Source: Patellaria atrata CBS 101060 (lineage: Eukaryota). From it: a stretch of 64,000 nucleotides of DNA. The stretch covers positions 186,001 through 250,000 of the forward strand of contig MU006099.1 of the NCBI GenBank assembly GCA_010093705.1. The letters are read 5' to 3'. Positions 1 through 64,000 of this stretch are shown here, piece after piece (position 1 is the stretch's first letter; every line of letters starts with the position of its first letter). Both the position numbers and the translations under genes were made by a program. The notes beneath the pieces were generated by a model. The model was not told where the DNA came from, searched no databases, and saw only the letters and a list, made by a program, of their open reading frames with translations.

Positions 1-602
1 TAGCTATGTGGATTGCGCCTACCAGGATGGATTCGTACGGATATCGTATAAGGGTAACTAGCTATCTCTCTTTCCTATAAGGGTTGGCATTTCTCGGTCT
101 TTGTACGCTCCGTGAGTAAGTACTGGTGGCCTTGTCAAGTTTGAAGTATCAACTGAGTTTGGCTGTTCTTAAATTAAGTCTTGCCCAAGAATGGGATCTC
201 TTGGTACTATATACTCTAGGTTTAACTATACAGTACGATGAACGCGATGAGGAGGGGGTGACAGCTGAGTATTCTGTGCTGTCGAAGAAACATAATATGG
301 CTGAATAACCTAGCAGTAGAGCTATATGAGGGTCACCCGCTCTGGTGCCGAAGAGTTACGTAGAAAGTCAATTATGAAAGAGATTAATTTCAGATTCAGC
401 TTCGAATTACGGAACTGTCCAGTATGAGGTTGAGGCCGGAAAAGGCGCGCTTTAACGCCGAGGCATCTGGTAACACCTCATTAGCTTGGTGCTTTGACCA
501 GAACAGCGAACTTCACAAAGACCAGCGGCACCACCTCTAAATAACTCTTAACGTACTCGGCACTTACGATGCATTTACAGGAATATTCTGCTCCAAGTTA
601 TC

Positions 603-3541
603 ATGAATATCACGCCCGAACTACCCAACGGCACCCCCAGTCAACCGCTTCTTCCTCCGGCTACGCCTTCCAAAGATTCGCTACCGACACCAGCATTGAC
701 CCCAATTGTTGAGCGGCCACATAACGATGAGGATGAATATTTCGCAGGAGAGAAAGGAATCTATAAGGAACAAAGTACGAGGAATATAACAACCGACAGG
801 GTACCCGGAGGTCAAGTAAATGAAACGGGACAAAGGACAGTTGGCTTATCCGCCAATATGCAATCTATAGAGATTTCGGAAGATCAGCGGAAGAGGAATA
901 TTGCAAAGATTAGTTCCCCACCTATGGGTCATATGGAAAGCAACAAAGTACTCAAGCTATCCCCAGCGCAAATTCAAGAACTCACTTCGTCACCGTCATC
1001 AGCTCCCTTGCGCCCAGTATCTTCGTCTCGCGGTGGAGCAACCCCATTACTTGAACCCTTAGTGGAACCAGAGACCAACGGTAGAACTATAGATCGCAAT
1101 GACTTGGGAATTCCCGAGAAATATCCTTTGTTCTCAACGGGTGTGAGAGAAAAGAGTACGTCTGCCAGTAATGGTTCACGGTTAGAAGACACCAAACTCT
1201 TGCCAGATCTTCCATCTATAAAAGCTACACCTGGTGCCGTTAAGATTTCTCGTCCTTTGATGTCCTCGAGAGCGGTATCTACCCCTCCTGTAATGCGTCG
1301 AAGGGCATCCTCCAATCGCGGCCCTGCCGTGAAACATGACAGTAGCACGCCGAAGCAAAACCGTTCGTTACTCCCCTCAATAGAATTTGAGGATTCCAAA
1401 AATGCGAAACCTAATGGATCTGATATCCCTTCAAGGGAAGATGCTGCGTCGCCCATGCCTCCAACTATTCCATTGCCTCCAATGTCCATGCCTACATATC
1501 TTCAATTGGAATTGTCATCAGAAAGACCTCCTCCTGTGTATATACATCGATCTGCTACGAGCGACTTTCCTTACGAATCTTCTAAAGTTAAGTTTGAGCG
1601 TTTGTTGAACTTCTTAATCTTACCACCCATGGTGGAACGGGTGCTTTGGTTTGGTGCGTTGGCATGTCTCGACGCGTGGCTCTACACTTTTACAATCCTT
1701 CCTCTTCGCTTTTTAAAAGCTTTGATATTACTCGCGCGGTGGTGGTCGGGAAATGCTGTGCAAGAGGCTAAAGACCTAGCCGCTTTCGTTTATCGTGGTC
1801 TTGGAAGGCTTTGGCGGCGGCGCAAAGCTAGGTCTGATATCTCTACAACATCTACGCCTGCAGGGGACAAAGCTCAATCAAGAAGACCATCGCTTTCCGG
1901 GCAATCAGCACAGGGCACGGCGTCTTTGAAAGATGGGCTAAGCGTTACCACGAACATAGCACAGGAACCGAAACGTAACCGGCCGAGAGCCGCTTTCTAT
2001 AGACATCGCAGGACGAAATCAACCCCTTCATTATTGACACCCAATCATAAGGCGGATATTCTTAAGGGACTACTTGTATTATCAACATGTTTTATTCTTA
2101 TGCGGTTTGACGCAAGTAGAATGTATCATGGCATTCGTGGTCAAGCTGCTATCAAGCTTTATGTTATTTATAATGTTCTAGAAGTAAGTTCAATCCCGTG
2201 AAAGCAGAGATCAAATACTTATATTAATTTTAGGTTTGTGACCGTTTATTCTCTGCCATTGGTCAAGATGTCTTAGAATGTCTCTTCTCTCGCGAAACGC
2301 TTGAACGAAATGCAGACGGTCGCAGCAAAATTCTCCGTCCGTTCTGGATGTTTCTTCTTGCTCTAACTTATACAGTTATCCACTCAACAGCTCTTTTTTA
2401 TCAAGTCATTACCCTGAACGTGGCGGTCAATTCGTACTCCAACGCCTTACTTACGCTACTGATGTCGAACCAATTCGTGGAAATTAAAGGCACAGTCTTT
2501 AAGAAGTTTGAAAAGGAAAACTTATTCCAGTTGACGTGTGCAGACGTCGTTGAACGCTTCCAACTGTGGCTGATGCTTATGATCATTGCTCTGCGGAACA
2601 TCGTGGAAGTAGGGGGCTTAAGCATTTCATTGGGACAATCGATCGGATCCGGTAGTGCGAATAGCCTAGGGGGGAACGCGACAAGTGGCCCGCTTAGAGG
2701 AAGTAGTATCATACCGAAGAGTTTTACAATCTTTCCTAAGTGGACCGGTCAAGTTTTAGGACCCTTCTTACTGGTCCTGGGAAGTGAAATGCTCGTAGAC
2801 TGGCTTAAGCACGCCTACATCAACAAGTTCAATAACACGAAGCCCGCCATATATGGCCGGTTCTTGGACGTACTAGCGAAGGACTATTATTCTCATGCTT
2901 TCGCAGATCAGAGTCTAACAAAACGCCTCGGTTTACCCGTTCTGCCGCTCTCATGTCTTTTCATCAGGGCATCCCTCCAAACATACCACATGTTTCTTGC
3001 GACACATATGCCGCTTCCGCTCCCCTCGACGGCAACTTCTCTCGTCGAGTCAGAGTCGACAGCTGAACCTGCTACTACTGCAGCTCTCGCCCACATTGAC
3101 CAGCTCTTCCGCCGCGCACTAGGTCGTAGTTCTTGGGGTGGTGGGTCAGGTGACGAAGCCACGGAGGGTTTTAGCTGGTTCAATGTCGATGATATCATCG
3201 CATTAGCGACCATGCTCATAGTCTTCCTTGTCATATTTCTAACCCTCTTGGCCATAAAATTGTGCCTGGGCATGGTGTTACTGACATATGCACGTGCGCG
3301 TTATAGGGGCATGAAGGTCAGGGAGAGCATGAGTGTTGATACGGGTGGGAAGAGAGTCGGGGGTTGGGGCGTAGTAGAAGTGGATGAGGATAAGAGACGA
3401 TGGATCTATAAGGATGATCCAGAAGGGTTGAAGGCACTCAGGGACAGGGAGGCTAGGGCAAGGGAAAGGGATGCGAAAGGAGGCGGAGACTCTCTTGGAA
3501 GCGTTAGCAGGTATTCTATGGTTGCTAAGAGGATCTGGTAG
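603..3541 (+). CDS. EMP65: ER membrane protein Emp65/TAPT1 (DUF747) family; 2 exons, intron 2184-2233
   Basis: ORFs 603-2201 and 2348-3541 join across GTAAGT(2184)...TAG(2233), giving YNVLE|VCDRLFSAIGQDVLECLF. Family-typical motifs DASRMYHGIRGQAAIKLYVIYNVLE, NSYSNALLTLLMSNQFVEIKGTVFKKF and SEMLVDWLKHAYINKFN. Confidence 0.9.
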
Positions 3542-4160
3542 GACACTTGGAGTGTAACATATTAGTCTATATTCATATCAAAGAGTTGTAGGACCACTAG
3601 TCGGATTCAAGACTAGTGGGATACACAGATTACAAAGACGATTAACTCCAATTCCAACCTCGCCCGAACCTAAGCAATGCCGTACAACAACTAACTGAAC
3701 AGCAAACCTCTTCATTGCTTAAACATCCAATGGTTTCAATAAGAACGTTAGAACTGTACTCGTTAAATGGAGTACAGTATAGTTATATCAAACGAGGTTC
3801 ACTCCTAGAACTAAGGCAGCCGTTGATCCTTCCTTAGGCTACCTCGGCAACTTGTAGTCGCTCAGCATTGACACGTCTTGCTAATTTTTCAACGTCACTC
3901 ATTTTCATGTCCAGCTCTTCTCAGTATTTTCCCTTTTTGGAATATCAATGGCACAGTGGAGAGTCCAATTGAACTAGCCCATGATATAGATAACTTAAAC
4001 GCGGTCATTAGGAGCTCTACTCATTGTCCCATCAACTACACACCACCCTTAACCCCCTCATAGCCCCCGTCATCATATTATCATACAAATTTCTCACTCA
4101 GCATCACCCATCCCATTTCCACCCAATCACACCCCTCCCCTATCCTCCCACCCAACCACA

Positions 4161-5291
4161 ATGGGCTTCTTCACATCCCACCCCCTCAAAGCCCTCTATG
4201 TTCTCTTAGCCGTCCCGATCCTCCTTGCCCGCTTCCCCCTTTGGTTCCTCATCTACACCATCCCCCGCTTCCGCCCCGTCCCCTCTTGGTCGCTCAAGCA
4301 AGCCCTCCTCGTCCGCACCACCCGTGCCGTCATCAGCATCCACTCCACCATCGAGATGCGCACTCCACTCCCTCTTACCCCTACCGAAAAAGAGAAAAAG
4401 CGCTTCGTCCTGGTCCCTCCAGCGCCGGAGAAGTATCTCATAGGCCCTTTAGGAAGCGGGACGACGGGCGTGAAGCCCGAGAGCCTAGGAGCGCTATGGT
4501 ATCCCAGCCTACCGGAACGGGAAGGGGTAGGGAAGGACAACGTAGTAATCCTGCACCTCCACGGCGGCGCCTTCGTAGTCGGCGACGCGCGTCCCCAGGC
4601 CTCAGGTTTCATGGCCAAACTCTTCCTCACGCACAGCAGCGCATCCCGCGTCTTCAAACCCGCTTACCGTCTCTCCGCCGAGCCGCACTCCGCTCCATTC
4701 CCCGCCGCGATCCAGGACTCTCTCGCCGCCTACATGTACTTGCTCCATGAATGCGGTGTCAGCCCCGAGGACATTATCCTAAGCGGGGACAGTGCAGGCG
4801 GCAATCTCGTCATCGCGCTCCTGAGATACCTGCATGAGTACGGCGGGGAATTACACATTCCACTCCCCAGAGCCGCGTGGTTGTTTTCGCCCTGGCTGGA
4901 CCTCGTTGCCATATCCCCGAACCACCTCCGCTCGAACCCGCACCACAATTCCGATATCCTCCCCGGCGGTCTTGGCGGCTGGGGTGTCCGCGGCTACACG
5001 GCCAATGGCGCCATTCCCCTCCATAACCCGTATATCCTGCCCCTCATGGAGCCGTTTCGCTGCCCGGTGCCGTTGTTCGTGGCGATCGGGGAGAGAGAGG
5101 TGTTGTGGAAGCAAGACATGTTGTTTGTCGAGCGGTATAGGGAGGTGGGGGCCAGGGTGGAGGTTTTTGTCCAGCAGGACGCGCCGCATGATGTGTGCCT
5201 TTTGGGGAATTTGTTGGGGTTTGAGGATGTGGCGAGGGAGACTGTTCGTAGGGCGGATGAGTGGGTTAAGAAGGCGAGCGTACGGCTATGA
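4161..5291 (+). CDS. alpha/beta hydrolase, hormone-sensitive-lipase-type esterase
   Basis: 376 aa intronless ORF. HGGAF oxyanion motif, YRLS, GDSAGG nucleophile elbow, SPW, late E and H (APHD). Hydrophobic N-terminus. Confidence 0.9.
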   Translation: MGFFTSHPLKALYVLLAVPILLARFPLWFLIYTIPRFRPVPSWSLKQALLVRTTRAVISIHSTIEMRTPLPLTPTEKEKKRFVLVPPAPEKYLIGPLGSGTTGVKPESLGALWYPSLPEREGVGKDNVVILHLHGGAFVVGDARPQASGFMAKLFLTHSSASRVFKPAYRLSAEPHSAPFPAAIQDSLAAYMYLLHECGVSPEDIILSGDSAGGNLVIALLRYLHEYGGELHIPLPRAAWLFSPWLDLVAISPNHLRSNPHHNSDILPGGLGGWGVRGYTANGAIPLHNPYILPLMEPFRCPVPLFVAIGEREVLWKQDMLFVERYREVGARVEVFVQQDAPHDVCLLGNLLGFEDVARETVRRADEWVKKASVRL

Positions 5292-7508
5292 CTGGAAGCA
5301 GTCCATTTTCTGAAATTTTTAATATTTTTTTCTTTGGAGGGGGAGGATGAGAGTGTGAGAAGTGAGAGGTCGGATTTAGGAGAAAGACTTATGTGCGAGA
5401 GGTTTCTTATAGTGGAAGGTCTTATGTGGAGGGTTCCAAGTGAGGGGATCTCACATTTGAGGGCTACCTACTAGCCTTATACCAGAAGGGATTAACCTCT
5501 CTTCCTCCAGCACTGAATAAAAACTTCACACGATATAAAATCTACAAGTATACCCAGCCCTCTCATCAGATGGATAACGAGGCACAAAAAACCGAAGAAC
5601 AACAACGGTAGTTATCAAGCCCTGGCGTAGAACTATAACTTTCCGAAAAGGAATGACGAGAAGATAAATAGAATTCCCGCCTACCATAGTACTATATATC
5701 TCTGTAAAACACAAGATCTCACCCCGCATGTCGAAGAAGTACCAGCATACCCAGCTACATCCGCCCTCGAGGTCGCTGGGAAACCGGTTATCTGTCTTGC
5801 GATTGACTGCAACGTGGACGTTTGAGTTTTCTTTGTTTAGTAACAATATCTCCCTAGCCGTGTATGAGCGTGTCACATATTCACTTACCGCAAGGAGCGA
5901 GAGTGTACTACTGACAGGATTAGTGGTGCGGTGAAGGTTTTGGGGTCATGGGTGCGGAGTGTGTGTACTATCAGAATCCTAGAGGCAACGCGACCGATAT
6001 ACCTAGATCCCTGATGATCCATTAACATATGGACGGGTTCCGAATAAGCGCTGGTACACATGGGACCCAATCAATCCCACGCCGCCCAATGTTGCGGTAA
6101 TTGACTAACCCCCCTTTCCCCCCGGGGTTACCGAAGGTTCTCAATTAATCCTATTCGAGTCCTTACTAGAACCCTCGAATTAAACTGGAAACCCCAAGCC
6201 GAATCAGAACGAGCTGGGATCTCTCACCTCCTAGACATCGGCCCGATGCTGAAGAGTCTTGAAAGACGATAGAACGCTCTTGCTTCGGGAACGATATGTG
6301 GGATCTCGTCTACGGGCTGGACGATGGGTTGGTAATCGACTACTGCTTTGAGTCAGACTGGGATTAGTCGGTGCGTTGGTGACGAGGTTATGGGTTCGGT
6401 TGCTGTGGTCCGGAACTCGTAGTGTGGATTGTGGTTAAGGTTGGGGTTTCTGGGACGGAGGTGAGGGATTGGTCATTGCGGGAGGTTGGAGAAGGTGTCG
6501 TGGGTCGCTGACACGGGTTCTAATTTAGGGTTGTTGAGGTTTTACTATGCTAAAGCATAGGAATAGTGAGGGTTGTGGGATGGCTGCAAGGGGGTATCTT
6601 TGGGTTTTGTAGTTGGCGTGGGTTACCAGTAAGTTGGGTAAGAATTGGGAGGAGAAATGGGAACTGGGGTAAGGATGGGGAGGAGAACTCGGGTAAGGTT
6701 GGGGGGGGATTGAGAAGGCATATGCGGGTTGTAGGGAAAATAGATGACTAGATGGGAGGCTATTGGTCTAGCAGGATCAAAGAAATTGAGAACAGTTGTG
6801 AACGTGTGGTGTTCTCTTGAACAGACGCGCTAGAAATAGAAGCGCCAGAACGCTTGATTATGAAAGGGCTGGAAGTGATAAAGCGGCAGGAACTGATTAG
6901 TTGGTCATTTAGCTGTGGCTTCACGACTCGAGCAAGGAATGGGTATATGTTCGAATAATGTTATAAAGCACTCTGCTCTGATCCATCGATTTGATTGACG
7001 CATGGTAAAAGGGGAAGGTTGCAAAAGGTCAACTTTAACTTAATATCAGTGAGGAACAATTCAAGGTTTCGCCCAAGGGGACTATTCAGATTGATTTTTC
7101 TAACTCAACGGGTAGAAGACAGATCAAATTCAATAACTCGATCCTACCCATTACTTATCTATTCCACCGCAAAATCCCTGATGACACATTTTTATTCAAC
7201 CATCCGATAGACAGCCAATAACTCCGGAAAGTGAAGTGAGCAATCCAATATGCGCCACAGAGAGCCATAAAGAGTCTCATGTGTGTTGTATGCAAAATCA
7301 CGGAGAAGAACATGATCCAGCTGATGATTGATAGAACCTGGTTGATAACGGAGAGGACAGTCAACATGACCACTATGATGATCTCAAGGTAGTAGACAGA
7401 AAGGATCGGTGAAAATAAAGGATTCTCCGCTGAAGACAATTGCCGTGCAAGGGGTATAGCTGCGGACAAGCCGAAGCCACCGAAACAACAGTGAGGATTC
7501 TGGTCTCG

Positions 7509-10292
7509 CTACATTGGCTCATCTTCCACGTAGGCGTTGAGGCTAGCTTCGAACCTGGAAGGACCAGGTGCGGGCGACATCACCAAAGTACGTTCAAAAG
7601 TGCCACGGTGTTGAGGAATAACCTTATCCAAGTTCTTCAAGACCTTTTGAGCCTCTAAGAGTTGAGCTTTCTCCTTCTTCAGGTGGATGCGGCGGCGTTC
7701 TCGCTCTGGATCCTCAGCGAGAAGTTGAACGCAACGATTTTGGACTAGCAAGTAACCATGTTAATGAAAAGTCATCGCAATAAAAGATATGCATACGTAC
7801 GATCGCTACCATGAAGTTCTAGTTTAGTAGTAATCTCGTCAGAGAGATGCTTCTTCAGTCCCTCAAAGAGCTCCGCTTGAACGCACTTGACGATAGTATT
7901 AACGAAACTCTGGCAAACAACGTTGTAATAACCTCGGACACGCGACATAGCGGTGATCTCTCGATGAAAGGGATCTGTGATATCGAGCCACTTCTGGCGG
8001 TCGTTCTTCCCAAGTAGCTTACGGTAATATTCCTCCGCAGGGAATTTCTCTGCGGCTTTATCATTCATCTTCAACTGAAATTCATGCAATTTCTCGGCAC
8101 GACTATTACGGAGGGAGTCCAGCTCTTTCTTTTCCTGTTCTTCTAATCCTTCTTCATCCATGCTAAGTGGCTTATAGCGTTCCCAGAGCAAGGCGCGGGT
8201 AGCAATTATACGTTGCTCGTCGACCAGTTTAAGAAGAAAGGTACTAGAAATGTCACGGGTCTTCTTCGCAAAATCGGAACCTAGCCAACGGGAGAAACTA
8301 TTATTAAATGCTATCTCGACGTGACTTAATAATCCGTCCATCGTCGCGTCGAGGAATACCATAGTGGGGACATCCCATTCACCGAGGCTAATACTGATAA
8401 GGTGGTCAATAGCAGCAGGGTCCACTTCTCCAGGACGGTCTGAGGAGCGGAATTGGCGCAGAATACCTCGGATCTGGTCTAGTTCATAGATGATGTCTGC
8501 TGGTGCCTGAGGAATCCTGGCCGAGTTTAAAGTCGGTGTATCGAGGACTGATCCAGAATTAAGCTTCCGCTTCTTAGGTGTTACAGGCGGCTTCCGCGGA
8601 GTGGATGGAGCCTCATCATACTCGGAACCGCTGTCGATCGAGATCGGATTGTGTTTTACATGTGCCTGAGAAGCCTTCCGACGCTTGATTTCGAAATCTC
8701 GTAAATCGGCTGACTCCTCAGCAGAACGAGGCATGATCTTGGGCCGAATGTTCATAAGAGACTTGCGGAACTTCTGGGCTTGCTCACGCCACTCGTGTTT
8801 GAAGCTTGGTGTTTGTGAGTCCTTTTGAAAAGAGGGAATACCCTCTATTCCGTTACGGACGTCGTAGGCAAATTGAGAGATGGTATCCTTTACAGTATGT
8901 ACAGCGGTTGCACTGGGAGGATCTGGAAGCGTTACCAATTCCTCTTCTATGTTAGCTAGCTTAAGGCTCAGTTGCATCTTCATGCCCGGAACACTGGAAA
9001 ATGTTAGAGAACCAGTAGGATATATAAGAATTTATATCTCACCTCTCTTTCATAAGTGCTGCCAGCATGTTGGACAGCTCGGCAGTGAGTTTTGTGGTGC
9101 CGAACCTATCACTGAAGCGTCTATACTCTGGCAACCAGCTGTCGAAGAAGCTCTGCTCTCGAGCTCTGGCTTCCTGATGGGTAATTTCTTGTTCCAGCTC
9201 TTCTGGCGAAGGCTGTTTCGTCACGAAGCACTTATATCCAAAATTGAAGGCCTTCCCGGCCATGATCTCCTCCCACACTTTGGACGGCTTCTTTCCTGTT
9301 GGGAGACGGTCAGGTTTTGTGATTACCCCGATGGTCCGTGCCATTGCGCCCTCGATCGATTTTATTAGAGGGAGAGCATTGGAATTCTCCACGTCACTCT
9401 CCATAGACATTGCTAGGAGAATGAGGGTATTCTGTTGGGATATTGTGTCTGTCACAAGAGCTCTAACTAGAGCGGGAAGGTGTTCTTTAGAGGCACCGTT
9501 CATGAGGTTAACGACGCCGGGAAGGTCAAACAGGGAAAGATTCGGGAGACCTTTATGGACGATCTTGATCCAATTAGCTTTTCGACACTGTTAGGCAGGT
9601 TCACAGTCACTCACCTCCACTTTGACGATGTTTGGCGAGAAATCCACCTGCATATTAGTGGGATCCACTGGCGCAGAAATATATTTGGTAGGGGGGTCCC
9701 TCGGATTGAGGATGGCTAATTGAGCTCGTCTTAGAACGTCTTCCAACTCGTCGGGACGTTGGACAGCCTTGAAAAGTGTAATCTCTGGGGATTCTCTCAG
9801 AACCCAAGGTGCTAAAGGGTGGATCTGGGCTGATTTCTGGTCGTTGAAGTAGTAATACTTCTTTACCAAAGAGACGTTCGCTACCCAGCTGTCATGCCCG
9901 TCTGAATCGGAAGTCGAGGTGTTGATGTGTAAAATACACCTGGTGCAGGTGCCGGTGTCTCTAGGTACTGTGACACCGCTAATGCCCTCAATAAGAGAGC
10001 TCTTCCCAGCGGATTGGTCTCCAACAGCTACTATCGATGGAACCGCGATGTCAGACATTTCGACACCCAAAGCCTCAAGCTTTCGGGCAGCCTCGATGAG
10101 CTCTTTATTGCCCCTCCCCAGCTCATTGAGCGGCCCGGAAAAATCTGTCATTTCAGTGTCGCCAGTATCGCAGCTTGATGGATTGGGTTGCGCACTCAGT
10201 TGTGAACTAGTTTGAGAACCACGATGGGATTCGGCGCGAAGGGTAACCTCTGAAACTTCCCTCTGCTCGTGATGTGTTCGTGTGGAGACCAT
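7509..10292 (-). CDS. dynamin-related (Mx-like) large GTPase, multi-exon
   Basis: G1 GDQSAGKSS, G2 region TCTRC, G3 DLPG (read after the intron at about 9564-9614), G4 TKPD. GED-like C-terminus (GYYNVVCQSFVNTIV...LLAEDPE). ORF pieces are separated by GT..AG introns. Confidence 0.88.
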
Positions 10293-11563
10293 GACTACGA
10301 GCTGAAGAAAGATGCAAAGATAGGTAGACAGGTGAGTACGTCAAGATACGACACGACGACGTTTGTTGAAGAAGTTTAGAGGTAGAACAGAAGAAATAAG
10401 CTGTTATGCGGCAGCTTGGTAGACGCGTTTGTTGACGTACGAAGCGATATTGTTCAAACGGATGTGCTTGACGGAAGCCAAGAATCGAAGATGCGAGAAA
10501 GGGGCAAAGTAAAAGGTCACAGCACGTGGAAGAAGCCTGTTTGAGCAAACGAAGTACAGGATCGCATAGAACTCGATACCAAGTGCCGTATTTATTCGGT
10601 TTAAGAATCTCACTGTACTGTTGCATGATCAATTGACATTATACTTATGATGCAAAGCAATAACTGCACGTAGGCCTAGTGCTGTGAAAGAAAGGGGAAG
10701 ATTGCGGTAGCTACCACATATATTGAAAAGTTGAGAGACGGTGAGATGAACATTATTGTCCGCCGTACGTTTGAAAGATACGTATAAGAATCATGAAGGT
10801 CCATAGCATTTCAATATAAATGTACGACAGCTCTTAGGAGATTAGGTACGAAGGTAGGTATTGATCTTTAGATATCTATCGAGGACAGTATCTCAGGAAT
10901 GAAGGGTATGATGTACTAAAGGTTATGTCCTCGAGAAGGGAAGGTCGAGAAGATGCCGTTGAAGAGGGAAATGTGATAGCTCCCATGATATCGCCTTTGC
11001 TTCCGTTTCACCATCTGCAACAATTGCGAGGTTAGACCTTGATTCAGTCATTAGGCATCAGTATACGCCCATGATATCCTCGAAGGCACTTGCTTCGATA
11101 TGTCAATTTCTATTCTTCCAGGCCATTATTAGTTCGATTGACGGGCCGAGTATTTATTGAAGGAAGACAATGCATCGGGTACGAGCCGGACGGCGGATAC
11201 GATGCGTTTGGAGTTGTCTATAAACAGAACCTCGCATATTTACATAGATGATTTCAAACGGAGATTTATGGTGAAGGGATGGGACGAGACGAAAGAGGAA
11301 GATGAGATGAGGTCAAGTTCAGGGGCACATCACGCGGAACCCATGAGCATTTTTTTCGAAGCTTCACCGCCTTCAAGCCACTCTTCCGTCTTTGTTTCTA
11401 GTTCTAGCATTCCCACCCTGCAGTTGAGCTTGCAGACTGCAGCTCAAAAAAATCAAAGACACCAAATTGTCAATACCATAAACGATTCCTAAGAACTTGA
11501 TACACTGTTGAGCAGTGACTGTGCCTTGGAGTTACCTCACGTCCACGCACTTTACGAAGCACA

Positions 11564-13142
11564 ATGAGTCTCCAGGTCCCTCTGAGGGGCAAGGCTCAGG
11601 CCAAGTCAACAAAGGCTGTCATTTTGGTAAATCGACTTCAATACTACAATTGAGACGAAAGCTAACAACTGTAGGTTGGAGGACCTTCTAGAGGAACAAG
11701 GTTCAGGCCATTGTCCTTGGATGTCCCAAAAGTGAGCTCTCATCTTCCTACCTGACCCCACTATCCACCAACGAAAGCCCTACCCTCTGAAGACAGGCAT
11801 CCCTTACAATGAGAGCCCTGTCTCTCAAAAGTACTCCTGGTCTTGGAAATAGGGCCATGCTAACTTCTATAGCCTCTTTTCGACGTAGCTGGCCATCCCA
11901 TAATCGAGCACTGTTTTCGCGCCATAGCCAAGATCCCTGAGATCAAAGAAGTCTTCATAATCGGCTACTACGACGAGACCGTCTTCCGGGACTTCATCAA
12001 AGACTCCTCTAAGTCTTTCCCACACATTCGGCTCTCCTACTTACGCGAGTACACAGCACTCGGCACAGCTGGGGGTCTATACCATTTCCGCGATGCCATC
12101 TTGAAAGGGAAGCCCGACCGCTTCTTCGTGCTGAACGCCGATGTCTGCTGCTCCTTCCCACTAGACCAGATGCTCAAACTCTTCGAGGAAAAGAACGCTG
12201 AGGCGGTCATCCTCGGCACACGAGTGAGCAATGAGGCTGCCAGCAACTTCGGCTGCATCGTCACCGACGCTCACACGAAGCGCGTTCTGCACTACGTCGA
12301 GAAACCGGAATCCCATATCTCGAACCTGATCAACTGCGGAGTCTATCTCTTCAGCACCGAAGCTCTTTTCCCCTCCATCCGTACCGCAATCAAGCGCCGC
12401 ACTGAGCGGCCCCGTCTGTATTCCTATCCCAGCAGCGACAACCTCGAGTCCTCCTTCTACGAAGCTGCGGCCGACGACGACGGCGAGGAGCAGAACGAGG
12501 TCATCCGGCTCGAACAAGATATCCTCGCCGACCTAGCAGATAGCCGTCAGTTCTTTGTGCTCGAGACGAAGGACTTCTGGCGCCAGATTAAGACGGCCGG
12601 CTCTGCTGTGCCGGCCAACGCGTTGTACTTGATGAAAGCGTTCCAATCCCAGTCCGAGGAGCTTGCCACGCCGTCTGCTAACATCATCCCACCCGTCTTC
12701 ATCCACCCGACCGCGACCGTCGACCCGACCGCCAAACTCGGGCCTAACGTTTCCATCGGTCCACGTGCAGTCATCGGGCCTGGTGTCCGCGTGAAGGAAT
12801 CCATTGTCCTCGAAGACGCGGAGATTAAGCACGATGCGTGCGTGCTGTATAGCATCGTGGGGTGGAACAGTCGTATCGGCGCTTGGGCGCGTGTCGAGGG
12901 TACACCGACACCGGTGAATAGCCACCAGACGAGCATCGTGAAGAACGGGGTTAAAGTGCAGAGTGTGACGATCCTGGGCAAGGAGTGCGGGGTTGGTGAT
13001 GAGGTCAGGGTGCAAAATTGTGTTTGTTTGCCATATAAAGAGTTGAAGAGGGTAAGTGGTCACTTTAATTTGTGTGATATGTTCGGGATGAGAATAAGCA
13101 CTGACTTTCCACTAGGATGTTGCCAACGAAGTCATCATGTAA
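11564..13142 (+). CDS. mannose-1-phosphate guanylyltransferase, alpha/regulatory-type subunit (GMPPA-like); 4 exons
   Basis: Spliced N-terminus KAVIL|VGGPSRGTRFRPLSLDVPK|PLFDVAG (introns 11627-11674 and 11732-11872). LNADVC, HYVEKP, C-terminal hexapeptide beta-helix. Last exon DVANEVIM* at 13116-13142. GGPSRGTRF is alpha-type rather than the GGYGTRL of PSA1. Confidence 0.88.
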
Positions 13143-13615
13143 GTGTCTATTGGGTAAGTTGCCATCGGAGTTCCGTGCATAGAAAAGGTACAATTTGGAA
13201 TGATATCGCTGCATAGCCAAAAATTCGGTATAGAGGTGTAGCGCGCTGTACTGCCTGCTCTTTGGTATCTCTTGTCTTAGCATGTACGTAGAACTACAGT
13301 AATGAACCAATCATCTTACTCCTCACCTTAAATGTTATATTGAATGGGTATGATTTCTGTACGGTGTATTTCCTGTCTAGGTGGGAGTACGCCACGGATG
13401 TAATCTTTATACAGATACGGGTTTGTACAGAATATTACTTTTGTACAGATAGAAAGTAGTGGCTTGATTTTAACTTTGCTGTTAGTATGAGCTTTTATTA
13501 TTGTACCGCTGTCTTTTGTACGGCTGTCTATTTATACAGTACGGCTGCCTTTTGTGCGGCTGCAATTATTTCACAGTATTATTACATTTCCCAAACCTTC
13601 CCTCCCTAAACTCCT

Positions 13616-14671
13616 CTACAGTCCAAGCAATGCCGCAACCTCCTTCGCAATCCCATGAAATGCCTTCGCCCTCTCGTTCTCCGGTTCCGCAACCACAGTT
13701 GGCATCCCCCTATCCGCATCCGCACAAATCCGCGCATCAAGCGGGATATCACCCAGCAGCCTAAGTCCCAGCTCCGCGCACTTCTTAGCCACACCTCCGG
13801 CGCCGAAGAGTGAGGTGACGGTACTACAATTAGGACAGTAGAAGTGCGACATATTTTGCACCATGCCCAAGACCGGCACATCGACTTTCTCAAACATGCC
13901 TACACCCCTCACGGCATCTATGAGCGCTATGTCCTGCGGTGTGCTGACCACGACCGCGCCGTCGAGCACGATCTGCTGTGTGATTGTGAGTTGCACGTCG
14001 CCGGTCCCCGGTGGCAGGTCTAGGACGAGGACGTCGAGCCCTGGTGGTCCCCAGGAGACGGTGTGCAGGAGCTGCATGAGGGATTTCTGGACCATGGCGC
14101 CCCGCCAGATTATCGGGGAGGTAGGTGGGATGAGGTAGCCTATGGACATGGAGGGGATACCGTAGTTCGTTAGGGGGAGGAGGGTGTTATCTGGGGAAAG
14201 AGTGAGTGGAGCTCCATTCTGGAGAAGGGAGAATTGAGATGCGATTCCGGTGCTTAAGGGAGGTGATGAGGGATGCGGTGAGGAGCTTTATATGGGATGA
14301 AAACGCACCCTCGCTCAATCTAGGCTCTTGCCCGACCAGATTCAGCAGCGTCGGGATCGAAGGACCGAAGATATCGGTATCGAGGATGCCGGTACGGTGG
14401 CCCTGTCGCGCGAGAGAGAGGGCTAGGTTCACGGCAATTGTCGACTTGCCCACGCCGCCTTTGGCGGAGGAGACTGCAATTACTTTCTTTACATCTTTAA
14501 TGGGTCGTTTGGCTGGGAGGCCGCGCTGCATGCGTGGGATCTCGCCTTTGCGAGGGAGGCCCTGAGATCAGGTTAGCGAACTCGGAGGATTATTGAGGAT
14601 TGAATGTTTACCGTTGGTGCTTCATGTTGCAATGTCCTTAGTATAGAGAACAGTCGTCTTTGCAGTGCCAT
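13616..14671 (-). CDS. IND1: mitochondrial Mrp/NBP35-family Fe-S carrier Ind1/NUBPL
   Basis: Presequence-like [17 protein letters not shown], Walker [49 protein letters not shown]. No N-terminal Cys cluster. Two introns. Confidence 0.88.
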
Positions 14672-14812
14672 CCCATCTAGCTTGCCGCGAGACGCGTTGA
14701 ACCTTTTTTGACGTGGGGACGTCAGGCGGGGGATTGGTTTCCCCGGCGCGCCGAGAGTTTTCCAAAATTTGGAACTTTTTTTGATAGAAACAACAGGGAT
14801 AGGAATTTGACA

Positions 14813-16549
14813 ATGTCGAAGAGTAAGAGGGTCAAATCGCTTGCGGAACAGATTGCCGAGCTTGAGGATCCTGCACCGAGGGGTTAGTTTAATTCTCCTT
14901 CGGACTTTAGGGTTGATACTAATGTGTTGCAGATTTTGACCCAGAAGAAGACGATGTAGGAAGTGAAAGCGATGCGCCCTTGGAGCTAGATGATGAGGGA
15001 TTTGATGGGAGAGAACACTATGTAGATGTTGGGTAAGTTACTGACTCTCAATCAAGTGGACATTGCTGATATAGCGTTCCATTGTAGGAAGAGCAAACTT
15101 CAAAAGCGAGATGCCCTTGCCCTAGGTCCACAATACGAGGGTTCGAGAATAAATCGAGACGCTATAGAGGATGAAGATGACGATCCATTCTCGCGAGGCT
15201 TTGGAGAGGAAGATAGTGAGGAAGAGGGTGATCTAATCAATAGGGATGCATATGAGGGTAATGAAGATGAAGAAAAGAGCGCATTCGATGATGAGGGCCA
15301 GTGGCATAGCGAAGAGGATGATGAAGACATGAATGATGGATTCGATTCAGAAGGGATGGAGGATGAAGGTTCGCAGACTGAGTCTGATGCTTCCGAGCCC
15401 TCAGATATACCAGATCAGAATGGTATCGACAGAGACGAGCTTCGAGCTCTTCTCGCCTCCGAGCAAAAGACAGTAGCCGCATCCCTATCGCAAGCAGCAA
15501 AAACAGATGCAGACAAAGGACGAGCAGTGAAAACTCAGCGAGCTACCTTTGACTCCCTTCTCAATTCACGAATCCGTCTTCAGAAATCCCTTGTTGCTGT
15601 GAATTCGCTATCAGCACTACCTACACCTAGTTGCCTGGCAAACGACACGTCTGGTAATAACCTATCAGCTTTTGAATCAGCAGAATCGGCGGCTTTCGCT
15701 TTATGGACAACTTTGGATAATCTTCGTTGCTCCCTATATACATCACGAACAGGAGAGAAGCGCAAAAGATCTACATATACAATGTCAACGCCAACATCTT
15801 CTCTATGGAAAGCTATGGAGACGCAGGAAGCAGCAGTCAAGCCCCATCGCGATGCCGTTCTCGCAAAGTGGTCTGCGAAAGCTCGTAGCACCACAGGTTT
15901 ACCAACCCGCCGACTCAATGCAAGCGTAGTATCAGAGCAAACGATCGTAGATGTTCTCAGGAATCAACTTACAGACATAGATCGACTAGTCGCAAAGACG
16001 AAGGTTGCACGGAGCTGTGCGCCAGTACAACAGAAAGCGGCATCCGCGAAACCAGCACGATCTCATGGTAAACCTGATGGAACCAATGGTGTGGCAGATG
16101 CATCATCTACACTTAATAATACAGCAACCTTAATCAATGCGGAAGATATTTACGATGACGCAGACTTCTACACCCTCCTCCTCTCCGATCTCCTCTCCTC
16201 TCGCTCAACCACAGACGCCCCCTCCCTAACAAACCTTAGCATCTCCGGCACAACACCCTGGCAAGCTGCACGCGAAGCGAAAACAAAGAAGAACGTCGAC
16301 ACACGGGCGAGCAAAGGCCGGAAAATGAGATACACTGTCCACGAGAAGTTACAGAATTTCATGGCGCCGGAGGATCGGAGTACTTGGGGCCCAAGGGCTG
16401 CGGATGAGCTATTTAGTGGGTTGTTTGGGAAAAAGGCGGTGTTGGGTGAGGAGGTGGAGAGTGACAGTGAGAGTGAGAATGAGAATGAGAGGGAGGATGA
16501 TAGGTTGCTGCTGGCGGATGGGATCGAGGGGGTTAGGTTGTTTAGGTAG
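14813..16549 (+). CDS. BFR2: SSU processome protein Bfr2/AATF
   Basis: MSKSKRVKSLAEQIAELEDPAPR|DFDPE start with two short introns, acidic N-terminus, LLNSRIRLQK, and TRAUB motifs IYDDADFY and VDTRASKGRKMRYTVHEKLQNFMAP. Confidence 0.92.
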
Positions 16550-18250
16550 TGCGGATTTTTAATTCAAACCGAACATTTTCTCTGGAGAACATCGTGTCCG
16601 TTACAAAGTGCCCTTTCTGAGATCTATGCGTTAATTTATGGATTAGGGCAGATGGAAGATATCACACAAACTTTCTTGCGGGAAAGTTATGTTCGGACTA
16701 ATGCTTCCTAACCGAACTCGGAACAGACCATCGGATGCAGGGTATGTTCCTGAACAGGAATGGTGTGTTATAATGTAAATTCAACGTCAGAGGGATCAAC
16801 AACCTCAATAAGAACTGTCAAGTTCTGTCAGACATGTCATCTATCGCCAGGAAACCTGGACCGTAATGCTCCACAGCTTTAAATTCTATCTCGTCAATGT
16901 GTATCTTACGAGGCTAGTTTGTAACCTCAAGCTTAGGGAAGATGGTCGTCAAGGAAAGATAATTAGAATCATTATATTCCTATCTAAACCTGCTGCTCTA
17001 CTTTGCCGCCTATGTAAAGAAATTACCTGGCAACAACACCTGGAGCGGAGAGTCAAACTTTGTCACCCACTCTGGTCGTGATGGAAGGTTCATGAAGAAA
17101 AGCATCGTCATCCAAACACCTCAATGCAAGAGCCTCACACGTGCAAATTATTCTGCGAAGGATCAGGCAGTATAAATGACCTATTGACTATCTCTATAAC
17201 GCATGAAAATGGATCTGGCTGCAAAGTAAGGAGAGCAACCGCAATTGTCTAGAGGTCTATCTTCGAACCTGTGAGTTGAAACCAAAATCCAACCGGCCAA
17301 ATGTCAGAGTTACGAGGATAGTCTAGTGAAGAACGGTCCCGCCCATCCGTCTTCCCCTGGACCAATGTCGAAAGTACCTAAGTCCCGGTCGTGCGACCAA
17401 AGTTAGAGAAACAGTTTCCTAAATTAAAAGACCGTTGCAGAATCAACAGCGAGGGTACAGTCGCAAGTGCGCTTAACCCTCAAGCTATTGACCCTGCGCG
17501 GGTCAAGTCATAATCCTGAACTTGGGAAAAAATGTTAGGGTAGATACTGAGCTCGCCAACGTCGGATTCTAGATTGGTCGAGGTCAAGATTATTGAGCCT
17601 TATGCGCAGGCTACCTGTAGGTCATCAGCAGATATGTTACTTAAAAGTTAGGGAAACCTATAGGTCGTAGAGTTGTTCCGTGGTAATTTTGTGGGCGTGA
17701 TGGACAAGAGTAACGAAATTGAAGAAAACAAGGGAAGAATTGGAGGGACAGAGCAAGAATATATAGACACGCCGAGGCGATTTTCTACAACCTAGGTTAG
17801 CGAGTCTTAGTGTCGTGTGACTATTTTGGGTGTTGCCGTATATTGGTGAATAATTAAGGTGAAGCGGCCATGTAACAATCGGAAAAGAACAATTGATCGC
17901 GGCGGTTCGCGCAGGCATAAGCGAAGGTGGCTATAAAGCTGTAAACAAACATATTTGCCTTCTTACTGCAGCTCTTTTCACAGTCTCATCACCTCAACGT
18001 CCAGAATTCTCCAGCAATTCTTCTGTCTTCAGAACCCGGCACTCTGTATCAAGCTTCGTCTCCTCAACGTCCAGTAACTCGAGCAAGTCTCATCTCCCCT
18101 CAACATCCGGCTTTTCTTTTGGCGGATCTCATCTGCTTAGCACCCAACACTCTTTGGTCAAATTTTCTTTCCTCCGCGTCCAGCAATCTTTTTGCAATCT
18201 CGTTTTTGTGATTATAAAACTTCTGGTACCAAACTTGTATCTCCCACACC

Positions 18251-19557
18251 ATGAGCGGTCCTCTAGGTGTTGCACCTGTTGCTTCCATGGCGGCTAACGA
18301 GATCGATTTTTCCAAGTACAAGATACGAGATGGTCCAAAGGAGTAGATTGCTCAAGCTCAGTCATTCCTCAAGGAGCTATGGCCTGGAATAACCCCTGCG
18401 AACTATTTTGAAAAGAAGTACATACCTCAAGCTGGAGAAAACGAGAGTTACGTCGGTGATGCGGAAAAGCGGATCTTTACAGTCAATATATGGATGAAAT
18501 TAAGTACGCTCGCTGTTTACGGTCAGGGAAAATCACAAGAAGCTCTCAGAAAAGTGACAAATAACTGTCGCAAAAGACGTAATGCCTACAAGAAAAAGCT
18601 CGCGGAACTCAAGAAGGACGAATTGCCTCCTTCTCAACCTACTAGAGACGGCCAGAAAGGGGTCGTTTGGCCAGACCTTACAAAGGCCATTCGAGAGATC
18701 AAGGAGTCGGCAGAGAAAGGGGAAAGGTGGTTCGATAAAGATGACGAAGTTACTTCAATCGCCTCAACAGACGAGGACGAGGTCATGCACGGTATGCTCT
18801 TCACTTTTTCTCACTCTTGAAATTATCATACTTACTCTTAATGGTGAAGATGTAGAAGTTCTCAATACGACCAAGCCGTCTTCCAGCGTCATATCCACGG
18901 CTACCCCGCCAAACCCCAAAGGACCAAGTAGGTTACCACCCAACGAACTCATGATACGAATCCGGGTACTCCCGTGGTACTTGGCACCTTATTACTTAGG
19001 GCATTCGCCAGTACTACTTCCGAGTCCTCCACAGTAACCAAGGATTCACCATATACCGCACCACCCTGGAAGCTCTAGTAGAATTTGGTATGCTGCTACC
19101 TATCGCATTCGCTAATACTACTTACGCTTCCACAATACCAAAAAGCGGGAGTGGAACAAAAAGTACAGTAACTGAGTTAGGCTTCACAGTACAAAAATTG
19201 CATTCCAAACAGTCGGAAGCAGGTGCTCCAAACGCCATGAGTACAAATTCGGCCAATCGGGCCTTAGTTCAAAAATTGCAGGATGATATCGCATCGCTAC
19301 GGGAGGAAAACTCTCACCTCACAAACATATTGGGAGATCAGGCGAAGGAGATTCGCAGCTGGTGGGAGGATCCGGTGGTATAGAACTGGTCCGACCAGAA
19401 GATCGACGGGGCGGTCACGCTGATCAGGAACGAGGCGATCAGCCTGCTCCAAAACCACCCCAATGAGCGGAGCAGGTACGAATATCTCTTCGCGATTTCG
19501 AGTGCCTTAGTTGCGTACAAGAATAATCGCTGGGGTGAGAGAGCGGGGGAGACGTAG
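18251..19557 (+). pseudogene. degraded orphan gene with a C-terminal coiled coil
   Basis: ATG 18251 is in frame with ORF 18494 but interrupted by TAG at 18344. Plausible intron at about 18792-18849. The middle is disrupted. ORF 19090-19383 ends in a TAG after which the same frame stays open to 19557. Confidence 0.55.
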
Positions 19558-19912
19558 GGGTTCTTTGTGCTAGAATACTGGAGGTTGGTTGGGGATGAGG
19601 CTTTTGTTGTACTGTACGTATGGTCAAACAGTCATAATTACAATAACTAGTGCATCTTTCAACTGGAAAAAATCATAATGTTAACCAGTGGGTGCGTATT
19701 TCAGCCAGTCAAAATGCTAATATTAAACAGTAAAACCATAGTTTTAACCAGTGGGTACGAGCTTCAACTGGTCAAGACCATGTGTCAATTAGCTAGTAAG
19801 TTCTATCCCGTCTATAAAAGATCACTTCTCCCCCCCAAAACTTCCAAATCATCAATTTGTTCAAACTCCAATTTCACTTCTCACTCCCCCTATACTGATC
19901 ACCATATTTCAA

Positions 19913-20869
19913 ATGTATGTACACCAGCGTACCATCCTGGCCTTCTGCCTTCTTGTCTCCCTTGTTCACGCTGTCCCTGTACCCGACCCCGACCCCAGAA
20001 GAGTTTTTCCTTATACACGCCCCCGTATCCTCGAACATCTTGCCACCAGAACAAACGCTCCGGCCACCACTGTACAAGCAGGGAAGAGATGTCCCCCCGA
20101 GCCAACTGGGCCAGTACAGTACATATGGCCGGAAGATGTCAGTGGACCGCTCTCTGAAGAGGGTACGGAGCTCGCCCCCCGTACTCCCCCATATAACGTT
20201 CCCGACGCCACAGAGGACGAACAAAGCGGTACAGATGCCGAGTCCAGCGATACTCTAGACAGTGTCCAGGATGAGGAGAGCAGCGAAGAACCCGCCACAG
20301 AACCCGCCTCCCACGAATACGATCTCAGCAGTAACCTAGCCGGACCAGCCGACAAGACAGACCCAGCCCAAGACTCCTCCGCCCTCATCATCCTCGGGTC
20401 CTCCAACACCACCACCTCAGAACCTCATACCAACCTCCTCGCTCGGGGCCGCAGCAAACCCGACGCCAAGATCGACAACAAGCCCCTGAACAAGTACAAG
20501 TACGTGTACCGCGACCTGCTAGCCGACTTCTGTAAGCTGAACACGAACCGCTGCGCCAACCCGTACAGCTTCGACCACGAGCTCGTGCTGTCCGAGGCCT
20601 TCATGCTCAAGTACCGCATCTGGTGTCTGCAGAACATCCAGCAGTGCGAGCTCGACGGCGCCTTCTATGCCCACCTCAATGCCGATGAGTTCTACTACAA
20701 GGGGAAGCGCATCGTGAAATGGTGCCAGAACGAGAAGACGAAGTGGAAGTGTCAGCCGGATATGCGGAATTGGGAGTCGTGGCCGGCGAGGAAAAGTATA
20801 GTCCCATTCATTAAGAAATTGGAGAAGGGTTCGAGGGGTAAGAAGGCGGATGATGATGGTGACGCTTAG
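19913..20869 (+). CDS. secreted protein with acidic pro-region and Cys-containing C-terminal domain (effector-like)
   Basis: Signal-peptide-like ILAFCLLVSLVHA|VP, D/E/S-rich linker, then a basic domain with three Cys pairs. Third codon positions in the 3' half are visibly G/C-rich. Confidence 0.75.
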   Translation: MYVHQRTILAFCLLVSLVHAVPVPDPDPRRVFPYTRPRILEHLATRTNAPATTVQAGKRCPPEPTGPVQYIWPEDVSGPLSEEGTELAPRTPPYNVPDATEDEQSGTDAESSDTLDSVQDEESSEEPATEPASHEYDLSSNLAGPADKTDPAQDSSALIILGSSNTTTSEPHTNLLARGRSKPDAKIDNKPLNKYKYVYRDLLADFCKLNTNRCANPYSFDHELVLSEAFMLKYRIWCLQNIQQCELDGAFYAHLNADEFYYKGKRIVKWCQNEKTKWKCQPDMRNWESWPARKSIVPFIKKLEKGSRGKKADDDGDA

Positions 20870-21581
20870 CTTGATAGAGATCATTGTTGGGCTCACCATG
20901 GTTATTGAAATCGGTGAAAATTTCTCAGTGGTGTGGTTTATTCTTTCTGGTGGCGTTTGGGACTTTTCAGTGAGTTTTTGAGATAGAGTTTGGATTAAAT
21001 TATTTTTGGTTTCCTGCATCGCTTCAAGTGCTTCTTACATGGTTTACTTTTCACGTACGGTACAGACGAAGATATCCATATTTCTACTTGGGTTGAAGTA
21101 TCTATATAACTTTTAGCCTTTGGTTTGATACGAAAATTCAGATCACTATAGATTTCCCATTATCCTAATGGTGTATTATCTAGTGTACTTTCATGCATAT
21201 TTTATCACGTAGGTATTCGCAAACAAGAAAATAATGTTGCGCATATATCGCATGGTCCTCGGGTTGTACTGTACAACTGGCTAGCAGTACCGTGGTAAGG
21301 AATGGGTGCTGGAACGAAAATTAATGTATTGAGATAATACTATTATCATGAAACAATGTACATACCGTACATCTCCTTTGAGTCCAAAATTGGACCACTT
21401 CACCATATCCAGGGCACTTTCACAAGTTGGATGCAAGCACACAAGCTGACGTTGAACATAGTATTATTCTTAAGTCATGCTATATGGATAAGACTTAAAC
21501 TCCTAGCTGCACTAGCTAATCCCAACCCGTGATCCAGCTCTAAAGCTTTTGTACAAATCTTTCATCGTCTCTGCATAGCAA

Positions 21582-23782
21582 TTACAACTCGTCATGACCC
21601 TCAGGCTCATCATCGCCGTCAGGCGCTCCACCTGCGCTACCATAAAGTTTGCTTGTAATTGGGTAAGCGACGTTGCTGAGCTTCTCCTTCTGCTCCTCGA
21701 AATCTTCAGTCGTGGCCGAAGCCGCGTTCTCTTCTAACCAATCGGTAGTCTCCTTGACAGCTTCTAGGATCTGCGGATATATTAGTTTATGAAATGTTAA
21801 AAGTCAAAACTGAAAGGAACTCACAGTTTCCTTATCTTCCTCGTCAATCTTGCCGCCCATCCCTTCCTCATCGTTAACCTGGTTCTTCAAGCTGAATGCG
21901 TAGTTCTCGAGGCCGTTACGGGCCTCGATCTTCTCACGGGTTGCCTTGTCCTCTTCGGCATATTTCTCGGCTTCCGCCACCATGCGTTCAATTTCTTCAG
22001 TGCTCAAACGGCCCTTGTCATTGGTGATCGTGATGGATTCCGATTTACCAGTGCCCTTGTCACCAGCGGAAACCTTCAAGATACCATTGGCGTCGAGTTC
22101 GAAAGAGACTTCAATTTGGGGAACGCCACGAGGCGCAGGGGGAATTCCAGTGAGCTCGAACTTTCCGAGCTGGTTGTTATCCTTGGTCAGGGAACGTTCA
22201 CCCTCAAAGACCTGGATCAAGACAACAGGTTGGTTATCGGCGGCGGTAGAGAAGATCTGAGACTTGCGAGTTGGAATAGTAGTTCCACGTTTGATCAGCT
22301 GAGTCATGACACCGCCGGTTGTTTCAATACCGAGAGTAAGAGGGTTAACGTCCATAAGAACCAAGGTGCCGGCGTTCTCCTCACCAGACAAGATACCACC
22401 CTGAACGGCAGCGCCGTAAGCGACAGCTTCATCGGGATTAACATCCTTGCGTGCCTTCTTACCAAACCACTCCTCAAGCATCTGTGCGACCTTGGGAATA
22501 CGAGTGGAACCACCGACCAAGACAATGTCATGGATGTCGCTCTTCTTGAGTTTCGCATCCTTGAGAACCTGCTCGACGGGTTTGAGAGTCTTCTTGAAAA
22601 GGTCGTTGTTCAATTCCTCAAACTTGGCGCGGGTCAGAGTCTCCGAGAAGTCCTTACCCTTATAGAAGGATTCAATTTCGATTCTAGTGGACATCTGGGA
22701 AGAGAGAGTACGCTTGGCCTTCTCGACATCACGCTTTAGTTTGCCCATTGTCTTGGAGTCCTTGGTAATATCAACACCGTGTTCCTTGTTGTATTTCTTA
22801 ACAAAGTAGTTCACGACACGTTGGTCGAAATCTTCACCACCAAGATGGGTGTCACCAGCGGTAGCCAAGACCTCGAAAACACCTTGATCGACTGTGAGAA
22901 TGGAAACATCGAAAGTACCACCACCAAGATCTGTAGTTCATAATTAGAAACAGGTCGTTTAGATATCATAGGAGGGAAGATGCTTACCATAGACAACGAT
23001 GTTCCTTTCGTTCTCGGATTGCTTGTCAAGACCGTAGGCCAGAGCGGCAGCGGTAGGTTCGTTAACAACACGGAGAACGTTCAGGCCAGCAATGGTACCT
23101 GCATCTTTCGTGGCTGCTCTTTGAGCGTCGTTGAAGTAGGCTGGGACCGTAACAACTGCGTTGGTGACCTTTTCGCCCAAATAGTTTTCCGCGATTTCTT
23201 TCATGTGACCGAGGACCATGGCGCTTATTTCTTCGGGAGTAAATGTCTTCTCATCGCCGTGTACGTCAACTTTAACGCGAGGTTGACCACCCTTCTCGGT
23301 GACCTTGAACGGGAAGTGCTTGATGTCATTTTGAACGTCCCTATGTTGCTGTCAATCCCTACTCCCTATTATACTGTGTCTACACGACTGAGAACTTACT
23401 TGTCTGAGAATTTACGACCAATCATACGCTTAATGTCGAAGATTGTTCGCTCAGGATTGCTGGCGTACTGATTCTTTGCGGCGTCTCCAACCAGTCGTTC
23501 TTCATCCGTGAAGGCCACCCATGAAGGTGTGATACGGTTACCCTGTGAGTTTACCAAAATTTCGACCTTTCCACCCTTCATTATGCCCACACATGAATAT
23601 GTCGTTCCCAAATCGATACCGATGACAGGTCCAGAGATCGCTTTATCGTTCAGAGGTTCTTGATCAGCGGCTCTGGCGCTTGTACTTAATAGCACCATAG
23701 GTGCACATAGTACTAAGAGGAGGTAGAAGACCGTCGACCACGTAAACCGTGACGAGGTATTGGCGCTCGACCGCCGAGCCAT
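21582..23782 (-). CDS. KAR2: ER Hsp70 chaperone BiP
   Basis: Signal peptide, [42 protein letters not shown]. Final exon ends GHDEL* (stop 21582-21584). Three introns. Confidence 0.97.
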
Positions 23783-25035
23783 TCTGAGGATGTGGATGTA
23801 GATGTGTACGCTCTAATCAACAAAAGTTCAGATGGAAGATAGTGGGGTTTGTATGCTCCTTCAAGAAGCAATACAAGGGGAAGATGAAAGCACAAAACTT
23901 GGGGTATAATGTGGAAGAGAAGAAAATGCGTAGATCTTGCAGGTGTTTGAGAGGCAATGGTGGTTATAAAAGCTCCAGCAGCGAGGTAGAAACTTTCCCT
24001 TGTGCGATACTTGACACCTTTCAAAAGTTGTCGGGTTAATGATTTTCCGTGAAGAAGCTTTCCGGATTCGGTAATGTCCGCCTCCTGCAAACTGTCCTTT
24101 CTTCAAGCTCCTGCATTCAAAGGACAACATTGTACAAGTAACCCCCTAGAATCTTCTGGTATACGTTTCGAATCCCCTAAATAAATTCTCCTGACTCATT
24201 ACATACCTGTACTGTACACGTGGATTGTGGCAACACAAAGTACAGACCATATGAATATTCATGTTGCTTTCCAGTCATCCCTTTCCGAGGGTCGGTGCAG
24301 CGCATTTTCTGCAGGATCTTATATACTCTCTGTATTATACTAAAATACAACCCTCATACCTGGAAACAAGGATTGTTATTCTGAATTATCTGTGATGCTA
24401 TCGTTTGTAGGCAACTTCACTCATTATCTTATATGAGTAGACACGTAGTTCTATCATAGCTTCAAGAAAATATAGTCCCTGCAATGTAGTCACCGTTTGT
24501 TTCATTGTGATATCTATGAAGACCGTCCTGTCTCATCCCAACGATAAATATTGTTCTCCTAGTATGAGTGATTTGCGTATCTATGTATTTCCTATCAAGA
24601 CCTATCGTCATGGTATCTCGTAGTACTGCGGCTCTTTTTACCAAAGCCTATGCGAAAAATTCCTTCCGCAATTACCAAGAACACCAAAATAGTCCGACTT
24701 CAACTTTATCTCAACACAACGCAGGGCTCTAATTTTAATTTCTTTTTTTTTTTTTTTGAAGACGTCTAATAGTCAATTTTAATACACTCTCTCTAATGAT
24801 ACCAAAATTTCATGATATAAAACTTGCTGATATTGAGTTATAAGCATTCGCAGTAATCGACTTGTTTTGCGTGGCAACGAATTTTTCGCATAGGCCTTGT
24901 ACCGTCACCCCTTGATCTTCGGGAGGGCGCGATCGCTTTCGGCTAGCGTAAAAGCTTTTCTGAACCTACATAAATCGTTTGGCACACTCTTAGATGATAT
25001 GTCAAACTTTCAGGGCAACATCCGAGATTTTTCAA

Positions 25036-26495
25036 ATGACGGCCCAGACTACCACTACAGCGGTAGAGCTACAGGATCTTCCCGTTGGACAACGTTCGCT
25101 AGTGCGGCGCGATTGGGACGCCGCTACAGCACTTCATGATGCTGACAACATTATTGAAGCGTCCCGTATTGCAGATGCCGAAGCACCAGAAGGCGGCTAT
25201 GGCTGGATTATAGTCCCGGCATGCTTTGTCATGACTTGGTGGATTATGGGGGTGTCATATAGCTGGGGTATCAATCAGGCCGCTCTCGTACATCGAGAAC
25301 TTTCATCTCCCGCAACGCTTTCGTTCGTTGGTTCATTAGCCGCTGCGAGCATTTCGATTTATGCCATCATCAATGCTAGACTCATTCGTCTCATGGGCTT
25401 GAGAAATGCGGCACTTTTAGGGATACTACTAATCGGATCAGGACAATTTTTAAGCAGCTTTTGTATCAATAGTATAGGAGGTCTTTTCGTCACATCTGGT
25501 GTCCTCACCGGCATTGGCCAAGGATTTTGCTTTATGGTAATATCAATCCCCGACATTAAAGGAATGGTGTTGACTCTTATTCTCCGACAGGTAGCTTCTG
25601 TTACCCCAGCGCAGTACTTTAGCAAGAAAAGGGGCCTAGCCAACGGTATAGTTTTTTCTGGTGGTGCATTTGGGGGTGCAGTTCTTAGCCTCGTCATGGA
25701 CGCTTTAATTACTCGAGTTGGTCCGGCTTGGAACTTCCGGATAGTTGGTCTGGCCGCATGGTTGTCCGGATTACCTGCTGCATGGTTCATCAAGGAAAGG
25801 ACCTCTCTCCCCAAGGTTGTCTTTATAGATTGGCGTCTGTTCAAAGAGTCCCGTTTCGTAATCATTTTCGTAGCAGCTGGAATTGCTGTATTTCCACTCT
25901 TCGTCCCACCTTTCTTCCTTCCATTATATACTCATTCATTGGGTCTATCATCTAGTACTGGAGCAGGACTAGTAGCTGGATTCAACTTTGCTTCTGCAGC
26001 TGGGAGGATTCTATGTGGTTTCATGGGTGATAAGATTGGGCCATTGAACACTTTGTTTATATCGGTATCTCTAAGTGCTATAAGTGTCTTGACGATTTGG
26101 CCTGTCGCAGACACGTTAGCCCCTCTGATCGTATTCATGATAATCAACGGTATCGCGAATGGAGGATTCTTTGCCATTATGCCAACAGTCGTTGGGAATA
26201 TCTTTGGCTCCGCAAGGGTCTCTGTCGTTATGGGCATGGTCGTGACAGGTTGGACTGGGGGATACCTCATGGTGAGCTAAAAGCCCTCATGCGTGAGTAT
26301 CACTTCTAATAGTTCTATCGTACGTAGGGAGCCCCGATTGCTGGATATATCCTAGATGCCTACGGTGGAGAAGAGGGCGGGTTTCGCGCTTATCGGCCCG
26401 CTATATTCTATGCAGGCTCGATGTCTGTGGTCGCTGCTAGCCTAGTCGCTCTCGTACGGTTGAGAATCAACAAGAACCTCCTGGGGAGTCTCTGA
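25036..26495 (+). CDS. MFS transporter, monocarboxylate porter (MCT/Mch) family
   Basis: APEGGYGW, QYFSKKRGLANGIVFSGG, GRILCGFMGDKIG. Introns at 25537-25590 and from 26272. Last exon GAPIAGYILDAYGG ends at TGA 26493-26495. Confidence 0.9.
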
Positions 26496-26701
26496 TATTA
26501 TTGATTCCTAGAGCAATGCACAATTTGATTCATAGTAGTATCACTCATCCAAATGAGAAGAAGAGTTTTGGCGTGCAGATGGACGAATAAACTCGACTAT
26601 TCAATGGATTCTAGTATGCTATGACTGACCATATGAATTCTGACTATCAAAGCATAACTTTTCTTGTTGACAAATTCCCAATCCATCTGAATACCAGCAT
26701 T

Positions 26702-28168
26702 CTAGTCGTATACATCCTCCCAGTCATCTTCATCTTCATCTTCAAATTCAGTCTTTTCTTCGACCTTTTCATCTTCAAACTTTCCTTTACCCACTCCATC
26801 ATCGCCATTTGTCTGCTCCTGACGAACACCTGCGACTGATGCGCTGGTATCGTGAACTAGCACTTCGTATAAACCAGGAATACGAGCCATACCAAATGGG
26901 ATGCTGTCCGGCTGTTGTTCAGATGTCGCTTCCACAATAATTTTGGGACCATGAGGGAGGGGAGGAGCAGAGACGAGCGTACCAGGGACAATCGCGAGCG
27001 GCGCAACGGGAAGGATTTCCGGAGCACCCGGGGCGAATCCGGTCTCCAGTTCAGGATCTATCCGTCGCCAGCTGGTGATTTCATTGACTACTTCTGGTTC
27101 GGCCTCCGGCAACTCCACAGCAACGGGAAGCGGCCAAGATGGTGCCTCTTGGGCAAGATTCAACAGGCGGGATATTGGCGCCTTTATTTGACACCCAGCT
27201 TCCGGGATAGGTTCTGCTGGAGGTCTCGGGGCGGCAGCAACAAGGCCGCTCTCTACACCCTTCTCTTCCAGCTTCGCCACTTTTTCGACCAGGACGTCAA
27301 ATTTAGCCTGGATCTCAGATACGAGGTTTGCTTGCTGTAAGAGAAGGGGTGCGAACTCTCTCTCCGTTTCCTTAACACCCCGTCTGTACGCAAGTGTAGT
27401 CTTCTCAACCTCCGCAATGAGCACCTCCCTCTCTTCCTTGTGCTGTATATAGATCATCTTGAGTTCCTCTAACAGTGTTCCTCTGACTGCAGATAGTTCT
27501 GTAAGTTTCCTGTCCTTGCTCATTCCGAGCTCTTCCATCTGCTGTTCATGGTCGGTCTTGCTCTTTTCCATGTTCCGGTTATACGTCTGATTTTTTCCTT
27601 CCTTCTCAGCTTCAAAACGGGCGATCTCCTTACGATGGTCAGACTTCTGCACAGTAGCAGCCCTACGCACGTCCTCGAGCATCTTGATGACGTTTGTGAG
27701 GCGTATATAGAGCTTGAGCACCATGTACAGAGCAATCAGGACCAGAAGAAACGCAACGAGGCGAAAAAAAAGGCTGAGGAAATAAAGAAGGCTCTGTACG
27801 GGTTAACATAAATCTTTCGCAAGGCTAATTGTAGTAATACTTACATTCTTGGGGTTCTGGACGTCGAATATGGGAAATCGATCTACATTGATAGTGGATG
27901 CGCCTTTGACGTTCTGCATGATGAAAAACCCATCTTGGTACGCATCCATGACCGTCACAATGATGAAGCTGACCGTCTTTGGGATTAGCATCAGAAGCCA
28001 GAGGATGAACCACTGTACCGCAGCGCCGTATGGATCGAGATATTCGGCCAAACTAGGTCCGAACAGGAGGAACAGCATAATGCTGGCTAAGAAACAGAGG
28101 ACTATGCTCTCGATGGATCGATCTGAGGTCATCTTGGTAGTGAGTATTGCGTTCTGGGAAGCTTTCAT
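26702..28168 (-). CDS. hypothetical protein: N-terminal TM segments, coiled coil, Pro-rich region, acidic tail
   Basis: ORF 27803-28168 (hydrophobic) splices via GTAAGT...TTAAC...CAG into SLLYFLSLFFRLVAFLLVLIALYMVLKL, which is in frame with the 340 aa ORF. Confidence 0.65.
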
Positions 28169-28830
28169 TAGAAGTTGTACTGATGCTTGCTTGTCTAGGT
28201 GTTGATGATTGTGTGTTCCAGCGCGACGTGAAATGTAGGAAGAAGGTCAAGGATGCGGGAAAAGAGTAATGACCGAAGGTTGTAGTAGCATAATGAAAGA
28301 GCAGGTGAGGTTTTGTTGCTGCAGTATCAACAGGGTCATTCACTAAAATCACGCGTGATGTTCCAGAATCATGAATTAACAATACACCACCAAATCCGAC
28401 AATAGACTAGTGAAACGACAATAACTATCGGATTATGCACTATATGATAACATTTCTACAGAAGTCTGTATTGTTCTACAACGGCGGGCAAGACTGTCGC
28501 GGCTGCTGCAATATTGTTTAGAAACATTCACTATCAACAGTCAATTACCCCTTAGAAAGAGTAACACGATACAAAAGTCACACGCCTCATGACCTTGACT
28601 TCGGCCGCCGCGCTAAAGTTTCGACCTGGAGGATAGCCGTCTCCCAACTATAAATTCTTGTTTCCAAAAATCCCGGCTCCAAAATTCTACAAACTTCGAC
28701 AACACAGTCAAGCAACATCGACGACCACAACTTCGAACACCCACGTTCGACAACCATACCAACAAATTTTTCATCAACCATAACAACTTCAAACGGAAAG
28801 CTTATTATCAACTCTGATTTCTCAGCAGTC

Positions 28831-31800
28831 ATGGGAAATATCACTATGCACCTTGCCTTCATGGTTTTCGGTATCTGTGGAACCGCCATCTACCATGGGA
28901 AGAGCCCCATTCCTGTAAGTTTATTCCTCACTCTTTGCTTCAACACTGTTACTGTTTACTAACCATTGCTAGGTCATTGCCGTGACAATTCTACACATCC
29001 ATCACCGCCTTGCTAGCTTCTTGGCCAGCCTACTCATTGTATTGACAGTCGTTGCCCTGTTAATTCTTGTTTCTTCCTCGCAAAATGCGACTTTTGATGT
29101 TATCAAACGTCTTACGATACAATTGTATGATGCCATCCTCCCCGTCCCACCTTCATCTAGCTCGGAGGTGAAATGTACCCTCCCTCTCGTCCCAGCTGCT
29201 TTTACATTGTCCCCTATCATTTTTGTCGACACCAACCCGGTCTATCCTGGGAATTTTAACAACGAAGTTCATATCACCTCGGTGCTGTCTGGTGGTCAAG
29301 AGCAGCCGATCGACGTCGCACTGGGTACTACTCAGGCCAAGCCGCGATATAAAGACGCTGAGGTACAGACGGATGAGGACGCGCTAGGTACTGCTCTTAA
29401 TGACGCGCCATACAAAGATGCAGAGGTACAGATGGACGAGATTCCTCTTGTTGCAAAGCTTTCAAATGTATCGACTTCCACCAATAATTCCACCACCGAA
29501 CAACTAAGGAGCTTCTCTGAAAGGTCTTCCGCAATTTCGACTCCAGATCGGTTCGAATGTGTACCTTCAACTGATAGTACCACAGCTGTTGAAATTCTAC
29601 CGTCTTCGGGAAGCGACAAATCTACAACCTCTATTGTTGTAAATATGTTTGGTGCTGCGACTCAAACATCATCGAAAAAACTGAATACCCCATTAAAGAG
29701 GAATGCTCTCAAGAATGGAATGACCGTGTCTCCCGCGAGCTCTTCCGCATCAGATTCGGTTAAATTGGTAAAGGGGCTCATGGAAAATTCGAACAATGAG
29801 CGTGATAGAGTTGAAGATCTCACCAGGAAAGTTGCTAATCTCAAAGTCAAATCAACTCCTGTAGCGTCCAGAGAAGCAACTCCTGAAGCGCCTGCACCAA
29901 AGAAGATTCACAGCACTGGTCTAGATTCCGAAATATCCAAAGGACCTTCTACAGGAAATGTTTTCGCTGGCACAGTCTTTAATATTCCGGGTCTACCCCC
30001 AAAGTTTGATTTCAATGATCTGGTGTCATCGCAGGTTCCTGAAGACACTAAGCCTTCCGCTCCAGTGGGCTTTGGGACATCGTCAAATACTGTTGCAAGT
30101 GGGTCTGGCTCTGTAACCGGTGTCCAGTCAGGAAGTTCAGGCTTCAACCTCAGGACGTCTGGCCCATCGAGTGGAGTACCCGCGACGAATACAAAGATGT
30201 CTCTTGGGGGCTTTGACACAGTACTAAAAGCTAATGTACGCGGGTTGTTCGGTTCCAACACCGGCGTGGCATCCAATCGCAGGCCCAAGAATTCATTGTT
30301 CGTAGATTTGAAGAAGACTGCACCATCAAATGGAACATGCACAACATCCAACCCATTCGCCTCCAGCATGGCAACAAAGGCTCCCAGAAACGGTTTGTTT
30401 GCAAGTGATTCTCAGTTCACGGGTTCAGGGGCTTCAACTTCTGGAACCACCACACCAAAGGCGCCTTCAACCAGCTTTGGACAATTTGTAACTCTTACCA
30501 CTGATGCTTGTACCTCTTCAAAGAATGCTCCAACTACAGTTGCAAAAGAGGGTGATGCTACCAAGGCGCCGTTTTTGAATACTCCTGGAACCGGTCTCGG
30601 GCTATTTGGGAGCACCCCTTTTACTGGTCCTTTTACTTCATTGAATGAAACTTTGTCAACTACAGCCGCAAAGAAGCCAGGCACAACTAAGATTTCAAAT
30701 ATAAATGCTCCTAGAACCGGCCTCGGTTTGTTCGGCACTCCTAACACTGGTGCTTCTAGTGTTCTGAAAATCGCTTCCCCAAACACAGTCGCAAAGGAAG
30801 CCGATACTTCCAAAGCTCCGGTTTTAAATGCTCCTCAAACTGGCCTCGGGTTATTCGGCGCTGCTCCTAAAACTGGTATTGTTTCCCTCAAGGAGGCTCT
30901 TTCAAATCGGGTCCCAAAGAACCCGGATAGTACTATGACACCGGGTCGAAGCTCTCTATTCAATTTCCCACCGAGCGCACCAAACGTCTTTGCAGTAAGC
31001 TCCAGGTTGTTTAGTGCTTCGAATTCAGGTACCTCTGATGTACAGATGAGCGGCACTGCAAATTATTCTGCGACCGCTCAGGCACCCACTAATGAACTCC
31101 CCCCTGCAGTGAAAGCGGATCTTGCAAGTCTTCAAGGGTTAGAAGTCCCAATCCGAGGAAATATCGCCGAAAAAGTCCCTTCAAATTCGATTCCGACTCA
31201 ATGGCAAGTAGGACCACAGAACTTGGCACCCATTCAAGAGCCATGTGATGAAAACGGCATTCCTTTGAGTATTCAGAGGAGGCCTGCTATTGAATCTATG
31301 CCACCAGCCTATAATTCCGCAGTAGGCCTCTTTGGTTCAGTAAACCCTGGGTTGGAGAGTGATAGAGCCATCCACGATCAAGTAATGGCAGAGTCATCTT
31401 TCAATGAGCATGATTCTGAAGGAGAGGGATTTTCTGACCTTGAAGAGCCTTCTGACGCTGATGAGGAATCTGATGCTGATATCGATATGGCCGATCACGA
31501 TGATGATGCTCCAGATGCTGACGCAAACTCGGAGGATTTTGAAGATCTCGGTACTGATCTAGGTTCTCACAACAACTATGGATTCAGTGACATTGATGAC
31601 GGCGAGAGTGATCACGGCAAGAGTGATTACAGCGAGGTTGATGACGACGAGGTTCACTTTCTTGCTGATCTTTTCGAGTGTTCCACTCCTAGTTACAGCA
31701 GTCCTCCTAGAAATGCTGATAATAATGGGCCTAGCGCCATTGATCCAATTCCCGGTGGCGCTTTAAACCGCGGCAACAACCAGCCCTCTGAGGATTTTAA

Positions 31801-32203
31801 AGGGGAAATGCAGGGTTTTTGCGATGACACCTTGCTTGATTATCCTCAATCTTCTGGTGGTTGTCCCGGTCCTGTTGATCCCTTGGTTACTGGCACCTCA
31901 TCATCGAACGACCCTCTCCTTCATGGTAATATTTTCAATCCCGCTCCTTTATCGAGTATGTTTCGAAGTCTTGATGGTGGAGCAAGCAGCGGAATCCCTC
32001 CTGGTTGGTTCAGCAATCTGATTCCTAGTGGGTACAACAATCAATCCAACGTTTCTCAGCCCGATCCTGTGGATTCTACTTCTGCTTCATCTCCTATAGG
32101 TTACATTGATGAGGAAGCAGACTTGCAGGGAATGATGGACATGGTCCACAACATAGATCAGGCTAGGAATTGGCCTCCCGCCTATTGTGATGATGAACTC
32201 TGA
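28831..32203 (+). CDS. hypothetical protein of about 1100 aa: N-terminal TM, QT motifs, GLFG-containing repeats, acidic C-terminal region
   Basis: ATG 28831 exon MGNITMHLAFMVFGICG..., then intron GTAAGT...CTAAC...TAG joining the 1073 aa ORF. TM-like LASFLASLLIVLTVVALLILV. Confidence 0.75.
29315..29440 (+). repeat. 63-bp (21-aa) intragenic tandem duplication
   Basis: ALGTTQAKPRYKDAEVQTDED followed by ALGTALNDAPYKDAEVQMDEI. Confidence 0.75.
30530..30930 (+). repeat. about three diverged ~41-aa intragenic repeats, each containing TGLGLFG
   Basis: TVAKEGDATKAPFLNTPGTGLGLFG / TAAKKPGTTKISNINAPRTGLGLFG / TVAKEADTSKAPVLNAPQTGLGLFG. Confidence 0.8.
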
Positions 32204-32309
32204 AGAGAACAAGGCCCTGGTATTTTAAAAGGAGAATAAGGGTGCTACTAGGAATATGATGAAAAGGAATATTGTAACAACACGACCTGCATCGAAATCT
32301 TTTCCATTC

Positions 32310-33085
32310 GGCTGAAAACAAAAACACCAAGAAAAGTCGAAAAGAACAAGAAAAGATTCACCTAAAAATCGAAAAGACTGAGAAAAAAATCACCCAAACA
32401 CCAAAAGGAATAGAAAAACAACCGCCAAAACGTCTCGAAAAAAAAAGGAATCCTAAAAACGTCCATCACGGTTACGCTTTCACCACAATTTCGAATTCAT
32501 TCCAATAATGACTTCATCTCAAGCACTACTTCATCACAACAAGCATTCCCATCAAAACAACCCTTGATACAAGGACAACTTTCTCGAGAACGAAGACTTC
32601 CACACAATGAAAATTCTCCACACAGCAGAGATTCTCCGCGCATACAATGACTTCTATCAGTTCAGTGACAATCCTCCCCACAGTGGAGATTTTCACCGCA
32701 GTAAAATCCTTTCCACCAACGAAGATACTCCCTACAATAAGAAATCACCACAACGATGCATCTTCCACACAATAAAGCCTCTATCAAACCAAGTCCCTCA
32801 CCACAACAAAAGATTTCCGCCTACCACGAACTCTCTCACAAGCAACCACCCCTCTATCAAATCATTCACAACCGCAACACCAAACCCCAAAAACACGCAA
32901 AAAGAACGACACAAACCCTCACCAAAACATCCAAAAAAAAATCACAAACCCCTCAAAAACACCGAAAGAAGGCGAAAACAATCACCAAAAACACGATAAA
33001 CACCGCAACCCCCCTCCCCAACCCAAAAAAAAAAAAGCAAAGAACGGCAAGAACAATCATCAAAACATCATAAAATGAAAAAGCG
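32310..33085. repeat. A/C-rich low-complexity tract
   Basis: Many A runs and degenerate units like aaaacaatcaccaaaaaca; G and T are scarce on the + strand. Confidence 0.55.
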
Positions 33086-34387
33086 TCAATCGGTTACTAA
33101 ATTGCAATCACCGGTTGGAGCAAAAATCAAGGATGGAGATGGTCACGATGGAGGACGGATAGGATGAAATTGGAATTGGGTCAAATTGCTACATTGTCGA
33201 CGGAGGGAAATGGTGGATATGTAAATCACGGAGATGGGGGAAATGACAGATGGAAACAGAAATAGCATGCTGAGGAGATATGAACAAATTGACACTTGAA
33301 AATGAGGGTTCAGATGCTGGGTTGAAAGATGCAGAAGTGTTACATCAACTGTCGTGCATAGTTTTGTATGAATATTTTCCTATTTTGAATGTCGTATGTG
33401 TGGGTTTCCACGGCTTCATTCTTGGGGTTGTATAAGATTGTCAATGTTTGAGATTCGGCTTATGATTAGTTCTATGTCTTGATGGAAAGATGAAAATGAG
33501 GTAACTCAATTCAATACGGATACAATATCTTCCTAATAGATCTGATCTGCTATGTTCTGTTCATTCGTCAGTGAACGGATCAACTTTTCCCAAAAATGAA
33601 AACCCAACCTTCCCTCCGCGATCTGAGATCCACAACACACAACCACCCAAATAACCCACCATCTCAATATATCGGTACCCGAATACCTCACAAAATCCAC
33701 GCGATTCCAAAAGCCCACATAACACTTCAAACCCATATCACCACTCGAGCTCAACTACCTGGAACGTCCCGACGTGGAATTGACAACAGGCAACTGAAGA
33801 GTCGGCACACTTATATCGCTTGGAAGGGGGACTCGGAGCGGGGAGGTGAATCCCTTACTTTTTAGGTTCTTGTTCATGATTAGAAAGGGGATGGGGGGTC
33901 AGTTCTAACTCAAGGTATGCGAACTGTGTATTTTCATTCTCCTAACGCCCTCATCACTCTTCTTTATTTCTACCTTGTGATTCCTTAGGTTAGTTCACAC
34001 CCCCCTCGGCCCCCTCTATCAACCTATCAACCCATCCACGTTCCACCTTCAAAACTCACAATACTGTGACAACGGTACCTTCAATATCTGCTAACCATCC
34101 ATCTACATTTCTCACACTACGAAGCTTAACCCAACTTGGGAAGTTTTTTTTTTTTTTTTTAAAAAAAAAAATAAAAAAAAATAAAGTGGTCTATAATCCT
34201 ATTTCAGCGAGGTATACCATAATTACCAATGTCCTACTTTTAATCCCTAGAACTCCTGTCTAACACCATCCCTTTGCAATTTCCCTTCTCTCTCCCCCTT
34301 ATTAAAAAAAAAAAGAAACACTCGATGATATAACCCCCCCATAACGCCCAATCCCTCAGCCCTTCCACGCAAACCCACTCGGGCAAC

Positions 34388-36719
34388 CTAAATAATAGGC
34401 AAAAACTACACTCAAATCAGCACCATCCAACAACCAGAGCCCAACCTGTCAGCCAGTCAGTCAGTCCGGAAAGAAAACTCACATTAATGACGATCAACAT
34501 CGGCATCTCAAAGACATTCCTCTTGATCTCCCACGTACACATACACCTCACCTTCCCCTCCCTCTCGCCCAACGCATTCATCCCCGCCTCGCCGCTTATC
34601 GTCGCGATCTCCAGCTTGACCGCCGCCTGCTGCGTCCTAAACGCCCTCTCCTGGGCACTCAATCCCGCTCTCCTCCCGCCTGCGCACGCAGTGCCGTCAT
34701 CGCCGCCATCGTCGTTGGTGCGGTATTTGAGTAGCCGGACGTTGCGGATCGGTTTGCCCGAGGGGTCCGTGAAGGCCAGTTTGGCGAAGTCCTCGTAGAA
34801 AGTGACTACGTCGTCGTCGTCGAGGAGTTCGGCTAAAAAGACAGGCTGGGGTCGATTCCTCTGTGCGGTATCCAGCTCGACGGTGTTGAGGCGTGGGGTT
34901 TCCGCTGCACCGGCGCCGGGTTTGTTGTTCGGGTCGGATCCGCTGGTGCCGCCGGTGTTGATGTTGAGGTTGGGTTCGGTGCCGAGGAGCACGTTCCGCT
35001 TCCAGCCCGTCAGGATCGAGAACTCCTTGTTGACTGCTGCGACTTCGCCGGTGCGGCGGCATATGAGGGCTGGTGTGCCGTAGGCCTGGAGATACATCTC
35101 CTCGTAGCTCCAGAGGGAGCGTTGGAAGTTCTGTTCCATGAAGATCAGGTCGTGGCGGTTAAGGTCACCGTGACAAGCGATAAAGGATGGTCTGAATAAT
35201 GCTAGCGCTTTCGCGATCTGGGCTACCTTTTTCTGTGGGAATCGACGTCGAATGACTGCTAGGAGTCTGTGAAATCCGCTCTCGTAGGAGTATGGTTCAC
35301 GGATGGAGGTGTAGATGACTGAGGTATCGCGACGAGGTTTGTGGGTTACTGTGTACTGGGCGCTAAGGCTACTGAGAGTTATCGGTGTATTCCTTGATCG
35401 ATCAGTTTGGGGATGGGAAGCTGGTTGCTTTTGCTGTCCCCGACCGTATGCTCCCATACCGGGTCCTTGATGGCTTGGAGGGGTGAAAATTGCGGGAGAT
35501 GCAGGTCCCGTCTCGTAACCTCCTGAGAGGTCGTGACCTGTTGACCCAGGGCTGGTACTAGAGAGGCTGCTTGGGCCTGCTCCTATAGCATATGCATGCG
35601 GTTGAGTAGAAGAATCGAGGTTTTGAGCCTGAGGAGTGGCCTGTGGAGTTTGCATTTGAATAGCACTGTTTTGCGTTGAATGTGAGGTATTCCAATCTGA
35701 TAATCCGTTTGCTCCGAACATCATATTGTTCATCTGTGGGCTCCCGGTGAAATCGGAAGTCGTTGTGATAGGTGTGTCAAAAGTACCACTGATTTGACCC
35801 ATACTGTTGACCTGGTTCTCTCCAGGTGGTGTCTCAGCGGCTCCAGAGGACATATGACCTAACATCCCAAACTCGAGAGCACCATAGTGATTTCCAAAAT
35901 TGAGGCTAGCGATGTCAAAATTGTAGAGAGCAGGATCACTTGGATCAAATAAGGGACCCGAGAACTGGTTCATCTGTGTCGAGTTAGATGTTGGCATGGA
36001 GCTTGTAACGCCTTGTGCAGAGACATTTTGTTGACTGGAACTGTATTGCTGATTACCGTAAGAGCTAATATCTTGCATTGGTGGTGGCATTTGACCTTGG
36101 CCACTATTCTGAACGTAAGTGTAGTTTCCAGCTTGAGCCTGAGGGTAGAACCCAGGCTGTTGAGAGACGCTGGTAGCCGCATTAGATCCTGTGATGTGCC
36201 CCGAGAGCGCAGCGGCCTGGGCACCGTTGAGGTTGTGATAGTTCCCGCCGATTCCCGACATCAAGGACTCATTAGGAGCGTCGTGAAGATATTTTGCTTT
36301 TTTCCGTACCCCATCGTGACATTGATCTGAGAGGCCACGCTTGATGCACCTTTGGCAGGGCCTTTCGTCGCCTAAAGGGATTAAATCAATCAGCAATTAC
36401 TCCGATGTGTGCCGAGGTAGTTCGGAATAGTGTTTGACGTTGAGTACGGTAAGGAGTGCTGGAATGATCAAGGTAGGGACATACCGCAGGTAAGATGAGC
36501 TCTTTGACAGGCAAAGCAAGCCCTTCGCGCCTTCTTTCTTCTGGGTCTATGTGGATCTTTTGCATTGTGCTTTTGCAAACTGGTTCCGTCTTGCTTCGTC
36601 GGGGGAGAGTCGCCGTCAGCAAGCTCGTCTTTCACCTGCGCCATTTCGTTCGAGTCTTGTTCGGGACTGTAGTCTGGTTCAGGAGATGCATCTCCATCGT
36701 CAGAATCTGGGGTCGTCAT
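34388..36719 (-). CDS. acuK: Zn(II)2Cys6 gluconeogenesis activator AcuK/Ert1 with C-terminal PAS-like region
   Basis: [39 protein letters not shown]...[50 protein letters not shown]. Short last exon FLPII* ends at 34388. Confidence 0.9.
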
Positions 36720-39131
36720 AATAATAATAAAACAACGTCAATGAACGGCGTGTCCACTTTGATCCCACGAGTCCCGGAAATATGATGAAGGCTACACAAC
36801 CCAGACTTGGTGGTCCACTGGCCTGTAACCTCTAATGCAGAATGCAGGTTGCAAGAACCCAGACGATGGCGGCTCTGGTTCGGTAGCCGTGTAGACGGGA
36901 AAGTCGCAAATTCTCAATTGCGTATACGTGCCTGTGGTGCCAGTACCGCGGTGTGCCGTGCTTCTCGAGACACTGTAGGTATGCGACTCTGTCGACTGTG
37001 CGTTTACGGTGCTGTCGTAGACCCACGTTTCTTACTTTCCGGTGATGCAAGCAACCGTCAAATTCAAATCAAATTCCTTTGACTACTTGATCTACCAGGG
37101 TGTCTTCCCTGTTACACTGGCATTGATTGAAACCTTTCTCTCTCAATGCAACCGCTCGACCAATGGGACGGGTTGGGCCTCGCGATCACGCGTGTGTAGA
37201 AGTACTTCCCAGAGCTAACGTGAAATGCAGTGTTACCATAACCCGGACGTAGCGATGCTTTTCTTCAGCTGCTCCCGGTATCCCGTATCCGCCAGTTCCC
37301 CCAATTGGACATGCAAAGCCAACTTCTAAGGTAAGAATATCAACTCCCACCCAATATCTACTACGGGGTGGAATATTCCAGTGGTGAACCTGGGCCTGGA
37401 ACCTTTCTGGGTGCTATAAGTGGCGTCTTGACAATCGTAGTTCGACTGCGGCCTTTGTGGCGTTGCGGCTGTTGTCTCAACCTAATGCGGTAACACGAAA
37501 GTTGTGGAAAAACTGGAAGCTCGTCTACATGTACTGATATTGCACAAACCAGGGGGTGGGTTCCTTGTTCCTAGGTAGAGTTTGAGTTTCGCGTGCCCCT
37601 CATGACTTACGAAGAAGAAAGAACCATTCAGTCGGTATGTCTGGGCGTAATTGACGAATCTCTGTAGACGCCGTGGATCTTTCCAGTAGGATGACGACTG
37701 CACGACCGGGAAGCTGCCCGATGATGGATATAGGTAGTCGCAGCTAGAAGTAAGGGAGCATTCAAGGAGAATAAGCAATGATGCCCGCCGATCGAAATAT
37801 CGAGGAATTCCTGCACAGTACCTTATTGATGGGCAAGGAAAAGTAGGAGAGTCTTATCGCTATTATGCACCTCTTGATGCCTGTATGACAACTGGAAGAT
37901 ACCCTTACACTTTTGCCAGTTTGCAACACAACAAGAGAAGGAAGCGGTCAGAGTCAGCGCGCAAATGGACTAAAGGAAATTAAATGCAGAGAGGGGAGCT
38001 TTGAAAAGTGCAGGTCCAATGGAAGCAGTCGAGGATTTGAGGATCAAAAGAACAGTTTTTCAGTAGTTTTTTTTTTCTATTCTTGGTAACCCTCTCAACT
38101 GTGTCGCCTGTTAAAGCTTGACGTGAGCACAGCAAGAGAGATTGAGAGAGATACCCAGGGACGTATGTAGAGAGGAAAGATAGTGTATAGATCGAAGACG
38201 CAGGTTCGTCAACACGCTGCCGTTGCTGCGCGTGCCTCATACTCGAAAGAACCTTTGGGTATTTAGTGCGTCCACATGTTTTTGATGCTGCCCTCGATTG
38301 CGTCTTTGGTGAGTGAGGCGAGACCACCTCCCCTCGGCCCTAACCTCGGCCGGAAAATACTCCCAGACCATCACAGTAAAAGCCCTGCAGAAAGCCGCCA
38401 AGGTAGGAGAAGGGAAATTATTAGAGCGACAACCAAGTAAACAACAAGTTTGAAAGAGGCTGATGTGCCTTGCGATTTTCCTAATTCCCACTTCCTCAAA
38501 ATCTCGCATACGCCTCATCTCATACTCGACCATCATTACTGGACTCGCTAAAGCAAGGAATATTGCGTCAATTGATAAAGGACCAAAAGAGGAAAAGGGG
38601 CATCTCAATTAAAGCTACGAGCGGACCGTTTGGATTGATCGAACAGCCTCAGAGGCGATATGATCGTCGGCCACGCCGTAACGTCCACTACTAGTTCCCA
38701 TATCCAGCGCCTCATTTTCTTTAGAACTAGAACTACAGAACGGATCTCAGGTGGCCACGTTCTTTTCCATAAATTGTGCTTTGACACCAACACTTCTACT
38801 TCACTTCTGATCCAATAATTTCCCATCAACACCCTCCTTGCGGCTTTGCGTTCTCGGGGCTTGTATGTTCCAGTGCTCTTCTTGTCGTACGAACCTACAG
38901 CGGGATCTTCAGCATGCTTGTAATCTACTCAAGATTGTGTCACGTGGCAATATAAGAAACGGCTACACTATATATACTCAATATGATTCCATTATACTGC
39001 AAGCATGCTTATGTGGTGCAACCTACCTCCTATCTATAGACCTCCTCTCATAATACCCATCCCCCACCCCCCACCCCCCATCCCCCATTCTCCCTATCGG
39101 CAGCTTGCCTCTTCTTCCCTATCTGGATCGC

Positions 39132-41829
39132 TTACTCCGATGCATACCTGCTGCTACCCCTGAGCCTCTTGCCGTACCGATAGAATATGTAGGGGAATCT
39201 GTCCGCATCGCACAGCATTCTTAGCGAGCTGTTCCACCAACCCGTTCGTTGGGTCAGGAAAAGGGTCATACTTACGGCGCCAGCGCCAGAGCCAAGAAGG
39301 CCAATAAGGTCGTAGCCCACTGATACCCCAAGTCTATCAATTTTACACGTCAGTGACCGCCTCTTTGATAATGATGATATCCAGCAGCAAGAGTTTGTCC
39401 GCTGCCTTGGACTCACTGTGGTACATCTGTACTCCAAACAATGGGAACGCCGCGGCGAAACTCGATCGAGCGAAACTGTTTGCAGCCAGAGCGCTTGCTG
39501 CATATACCGGATACTGTACGAATCCATTTGTGTTAGCCAGTCGTCTTGACCCCCTCCGGTTTCGGATCAGTTCCCTTACACAGTCGACTAGAAATGTGAA
39601 GACACCAGAATAGACCAAGATCACCCTGAGAAAGTATATATTAGCGAAGTGTCATTATTGATTTGATGCTGTACTCTTGAACAGCTAGAGATGCCTCGTA
39701 CCCGCAACCAAAGATAGCAGAAAAGATTATAGGAACTAGGTATCGTCAGCCATTACGGTATGTGTGAGTACGATGCTTCAGGGACCATTACCAATCCAAT
39801 GGACCTTCAAGTCAAGTCAGTAGCAGATTCACATTGATAGTGAGGCGCCACAAGGGCGAGGCGGATGACTTACCCAAGAATATGTTGTCCAACCAAACCC
39901 TGCAGCGGTCAAATCAGCATGACGATCCCAATCGTAATGAATTGAGCATGTAGTCTCCGCTACAATACGTACCAAAAAGTCCAATCGGTACCAATATTGC
40001 CCCGTATATAGTAGGCGGGAGGCGGAATTCGGGCTCCGATCCGCCTGGCTCGCCTCCATGCGCCTCCCGCTCCCGCACAAGTCGGGCGTAGTTCCTTTGC
40101 CAGTACGGATCTGTGAATATCCCTGCTAACATCCCCACGAAGATACCTAAGAAGGTTAATCCCGTGTGGGATAAACTGAAACCATGGTTTCCTTGGAAGA
40201 CCAAAGGGAATGCGCCAAAGAACAGATAGAGTATACCAAGCAATACGGCCGATAACAAGCAAAGATTGAGACACTGTGAGTTCCAGGTTAGCTACATTCG
40301 CCTATATGTGATGTACACGTGATCTTTACCATTGGCTCGAAAAATAGCAGCTGGAAAGGTCTGATGCATGACCACAGGACTGTTTTGGCTATAGATTTAT
40401 TCATCCTTTCGATAGGAGCATGCCACGCATCATTCCCAGTCTCCTTTCGCATTTGACGTGCTTTTTTGCGAAGCAGAACAGGGTGGTATGTCTCAGGTAC
40501 GAGCAGAATTATCCCAGCAAGCTGTACTGCAGCCCAGATAATAAGCACATAAAAACTCCATCTCCAGGTGGTGTATTGGTTGATGAATCCTCCGACAAGC
40601 GGACCGATTTCCGGCCTACGTTTACACATCATTAGTCGTAGTCTCATGTTATACAAGAAGTATATGTTCGTAATAAATGTGTGACAAAAGCGGAGAAAGT
40701 TGGCACACAATAAGAGCAGCCCCAGACTTATCTCTTGCCCCTCTTGTTTCTCTTCGTAACATATGAACCAAGGAAAGTGATGAGCTGACTTACCCAACAA
40801 ATGGGCTCGCGGTATACACCATCATAGGTCCAGAGAGTTCGTGCCTCGCAAACATATCACCCATTGTCCCACCTGCCACGCTCAAGAACGCAGCACCGGA
40901 TAAGCCATCAAGGAAGCGAGTTATCAGTATTGTCTCGATATTCTGTGCCACCGCGCAAGGGATTATCCAAATGACAAAGAATATATACGAGTAAATGTAG
41001 ATTGGCCGCCGTCCGTAGAACTAAACATACGAACACCATCCCATCAGTTGCGTTACAGGTGATATGAAGATGATGCAACTGATGCATCCTTAACGTTATA
41101 TTACGTACCTCTGATAATGGTGCTAAAACCATGGGTCCGCATCCCAAGCCCATAACTAAAAACATTAACATGGATATAGCTCATAATTCGTAACGTCGTC
41201 ACTTACCGAACAAGGACAAGCCTAGAGTTGCAACTAATCTTGAAGTATGGAATTCAGGGACGACTTGGCCGTAAATACTCGTATACAAAGACGAAGCACA
41301 TGTCCTATCGAGGTATGTCAATAATAAACCTTGATATCTGTAGTAGAACAACGTCTTCTTTTCCCTGGATATTTCAGACGTGTACTCACACGCATAAAGA
41401 ACTCAAAGAAACTACTACGACTATGGACCATCTCCGTAGTTTACTCATAGACCGCGGGTTCATAGGGTCACTATCTCCATCCCATCCAACCTCGAATTCT
41501 TTCTCGGAACCACGCTCGCATGAGTCTCCTACTCGATCGTCGTCATCTTGCGGAAAATGCGTATAGCCATCCCCACCAGCGTACGATCTTGACGTCCTAG
41601 ATGTCGTGGAGCGTATAGTAGCTGGCCTACTAGCAGTCCTAGTGGCGCCTCCCTCAGGTTTCAATTCTTCGAACTGTTTCATCTGTCCGTTCGGGAATGC
41701 CTGCTTTGCAGGTTCAAGCTCCACCTCTTCATCCCTATCTGTACTTGAGTTATCGTCCTCTGATGAACGCAGCTGTATGTTTCCGTCCTGCTCTTCATTC
41801 TTTTGATATTTTCTTGATGACGTACACAT
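39132..41829 (-). CDS. MFS drug:H+ antiporter (DHA1 family), many introns including micro-exons
   Basis: VGWDGDSDPMNPRSM, GPMVLAPLSE, GPLVGGFI, VPETYHPVLL, PEFRLPP, YPVYAASALAANSFARS, and FPYIFYRYGKRLR...* at 39132. Confidence 0.9.
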
Positions 41830-42949
41830 TGTAATGTCTTTATTCAATTTTGAGGTCAATTGCGTGCATGCAAAAGGTAGATTATATGATTATCTAAATA
41901 GTATAATCGCATTCTGGAATACGAAGAGTTCTATTTTGAAAAACTTACAGTTCAGAAAGGAGTTTACGGTGAAGGCTCGGATATAAGGGAAGAATTGTGA
42001 GTTTGTCATGTCAACCTTACCTCAAGAGTCCAAGCTGCCCTTGTTGATAAAGTAGGTTCTATCGAATCATGGCGGAGGATCCTCAAAGCGAACTCAAAAG
42101 ACGTTAGCAATGAAACTGAAAGTCTCTTATTAATCTTTATAGTGCATCACACGCGTAAAGCAGTGTTGAATAGACGGGAGGGAGGCGGGAGTGTATAGCC
42201 GATGACGTTAAGAACTTCCAACCTAACTGCCGCCGACAATTCGTAAGCATCACGGCAATTCGGATCTAAGACTAACTTCGAACAAACGTCCATCAGTCTC
42301 TGTAGAAGTGGTTCATAAAAAGAACCAGTGAAGTGGAAGAGGAGAATTAGGGATATAGTAAGGCTCTCGATGGTGCAATTTTCGGGGATAGCAAGGATGC
42401 GAACACGCGAATCCGCCGCTCAATAGAAAAGCAAGAGTTTTATCAATTTTTTTGAGAGCTGATCAGCATCGTATCCACAACATGTGTCCCTGAAGCTCGA
42501 AAGTAATTGAGGAAAGGCCCCTAAATTTTCGAAGAATTCGATGAGCATCAAAAAGGTTGAGGCAACAGTCGCATACGACAATATACTCTTCTTCGGACAT
42601 AGCCAGCGACTTACACTGTTGAGTTATCTACAGCTGTCCAGTCTATATGAGCATCACGGTAGAGAATGAAGAGTAGTCATGAATCTAGAATATAGTTCAC
42701 AGTGACTCTAGTGTAAATCCAACATCAATACGCTGAAAACCAATACCTCAGAGCGGAGTAACCCGAAGCGGTCTATTTCTAAGCTAAATTTCGTTGAGAT
42801 GTTCATCCAGATGCCTCGTTATTTCTGCCTACTTTTAAGCTGGTGTAAGAGTAGTTGGATGCATTCTGACGGTGGAGCTCTAAGTTGCTCATTATACCCC
42901 AACTCGTGATCATGATCCGGTCGTCCACAGGAAATACACAACAAAATGT

Positions 42950-44188
42950 CTAGTCGAAGACGATCTTCTTTCCCTGGAATTGTGCAGTCTGTTTTATCTC
43001 CTTTGCTTTCTTCGCCGCTTCCCAGCTCGGATGTAAACGACCCTCGTCGTCTCTTTTTTTGGCCTTTGGTCTCTGCTTCAGAGGTACCACATTGGCACCA
43101 GAACCACCCGGTCGAGCGTGGCCTCTATCTGGACCTTTAACTCTTCTGCGATCACCTTGTTCGATAGCACCACGACGTGGATCCCATCCCTTATCCCTAC
43201 TGCCTCTTGCAGACTGCGGATTTGGTTGTGCCTGCAGATGCTTTGCCTTCTTTCCGTATTTCTTCTCCCAAATCTCTCGTCGCGCCCGTTGGCCACGTCG
43301 ATTTTTACGAGGACCAATATCCATTTCAGAGTCATCTGAGGCTTCTGATTCGGAATTGGATATATAGCCACCTAAAGTAAGAGACGGTAGGAATGTGGAA
43401 CCCCTCGGGGGTGTTGGGGCTGGGGCGTATGCAGATTTTCGTGAAGCTGAAACGGCATATTCTGGCGAAAGTGGCCGTGCTTGAGATAAATTGTCTTCTT
43501 CTGAAGAAGATTCTGAGTCGAAATTCGCAAAAGGCTCGGAGCTTGGACTTGTATCCTGGGAGGGAGCAGGTTCTTGAGTGACCTCTGACTTAAATCCATT
43601 CATTGCAGTTTTCTTTGATTTTACTGTCTCCTTAGATACTGAGGGTTCTTTTATACCTAATATCAGCTTAACCTCAACGAGGATGCGTGCCAGGGCCTCC
43701 TTGACTGGATTCGCGTTGTAGAGCCTCGCAGTGACATTAGCTGTCACAGCATCAGTGGGCGCGGTTTGGACCGACTCCCTGACAAAGGCCGGCAGACCAT
43801 CGGATGATGCTATGCTCTTGATTTTTAGCAGTGTTTTGTACAAGTGCTGCTCAGCAGCAGCGGTCAGGTCGAGCTTCTATGACATTATCCACATTAGCTT
43901 AATTCCAGTACTAGGGTTAATTGTGATTAAACATACTTTTAGAACAAGAATCTCTGCATCCAGTCTTGTAAGAGTGGCACCATCACTCTGCTTCGTAGCA
44001 TCTTTATACCGTCTTCCCAACTTCTGCCGCTCAAAGCCTCGAGCTAGCTTGAGAGCGCGGAACAGTGTCACCTTCCCGCGTTCGAGCTTCTGCTCAAAAA
44101 ACTTCATGCGAGGCCTGACAGGTTGATTCGGCTCTGCATCTTCTTCTGAATGTGAAGTGTAAAGCTCATTGGGCTTTCGTTTTGGCAT
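42950..44188 (-). CDS. BUD22: Bud22/SRFBP1-family ribosome biogenesis protein
   Basis: LFRALKLARGFERQKLGRR, STFLPSLTLGGY, RKNRRGQRARREIWEKKYG, LHPSWEAAKKAKE, FQGKKIVFD. One intron. Confidence 0.9.
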
Positions 44189-44668
44189 TGCAATGTCTGA
44201 AGAGGTTTAACAGACGACTTTGCAGTGGAAAGATTGCGCGAGCGGAATTTGACCGCTCCCGCAAACTTTATCACGTCACCACAAAAGTCAGCAACGATCG
44301 AGGTGCTTTAGGAATTACCTTCAATCGCACTGCACGTATTGAATTTAGACAATACAGTGCAGCCAACTATAAGCTGTAGAGCATCTACGACATAGCTTAC
44401 CTTAGAAAACCGATCTAGAACTGACGTTTGAGGGTCCACAAAGGTTAACGGAGCAGTACTGTACTGTACAGCAGCCGAGGAGTGCTTACCGCGACATGAG
44501 AAGAGACGATGCTTTAATTTCCTATGAATCTCCATAATTCCGCATATCGAAATACACCCCATTACAAACATAATTCTCATTGCTCTATTATTCTATAAGT
44601 TTCGTCTTAAAGTAATATGCCCCTGGTCATATCACAGTCACTCCCTCGTTCCTATCTGTCAGATGCCC

Positions 44669-45401
44669 CTAACTACCCCATTGGTCAAAGGCCCCATCCC
44701 TCTTAACCTCCTCCCACTTCCCTATCTTCGCTTCTTCCTCTCCAAAGTCCCGTAAATATCCATCTTCCTTATACCTCTCGTATGCCTCCCTCCCCAAACT
44801 CCTTTTCGCGACCTCAATGTCGGTTTTAATGTCATCTATCAGACTCTCCTTGGAAACATAGTCGTATTCAGGTCTTATATACCCAAGTATCACTAAGTGG
44901 ATATCCGCACCATAGAAGTCTGCAGCGAACTCGTGGATTATGTGCACTTCCACGGACCGTACGGTATTTTTGTAGAAGGGGTTCCAGCCTATGGACATTA
45001 CCATTGGGTAGATCTGCGGTTCAACGGAAGAGGTTGTAGTTGTCTCATAGGAGATGTCGGAAGCGAGTGGGGGAGAGGTAGAAGGAGGAAGCAGGAGAGC
45101 CGCCCAGCCGTAGTATATCCCGCTTTCGAGGTCGTCATGGCCACCGATGCTGAGGCCGGAAAGGGGAATGTTGGCGGTGGGGATGCCGAGCTACATTAGG
45201 AGATATACAATCAGCTTCAATACTTCAACGGAATTTGCCGTCTCATGGAGGTCAGATTTGATGTCTAGTATAGAAGCATACCTCTTTTGACCCTCGACCA
45301 AATCCCTTTATCACCTGCCCCCCGAACCGAACTGGATATGGCGGCGACGGGCCCGCGTCTGGCCCTACAATGGGCTCGCGGGGGCCTGATGGTGGTGGCA
45401 T
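44669..45401 (-). CDS. FMN1: riboflavin kinase
   Basis: Exon 1 [14 protein letters not shown]...[20 protein letters not shown], then [34 protein letters not shown]. Confidence 0.92.
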
Positions 45402-46511
45402 TAAGACTTAGAGTGAGCGTCGATTAAGGGTATATCTTTTGTACGTCTAAGGGAAAGTGTCTATCTCTCCTGCGCCTGAGGTAGAGGGGTGGTATTACGA
45501 GCGCATGGTGTTGGGGGGGAAGTTTTGTGTTTGTGTACGGTGGGACGGAGACTTGTCTCGTATGACGGTGGATATGCTTAACTGCACGACGTATAAGGGT
45601 GCCGGGCGGGACTGATGGTGGTGGGTGGCTGTTGTGTTCGGTTGTTTCGATGCGAGTTGATGGTGTGGGACGGATAGGCGGGGTGGGATGCGCGGAGAGA
45701 GTTCGGACGGTTTCGGCTGTTTTTATTGGGATCGAAGTTGAACCATCTGGTGCCTCATCTCCACTGCTCATCGTAATCATCAAGAATAAGTCGTTTTGCT
45801 TAGGGAACTCATTGGGTTATTTCTAATTTTCCCTTCTTTATGCGAAACGCATCTCCCTAGACATGATGTAGCATATTCGAGCAGATCCATCAAGTTTCCT
45901 TCAATAGTGCGGCAGTGTGATCTTGCCGCATCTGACAGTTTTATCCGTCATCTATTAACATAGACATGTCTAGTTTCTCCAATGTAGTTCTGAGTCTGCT
46001 CGAAGTATTGCAGAGTAACTCCCTTAATACCTTCAGTAGGTCCTGATGTGTGATTTTCAAAATTATTCCTTACCGTCGTAGTACTTCTAGATTCTGGTGA
46101 ACCAGATTGTACGAATGCCCTGAGGCCGTACAGCTATACACATTTCTTTAAGCTATACCGTGAAATTTCCTCAACTGAACTGTAAAAATGACTCAAGCTG
46201 TACTGTAGAAATGTATTCAAGCTGTACAAATGGCTGCAAGCTGTACGTATGAACACATTAGTTGTACAATCTTCGATAACTAACGATGGACAGATCCGCC
46301 GTTACACCGCTCAGTGTACAGTAATCGTACGGGAGCCGAATATGGCCAGTCATAACAGAATAAGACATATTTTAACAGCAAAGGTAAAGGATAATATTGT
46401 CGAAGGCACTTTTATTCCTGTAATAAACTTTTGTCGAATTGCAAGTTGCAGTTTTCCTCAAGTGCTAATATACAACTTGTAACCTGCAATCTTTTGCGTT
46501 CAAATATGACT

Positions 46512-47482
46512 CTATGTCAACTTGCTGTTGACGAAACGAAGCGCCGCCTGTCCGTAGACATTACCATAACCTTGATGAGTCTGCTGGCTGTTTCCATTGC
46601 AGCAGTACGGATCCGCTGCGTCGCAGTAAGATTGAATCTTAGCAGCCGAGGGGCATTGGAAGCCTTGGGGACGAGGAGCGAACTGGCCATATGTTAGTAT
46701 AACAAACTCTGTGAAGAAGGTCCGTTGGGACGGAGAATACATACCCCAGAAGCTCTGCAAGTACCAACGTTGTATGGCAAGTTGGGAATGTAACGGGGGT
46801 CTCCCATGAAGATTGCAGCTTTGATCATGTTGATTGCTGATGCTTGAATAGGGACAGAAGTGTCCGAGAGACCGATATTACTATCACCTCCGCCACAGAA
46901 CGCATTATCCATGATTTGACCGCCCTATACGTACTTTGTCAGCTCCGAGCAAGGACCACACAGTTCCACTGTATGTAAGAGATCAGACTGCAAAGGCTGC
47001 TTCGACTATACAGGCTAGTCTGTACAAGGGCCTTAAGAGTACAAATCTCGGAAGGCCCATATGCAGCAATCGTACAGCGATCAAGGAGTTCCAATCGTGA
47101 TAATGGAAAGGACGTGTCTTCTTAAACGTACCTGAGAATATCCCACTAGCACGAGTTGCGTTTGTGGGCACCTGGTGTTGAATGCATTCACAGCTCTTGC
47201 GACAGCAGCTGTACCCTGTAGGGCGGAGTTGCCATAGCTGACACCTCCACAATTAGATTGGCCTCCGCATGCTGGGTACTGGATGGCCTCAGCGGTAGCA
47301 CCTGGATGAGCGTTAAGGATCAGATTAACGACCGTACCGGCTGTCCCGTACCCTGGAGGCACAGTTGTCTCGCGAGCGCCGAAGACGTGAATGTTCGGGC
47401 AACCTTGCTGACGCTCCTCAAGGTCAGCTGGAGCTGCGAGGGCGCACCCTAGCAAGAGGAGTGTTGCCGTCGTCAGAAGCAT
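46512..47482 (-). CDS. secreted acetylxylan esterase (CE5, cutinase fold), no CBM
   Basis: Signal peptide, CPNIHVFGARETT, GYSQ|G nucleophile motif split by an intron, MGDPR, SYCDAADPYCCNG, HQGYG. Matches AXE II type. Confidence 0.92.
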
Positions 47483-48276
47483 TGCAGGACAGTATCAATC
47501 AAATGAATTGGATTTGAAAGCGGAGCCGTACAGTATTGTCGCAAGAATCTGAGAGTGAATGAATACTTGATTCGAGCTCTCTACTGGTTGTATGTGCGAC
47601 TGGACACATTTATAGGTAATCTTTATAGGGAGGCAATACATGATGACACTCTGATGGTCCCCTTGGCCCATACAAGCTTTACTGCATCTCTAAGAAGGTC
47701 AAGCTTTCCATGTCTCCGAGGGTGTAATAGCATTTAGCCGCACAAGATCTCCTCAGTCATTATTGTTCTCGGTCATAAGGTGGGTAATCCCTTCCTAGAG
47801 TTGCTAGGTTATGGTCTCGTTTCAAATAGTTGGTTGCGCAATATAGATATATCTCTTACGACGCTAGACCGCACTCGGCAACATTGAAATCTTCTGCCCA
47901 GTAACCCCAGATTTCGTCTAAATCACCCAGGCGCAAGATCAATAATATTTTTTTACCTGGAGATCCTTCATATGAAGGCTCCGATTAAAACCAGGAAAGG
48001 TGGATACGTCAAGCAACAGGGATTCAGGTAAAATGCGGGGAACAACCAGGGATCACAACCGGGAAGCAGAGGGAAAATGTATCTTTTTGACGAGGACAAT
48101 TTATTGTAGAAGTGACCGTCCAAGGAAAATTGAGGTATCTGTCTCGAATGGAAGTACCTTAGTGCTACAGGAATGAAATTTTCCCTTTTGTGAAACTCCA
48201 ACTCACCCCTCAGTATGGTTTCATGGATTTGGCATCATATGAGAGCTACTTACAAGCCATACTCTTAACAAACTCT

Positions 48277-48540
48277 TAACGTGATGCATAGACGCTGTTG
48301 TACTTCATTTCCATCTTCCGTTTTTCGGTCTTCCTCTCAGTGCGTGCATGCCTGAATTTAGCAGTGAACTCCGCTTTGTCCTCTTCCAGGGCAGCACATT
48401 CACCTTCAGCTCGGCAACTTGTTCCCTGAGATTATCTAGCTCATCCTCATTATCCTTCCTCAATTTCTTCATATCCTTCTGAACTGGGACTGTTGACTTG
48501 GTATTCGATCCGTACAGTAAGTCAGAAATTACAAGCATAA
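48277..48540 (-). pseudogene. frameshifted coiled-coil gene remnant
   Basis: KKLRKDNEDELDNLREQVAELK continues in another frame as ECAALEEDKAEFTAKFRHARTERKTEKRKMEMKY. Confidence 0.4.
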
Positions 48541-49554
48541 GGAAAGAGATGTTTTCGTGTCAACGGAAAGTTTTAGGTACTCATGGGTAGTATCGAACGG
48601 CGTAGGTATCGGAATTTAGCCCTTACATACTAAGGATCTCAATTTGGATTTTGAAATATTCATTGGAAAGCGGAGGAGGTTGAAATTGACTTCGCCTAGA
48701 ACTAGTCTGAGGGACGATGACAAAGCATCTTATCCAAGGAATCCCTTTCAGTCACCACCAACACGTCCAAGTCGTCAAATGTTCATTAAACCCAACTCTG
48801 CCATTGAATAGAAGGCTAGATATGCTGTGCAATAATAAAACTAGTGTCAGTCAAGATGCTGATGCTATGGTTTTCTCAAAGGCTTTGTATCTGTCTGAAA
48901 ACTGTTAACTGTAGGAAAGCATCATCACATTCCAAGCCAACTACCATCTCAAAGGAGCCCATAATAATCGCAGGCAAAGGTCTCTGTACAGAAATATTTG
49001 GAAACTAGGTTGCTGGACGTTTTAAGGGTGAGTAGACATGATTCTAAAGTATGAGCGTAGGAGTCGTAATCTCAGTTATCAATAAATCTACCTCGTGACT
49101 CTCCAATTATGTAGTCTTACCTTAGTATACAACATTCTGGCAAGATTTTCTTCTTTAACAAAGTCAAGTCATTGTGTTTGAGAAGTCGAAATATATTGTC
49201 TGTTTTACTGATCTCAGGTCAACTGTGAGAACATCACGTTTATGCATCCGGGTTTAATTTGCTCATTCACTTGATCAATATTCATGTGAGAGTCATTTCC
49301 GTGCAATCTTTCCAAAACCTGGACATCATCAGAAGTCAACATTTCGGTCGCGTCTCTTTATCCACAAAACCTACAAGACTACTCTTTGGTCTTCTCCAAA
49401 TCGTACAGCAGAAAACGGATAACCTCCGAAGATAGCGGACCGTGACGAGTACGAGGCTGATAATCATCGCTCGTAGAACACTCCTTAACAACCGTCACAG
49501 CGCTCTCCAGCAAATTTGACAGAACGTCAGAGTGACAAAGCCCACCAGCGGAAA

Positions 49555-50832
49555 ATGGGCGCTCGACCAAAGCGTGCGAGACCACCTGCAGCATCAAGCA
49601 AGGAGGGACATTCGCAAGGGCATTCGAATGGTGAGTGAAATGAACTAGATCACCCAAAAGTAGCCCTACCACTAAATACTGAGACTCGTTTCGAAGTGAA
49701 CAAAAAGGAACACTCGATCCCACATAAGGACGCGTCCATGGAAGAACTTGACCCTGAATCTTCCAAAGTCGATGAACAACCTCATAGAACGGGAAATGCG
49801 CAAGTACCACGGCGATCCAGATTTAGAGAACTTGGCTTGGAGGAAGATAAGACCAATGAGACTGCGGACGCCGCCACTTCTGATTTCAGGCCAGCATCCG
49901 CCAGCCTGTCAAGTTATATAATGAGAAGTTGGCTAGGAATAACACTGGGATGCTCCGATGTTGGCGAAAATGCGAAAACGGACAATGCGGCGAAGATGTC
50001 CAAGAGGGATCCAGATACCAAACCGGCTAAGAATTCAGAGGTTGAGCGCAAGAAAAATCCAAAGAAGGAGAATAGTGTTCAAGAAGGGCACACGAACGAG
50101 GAACCGAATGTGAATGAGCAGTCTGCTGAAGGTTCCGTACATGTGGACAAAGGTACGGGTAACGACGACTCACTTCCAGCCATTAATTCTCTCGGGCTCA
50201 ATAACGACTTGATCATGGAGGATGAGGAACTCGGCACTGCCATCCGAGCTCAATTTCCAATCCTCCTCAATCTTCTTGCCCTCGCAATATCGGAGGATAC
50301 CGAAGCTATTGAGAAGATCGAAAATGGACTTGCCCAAGAACCAGAAGCTCGACATCATCTTCCTGAGATGCTTCGTCGTTTAGCACTAGCCTTACGTCTT
50401 CGCCTCAGATCCCAACACTCCACGAACCACACTCTCTCAACTGTGCTGTCCGGTCAAACACAGTTGATCGAAGCACTCAAGGCAGAGAATAGCACACTCT
50501 TGAGGACTATCGAGGCTCAAGCCAAGGAAAATAAAGAGCTAATTCGAGCGGCAAACTTGAGCAAAAGCAAGCTTCAGGAGAGCTACGATAAGGAGTTGGA
50601 TGGGGAGAAGCAGAAGTTCTACGATCTGCTTACTATTAGGAATGCCAGGATTCTTAGCCTTGACACGAAGGTCAAGAAGTTGGAGAAGCAGTGGGGGAGA
50701 GTAGAGGCCTTAGAGGCTAGGTTCGAAGAGCTTAAATCGAAGGCGAAGACCTGGGATTCGGGAACTGGGAAGAAGAGGGTCGGGGAAGGTAGTTCCCGTG
50801 TTGACAAAGGAAATAGAAGGGTCCTGGAATAA
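49555..50832 (+). CDS. hypothetical protein, disordered N-terminus and C-terminal coiled coil (start uncertain)
   Basis: 378 aa ORF with heptad-rich C-terminus. Possible upstream exon from ATG 49555 with a GTGAGT donor at 49631. Confidence 0.55.
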
Positions 50833-51404
50833 TGGATACAATGGGGACGGTGGTTTTAGTGCCAAGTGTAATTATATAACCCCTGTAGCCAATGTATTTT
50901 GCTCTCCCATATCACTTCTTTCTATCTATGATTCTTTCCATAAGGCAGTTCTGACGTTACTGTACTCACGAGATCATCAAAGGGGATTCGACTTATACGA
51001 GGACAGCTATAATATGTATAACCTTAGCGGAACCAGCCTTGATATGAGCGTATAGTTAGCACGGATGCCACGATAAGACAGCGGGGCGCTACATGTACGG
51101 TAAGGAGTTCAGGAACGGTATCAGGTACTAAGGAGGAGCATTGTAATGTATTGACCGATCATCTGTGGCCTAGTGCTGTACATTTACAAAATCTTATTTG
51201 AGAGATGCCAGGATTCTTGGTCCCAAACATTCACTGTTCTGCATGAAAACAGTCACGAGACTAACACTCGCCGCTTGATATATAAACCTTCAGTCATTAG
51301 CAACTTGCAAAATATTTCTACCATTGAACATCAAATTATCAAATTTCCGAACCCAACTTCCAGTCCCACAGTTGCCACCGTTCACGTTCAAATCAGCGTT
51401 CAGT

Positions 51405-52166
51405 ATGTTAGATCAAAAGCCTTTGGAGGAATTGCCATGGCAAAAGGCCCTCAATCATCCCAAGTATAGGGAGCTGGAGTTGCAGCTTACACAATGGGTG
51501 AAGGAGACTAAAGCAGGACATAACTTGAGACTTTTCGACTTCATCTCCAAGGCTCTAAGCGACGACGAACTAAAGGATGTACTCGAAAATCTCAGGCGCC
51601 GATTCTCTCTTCAGTTCAAAATGACCTTATCTCCTGCGAAACAATCCATCGACTACAAGGGGATACTTGTCGAAGAACAGCATAGCTCTTTGAAGAAACA
51701 GGGACAGATAAGGAGAGAGTGTATTGGGCATATCAAGACATACATGAAGGCGATAGGTATTCTGGAGAAGATCATCGCAGAGAGCGATAACCAGATCGCA
51801 GGGTTGCAGGAAATCATTGCTGACCTTCAGAAGCGTCTAAAAGCAGCGGAGGAAAGTGCGGGAGACGGGACCATCAGAGACAGAAAATTCAAAGGTTCAG
51901 TGGAAACACGAGAGAGTAGAGTAGAGGCTAAGATCAGCGATTTGCAATCCAGAAACAAGAAGCTTGAAAAGGCGCTTCAGAGCAAGGATGCGAAAATCGT
52001 GATTCTCGAGGCGAAACTCAACGCACAAGAAGAAAAGAGTGTGGCTCCGAAAAGCAAGGGCACAGGAGGAGGTGCGGAAAAGGGCGAGTTCAATCTTGAC
52101 GAGCAGGTGGATGCTTTCTTTGTCATGTCCGATAATATCTTGTCGCATGTTAATGGGCGAAAGTGA
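51405..52166 (+). CDS. hypothetical coiled-coil protein
   Basis: ATG 51405 in the 280 aa open frame, K/E/L heptads, TATATAAA upstream at about 51280. Confidence 0.6.
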   Translation: MLDQKPLEELPWQKALNHPKYRELELQLTQWVKETKAGHNLRLFDFISKALSDDELKDVLENLRRRFSLQFKMTLSPAKQSIDYKGILVEEQHSSLKKQGQIRRECIGHIKTYMKAIGILEKIIAESDNQIAGLQEIIADLQKRLKAAEESAGDGTIRDRKFKGSVETRESRVEAKISDLQSRNKKLEKALQSKDAKIVILEAKLNAQEEKSVAPKSKGTGGGAEKGEFNLDEQVDAFFVMSDNILSHVNGRK

Positions 52167-52641
52167 TGGTTTGGATAGGGCTCACATGCACTGATAAGGA
52201 AACAACAAGCAAGTAGAAACTACAACAAAGTGATGGTTTGCGTATTCTCACACATAGATTGTTGATATTCTTTGAATGTCACTCTCAAGATTTTCCGCGT
52301 AGCTACGTCTAACGGCGTGATTCATATATGAAGGTTGATCATGAACGAGATATGACAAAAGACAACAGTGATAACTAACTAATCCTCATATCCTGATGCC
52401 GCAAGATGATTTGATCACTTAGAAATATTATTGATATACAACCCTTTGCACTAGTATGGCCACCTTTCCCACTGAGTGGGGAACCGTTAAGATGAATATG
52501 GCAAATTCAGGATGCGCCATAGTATCGTCATTACGGTCGATCAGGCTTGTACCCTAATATTCATCAATGTGTAATATAAACCATGCAAACCCAAAACAAC
52601 AAATAGCACACCGCCCTATGACTCCGTGCAATTTTCTTCCT

Positions 52642-52773
52642 TTACATGACAGTGCAGGGAATTATGCAGCACGAGCAGTCGTCTCCGCACCAGCAGGGTA
52701 TTGGTTTCGGCGCCGCTGTAGAGACGGGCTTTGTGATGGATGAGGTTGTCGAAGAGGAAGAAGATTGAGGCAT
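52642..52773 (-). CDS. 43-aa Cys-rich CaaX peptide, copy 1: MPQSSSSSTTSSITKPVSTAAPKPIPCWCGDDCSCCIIPCTVM
   Basis: Translated by hand. A paralog at 59596-59733 shares the C-terminal 11 aa with synonymous codon differences. Confidence 0.85.
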   Translation of the reverse strand: MPQSSSSSTTSSITKPVSTAAPKPIPCWCGDDCSCCIIPCTVM

Positions 52774-53856
52774 TGCGAACGCTTGTGCTAACGAAGCTCT
52801 CGAAGGATGTGGTAAAGGGTGTCTGGAGAGGTTAAGACGGTCGTCAGAGCCGAGACGATATTCTCTTCCGTGTTGAGAGTTTAGGGGTAAGGTCTAGGAT
52901 AATTGATAAGCAACAACTATTAGGTAGAGTCAAGGTGCGCTTTACATTCGCTGGAAAATTTCCAACACTTGTTAGGAGTAAGTATATCGCGGAGAGTGAG
53001 CTTGAGTGATGAAGGGGTGGAGTGAGGTGGTAGTTCTATTAAAGGTAAGTGTGGCGTTTCCTGTTCTGCGCTGCCACACTAAGAAAGTTCCAGGTTCGGT
53101 TGGAGGTTGACGTCATGCGTCGCCAAACCATTTTAACCTCCTCCTGGACCGTACAAGTCAGCTTCAATTGTTCAATCCCAACCCATTCCTAATCTCATTA
53201 TTACGCATCAATCTTCATCAAAAATATAGCTTGTATCTCCATGCATTAGTTGAGTATCAGTTGAAAGTGTGAGTTCTCTTCAATTACTCCGTAATATCTC
53301 TACATATACCACGGTTTTGCTCCATCACGAAGTTGAAACCCAGTGGAAGACCAATCATATTAGCTATTCAAAAACTCTCAAGGCGAAATTCATCGAAAAG
53401 AAATAAATGTGTTATCGGGAAGAAAATCAAAATGGATAATCATGCATATCATTACAACCCTTAATCCAGCTAAAAGAATACCCTCAATTATTCGTTATCA
53501 AATCTAGGAAACCTTCAAGATCACTAAGTAATTTATGGCGGCCCTTTCAGATTCACGCGCGTCTAACTCCTGATTCTCATCATCATCATCATACTTATCC
53601 TCTAGGTCTTTCGCCTCGCAGTGTAGATCCTTTCTCTTCAGACCATTGACGCTCGTAGGGAGACTCTGGTAAATACATAGTCCGCCTTGCTCGTATGCTT
53701 CTGTGAGCTTCTTGAAAAGTCTCTTTGGCTATTTGTACATTCTGAGAGATGTCTTCGACCATCCCTAGGTTCCCTCCAAGAAGCAGGTCGTAAATCTCTG
53801 TCATGACAGCCACGACAGCATTTCTGAAAGTATTGTCGCGCCAGCCCTCAACCATT

Positions 53857-53956
53857 NNNNNNNNNNNNNNNNNNNNNNNNNNNNNNNNNNNNNNNNNNNN
53901 NNNNNNNNNNNNNNNNNNNNNNNNNNNNNNNNNNNNNNNNNNNNNNNNNNNNNNNN
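53857..53956. other. assembly gap (100 N)
   Basis: Run of N. Confidence 1.
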
Positions 53957-54309
53957 AAAAAGAGGTCCATAAGTTGAGAAGAAGAATACTGCTCCGTATC
54001 CGCGGAGGAAACCACTCCGGAGGCATACATTCTTGAGGCTCAGAAACACCATAGTCTTCGTAGGGGATGATCCTCCTCATCACCTCATCAGCTAGATAAA
54101 TGTAGGTGTGTAAATAGGTCCACCCATAAAATAGCTGCGAGACGAGTCTGAACCTAAGTCTTCTTGGTTCACAACGTCGATGACGGCAGACCTTCCCTGT
54201 ATAGTTCGTAGGTTTATGATTCCCAACGTGATACTATTGGTAAGAAAATCCTCGCCCTCAAACAAGCTCTTCCGAGTCTTTTCAAGTATGCTTTCAATAA
54301 TGCACTCTC

Positions 54310-54445
54310 GGCCTGTCCGAATCCTTTCAAGTCGTCGGTCTTCTTCTGCGTGAATCTCTCCAAGTCTCCGTTCTTGTGCCGTCCGAATCTCTTCAAGTCT
54401 CCGCTTTCCATCTGCCCGAATCTTTTCGAGTCCCCGCTGTAACTC
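54310..54445 (-). repeat. 33-bp tandem repeat, about 4 diverged copies
   Basis: RGLEKIRADGK / RRLEEIRTAQE / RRLGEIHAEED / RRLERIRTGRE. Confidence 0.7.
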
Positions 54446-54956
54446 CGCTTCGACTCATAGCATTTGGCGGGAGTTTTCGACTGTTCTAACTCGGAACCTC
54501 TTCTCCAGTTGGAAAAGTAGACGGACCGTATCGGTTACCTCAATCTCCGTAAAGATAATACCAAACCTTTGCATGCAGGTTTGGTAAACGTTCACTAACG
54601 AATTTGTTTTCTGAATGGGTATCTCGGAATCCTCTAGCACCTTTGCTGCCGACATCGTGATAGGTCTGATACGTAATTAAGAACACGAGGTAATGATAGA
54701 TACCAGTAGGGTCGTAGGTAATAATCTCTCCAATGCGCTCGACACGAAATGGGTTTTGTTTCTGAAAAGTAGAGATTTCGAGTTTTATTATTGATGCTTG
54801 TATATATCGGAGCTTGAACGGTGTGACACTTGAACGAAGATTGTAGCGTTTAGACTTCTATCGAATGGGTCAAACACCCAAATCACAAACGAGCCTTAGG
54901 ATGTGATAATTCCAATATACCCCCTATATCTCCAGCTCATCCATGGATGGTGTTTG

Positions 54957-55802
54957 CTACAATTTAATCCTACCACACATCACAACGTCCTCTCCAAACG
55001 GCTGCCACTTGACCTCCCCCAATTTCACAGCAGACATAGCATTCCCATCCTCCCCAAACCTCCTTGGAGGGGACACAACCACACCGCCCTCACCCAACCA
55101 CGTCGGGGCAATCGTAACAATAACCGAATCAACGAGGCCCTGATTCCCCACCTTCAAAAGCGAATTAATCACCTTCCCACCTCCCTCAACCATAACACTC
55201 CTAATGCCCTCCCTCCCCAACACCCTCAACACCTCCCCCCACTCAAGCCCCCGCTCCCCCATCCCCACCGTGATTAACTTCCCCCCACACCCCTCAAGCA
55301 CTCTCCTGCGGCCTTCATCCAGCTCCGCCGTGCCCGTGACGACATAAGGAGCACGGCCGCGCCCCTCCCTGGCCAGCACAAATACCTTGATCTCCTCGCT
55401 GAACGCCCACCGGCCATTGGGATCCAGAATCACGGGTCGCGGCTGTCCTTCCAGCCCTTCCCCGCCGTACCCTCCCACGCCCTCGATCCGGCAGTTGAGA
55501 GAGGGATCGTCGGCGATGGCGGTCCCGACACCGACGAGGATCGCATCGTGCCGCGAACGGAGGTAGTGCGTCATTGCTTTTGATGCGGGACCGGAGAGGG
55601 CGGTAGGGAGGCCGGGGGAGAGCGAGAGCTGGGAGTCCAGGGACGCGGCGAAGGTTAGGGTAATGTGGGGCTTGGTTGGGTTTGAGCTTAAGGGAATGTT
55701 TCTGGTTGGAGGGAGGTAATGTTCGAGGAATTCGCGGGAGGAGGGGGGGAAGTGGAGGGTATCCCTCGTTTTAGACAAAGAATAATTTTCAGGGTGAACC
55801 AT
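54957..55802 (-). CDS. RIB7: 2,5-diamino-6-ribosylamino-4(3H)-pyrimidinone 5'-phosphate reductase (RibD C-terminal domain)
   Basis: PHITLTFAASLDSQL, SKAMTHYLRSRHDAILVGVGTAIADDPSLNCR, QPRPVILD, SVMVEGGGKVI, TIAPTWLG. Confidence 0.92.
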   Translation of the reverse strand: MVHPENYSLSKTRDTLHFPPSSREFLEHYLPPTRNIPLSSNPTKPHITLTFAASLDSQLSLSPGLPTALSGPASKAMTHYLRSRHDAILVGVGTAIADDPSLNCRIEGVGGYGGEGLEGQPRPVILDPNGRWAFSEEIKVFVLAREGRGRAPYVVTGTAELDEGRRRVLEGCGGKLITVGMGERGLEWGEVLRVLGREGIRSVMVEGGGKVINSLLKVGNQGLVDSVIVTIAPTWLGEGGVVVSPPRRFGEDGNAMSAVKLGEVKWQPFGEDVVMCGRIKL

Positions 55803-56166
55803 TGTGGTAAGTTAAGCTAGGGATCTTTTTAAAATGAATTTATGGAGGGTTGTTGAAGGAGGAGGTGGAAGAGGGAATGTGTGGAGCTGTTTATAAGGTA
55901 AGTACTTTCTTTGTCTATAGATATTACAGCCACACCAGCCTTCGTAGTTACTCCCAGCCACCTGTGTGACCTTCCAGTTCCGAAATATGGAGCAAATTGA
56001 GATTACTCTTAGAAACATCATCTCACTCGCAAGCATTCAGTAACAGGGATTCTGAACAGGTAGACATACAAAGTAGAGCACAGTTTCTGCGTTACCCATT
56101 TTGATTTCCTCAATATTTAGTTAGATGAGAAGTATCCAGGATGGGATAGTGAGGCTATCAATTATC

Positions 56167-58359
56167 TCACTGAAAGCATGCTTCAATCTCACGCTTCGCA
56201 ATCCGTACTCCTTCCGAGAAATTCACCCTGCGGTCCCTACACCTTTTGACCTCTCTCAAGCATATCTCTAAACCTGCTCTCTCCCTTTCCGCGATACATC
56301 TTATCATCCCCAAATTCTCTCCCGAAAGAGGTAACGTGCCATCGGGTTCAGCAGCAAGAGAGTCATGGAGCCCAGTAAACGCACAAGCCATCCCGAGCAG
56401 CAAATCACAGTTCCTCGCGGGACTCATGGAGAGGTTTAGCATGTCTAGCGCAAATCGACCATCGGGTCCATCACTGATGACATCCCGGAGTCCTTGTGGA
56501 ATCGGCTTCCCGGCATCTCGCATCATGTCGATCCCGATCTCGATAAGGCCTGTGCAGCGTGTGCGTTGCAGTTCATCCATCCCAGCTACTCCGTCGGTTT
56601 CTTTCCGGAAGCCGTATTGGGCCCGAAGAATTGCGACTATAGCACAGGCCATGGTTGTGCAAGTCTTGAATGGGACCGAGACGAAGCCCTCTAAGAGGGA
56701 GATGTGGGCGAACCATATGGGGAGAAATTTATCCAGATTAACCGGTTGCCTTGTCAGAAATCTAGGTAGAGTCTGAGTTGTGATCATAGTACTATCTGGA
56801 GTGTTCTCATAATCCTCAGAGATTCGCTGGGAAGAGATTACTGGATAGTGTACTCGGGTATCAAGATTGCAGAACTCATCTCTTGAACATGGATCTTTTC
56901 CTCCTATAAAGTTCCAGTATGTCGCTGGTTCCACCGCAGATTGCTTACACGCATCAATCCAGTGCTCCAGCACTAACAGTTCATCCTCAGTAAACGCACC
57001 AAACATCTTACCGTTCCATTTCAGCTCCTTGACCAAGCGGCTCTTAGAGCTGTCTTCCATGTACACCCATGGTTTTGAGCTACTTAGAACTCTCAGAAAC
57101 CTATCAGCTTCGGCGTCTGAGGATAACGTTTCCGGATTCAGCCACTCATGGAGCAGTTTACCTCCAAATCTTACTTTGGACCCGCAGTGGAGTTTGTCGG
57201 AGACGGTTGATTTAGCTCTGAAGATTCTCTTCAGTTCCGTTGAGTATATGTTCTGTGAAGGAGGTATAATATCTTCTTGCTTTTCGATGAACATCGCGGA
57301 AAGAGAATAGCCTACTTGGACGCGCCTCCATGCGCTTTGAGCAGCTTGATCTCCTTCTAACTTTGACACATGTTGTAAATAGTCCAGAACGATCCTTGTA
57401 GCCATGGCTGTATGACCACTGTCGGAATTATCAATAGAGATGTGCAACAGAAAATATGAAGCGTCTATATTCATCTCTCTTAGTTCTTTGGCTGCTAATA
57501 AGGTATCCCATGTCAAACATTCGAAATGCATATTGAAGCCGAGAATCTCAGGCAAGAAGTCGTGCGGAAACAGAGATATGAGGAGCTGGGCTATGGCCGA
57601 TTTCCAGATACCTATATCATTGAGTCCTAGAGTTGGAGATACGAATTCCCTTGAATCGGCGTCTGGAATATGAGCATCGATACTATGCATGAGTTTCCGA
57701 TAAACTTCTGCGTGGTTTTTAGACAGATCACCATCTCCTAGCTCTTCTGAAAGAACTTGCCAGACATTTTTCGTTATGGATCGAAGTACGAAAGGGGTGC
57801 TTGCTCGATGGATATGGCCTAACCAGGCTCCATCTACGTACTTAGATGGTGCTCTTTGAATCAACCAAGTTTTTGCTTCTTCTGTAGTGGTTAATAACTC
57901 CCTCGGACCACCTTTTTCACGGCGTTTGATATATTTTTCATATCTTTGCCTTATCCTGTTGTTTTCTTTTTGAATAAACTGTTTGACTGATTCTGGATCA
58001 TAATGTGACATTTCTAATAATCCTCCGTCTTTCAATTTTCCCTTTTGAATCCCTTCAGCAAAGAGAGATATTAGTTCTGCTCTTGCATTCGGTATCACAG
58101 AAGGATAAAACTCAAGGTTATGTAACTTGTAGTACATCAATCTATAGTGGTCCAATTTATTGTCGTCGGTCGTAGCTTGAGTACTCTGGGGGCTCGACTT
58201 AATCCCTCTGTCAGACTTTGATGGCTTGACGTCTCTCTTATGCTGAATATCCTGAAATATCTCTCGTCGTGGTAAATATTTGTATAAAGATTGGGGTCTA
58301 CGGCAAAAATACAGCAACGAACTGAGAGCAGTGAGTACGAAGACAATGTTGAATGTCAT
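56167..58359 (-). CDS. heme-oxygenase-like diiron (iron-containing redox enzyme family) protein with N-terminal hydrophobic anchor
   Basis: 730 aa intronless ORF. VDGAWL, SEELGDG...NHAEVY, EILGFNMHFE and YFLLHISIDNSDSGH give an E/H/E/H/D/H ligand pattern. N-terminus MTFNIVFVLTALSSLLYFCRR. Confidence 0.8.
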   Translation of the reverse strand: MTFNIVFVLTALSSLLYFCRRPQSLYKYLPRREIFQDIQHKRDVKPSKSDRGIKSSPQSTQATTDDNKLDHYRLMYYKLHNLEFYPSVIPNARAELISLFAEGIQKGKLKDGGLLEMSHYDPESVKQFIQKENNRIRQRYEKYIKRREKGGPRELLTTTEEAKTWLIQRAPSKYVDGAWLGHIHRASTPFVLRSITKNVWQVLSEELGDGDLSKNHAEVYRKLMHSIDAHIPDADSREFVSPTLGLNDIGIWKSAIAQLLISLFPHDFLPEILGFNMHFECLTWDTLLAAKELREMNIDASYFLLHISIDNSDSGHTAMATRIVLDYLQHVSKLEGDQAAQSAWRRVQVGYSLSAMFIEKQEDIIPPSQNIYSTELKRIFRAKSTVSDKLHCGSKVRFGGKLLHEWLNPETLSSDAEADRFLRVLSSSKPWVYMEDSSKSRLVKELKWNGKMFGAFTEDELLVLEHWIDACKQSAVEPATYWNFIGGKDPCSRDEFCNLDTRVHYPVISSQRISEDYENTPDSTMITTQTLPRFLTRQPVNLDKFLPIWFAHISLLEGFVSVPFKTCTTMACAIVAILRAQYGFRKETDGVAGMDELQRTRCTGLIEIGIDMMRDAGKPIPQGLRDVISDGPDGRFALDMLNLSMSPARNCDLLLGMACAFTGLHDSLAAEPDGTLPLSGENLGMIRCIAERERAGLEICLREVKRCRDRRVNFSEGVRIAKREIEACFQ

Positions 58360-59595
58360 CTTCCAGAACCTAAGTCGCTCCCGGATCGTCTCTGGCTATG
58401 TGAGGCTGTCGAGTCTGACCAAGGTTTTGCAAACTGTTCCGAGATACAGTGGAATGAGACTTGATGAACGTAAAACGAACAGATTGAAAGAATGCTCCGT
58501 TCTCTTAAGGGGTTCCATAGAGTGAGGAAGGGAACAATTCAGACAGATACTTATATCGCATCAAGTCACGCATCATAATTGTAAAAGACTACTTATTCCC
58601 GTTTTCGATGCATTGCAGTGTGGATACACAAAAGGTATAGCTTTGCGGAAATGGTCGAACGCCATACATAATAGGAAAGTCTCATACGTTGTGAACGAGA
58701 GGCGTTTATGTTACGTTTGCCTCTTACTAGATGATCGGACTTTAGAGGGACCATCCGGCGAACTCTACACATAGATTCGTCATCACCGTAGCAAGGAGAA
58801 AGAAGGTGAAGAAAAATCGACTGTTAAGTGGATGAGGTAGCGCCCTGGCTGACCGCTGTGATGTAGCTGATGTATATCTGACTAAGGCTGATCCGTCAGC
58901 GTATGTAAGTCGCATTGAATATTCCGTTGCATCTCCGTCACAAGGTGATGCACTCGGTGAAATTTATCGTTTGTCGAATCCTCTATGTGCACTTGAATGT
59001 CCGTTACGGTGTTGTAAATCCCATCCATAGCCTCTAGTAAGGAGAAAACAGAACTATTTCTTGCAAGACTCCAAGGATTCTAGTGGTTCCCTAAAGCGGA
59101 AAATGCATTATTACTAGACAGCTTCAGTTTCCCAATGCCTCGGCGCCGGAATAACAATAATCGTCGGCCATGGACTAGACTGAATTGATACTATGACCAA
59201 GTACGGTAGCGTAAAGGGTAAAGCACGCGGGGTCTTGCCATGCTTCAGGACTTGTTGGTCAGTCTGATAGGGAAAAGTGGTGGCGATGGTAAATACAGAG
59301 TAATGCATCCGATCCGAGAACGATGGGCATATGTGGGACGTATATACAGTAAACCTGATGTTATTGAAGTAAGCATAGCAGACTGAAAAGGTCCACCCAG
59401 TACAAGTTCAGACATCCAAAATAAGCTCCATCCATGCTCTATGCAAACCCAGTGGTCAATATCAAATGTAGTCACAAACCCCGTGTCATTAAACCCATCA
59501 TCAATTCTCTTCTGATTATCTCGCTTGTGCGCTTTGCTAACCTTCCCACGAGATGTAAATGTGGCCCACAATAATCACTCCCGCTAAAAGGCTCA

Positions 59596-59733
59596 TCACA
59601 TCACTGTGCAAGGGATGATGCAGCACGAGCACTCGGAATCATCGCCGCAGGGGCAGGTGCAGCAACCCAGTGTCTTAGGTTTAACTGCGGAGGTGATGCT
59701 GGATGTCGCGGAGGAGGTGGTGATTTCTGGCAT
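59596..59733 (-). CDS. 45-aa Cys-rich CaaX peptide, copy 2: MPEITTSSATSSITSAVKPKTLGCCTCPCGDDSECSCCIIPCTVM
   Basis: Translated by hand. Good start context (tcaaaATG), tandem TGA TGA stop, probable 5'-UTR intron, paralog of 52642-52773. Confidence 0.87.
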   Translation of the reverse strand: MPEITTSSATSSITSAVKPKTLGCCTCPCGDDSECSCCIIPCTVM

Positions 59734-60438
59734 TTTGAAGGATTGGGGAACGTATTCTTGACTGCGAGAATCTGTTAGGTAGACTTCTTGAAGAAAGTTA
59801 GGTTGTGGATTAAGTCAGGGGAAGAATCAAAGTGTAAATAGACGTACCGTGTTGTAGCGTGAGTGAGCGAATAAACAGTCTGAATATAAGGATACGCTTT
59901 GCAAATTCGGTGTTCTTCGGGAAAGAGCAGTCACTTAAGGTAGGAGAGAAATATATACAGTTCGAAATTCTCGAGGATTCAGGTGTGTATCAGGTTTTAC
60001 GAATTCCCCAAATGTTGACGTAGCTTGGCCATTACCATTAAGGTACATAGGTATGCATTTCACGAGCCACACAGCACTAAAAATAGAATCAATCACTAGG
60101 CTATAATAGGCAATCGGGATTGACACAGCCACAAGTGCCCGAAGTCGGCTTCATTCGTATTCGATTTCGGACCGCTCGGGAATAAGTAGCGAATGCGAAA
60201 AGGGATGAAACATTATTCGGTTTGTGGTCCAAGGACACTATTGATGAATTCAATTTCTTCCTCAGATACTAATATAATCACACTAAGAAAACTGGATTTA
60301 GATCAAAGAACAGCTGACAATACTCATTATTCGCATCTGGTATAGACCACCCATCCATTCTACCTTCCCGCTTCATCTCTTTGTCTACCAGATGCATAAT
60401 AGTCAACAAGTTTGGCATTTCATTAAAATGGTGAAAAT

Positions 60439-62129
60439 CTAGACATCTCTCCTGGATTAAAAAATTAGCGAAGTTGAATCTGATACTCTTTTCGGCAACT
60501 ACGAACCATGTCATTCCCCCTCTCTCAATATAGGGCGTCTTGACTGCATTCTGATCTCCAAATGGATCATCTGGATCCGGTTCCTGAATATCATCTTCGG
60601 ATTCGCTTTCTTCAGCCCTTTGTTTCCCTGATATATCAGCTGAAGACATGGGGATACTTGTAGGCCTTGGAGGTTTGATGGGAGCAGTTTCGTTCAGGTT
60701 TAGTCCTGCAAGTGCTGCTTCGTTGCTACTATCCTTCACTGGAGACGATGAAAGGCCACGATATGCTTCAGTGTCACTATCACTGTCGTCGTCGATGCTC
60801 TTATCCATAATCTCAAACGCCATGAGCGCCTTAACAAGTTCATCGTTCGCAGTAAGTAAACTTCCAATCCATTGTTCAGATTCAATAAGCTGGATGTAGC
60901 GTAAAATTTGGCGACGAAGACGCTTGCATGTCTCAAATCGGGTTAGCACCTCCTGGTTTTCACTCACTCTTTGTTCCTCTCTATTTATCAGTTGCAATCC
61001 ATTTAACAAGTTGGTACTAGCGACTGATGCTGATGCGATGGTCTCAAGTAGCTGTTGCTTTTCCTTCTCCAAATTAAAGGATTTGTTCTTACTTTTCTTA
61101 TCTTTAGAAGACTTGAAGATAGATGAATTTGGTAACGGAGCAGCAGCAAGGGCAACAGGAGCAGCGGATGACGACGCCGTAGCATAGATGTTCGATGGTT
61201 TAGAGGTCTTTCGTGCATGTCCGCTTGTTATGGTAGTGGGTGAGCGGGGCGAGCCTGGTGAAGTTTCTTCAGCAGCTTCAGCTTCAGTCTCTCTGATAAC
61301 TTTCGATTGCGCCGGACGGGGTCTTCTTGTCTGGGGAAGTTGCTTATAAAGCGTAGCAATCCTGTCCAGTCCCGGTTTATTCTTGTACGCGTTGGCCCAT
61401 TGTCGAAAAAGTACGTTGCACTTTTGCCTCACTTCCGAATCTACCATGTCATCCTTGGCAAGGATTCGAAGGCGCTCAAGGAGGGGCTCATCCGCAAAAG
61501 CTCGTTGGAAGCGACTTCCAGCATTTTGGATCAAACCATCCAGAATGACTAATGCACGAAGTTGTTTATGGACACTTCCATATTTCCTTAAGTGGACGTC
61601 AACTTCATGCTTCTGATTTGAAAGACAAGGGACCTACAGTTTCTTACGAATTGCTCTTGCGGCTTCGGTTGGACCTGACTCTTGGATCCGAATGACCTCT
61701 ATGAGATCGACCAGACCGCCAAGGTCGTTCTCTTCATACTGTTCACTGGTAAGGCGGTCTATCTGGACCGTGATGGCGGAATAGGGTCTCTTCTGTTCGA
61801 TCAAGTCTTGTTTCAGTATAACGAAAATGACAGGTGTACAAGCACAGCGTTCGGATCCTTGCTCTCTGTAGAGGTTGCGATATGCACATTCATAAGAAGA
61901 TTCTTGGGACTATAGTGTGGAATAAAAGGAAAATATGGTAGGATCCGGATACCGAGTATCGAGTGGGACACGGTTGTGGTCACAGTGGTACTCGCATATG
62001 GATTACAAAAGCCTTACTGGAGAGTAAGAATTGAAATATATATTAGACAACGTGGATATCCATGGTTAGACCGTGATGAGAAGATATTGCAGGAATATAC
62101 AAGAATAGACATACCGAAGCTCCAAACAT
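60439..62129 (-). CDS. LSB5: VHS/GAT-domain endocytic adaptor Lsb5-like
   Basis: Short first exon MFGAS|, then KRPYSAITVQIDRLTSEQYEENDL...GPTEAARAIRKKL|KYGSVHKQLRAL. GAT-like IGSLLTANDELVKAL, DDPFGD. Last exon W|RDV* ends at 60439. Confidence 0.85.
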
Positions 62130-63265
62130 AGTTTCGCTAATTTACTAAACTAGATCGAATCACTGTCGTATGGTTTTTCTTGAAAATTCTCGACTTGATG
62201 AGGAATTCGATTATCCTATGAAGTCCGAATGTATAGTTCCGAGGACGCACAATAATACTACGGCGATAAGACAAGGCTGAAAGCATAGTGGAACACTATG
62301 AGGAGAACGTACTAATTCTGAATGTCTCCCATAGAATATCTTCCGAAGTTGGGCGTGGCTGATCCTTCTTTGATGGTAGTCTCCCGTGTTGATTTCCCGC
62401 GTGCCTATGAAGACTATCACAAGCGTATGCGTCCAGCTCCAGGACGAACTTGGAAAGACTTTATTGAGTACAGTAGAGCTAAAATGATCAGCTGTCTATC
62501 GGTTTCAGATCAACCAAGTTGCAACTGAAAAGCGAAATAGCATCCGAAGGAACAGAGGAAGACACTGAGTCAATGGAAGGCGACAGCTACGGTTGGTTGG
62601 GCGTTAGGTCCGTCGTAATGGGTGAGGCGAGCTTGCAGCTGATCGACGAAAGGACGGATAAGGTAAGCGCAGCTTTGACCAGGGTCTGTCTTGGCGAGAA
62701 GCAGATAATACCCACAACCTTAAACAGAAGTCACCACTGACCAGGACTCGACAGGAGGGTACAGTACCTTAGGTTACCTTACAGGTTCCCGTCAAGACTG
62801 AATTGTACTAATCAAAATATACTACCGTATATGGGCTATCTTGAGGCAAGTTAAACTTCCAAGATTATGTTTGAGATAACTTAGGTTGGTGCTGCCGTGT
62901 CCTATTATATCGATAAATTTCTCCCGACTTATCTCATTGTGCTGTTTCCCGTCCAATGGCCATAATGCTAAGTGCATCAAAGCATATCCGAATTGGTCGG
63001 GTCAAAGTACGTTAACGTACAAGGTGTTATCCATTGCGTTTCGTATGTAAGAGTTTTGTTACCATGTCTGGTTCCTGCTGGATTAGGCAAGCAGGGAAGG
63101 TACCTACCTCACTTTGGGGGAGCAAGGCGATTTTCAAAATTTTCACTCTTCAGTCTCACTACAATTGATTTGAATAACACTGTCGTATTTCTCTCATATA
63201 CTGGGGGAGGTGGACAAAATTGTACCAAGGGAGATATTGTAAGAAACGATGTCTCAGTACGATGG

Positions 63266-64000
63266 ATGGAATTTGAACGAAATGAAGGAGAACTCGGATC
63301 AAAGTCTTTACATTCAAGCGAATCGCAGGTAACAACCATATGAACTGTGCCCTTTCGCCCTTCTCGTTAACACTGTCTGAGCGAATCCAAGGATGAAACC
63401 AGCGGAAGGTCAAGCGGCTTCACCTCAGTCTATCAAACTGCACCATACTCTACCGACAAGTTCAAAGACCCAACGCAAAGGTTCATCAGCACTATCGATA
63501 AACAAGAACAGCAGAAATTGAGGGATCCTCTTGTCGCAAGCTATTTGAGATTAGATGATCTCAATGGCGCTCCAAAACAGTCGTCAATATCTCACCATCC
63601 TCTAAGCTCTTCTCAACTTCAGAGTAGAGGAAACAAAAAGAGGCGGACGAAAAGACAATGTCCGTCCCCGAAAAGAACGATGGTTGATGACTTCCATATA
63701 ACGAAACCTGCAATAGCTTACATGACCGAAAAGCATAAGGTTGAAGGTCGGGATCCTGAGCCAGAAAAGCATGCGCTGCTACTCAGCAATGAGAAACCAT
63801 TGATAGAGGTGCCAGAAAGTACGATGAACAAACTTAAGTCATTCATCTACAAACCACAGATAACTTCCATTGAGGCAGTAAGAGCACGGAAAGGGTTTGG
63901 AATCTCGATTTATGATATTGTGGACAGTGAGTCTGAGCCTGAGACTCAAAGTACCCAGATTGTTCCTCTGTCCACGACGCCAAAGCCAAGACAGGACAGC
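63266..64000 (+). CDS. hypothetical protein, runs off the window end
   Basis: MEFERNEGELGSKSLHSSESQ, intron 63329-63391, then a stop-free frame of about 200 codons to the edge. Confidence 0.55.

What the first reader, a model, noticed from the sequence alone, without database searches (positions are those of the whole stretch)
52642..52773. Peptide copy 1: codon-level evidence that the paralogs are real and constrained
Seen: the shared C-terminus is tgc tcg tgc tgc ata att ccc tgc act gtc atg in copy 1 and tgc tcg tgc tgc atc atc cct tgc aca gtg atg in copy 2. All five differences are synonymous third-position changes. The leader (TTSSIT vs ATSSIT) and core (CWCGDD vs CCTCPCGDDSE) have diverged, and I see no similarity in the flanks. 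Inference: an old duplication under purifying selection, possibly giving two product variants.
Basis: seen in the sequence. Interest (0 to 1): 0.7.

Follow-up and report, generated by a model that had tools for sequence, protein, structure and literature searches.

The report
Paired cysteine-rich lipid-tail peptide genes
Two tiny neighbouring fungal genes encode related 43- and 45-residue peptides with a cysteine cluster and a lipid-attachment signal; they belong to a widespread, strongly conserved family that is either the long-sought second mating pheromone of these fungi or a new kind of membrane-anchored cysteine peptide.

Summary
Copy 1 (52642-52773, minus strand, 43 aa) and copy 2 (59596-59733, minus, 45 aa) share a C-terminus with 5 DNA differences in 33 bases, all synonymous.

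Both are real genes. They belong to a family found in 66 of 74 fetched metagenome loci and in annotated proteins of Dothideomycetes, Eurotiomycetes and a Pezizomycete. Members share:
- a Met-Pro start
- a Ser/Thr-rich leader
- a Lys/Pro stretch
- an almost invariant core, PCWCGDDCxCC[IV][IL]PC
- a farnesylation box, mostly CTVM

Synonymous sites in the core are saturated while the peptide is unchanged (pN/pS 0.09). Introns at three different places splice back to the same peptide. Linked pairs of two types recur in other genomes, so the duplication is old.

The function is not settled:
- a-factor-class farnesylated pheromone precursors: about 0.45
- lipid-anchored intracellular cysteine-cluster (metal-binding or S-acylated) micropeptides: about 0.35

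I found no RNA data and no whole genome. I could not see the sequences of the published Leotiomycete "putative a-factor" or of A. fumigatus PpgB.

This scan noted similar cysteine-rich CaaX peptides before, in two other genomes.

The parts
52642..52773 (-). Copy 1 (type 1): complete 43-codon gene plus stop codon (52642-52644)
   Evidence: ORF list and sequence. Best relatives are P0003 (Cercospora beticola, 40 aa) and 49 type-1 core hits in the loci and the window.
52699..52773 (-). Copy 1 leader, codons 1-25: Met-Pro start, Ser/Thr-rich run, then TKPVSTAAPKPI (Lys/Pro stretch)
   Evidence: Alignment A5. All 54 distinct leaders that are complete (of 56 distinct leaders; 2 are cut by a contig end) start Met-Pro. 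45 of the 56 match MP-x(0-2)-[ST][ST]. Median S+T share is 0.36. The last 12 leader residues hold a median of 2 K/R and 0 D/E.
52645..52698 (-). Copy 1 core, codons 26-43: PCWCGDDCSCCIIPCTVM. Five cysteines sit ahead of the CaaX cysteine.
   Evidence: Cys, Gly, Asp-Asp and Pro are invariant in 33 distinct DNA versions, with free third-position change.
52645..52656 (-). Copy 1 CaaX box, CTVM (predicted farnesylation, aaX removal and carboxyl-methylation)
   Evidence: Read from the sequence. Across the 33 core versions the last residue is Met in 31 and Gln in 2. The modification itself is inferred from general CaaX knowledge.
59596..59733 (-). Copy 2 (type 2): complete 45-codon gene plus stop codon (59596-59598)
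   Evidence: Relatives are P0004 (Phyllosticta citricarpa), P0001, L065 and L070.
59599..59667 (-). Copy 2 core, codons 23-45: GCCTCPCGDDSECSCCIIPCTVM. Seven cysteines sit ahead of the CaaX cysteine. CaaX box at 59599-59610.
60278..61909 (-). Neighbouring VHS/GAT-domain gene (Tom1/GGA-like), directly upstream of copy 2 on the same strand. It is a conserved neighbour of the family, not part of the peptide gene.
   Evidence: Pfam VHS at E 2e-7 and GAT at E 2e-5, the GAT hit below its cut-off. Its orthologue lies next to the peptide gene in 21 of the 66 family loci, in two orientations.
60206..60212 (-). One TGTTTCA (reverse of TGAAACA, the Ste12-type pheromone-response element) 479 bases upstream of the copy 2 start. 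Weak evidence. Copy 1 has none within 800 bases.

Best explanation
Both ORFs are real, separately transcribed micro-genes. They are an anciently duplicated, still linked pair from a Pezizomycotina-wide family of 40-60-residue precursors. The layout is a Met-Pro start, a Ser/Thr-rich leader, a Lys/Pro stretch, a near-invariant cysteine cluster and a C-terminal CaaX box ending in Met.

Likely mechanism (inferred, not shown): the precursor is made in the cytosol. Farnesyltransferase alkylates the CaaX cysteine. Rce1 or Ste24 removes -TVM, and Ste14 methylates the new C-terminus. The leader is then trimmed, and the farnesylated cysteine-rich C-terminal peptide is exported by a Ste6-type ABC pump. 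It would then act as the a-factor-class lipopeptide signal read by the Ste3-type receptor.

On this reading the family is the counterpart, outside the Sordariomycetes, of mfa-1/ppg2. It would be related to the 'putative a-factor' published for Leotiomycetes. The two types would give two variant peptides.

That the genes are real and constrained is about 0.95 certain. That the product is prenylated is about 0.85. The pheromone role itself is about 0.45.
For: Real gene and family:
- A profile search of 1.84 billion representatives gave 9 hits at E<=1e-3, all carrying the same core.
- Word-indexed searches gave 7 proteins at E<=1 and 25 at E<=10.
- 66 of 74 metagenome loci encode the peptide.
- Core pS is 0.87 against pN 0.08.
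- GT..AG introns at three different positions restore the same peptide.

Pheromone-type features:
- A CaaX box ending in Met in both copies, and in 31 of 33 core versions.
- Length of 40-62 aa.
- A Ser/Thr-rich leader starting Met-Pro-x-Ser-Thr. As I recall, not from a call, yeast and Sordariomycete a-factor precursors also start M-(x)-P-S-T.
- The endings seen here (CTVM, CVVM, CSIM, CSVM) are among those listed for the Leotiomycete putative a-factor, which is 45-64 aa with a Ser/Thr-rich N-terminus (PMC10569646, section 21).
- All named fungal hits fall in Dothideomycetes, Eurotiomycetes and Pezizomycetes. None is a Sordariomycete, the class with proven a-factor genes.
- TGAAACA is enriched upstream: 13 sites in 9 of 33 upstream regions, against 4.0 (Markov) or 4.5 (rest of the same DNA), Poisson P about 9e-4. 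Ten of the 13 lie at -450 to -250.
Against: - No proven a-type pheromone that I know of carries a cysteine cluster (recalled).
- The number of free cysteines varies from 4 to 7 and is often odd. That does not fit a fixed disulfide frame in a secreted peptide.
- The 17-residue core is nearly unchanged from a Pezizomycete to Dothideomycetes, while the neighbouring VHS/GAT protein falls to 46% identity. That is tighter than I would expect of a mate-recognition peptide.
- Two anciently separate types are kept side by side.
- A basic stretch plus upstream cysteines plus a CaaX box is the usual make-up of an intracellular membrane anchor.
- Wilson et al. report that their candidate is not expressed by mating type and is highest in sclerotia. 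They write that several lines of evidence argue against a mating role (PMC10569646, sections 23 and 27).
- One hit, P0049 from an amoebozoan record, carries the same core behind a ubiquitin-like domain.
- The TGAAACA signal shrinks once related loci are merged, it was one of 19 motifs tried, and copy 1 has no site.
- Pfam gives nothing for 24 of 24 members at E<=10.
- Earlier notes of this scan name other a-factor candidates in Dothideomycetes; I did not check them.
Confidence: 0.45

Rival explanations
1. An intracellular, lipid-anchored cysteine-cluster micropeptide. The CaaX cysteine is farnesylated. The peptide then stays on the cytosolic face of membranes, helped by the Lys-rich stretch. 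The 4-7 remaining thiols either bind metal (Cu(I) or Zn(II), a prenylated mini-metallothionein) or are S-acylated (a cysteine-string-like anchor). The two types would differ in metal or membrane preference.
For: - CxC and CC motifs make up 6 of the last 18 residues in copy 1 and 8 of the last 23 in copy 2.
- The cysteine count is variable and often odd across members, as in thiolate clusters and S-acylation sites.
- Conserved acidic residues (GDD, GDEE) lie inside the cluster.
- The leader is net basic next to the cluster: median 2 K/R and 0 D/E in its last 12 residues.
- Conservation across classes is extreme.
- The CxCGxxCxC spacing resembles fungal copper metallothionein, and CxCC-aaX resembles paralemmin-type anchors (both recalled, not tested).
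- UniRef labels two members 'Metallothionein'. This is an automatic name, not evidence.
- The Leotiomycete candidate is highly expressed regardless of mating type.
- P0049 carries the same core as the tail of a ubiquitin-like domain.
- The 5' leaders are C/A-rich and G-poor, which in my experience goes with strongly expressed fungal genes.
Against: - No metallothionein or other Pfam family matches any of 24 members, and there is no PDB match.
- A conserved Trp sits in the type-1 core, whereas metallothioneins usually lack aromatic residues (recalled).
- The copper (Ace1, Mac1), zinc (Zap1) and MRE motifs tried are not enriched upstream. MRE is depleted, z = -3.5.
- This reading gives no reason for the conserved Met-Pro-x-Ser-Thr start.
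- If the role were housekeeping, the lack of named Sordariomycete hits would be odd.
Confidence: 0.35
2. Another kind of secreted or modified peptide, such as a RiPP-like natural product, an antimicrobial lipopeptide or a quorum signal. The CaaX box would serve only as a handle for export.
For: A short precursor with a variable leader and a conserved core is the general RiPP layout. Two core variants sit side by side.
Against: - There is no signal peptide, no Kex2-type dibasic repeats and no tailoring-enzyme gene as a conserved neighbour. The recurrent neighbours are a VHS/GAT gene or an MFS plus flavokinase pair.
- Near-identity of the core across fungal classes is unlike the natural-product cores I know.
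Confidence: 0.05
3. Not independent genes: chance ORFs, or alternative last exons of the upstream VHS/GAT gene that give it a CaaX tail.
For: Copy 2 lies 545 bases downstream of the VHS/GAT ORF on the same strand. No RNA data were available.
Against: - In 9 loci the peptide gene and the VHS/GAT gene are convergent, and many loci lack that neighbour.
- All 54 complete leaders begin with Met-Pro.
- Independent annotations-55-aa proteins in Cercospora, Myriangium, Pyronema and many Aspergillus species.
- Saturated synonymous change with an unchanged peptide rules out chance.
Confidence: 0.02

Closest known systems
Leotiomycete 'putative a-factor pheromone' family (Botrytis cinerea BCIN_13g03330; Wilson et al. 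2023, PMC10569646; I read sections 9 and 21-23 and passages of the discussion)
   Same: Both are small, mostly unannotated genes of 45-64 aa with a Ser/Thr-rich N-terminus. CTVM is the commonest ending, with CVVM, CSIM and CSVM as variants. The C-terminus is more conserved than the N-terminus. The function is unproven.
   Different: I could not see their sequences: Table 1 is empty in the held text and the sequence supplements are not held. Their GY motif (87 of 111 species) is absent from both window copies. No Leotiomycete protein appeared in my three searches, so if the two are related they are distant. The paper's main text uses 'cysteine' only once, in defining the CAAX box, and so does not discuss a cysteine cluster. 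I saw no description of paired paralogue types in the parts I read.
Proven a-factor-class precursors: S. cerevisiae MFA1/MFA2, Sordariomycete mfa-1/ppg2, and A. fumigatus PpgB (Krappmann et al. 2025, Curr Biol; seen only as a citation)
   Same: A short precursor, a farnesylation box ending in Met or Ala, and a Ser/Thr-rich N-terminal extension starting M-(x)-P-S-T (recalled for the known ones; measured here).
   Different: The known mature peptides have no cysteine cluster (recalled). The window peptides are about twice as long as Sordariomycete precursors (recalled). There is no Pfam match. Whether PpgB is the Aspergillus member of this family (AFUA_6G10000 type) is unknown to me.
Fungal copper metallothioneins
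   Same: Very short, rich in CxC and CC, with Gly, Ser and Asp between the cysteines. The spacing is CxCGxxCxC (recalled for Neurospora-type metallothionein).
   Different: The family has a CaaX box, a long Ser/Thr leader and a conserved Trp. No Pfam metallothionein match. No copper or zinc promoter motifs are enriched.
Prenylated plus S-acylated membrane anchors (Ras/Rho hypervariable regions, paralemmin) and plant heavy-metal-associated isoprenylated proteins (HIPPs)
   Same: A basic stretch, cysteines a few residues upstream, and a CaaX box. HIPPs are a precedent for pairing metal binding with prenylation (recalled).
   Different: Here the anchor-like segment is almost the whole protein. 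There is no GTPase, paralemmin or HMA domain.
Membrane-anchored ubiquitin-fold proteins (MUB/UBL3)
   Same: P0049 (record named Planoprotostelium fungivorum) is a ubiquitin-like domain followed by ...LNGG and then CWCGDDCQCCILPCSIL, a CaaX end.
   Different: The window genes have no ubiquitin-like domain. The Pfam ubiquitin hit of P0049 is below the cut-off (22.3 against 25.4 bits). A fused gene model or fungal DNA in that assembly is not excluded.

Membership tests
a-factor-class lipopeptide pheromone precursors | C-terminal CaaX box suited to farnesyltransferase | tested here: met
   CTVM directly before the stop in both copies. The last residue is Met in 31 and Gln in 2 of 33 core versions.
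a-factor-class lipopeptide pheromone precursors | Short precursor (<100 aa) with an N-terminal extension that is removed | tested here: inconclusive
   The length is met: 43 and 45 aa, family 38-63 aa. Removal of the leader cannot be tested. Conservation starts at the Lys/Pro stretch before the core.
a-factor-class lipopeptide pheromone precursors | Sequence match to a curated a-factor model | tested here: not met
   No Pfam family matched any of 24 members at E<=10. The yeast model is narrow, so this weighs little.
a-factor-class lipopeptide pheromone precursors | Mating-type- or pheromone-pathway-dependent expression | tested here: inconclusive
   No RNA run was listed. TGAAACA is enriched upstream in the family but present in only 9 of 33 regions and absent from copy 1.
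a-factor-class lipopeptide pheromone precursors | Secreted farnesylated peptide that activates the Ste3-type receptor; export by a Ste6-type pump | not testable with these tools
   Needs mass spectrometry and a receptor assay.
Leotiomycete putative a-factor (Wilson 2023) | 45-64 aa, Ser/Thr-rich N-terminus, CTVM-type ending | tested here: met
   Copy 2 is 45 aa; copy 1 is 43 aa, just under the range. Both are Ser/Thr-rich and end in CTVM.
Leotiomycete putative a-factor (Wilson 2023) | Gly-Tyr motif near the C-terminus (87 of 111 species) | tested here: not met
   Neither copy has GY. P0002 has GDY at the matching place.
Leotiomycete putative a-factor (Wilson 2023) | Detectable homology to BCIN_13g03330 | not testable with these tools
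   The sequences are not in the held text or supplements. No Leotiomycete protein was among 9, 7 and 25 hits.
Metallothioneins | High cysteine content in CxC/CC motifs in a very short protein | tested here: met
   6 Cys in the last 18 residues of copy 1; 8 in the last 23 of copy 2.
Metallothioneins | Match to a metallothionein family model; no aromatic residues | tested here: not met
   No Pfam match for 24 of 24 members. Trp is conserved in 32 of 33 type-1 cores. The 'no aromatics' criterion is recalled.
Metallothioneins | Metal binding and metal-induced expression | not testable with these tools
   The Ace1, Mac1, Zap1 and MRE motifs are not enriched upstream. This is only a weak proxy.
Membrane-anchored ubiquitin-fold proteins (MUB/UBL3) | Ubiquitin-fold domain ahead of the CaaX tail | tested here: not met
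   No such domain in either window gene. It occurs only in P0049.

The most novel reading that the evidence does not exclude
The family is not a pheromone. It would be a previously unrecognised class of fungal micropeptide: a free-standing, farnesylated cysteine-cluster module (a prenylated mini-metallothionein or cysteine-string anchor). It would have been kept in two ancient paralogue types since before the Pezizomycete/Dothideomycete/Eurotiomycete split. In at least one organism it would be delivered as the tail of a ubiquitin-like domain. The published 'putative a-factor' label for its relatives would then be a misreading.
Probability: 0.35. Interest if true: 0.75.

Novelty: new variant of a known kind. 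Interest (0 to 1): 0.55.

Why it matters
The lipopeptide (a-factor-type) pheromone gene has long been missing from most classes of filamentous ascomycetes. That includes the Dothideomycetes, which hold many crop pathogens. My searches found no paper that describes such a gene in that class.

If this family is that gene, mating-type biology in these fungi becomes directly testable. The pheromone would also be chemically unusual: cysteine-rich and in two variants.

If it is not, fungi have an abundant, deeply conserved, prenylated cysteine-cluster micropeptide that standard annotation mostly misses or mis-splices (for example AFUA_6G10000). The published pheromone assignment for its relatives would then need revisiting.

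Either way, the pair gives a compact, well-defined target for knock-out, mass spectrometry and receptor or metal-binding assays.

Tried and rejected
- A single-peptide word search found nothing.
- The whole genome is not held, so I could make no genome-wide copy count and no search for STE3, STE6 or MAT.
- No RNA holder was listed. The two runs that hold the stretch behave as DNA, with contigs running through genes and spacers alike. Expression is therefore untested.
- AlphaFold2 on a 24-sequence alignment gave no fold: mean pLDDT 53.6, pTM 0.14. I made no fold search.
- There was no PDB sequence match at E<=10 and no Pfam match.
- The protein atlas gave only unnamed ascomycete clusters at 0.78-0.84 and no named cluster.
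- An unbiased 7-mer scan of 33 upstream regions, followed up on one candidate block, found no shared promoter block.
- The Ace1, Mac1, Zap1, Yap1, STRE, MRE, Mcm1 and other motifs were not enriched.
- Krappmann et al. 2025 is not held, and the citing papers give no sequence.
- The Wilson 2023 sequence files are not held as text.
- Locus tags of family members occur in no held paper.
- The first attempt at a metagenome scan failed because the 9-sequence alignment had no conserved 7-10-column stretch. A 4-sequence type-1 alignment worked. That scan was therefore aimed at type 1, so type 2 is under-sampled.
- 8 of the 74 loci (L062-L064, L068, L071-L074) are chance matches inside long unrelated ORFs. 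I left them out of all family counts.
- I made no complex prediction, because no binding claim is made.

Full report
**What is there**

The window is fungal: spliced genes, and Pfam hits such as ERT1/acuK, BUD22 and AATF. On the minus strand, 52642-52773 is a 43-codon ORF, MPQSSSSSTTSSITKPVSTAAPKPIPCWCGDDCSCCIIPCTVM. On the same strand, 59596-59733 is a 45-codon ORF, MPEITTSSATSSITSAVKPKTLGCCTCPCGDDSECSCCIIPCTVM.

A degenerate pattern for the shared C-terminus hits only these two places, and hit none in 100 shuffles. The last 11 codons differ at five bases, all synonymous third positions: 5 synonymous and 0 non-synonymous differences over 6.7 and 26.3 sites. The first 14 codons show 9 synonymous and 8 non-synonymous differences. 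The flanks align at only 39% and 42%.

This is a CaaX box whose last residue favours farnesyltransferase (established knowledge of CaaX processing).

**The genes are real and belong to a large family**

Pfam, the PDB and a single-sequence word search gave nothing. A two-sequence profile run against 1.84 billion representative proteins gave 9 hits at E<=1e-3. All 9 carry the same C-terminal module. Most are over-extended ORF calls in which the true peptide starts at an internal Met-Pro.

Alignment-based word searches added 7 and then 25 proteins. A pattern scan of metagenome contigs returned 74 loci. Of these, 66 encode the peptide and 8 are chance matches inside long unrelated ORFs.

The named members come from these groups (classes checked for four species):
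- Dothideomycetes: Cercospora beticola CB0940_01784, Myriangium duriaei, Pseudocercospora musae, Phyllosticta citricarpa
- Pezizomycetes: Pyronema omphalodes
- Eurotiomycetes: about 25 Aspergillus species, 5 Penicillium species, Trichophyton and Thermoascus
- One record named for the amoebozoan Planoprotostelium fungivorum

All are labelled hypothetical, apart from two automatic 'Metallothionein' names in UniRef.

**Anatomy of the family**
- A Met-Pro start, in all 54 distinct leaders that are complete (of 56; 2 are cut by a contig end). 45 of the 56 read MP-x(0-2)-[ST][ST].
- A Ser/Thr-rich leader of variable length, 20-61 residues from the start to the core, with a median S+T share of 0.36.
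- A Lys/Pro stretch, such as SSI-x-K-P-[IV]-K or P-x-V-K-[LP]-P, that is net basic.
- The core.
- The CaaX box.

Type 1 has the core PCWCGDDC[QS]CC[IV][IL]PC. Type 2, and the Eurotiomycete form PCFGCDCGDEECDCCIC, carry an extra N-terminal cysteine and an inserted Glu before the third block.

**Selection**

Among 49 type-1 hits there are 33 distinct DNA versions of the 17-codon core. Every Cys, Gly, Asp and Pro codon varies freely at its third base while the residue stays the same. Mean pairwise pS is 0.87 and pN is 0.08. Because the hits were found by a peptide pattern, the fixed positions are partly ascertained. The positions left free in the pattern show only conservative changes (Q/S/E, I/V, I/L, T/S/V/C, V/I/L, M/Q).

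In several lineages the frame is interrupted by canonical GT..AG introns, at three different places:
- after CGDDCQ in L059
- inside the CG|DD codons in L066
- after CCI in L050

In each case splicing restores the same peptide. Several database models read through such introns and lose the CaaX end, among them AFUA_6G10000 of A. fumigatus.

**The duplication is old and the pair stays linked**

Each window copy has closer relatives elsewhere than its partner in the window. Other contigs also carry a type-1 gene next to a second, different type:
- L027 and L031, about 0.9 kb apart
- L052, 1.3 kb apart
- L004, L025 and L026
- L037

In L052 the order is VHS/GAT gene, then a type-2-like copy, then a type-1 copy. 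This matches the window, where three other ORFs have come to lie between the copies.

The VHS/GAT gene is next to the peptide gene in 21 of the 66 family loci. It lies either upstream on the same strand or convergent. Its protein has diverged to 46-75% identity while the core stays at 14 or more of 17 residues. In L003, L020 and L021 the neighbours are instead orthologues of the window's MFS and flavokinase genes at 39.9-45.2 kb.

The window holds no MAT, receptor or pump gene that I could recognise.

**What it does**

That the CaaX cysteine is farnesylated, the last three residues removed and the new end methylated is a firm inference from the motif. What happens after that is open.

*Reading A: a-factor-class pheromone precursor (about 0.45).* The evidence for it:
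- The size, the Met-ending CaaX box and the Ser/Thr-rich leader with the M-P-x-S-T start. I recall the same start from yeast and Sordariomycete a-factor precursors (recalled, not tested).
- A match in length, ending types and N-terminal make-up to the Leotiomycete 'putative a-factor' (PMC10569646).
- No named hit in Sordariomycetes, which have their own proven a-factor gene.
- An excess of the Ste12-type element TGAAACA upstream: 13 sites in 9 of 33 regions against 4.0-4.5 expected, with 10 of them at -450 to -250.

That last signal is weak. 19 motifs were tried, some loci are close relatives, copy 1 has no site, and copy 2 has one.

*Reading B: an intracellular lipid-anchored cysteine-cluster peptide, metal-binding or S-acylated (about 0.35).* The evidence for it:
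- The cluster itself.
- The variable and often odd number of free thiols (4-7).
- The acidic residues inside the cluster and the basic stretch beside it.
- Conservation from Pyronema to Dothideomycetes.
- Two types kept side by side.
- The ubiquitin-like fusion in P0049.
- Wilson et al.'s own data: their candidate is not expressed by mating type, peaks in sclerotia, and in their words may well not act in mating.

Against B: there is no metallothionein model match, a Trp is conserved, no metal-responsive promoter motifs are enriched, and it offers no explanation for the conserved start.

A structure prediction was uninformative, with pLDDT 53.6.

**Comparison with what is known, and novelty**

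The closest published thing is the Leotiomycete putative a-factor family. I could not test homology, because its sequences are only in files that are not held and no Leotiomycete protein came up in my searches. Its GY motif is absent from both window copies.

The 2025 report of an A. fumigatus a-factor-like pheromone (PpgB) is not held. Whether PpgB is the Aspergillus member of this family is the single most decisive open point.

Two earlier follow-ups of this scan, on other genomes, linked similar cysteine-rich CaaX peptides to the Wilson family. Other notes name different a-factor candidates in Dothideomycetes. I treated these as leads and could verify neither.

My searches found no paper that describes this family in Dothideomycetes, its cysteine cluster, or its two paralogue types. 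I rate it a new variant of a known kind (CaaX lipopeptide precursor genes). It is real and well supported as a gene family, with an unresolved and interesting function.

Noticed in passing
window 16689-16778 (+): A 29-codon ORF ending ...EQEWCVIM (a canonical CaaX box) lies about 140 bases downstream of the AATF/Che1-like ORF (15026-16549). It is one of 20 short CaaX-ending ORFs in the window, so it may well be chance.
   Followed up: no
window 53857-53956: A run of 100 N. Contigs of both DNA runs stop at its edges, with loose ends made of A runs, so a long poly(A)/low-complexity tract probably lies there.
   Followed up: partly
P0049 (record named Planoprotostelium fungivorum, 85 aa): A ubiquitin-like domain (Pfam ubiquitin E 1e-4, below the cut-off) ends in LNGG and is followed directly by CWCGDDCQCCILPCSIL, 16 of 17 residues identical to the core in L006. 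It could be a true fusion, a fused gene model or fungal DNA in that assembly.
   Followed up: partly
P0051 (A. fumigatus AFUA_6G10000), P0050, P0052, P0053, P0013, P0042: These database gene models of family members run on past an intron after CGDE or CGDDCQ and so lose the CaaX end. They look like mis-annotations.
   Followed up: partly
L052:7818-8060; L046-L048: The second copy in L052 ends CTVMRK, so its CaaX box is no longer terminal and the gene may be decaying. L046-L048 end CTIQ instead of CTVM.
   Followed up: no
window 44672-45190 (-), 54957-55802 (-), 56167-58359 (-): Two riboflavin-pathway-type genes (flavokinase and a RibD_C reductase) and a 730-codon ORF with a Haem_oxygenas_2 (iron-containing redox enzyme) domain lie near or between the two peptide genes.
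   Followed up: no
upstream 60 bases of 33 family genes, including window 52774-52833 and 59734-59793: The 5' leaders are strikingly C/A-rich and G-poor, which in my experience goes with strongly expressed fungal genes.
   Followed up: no
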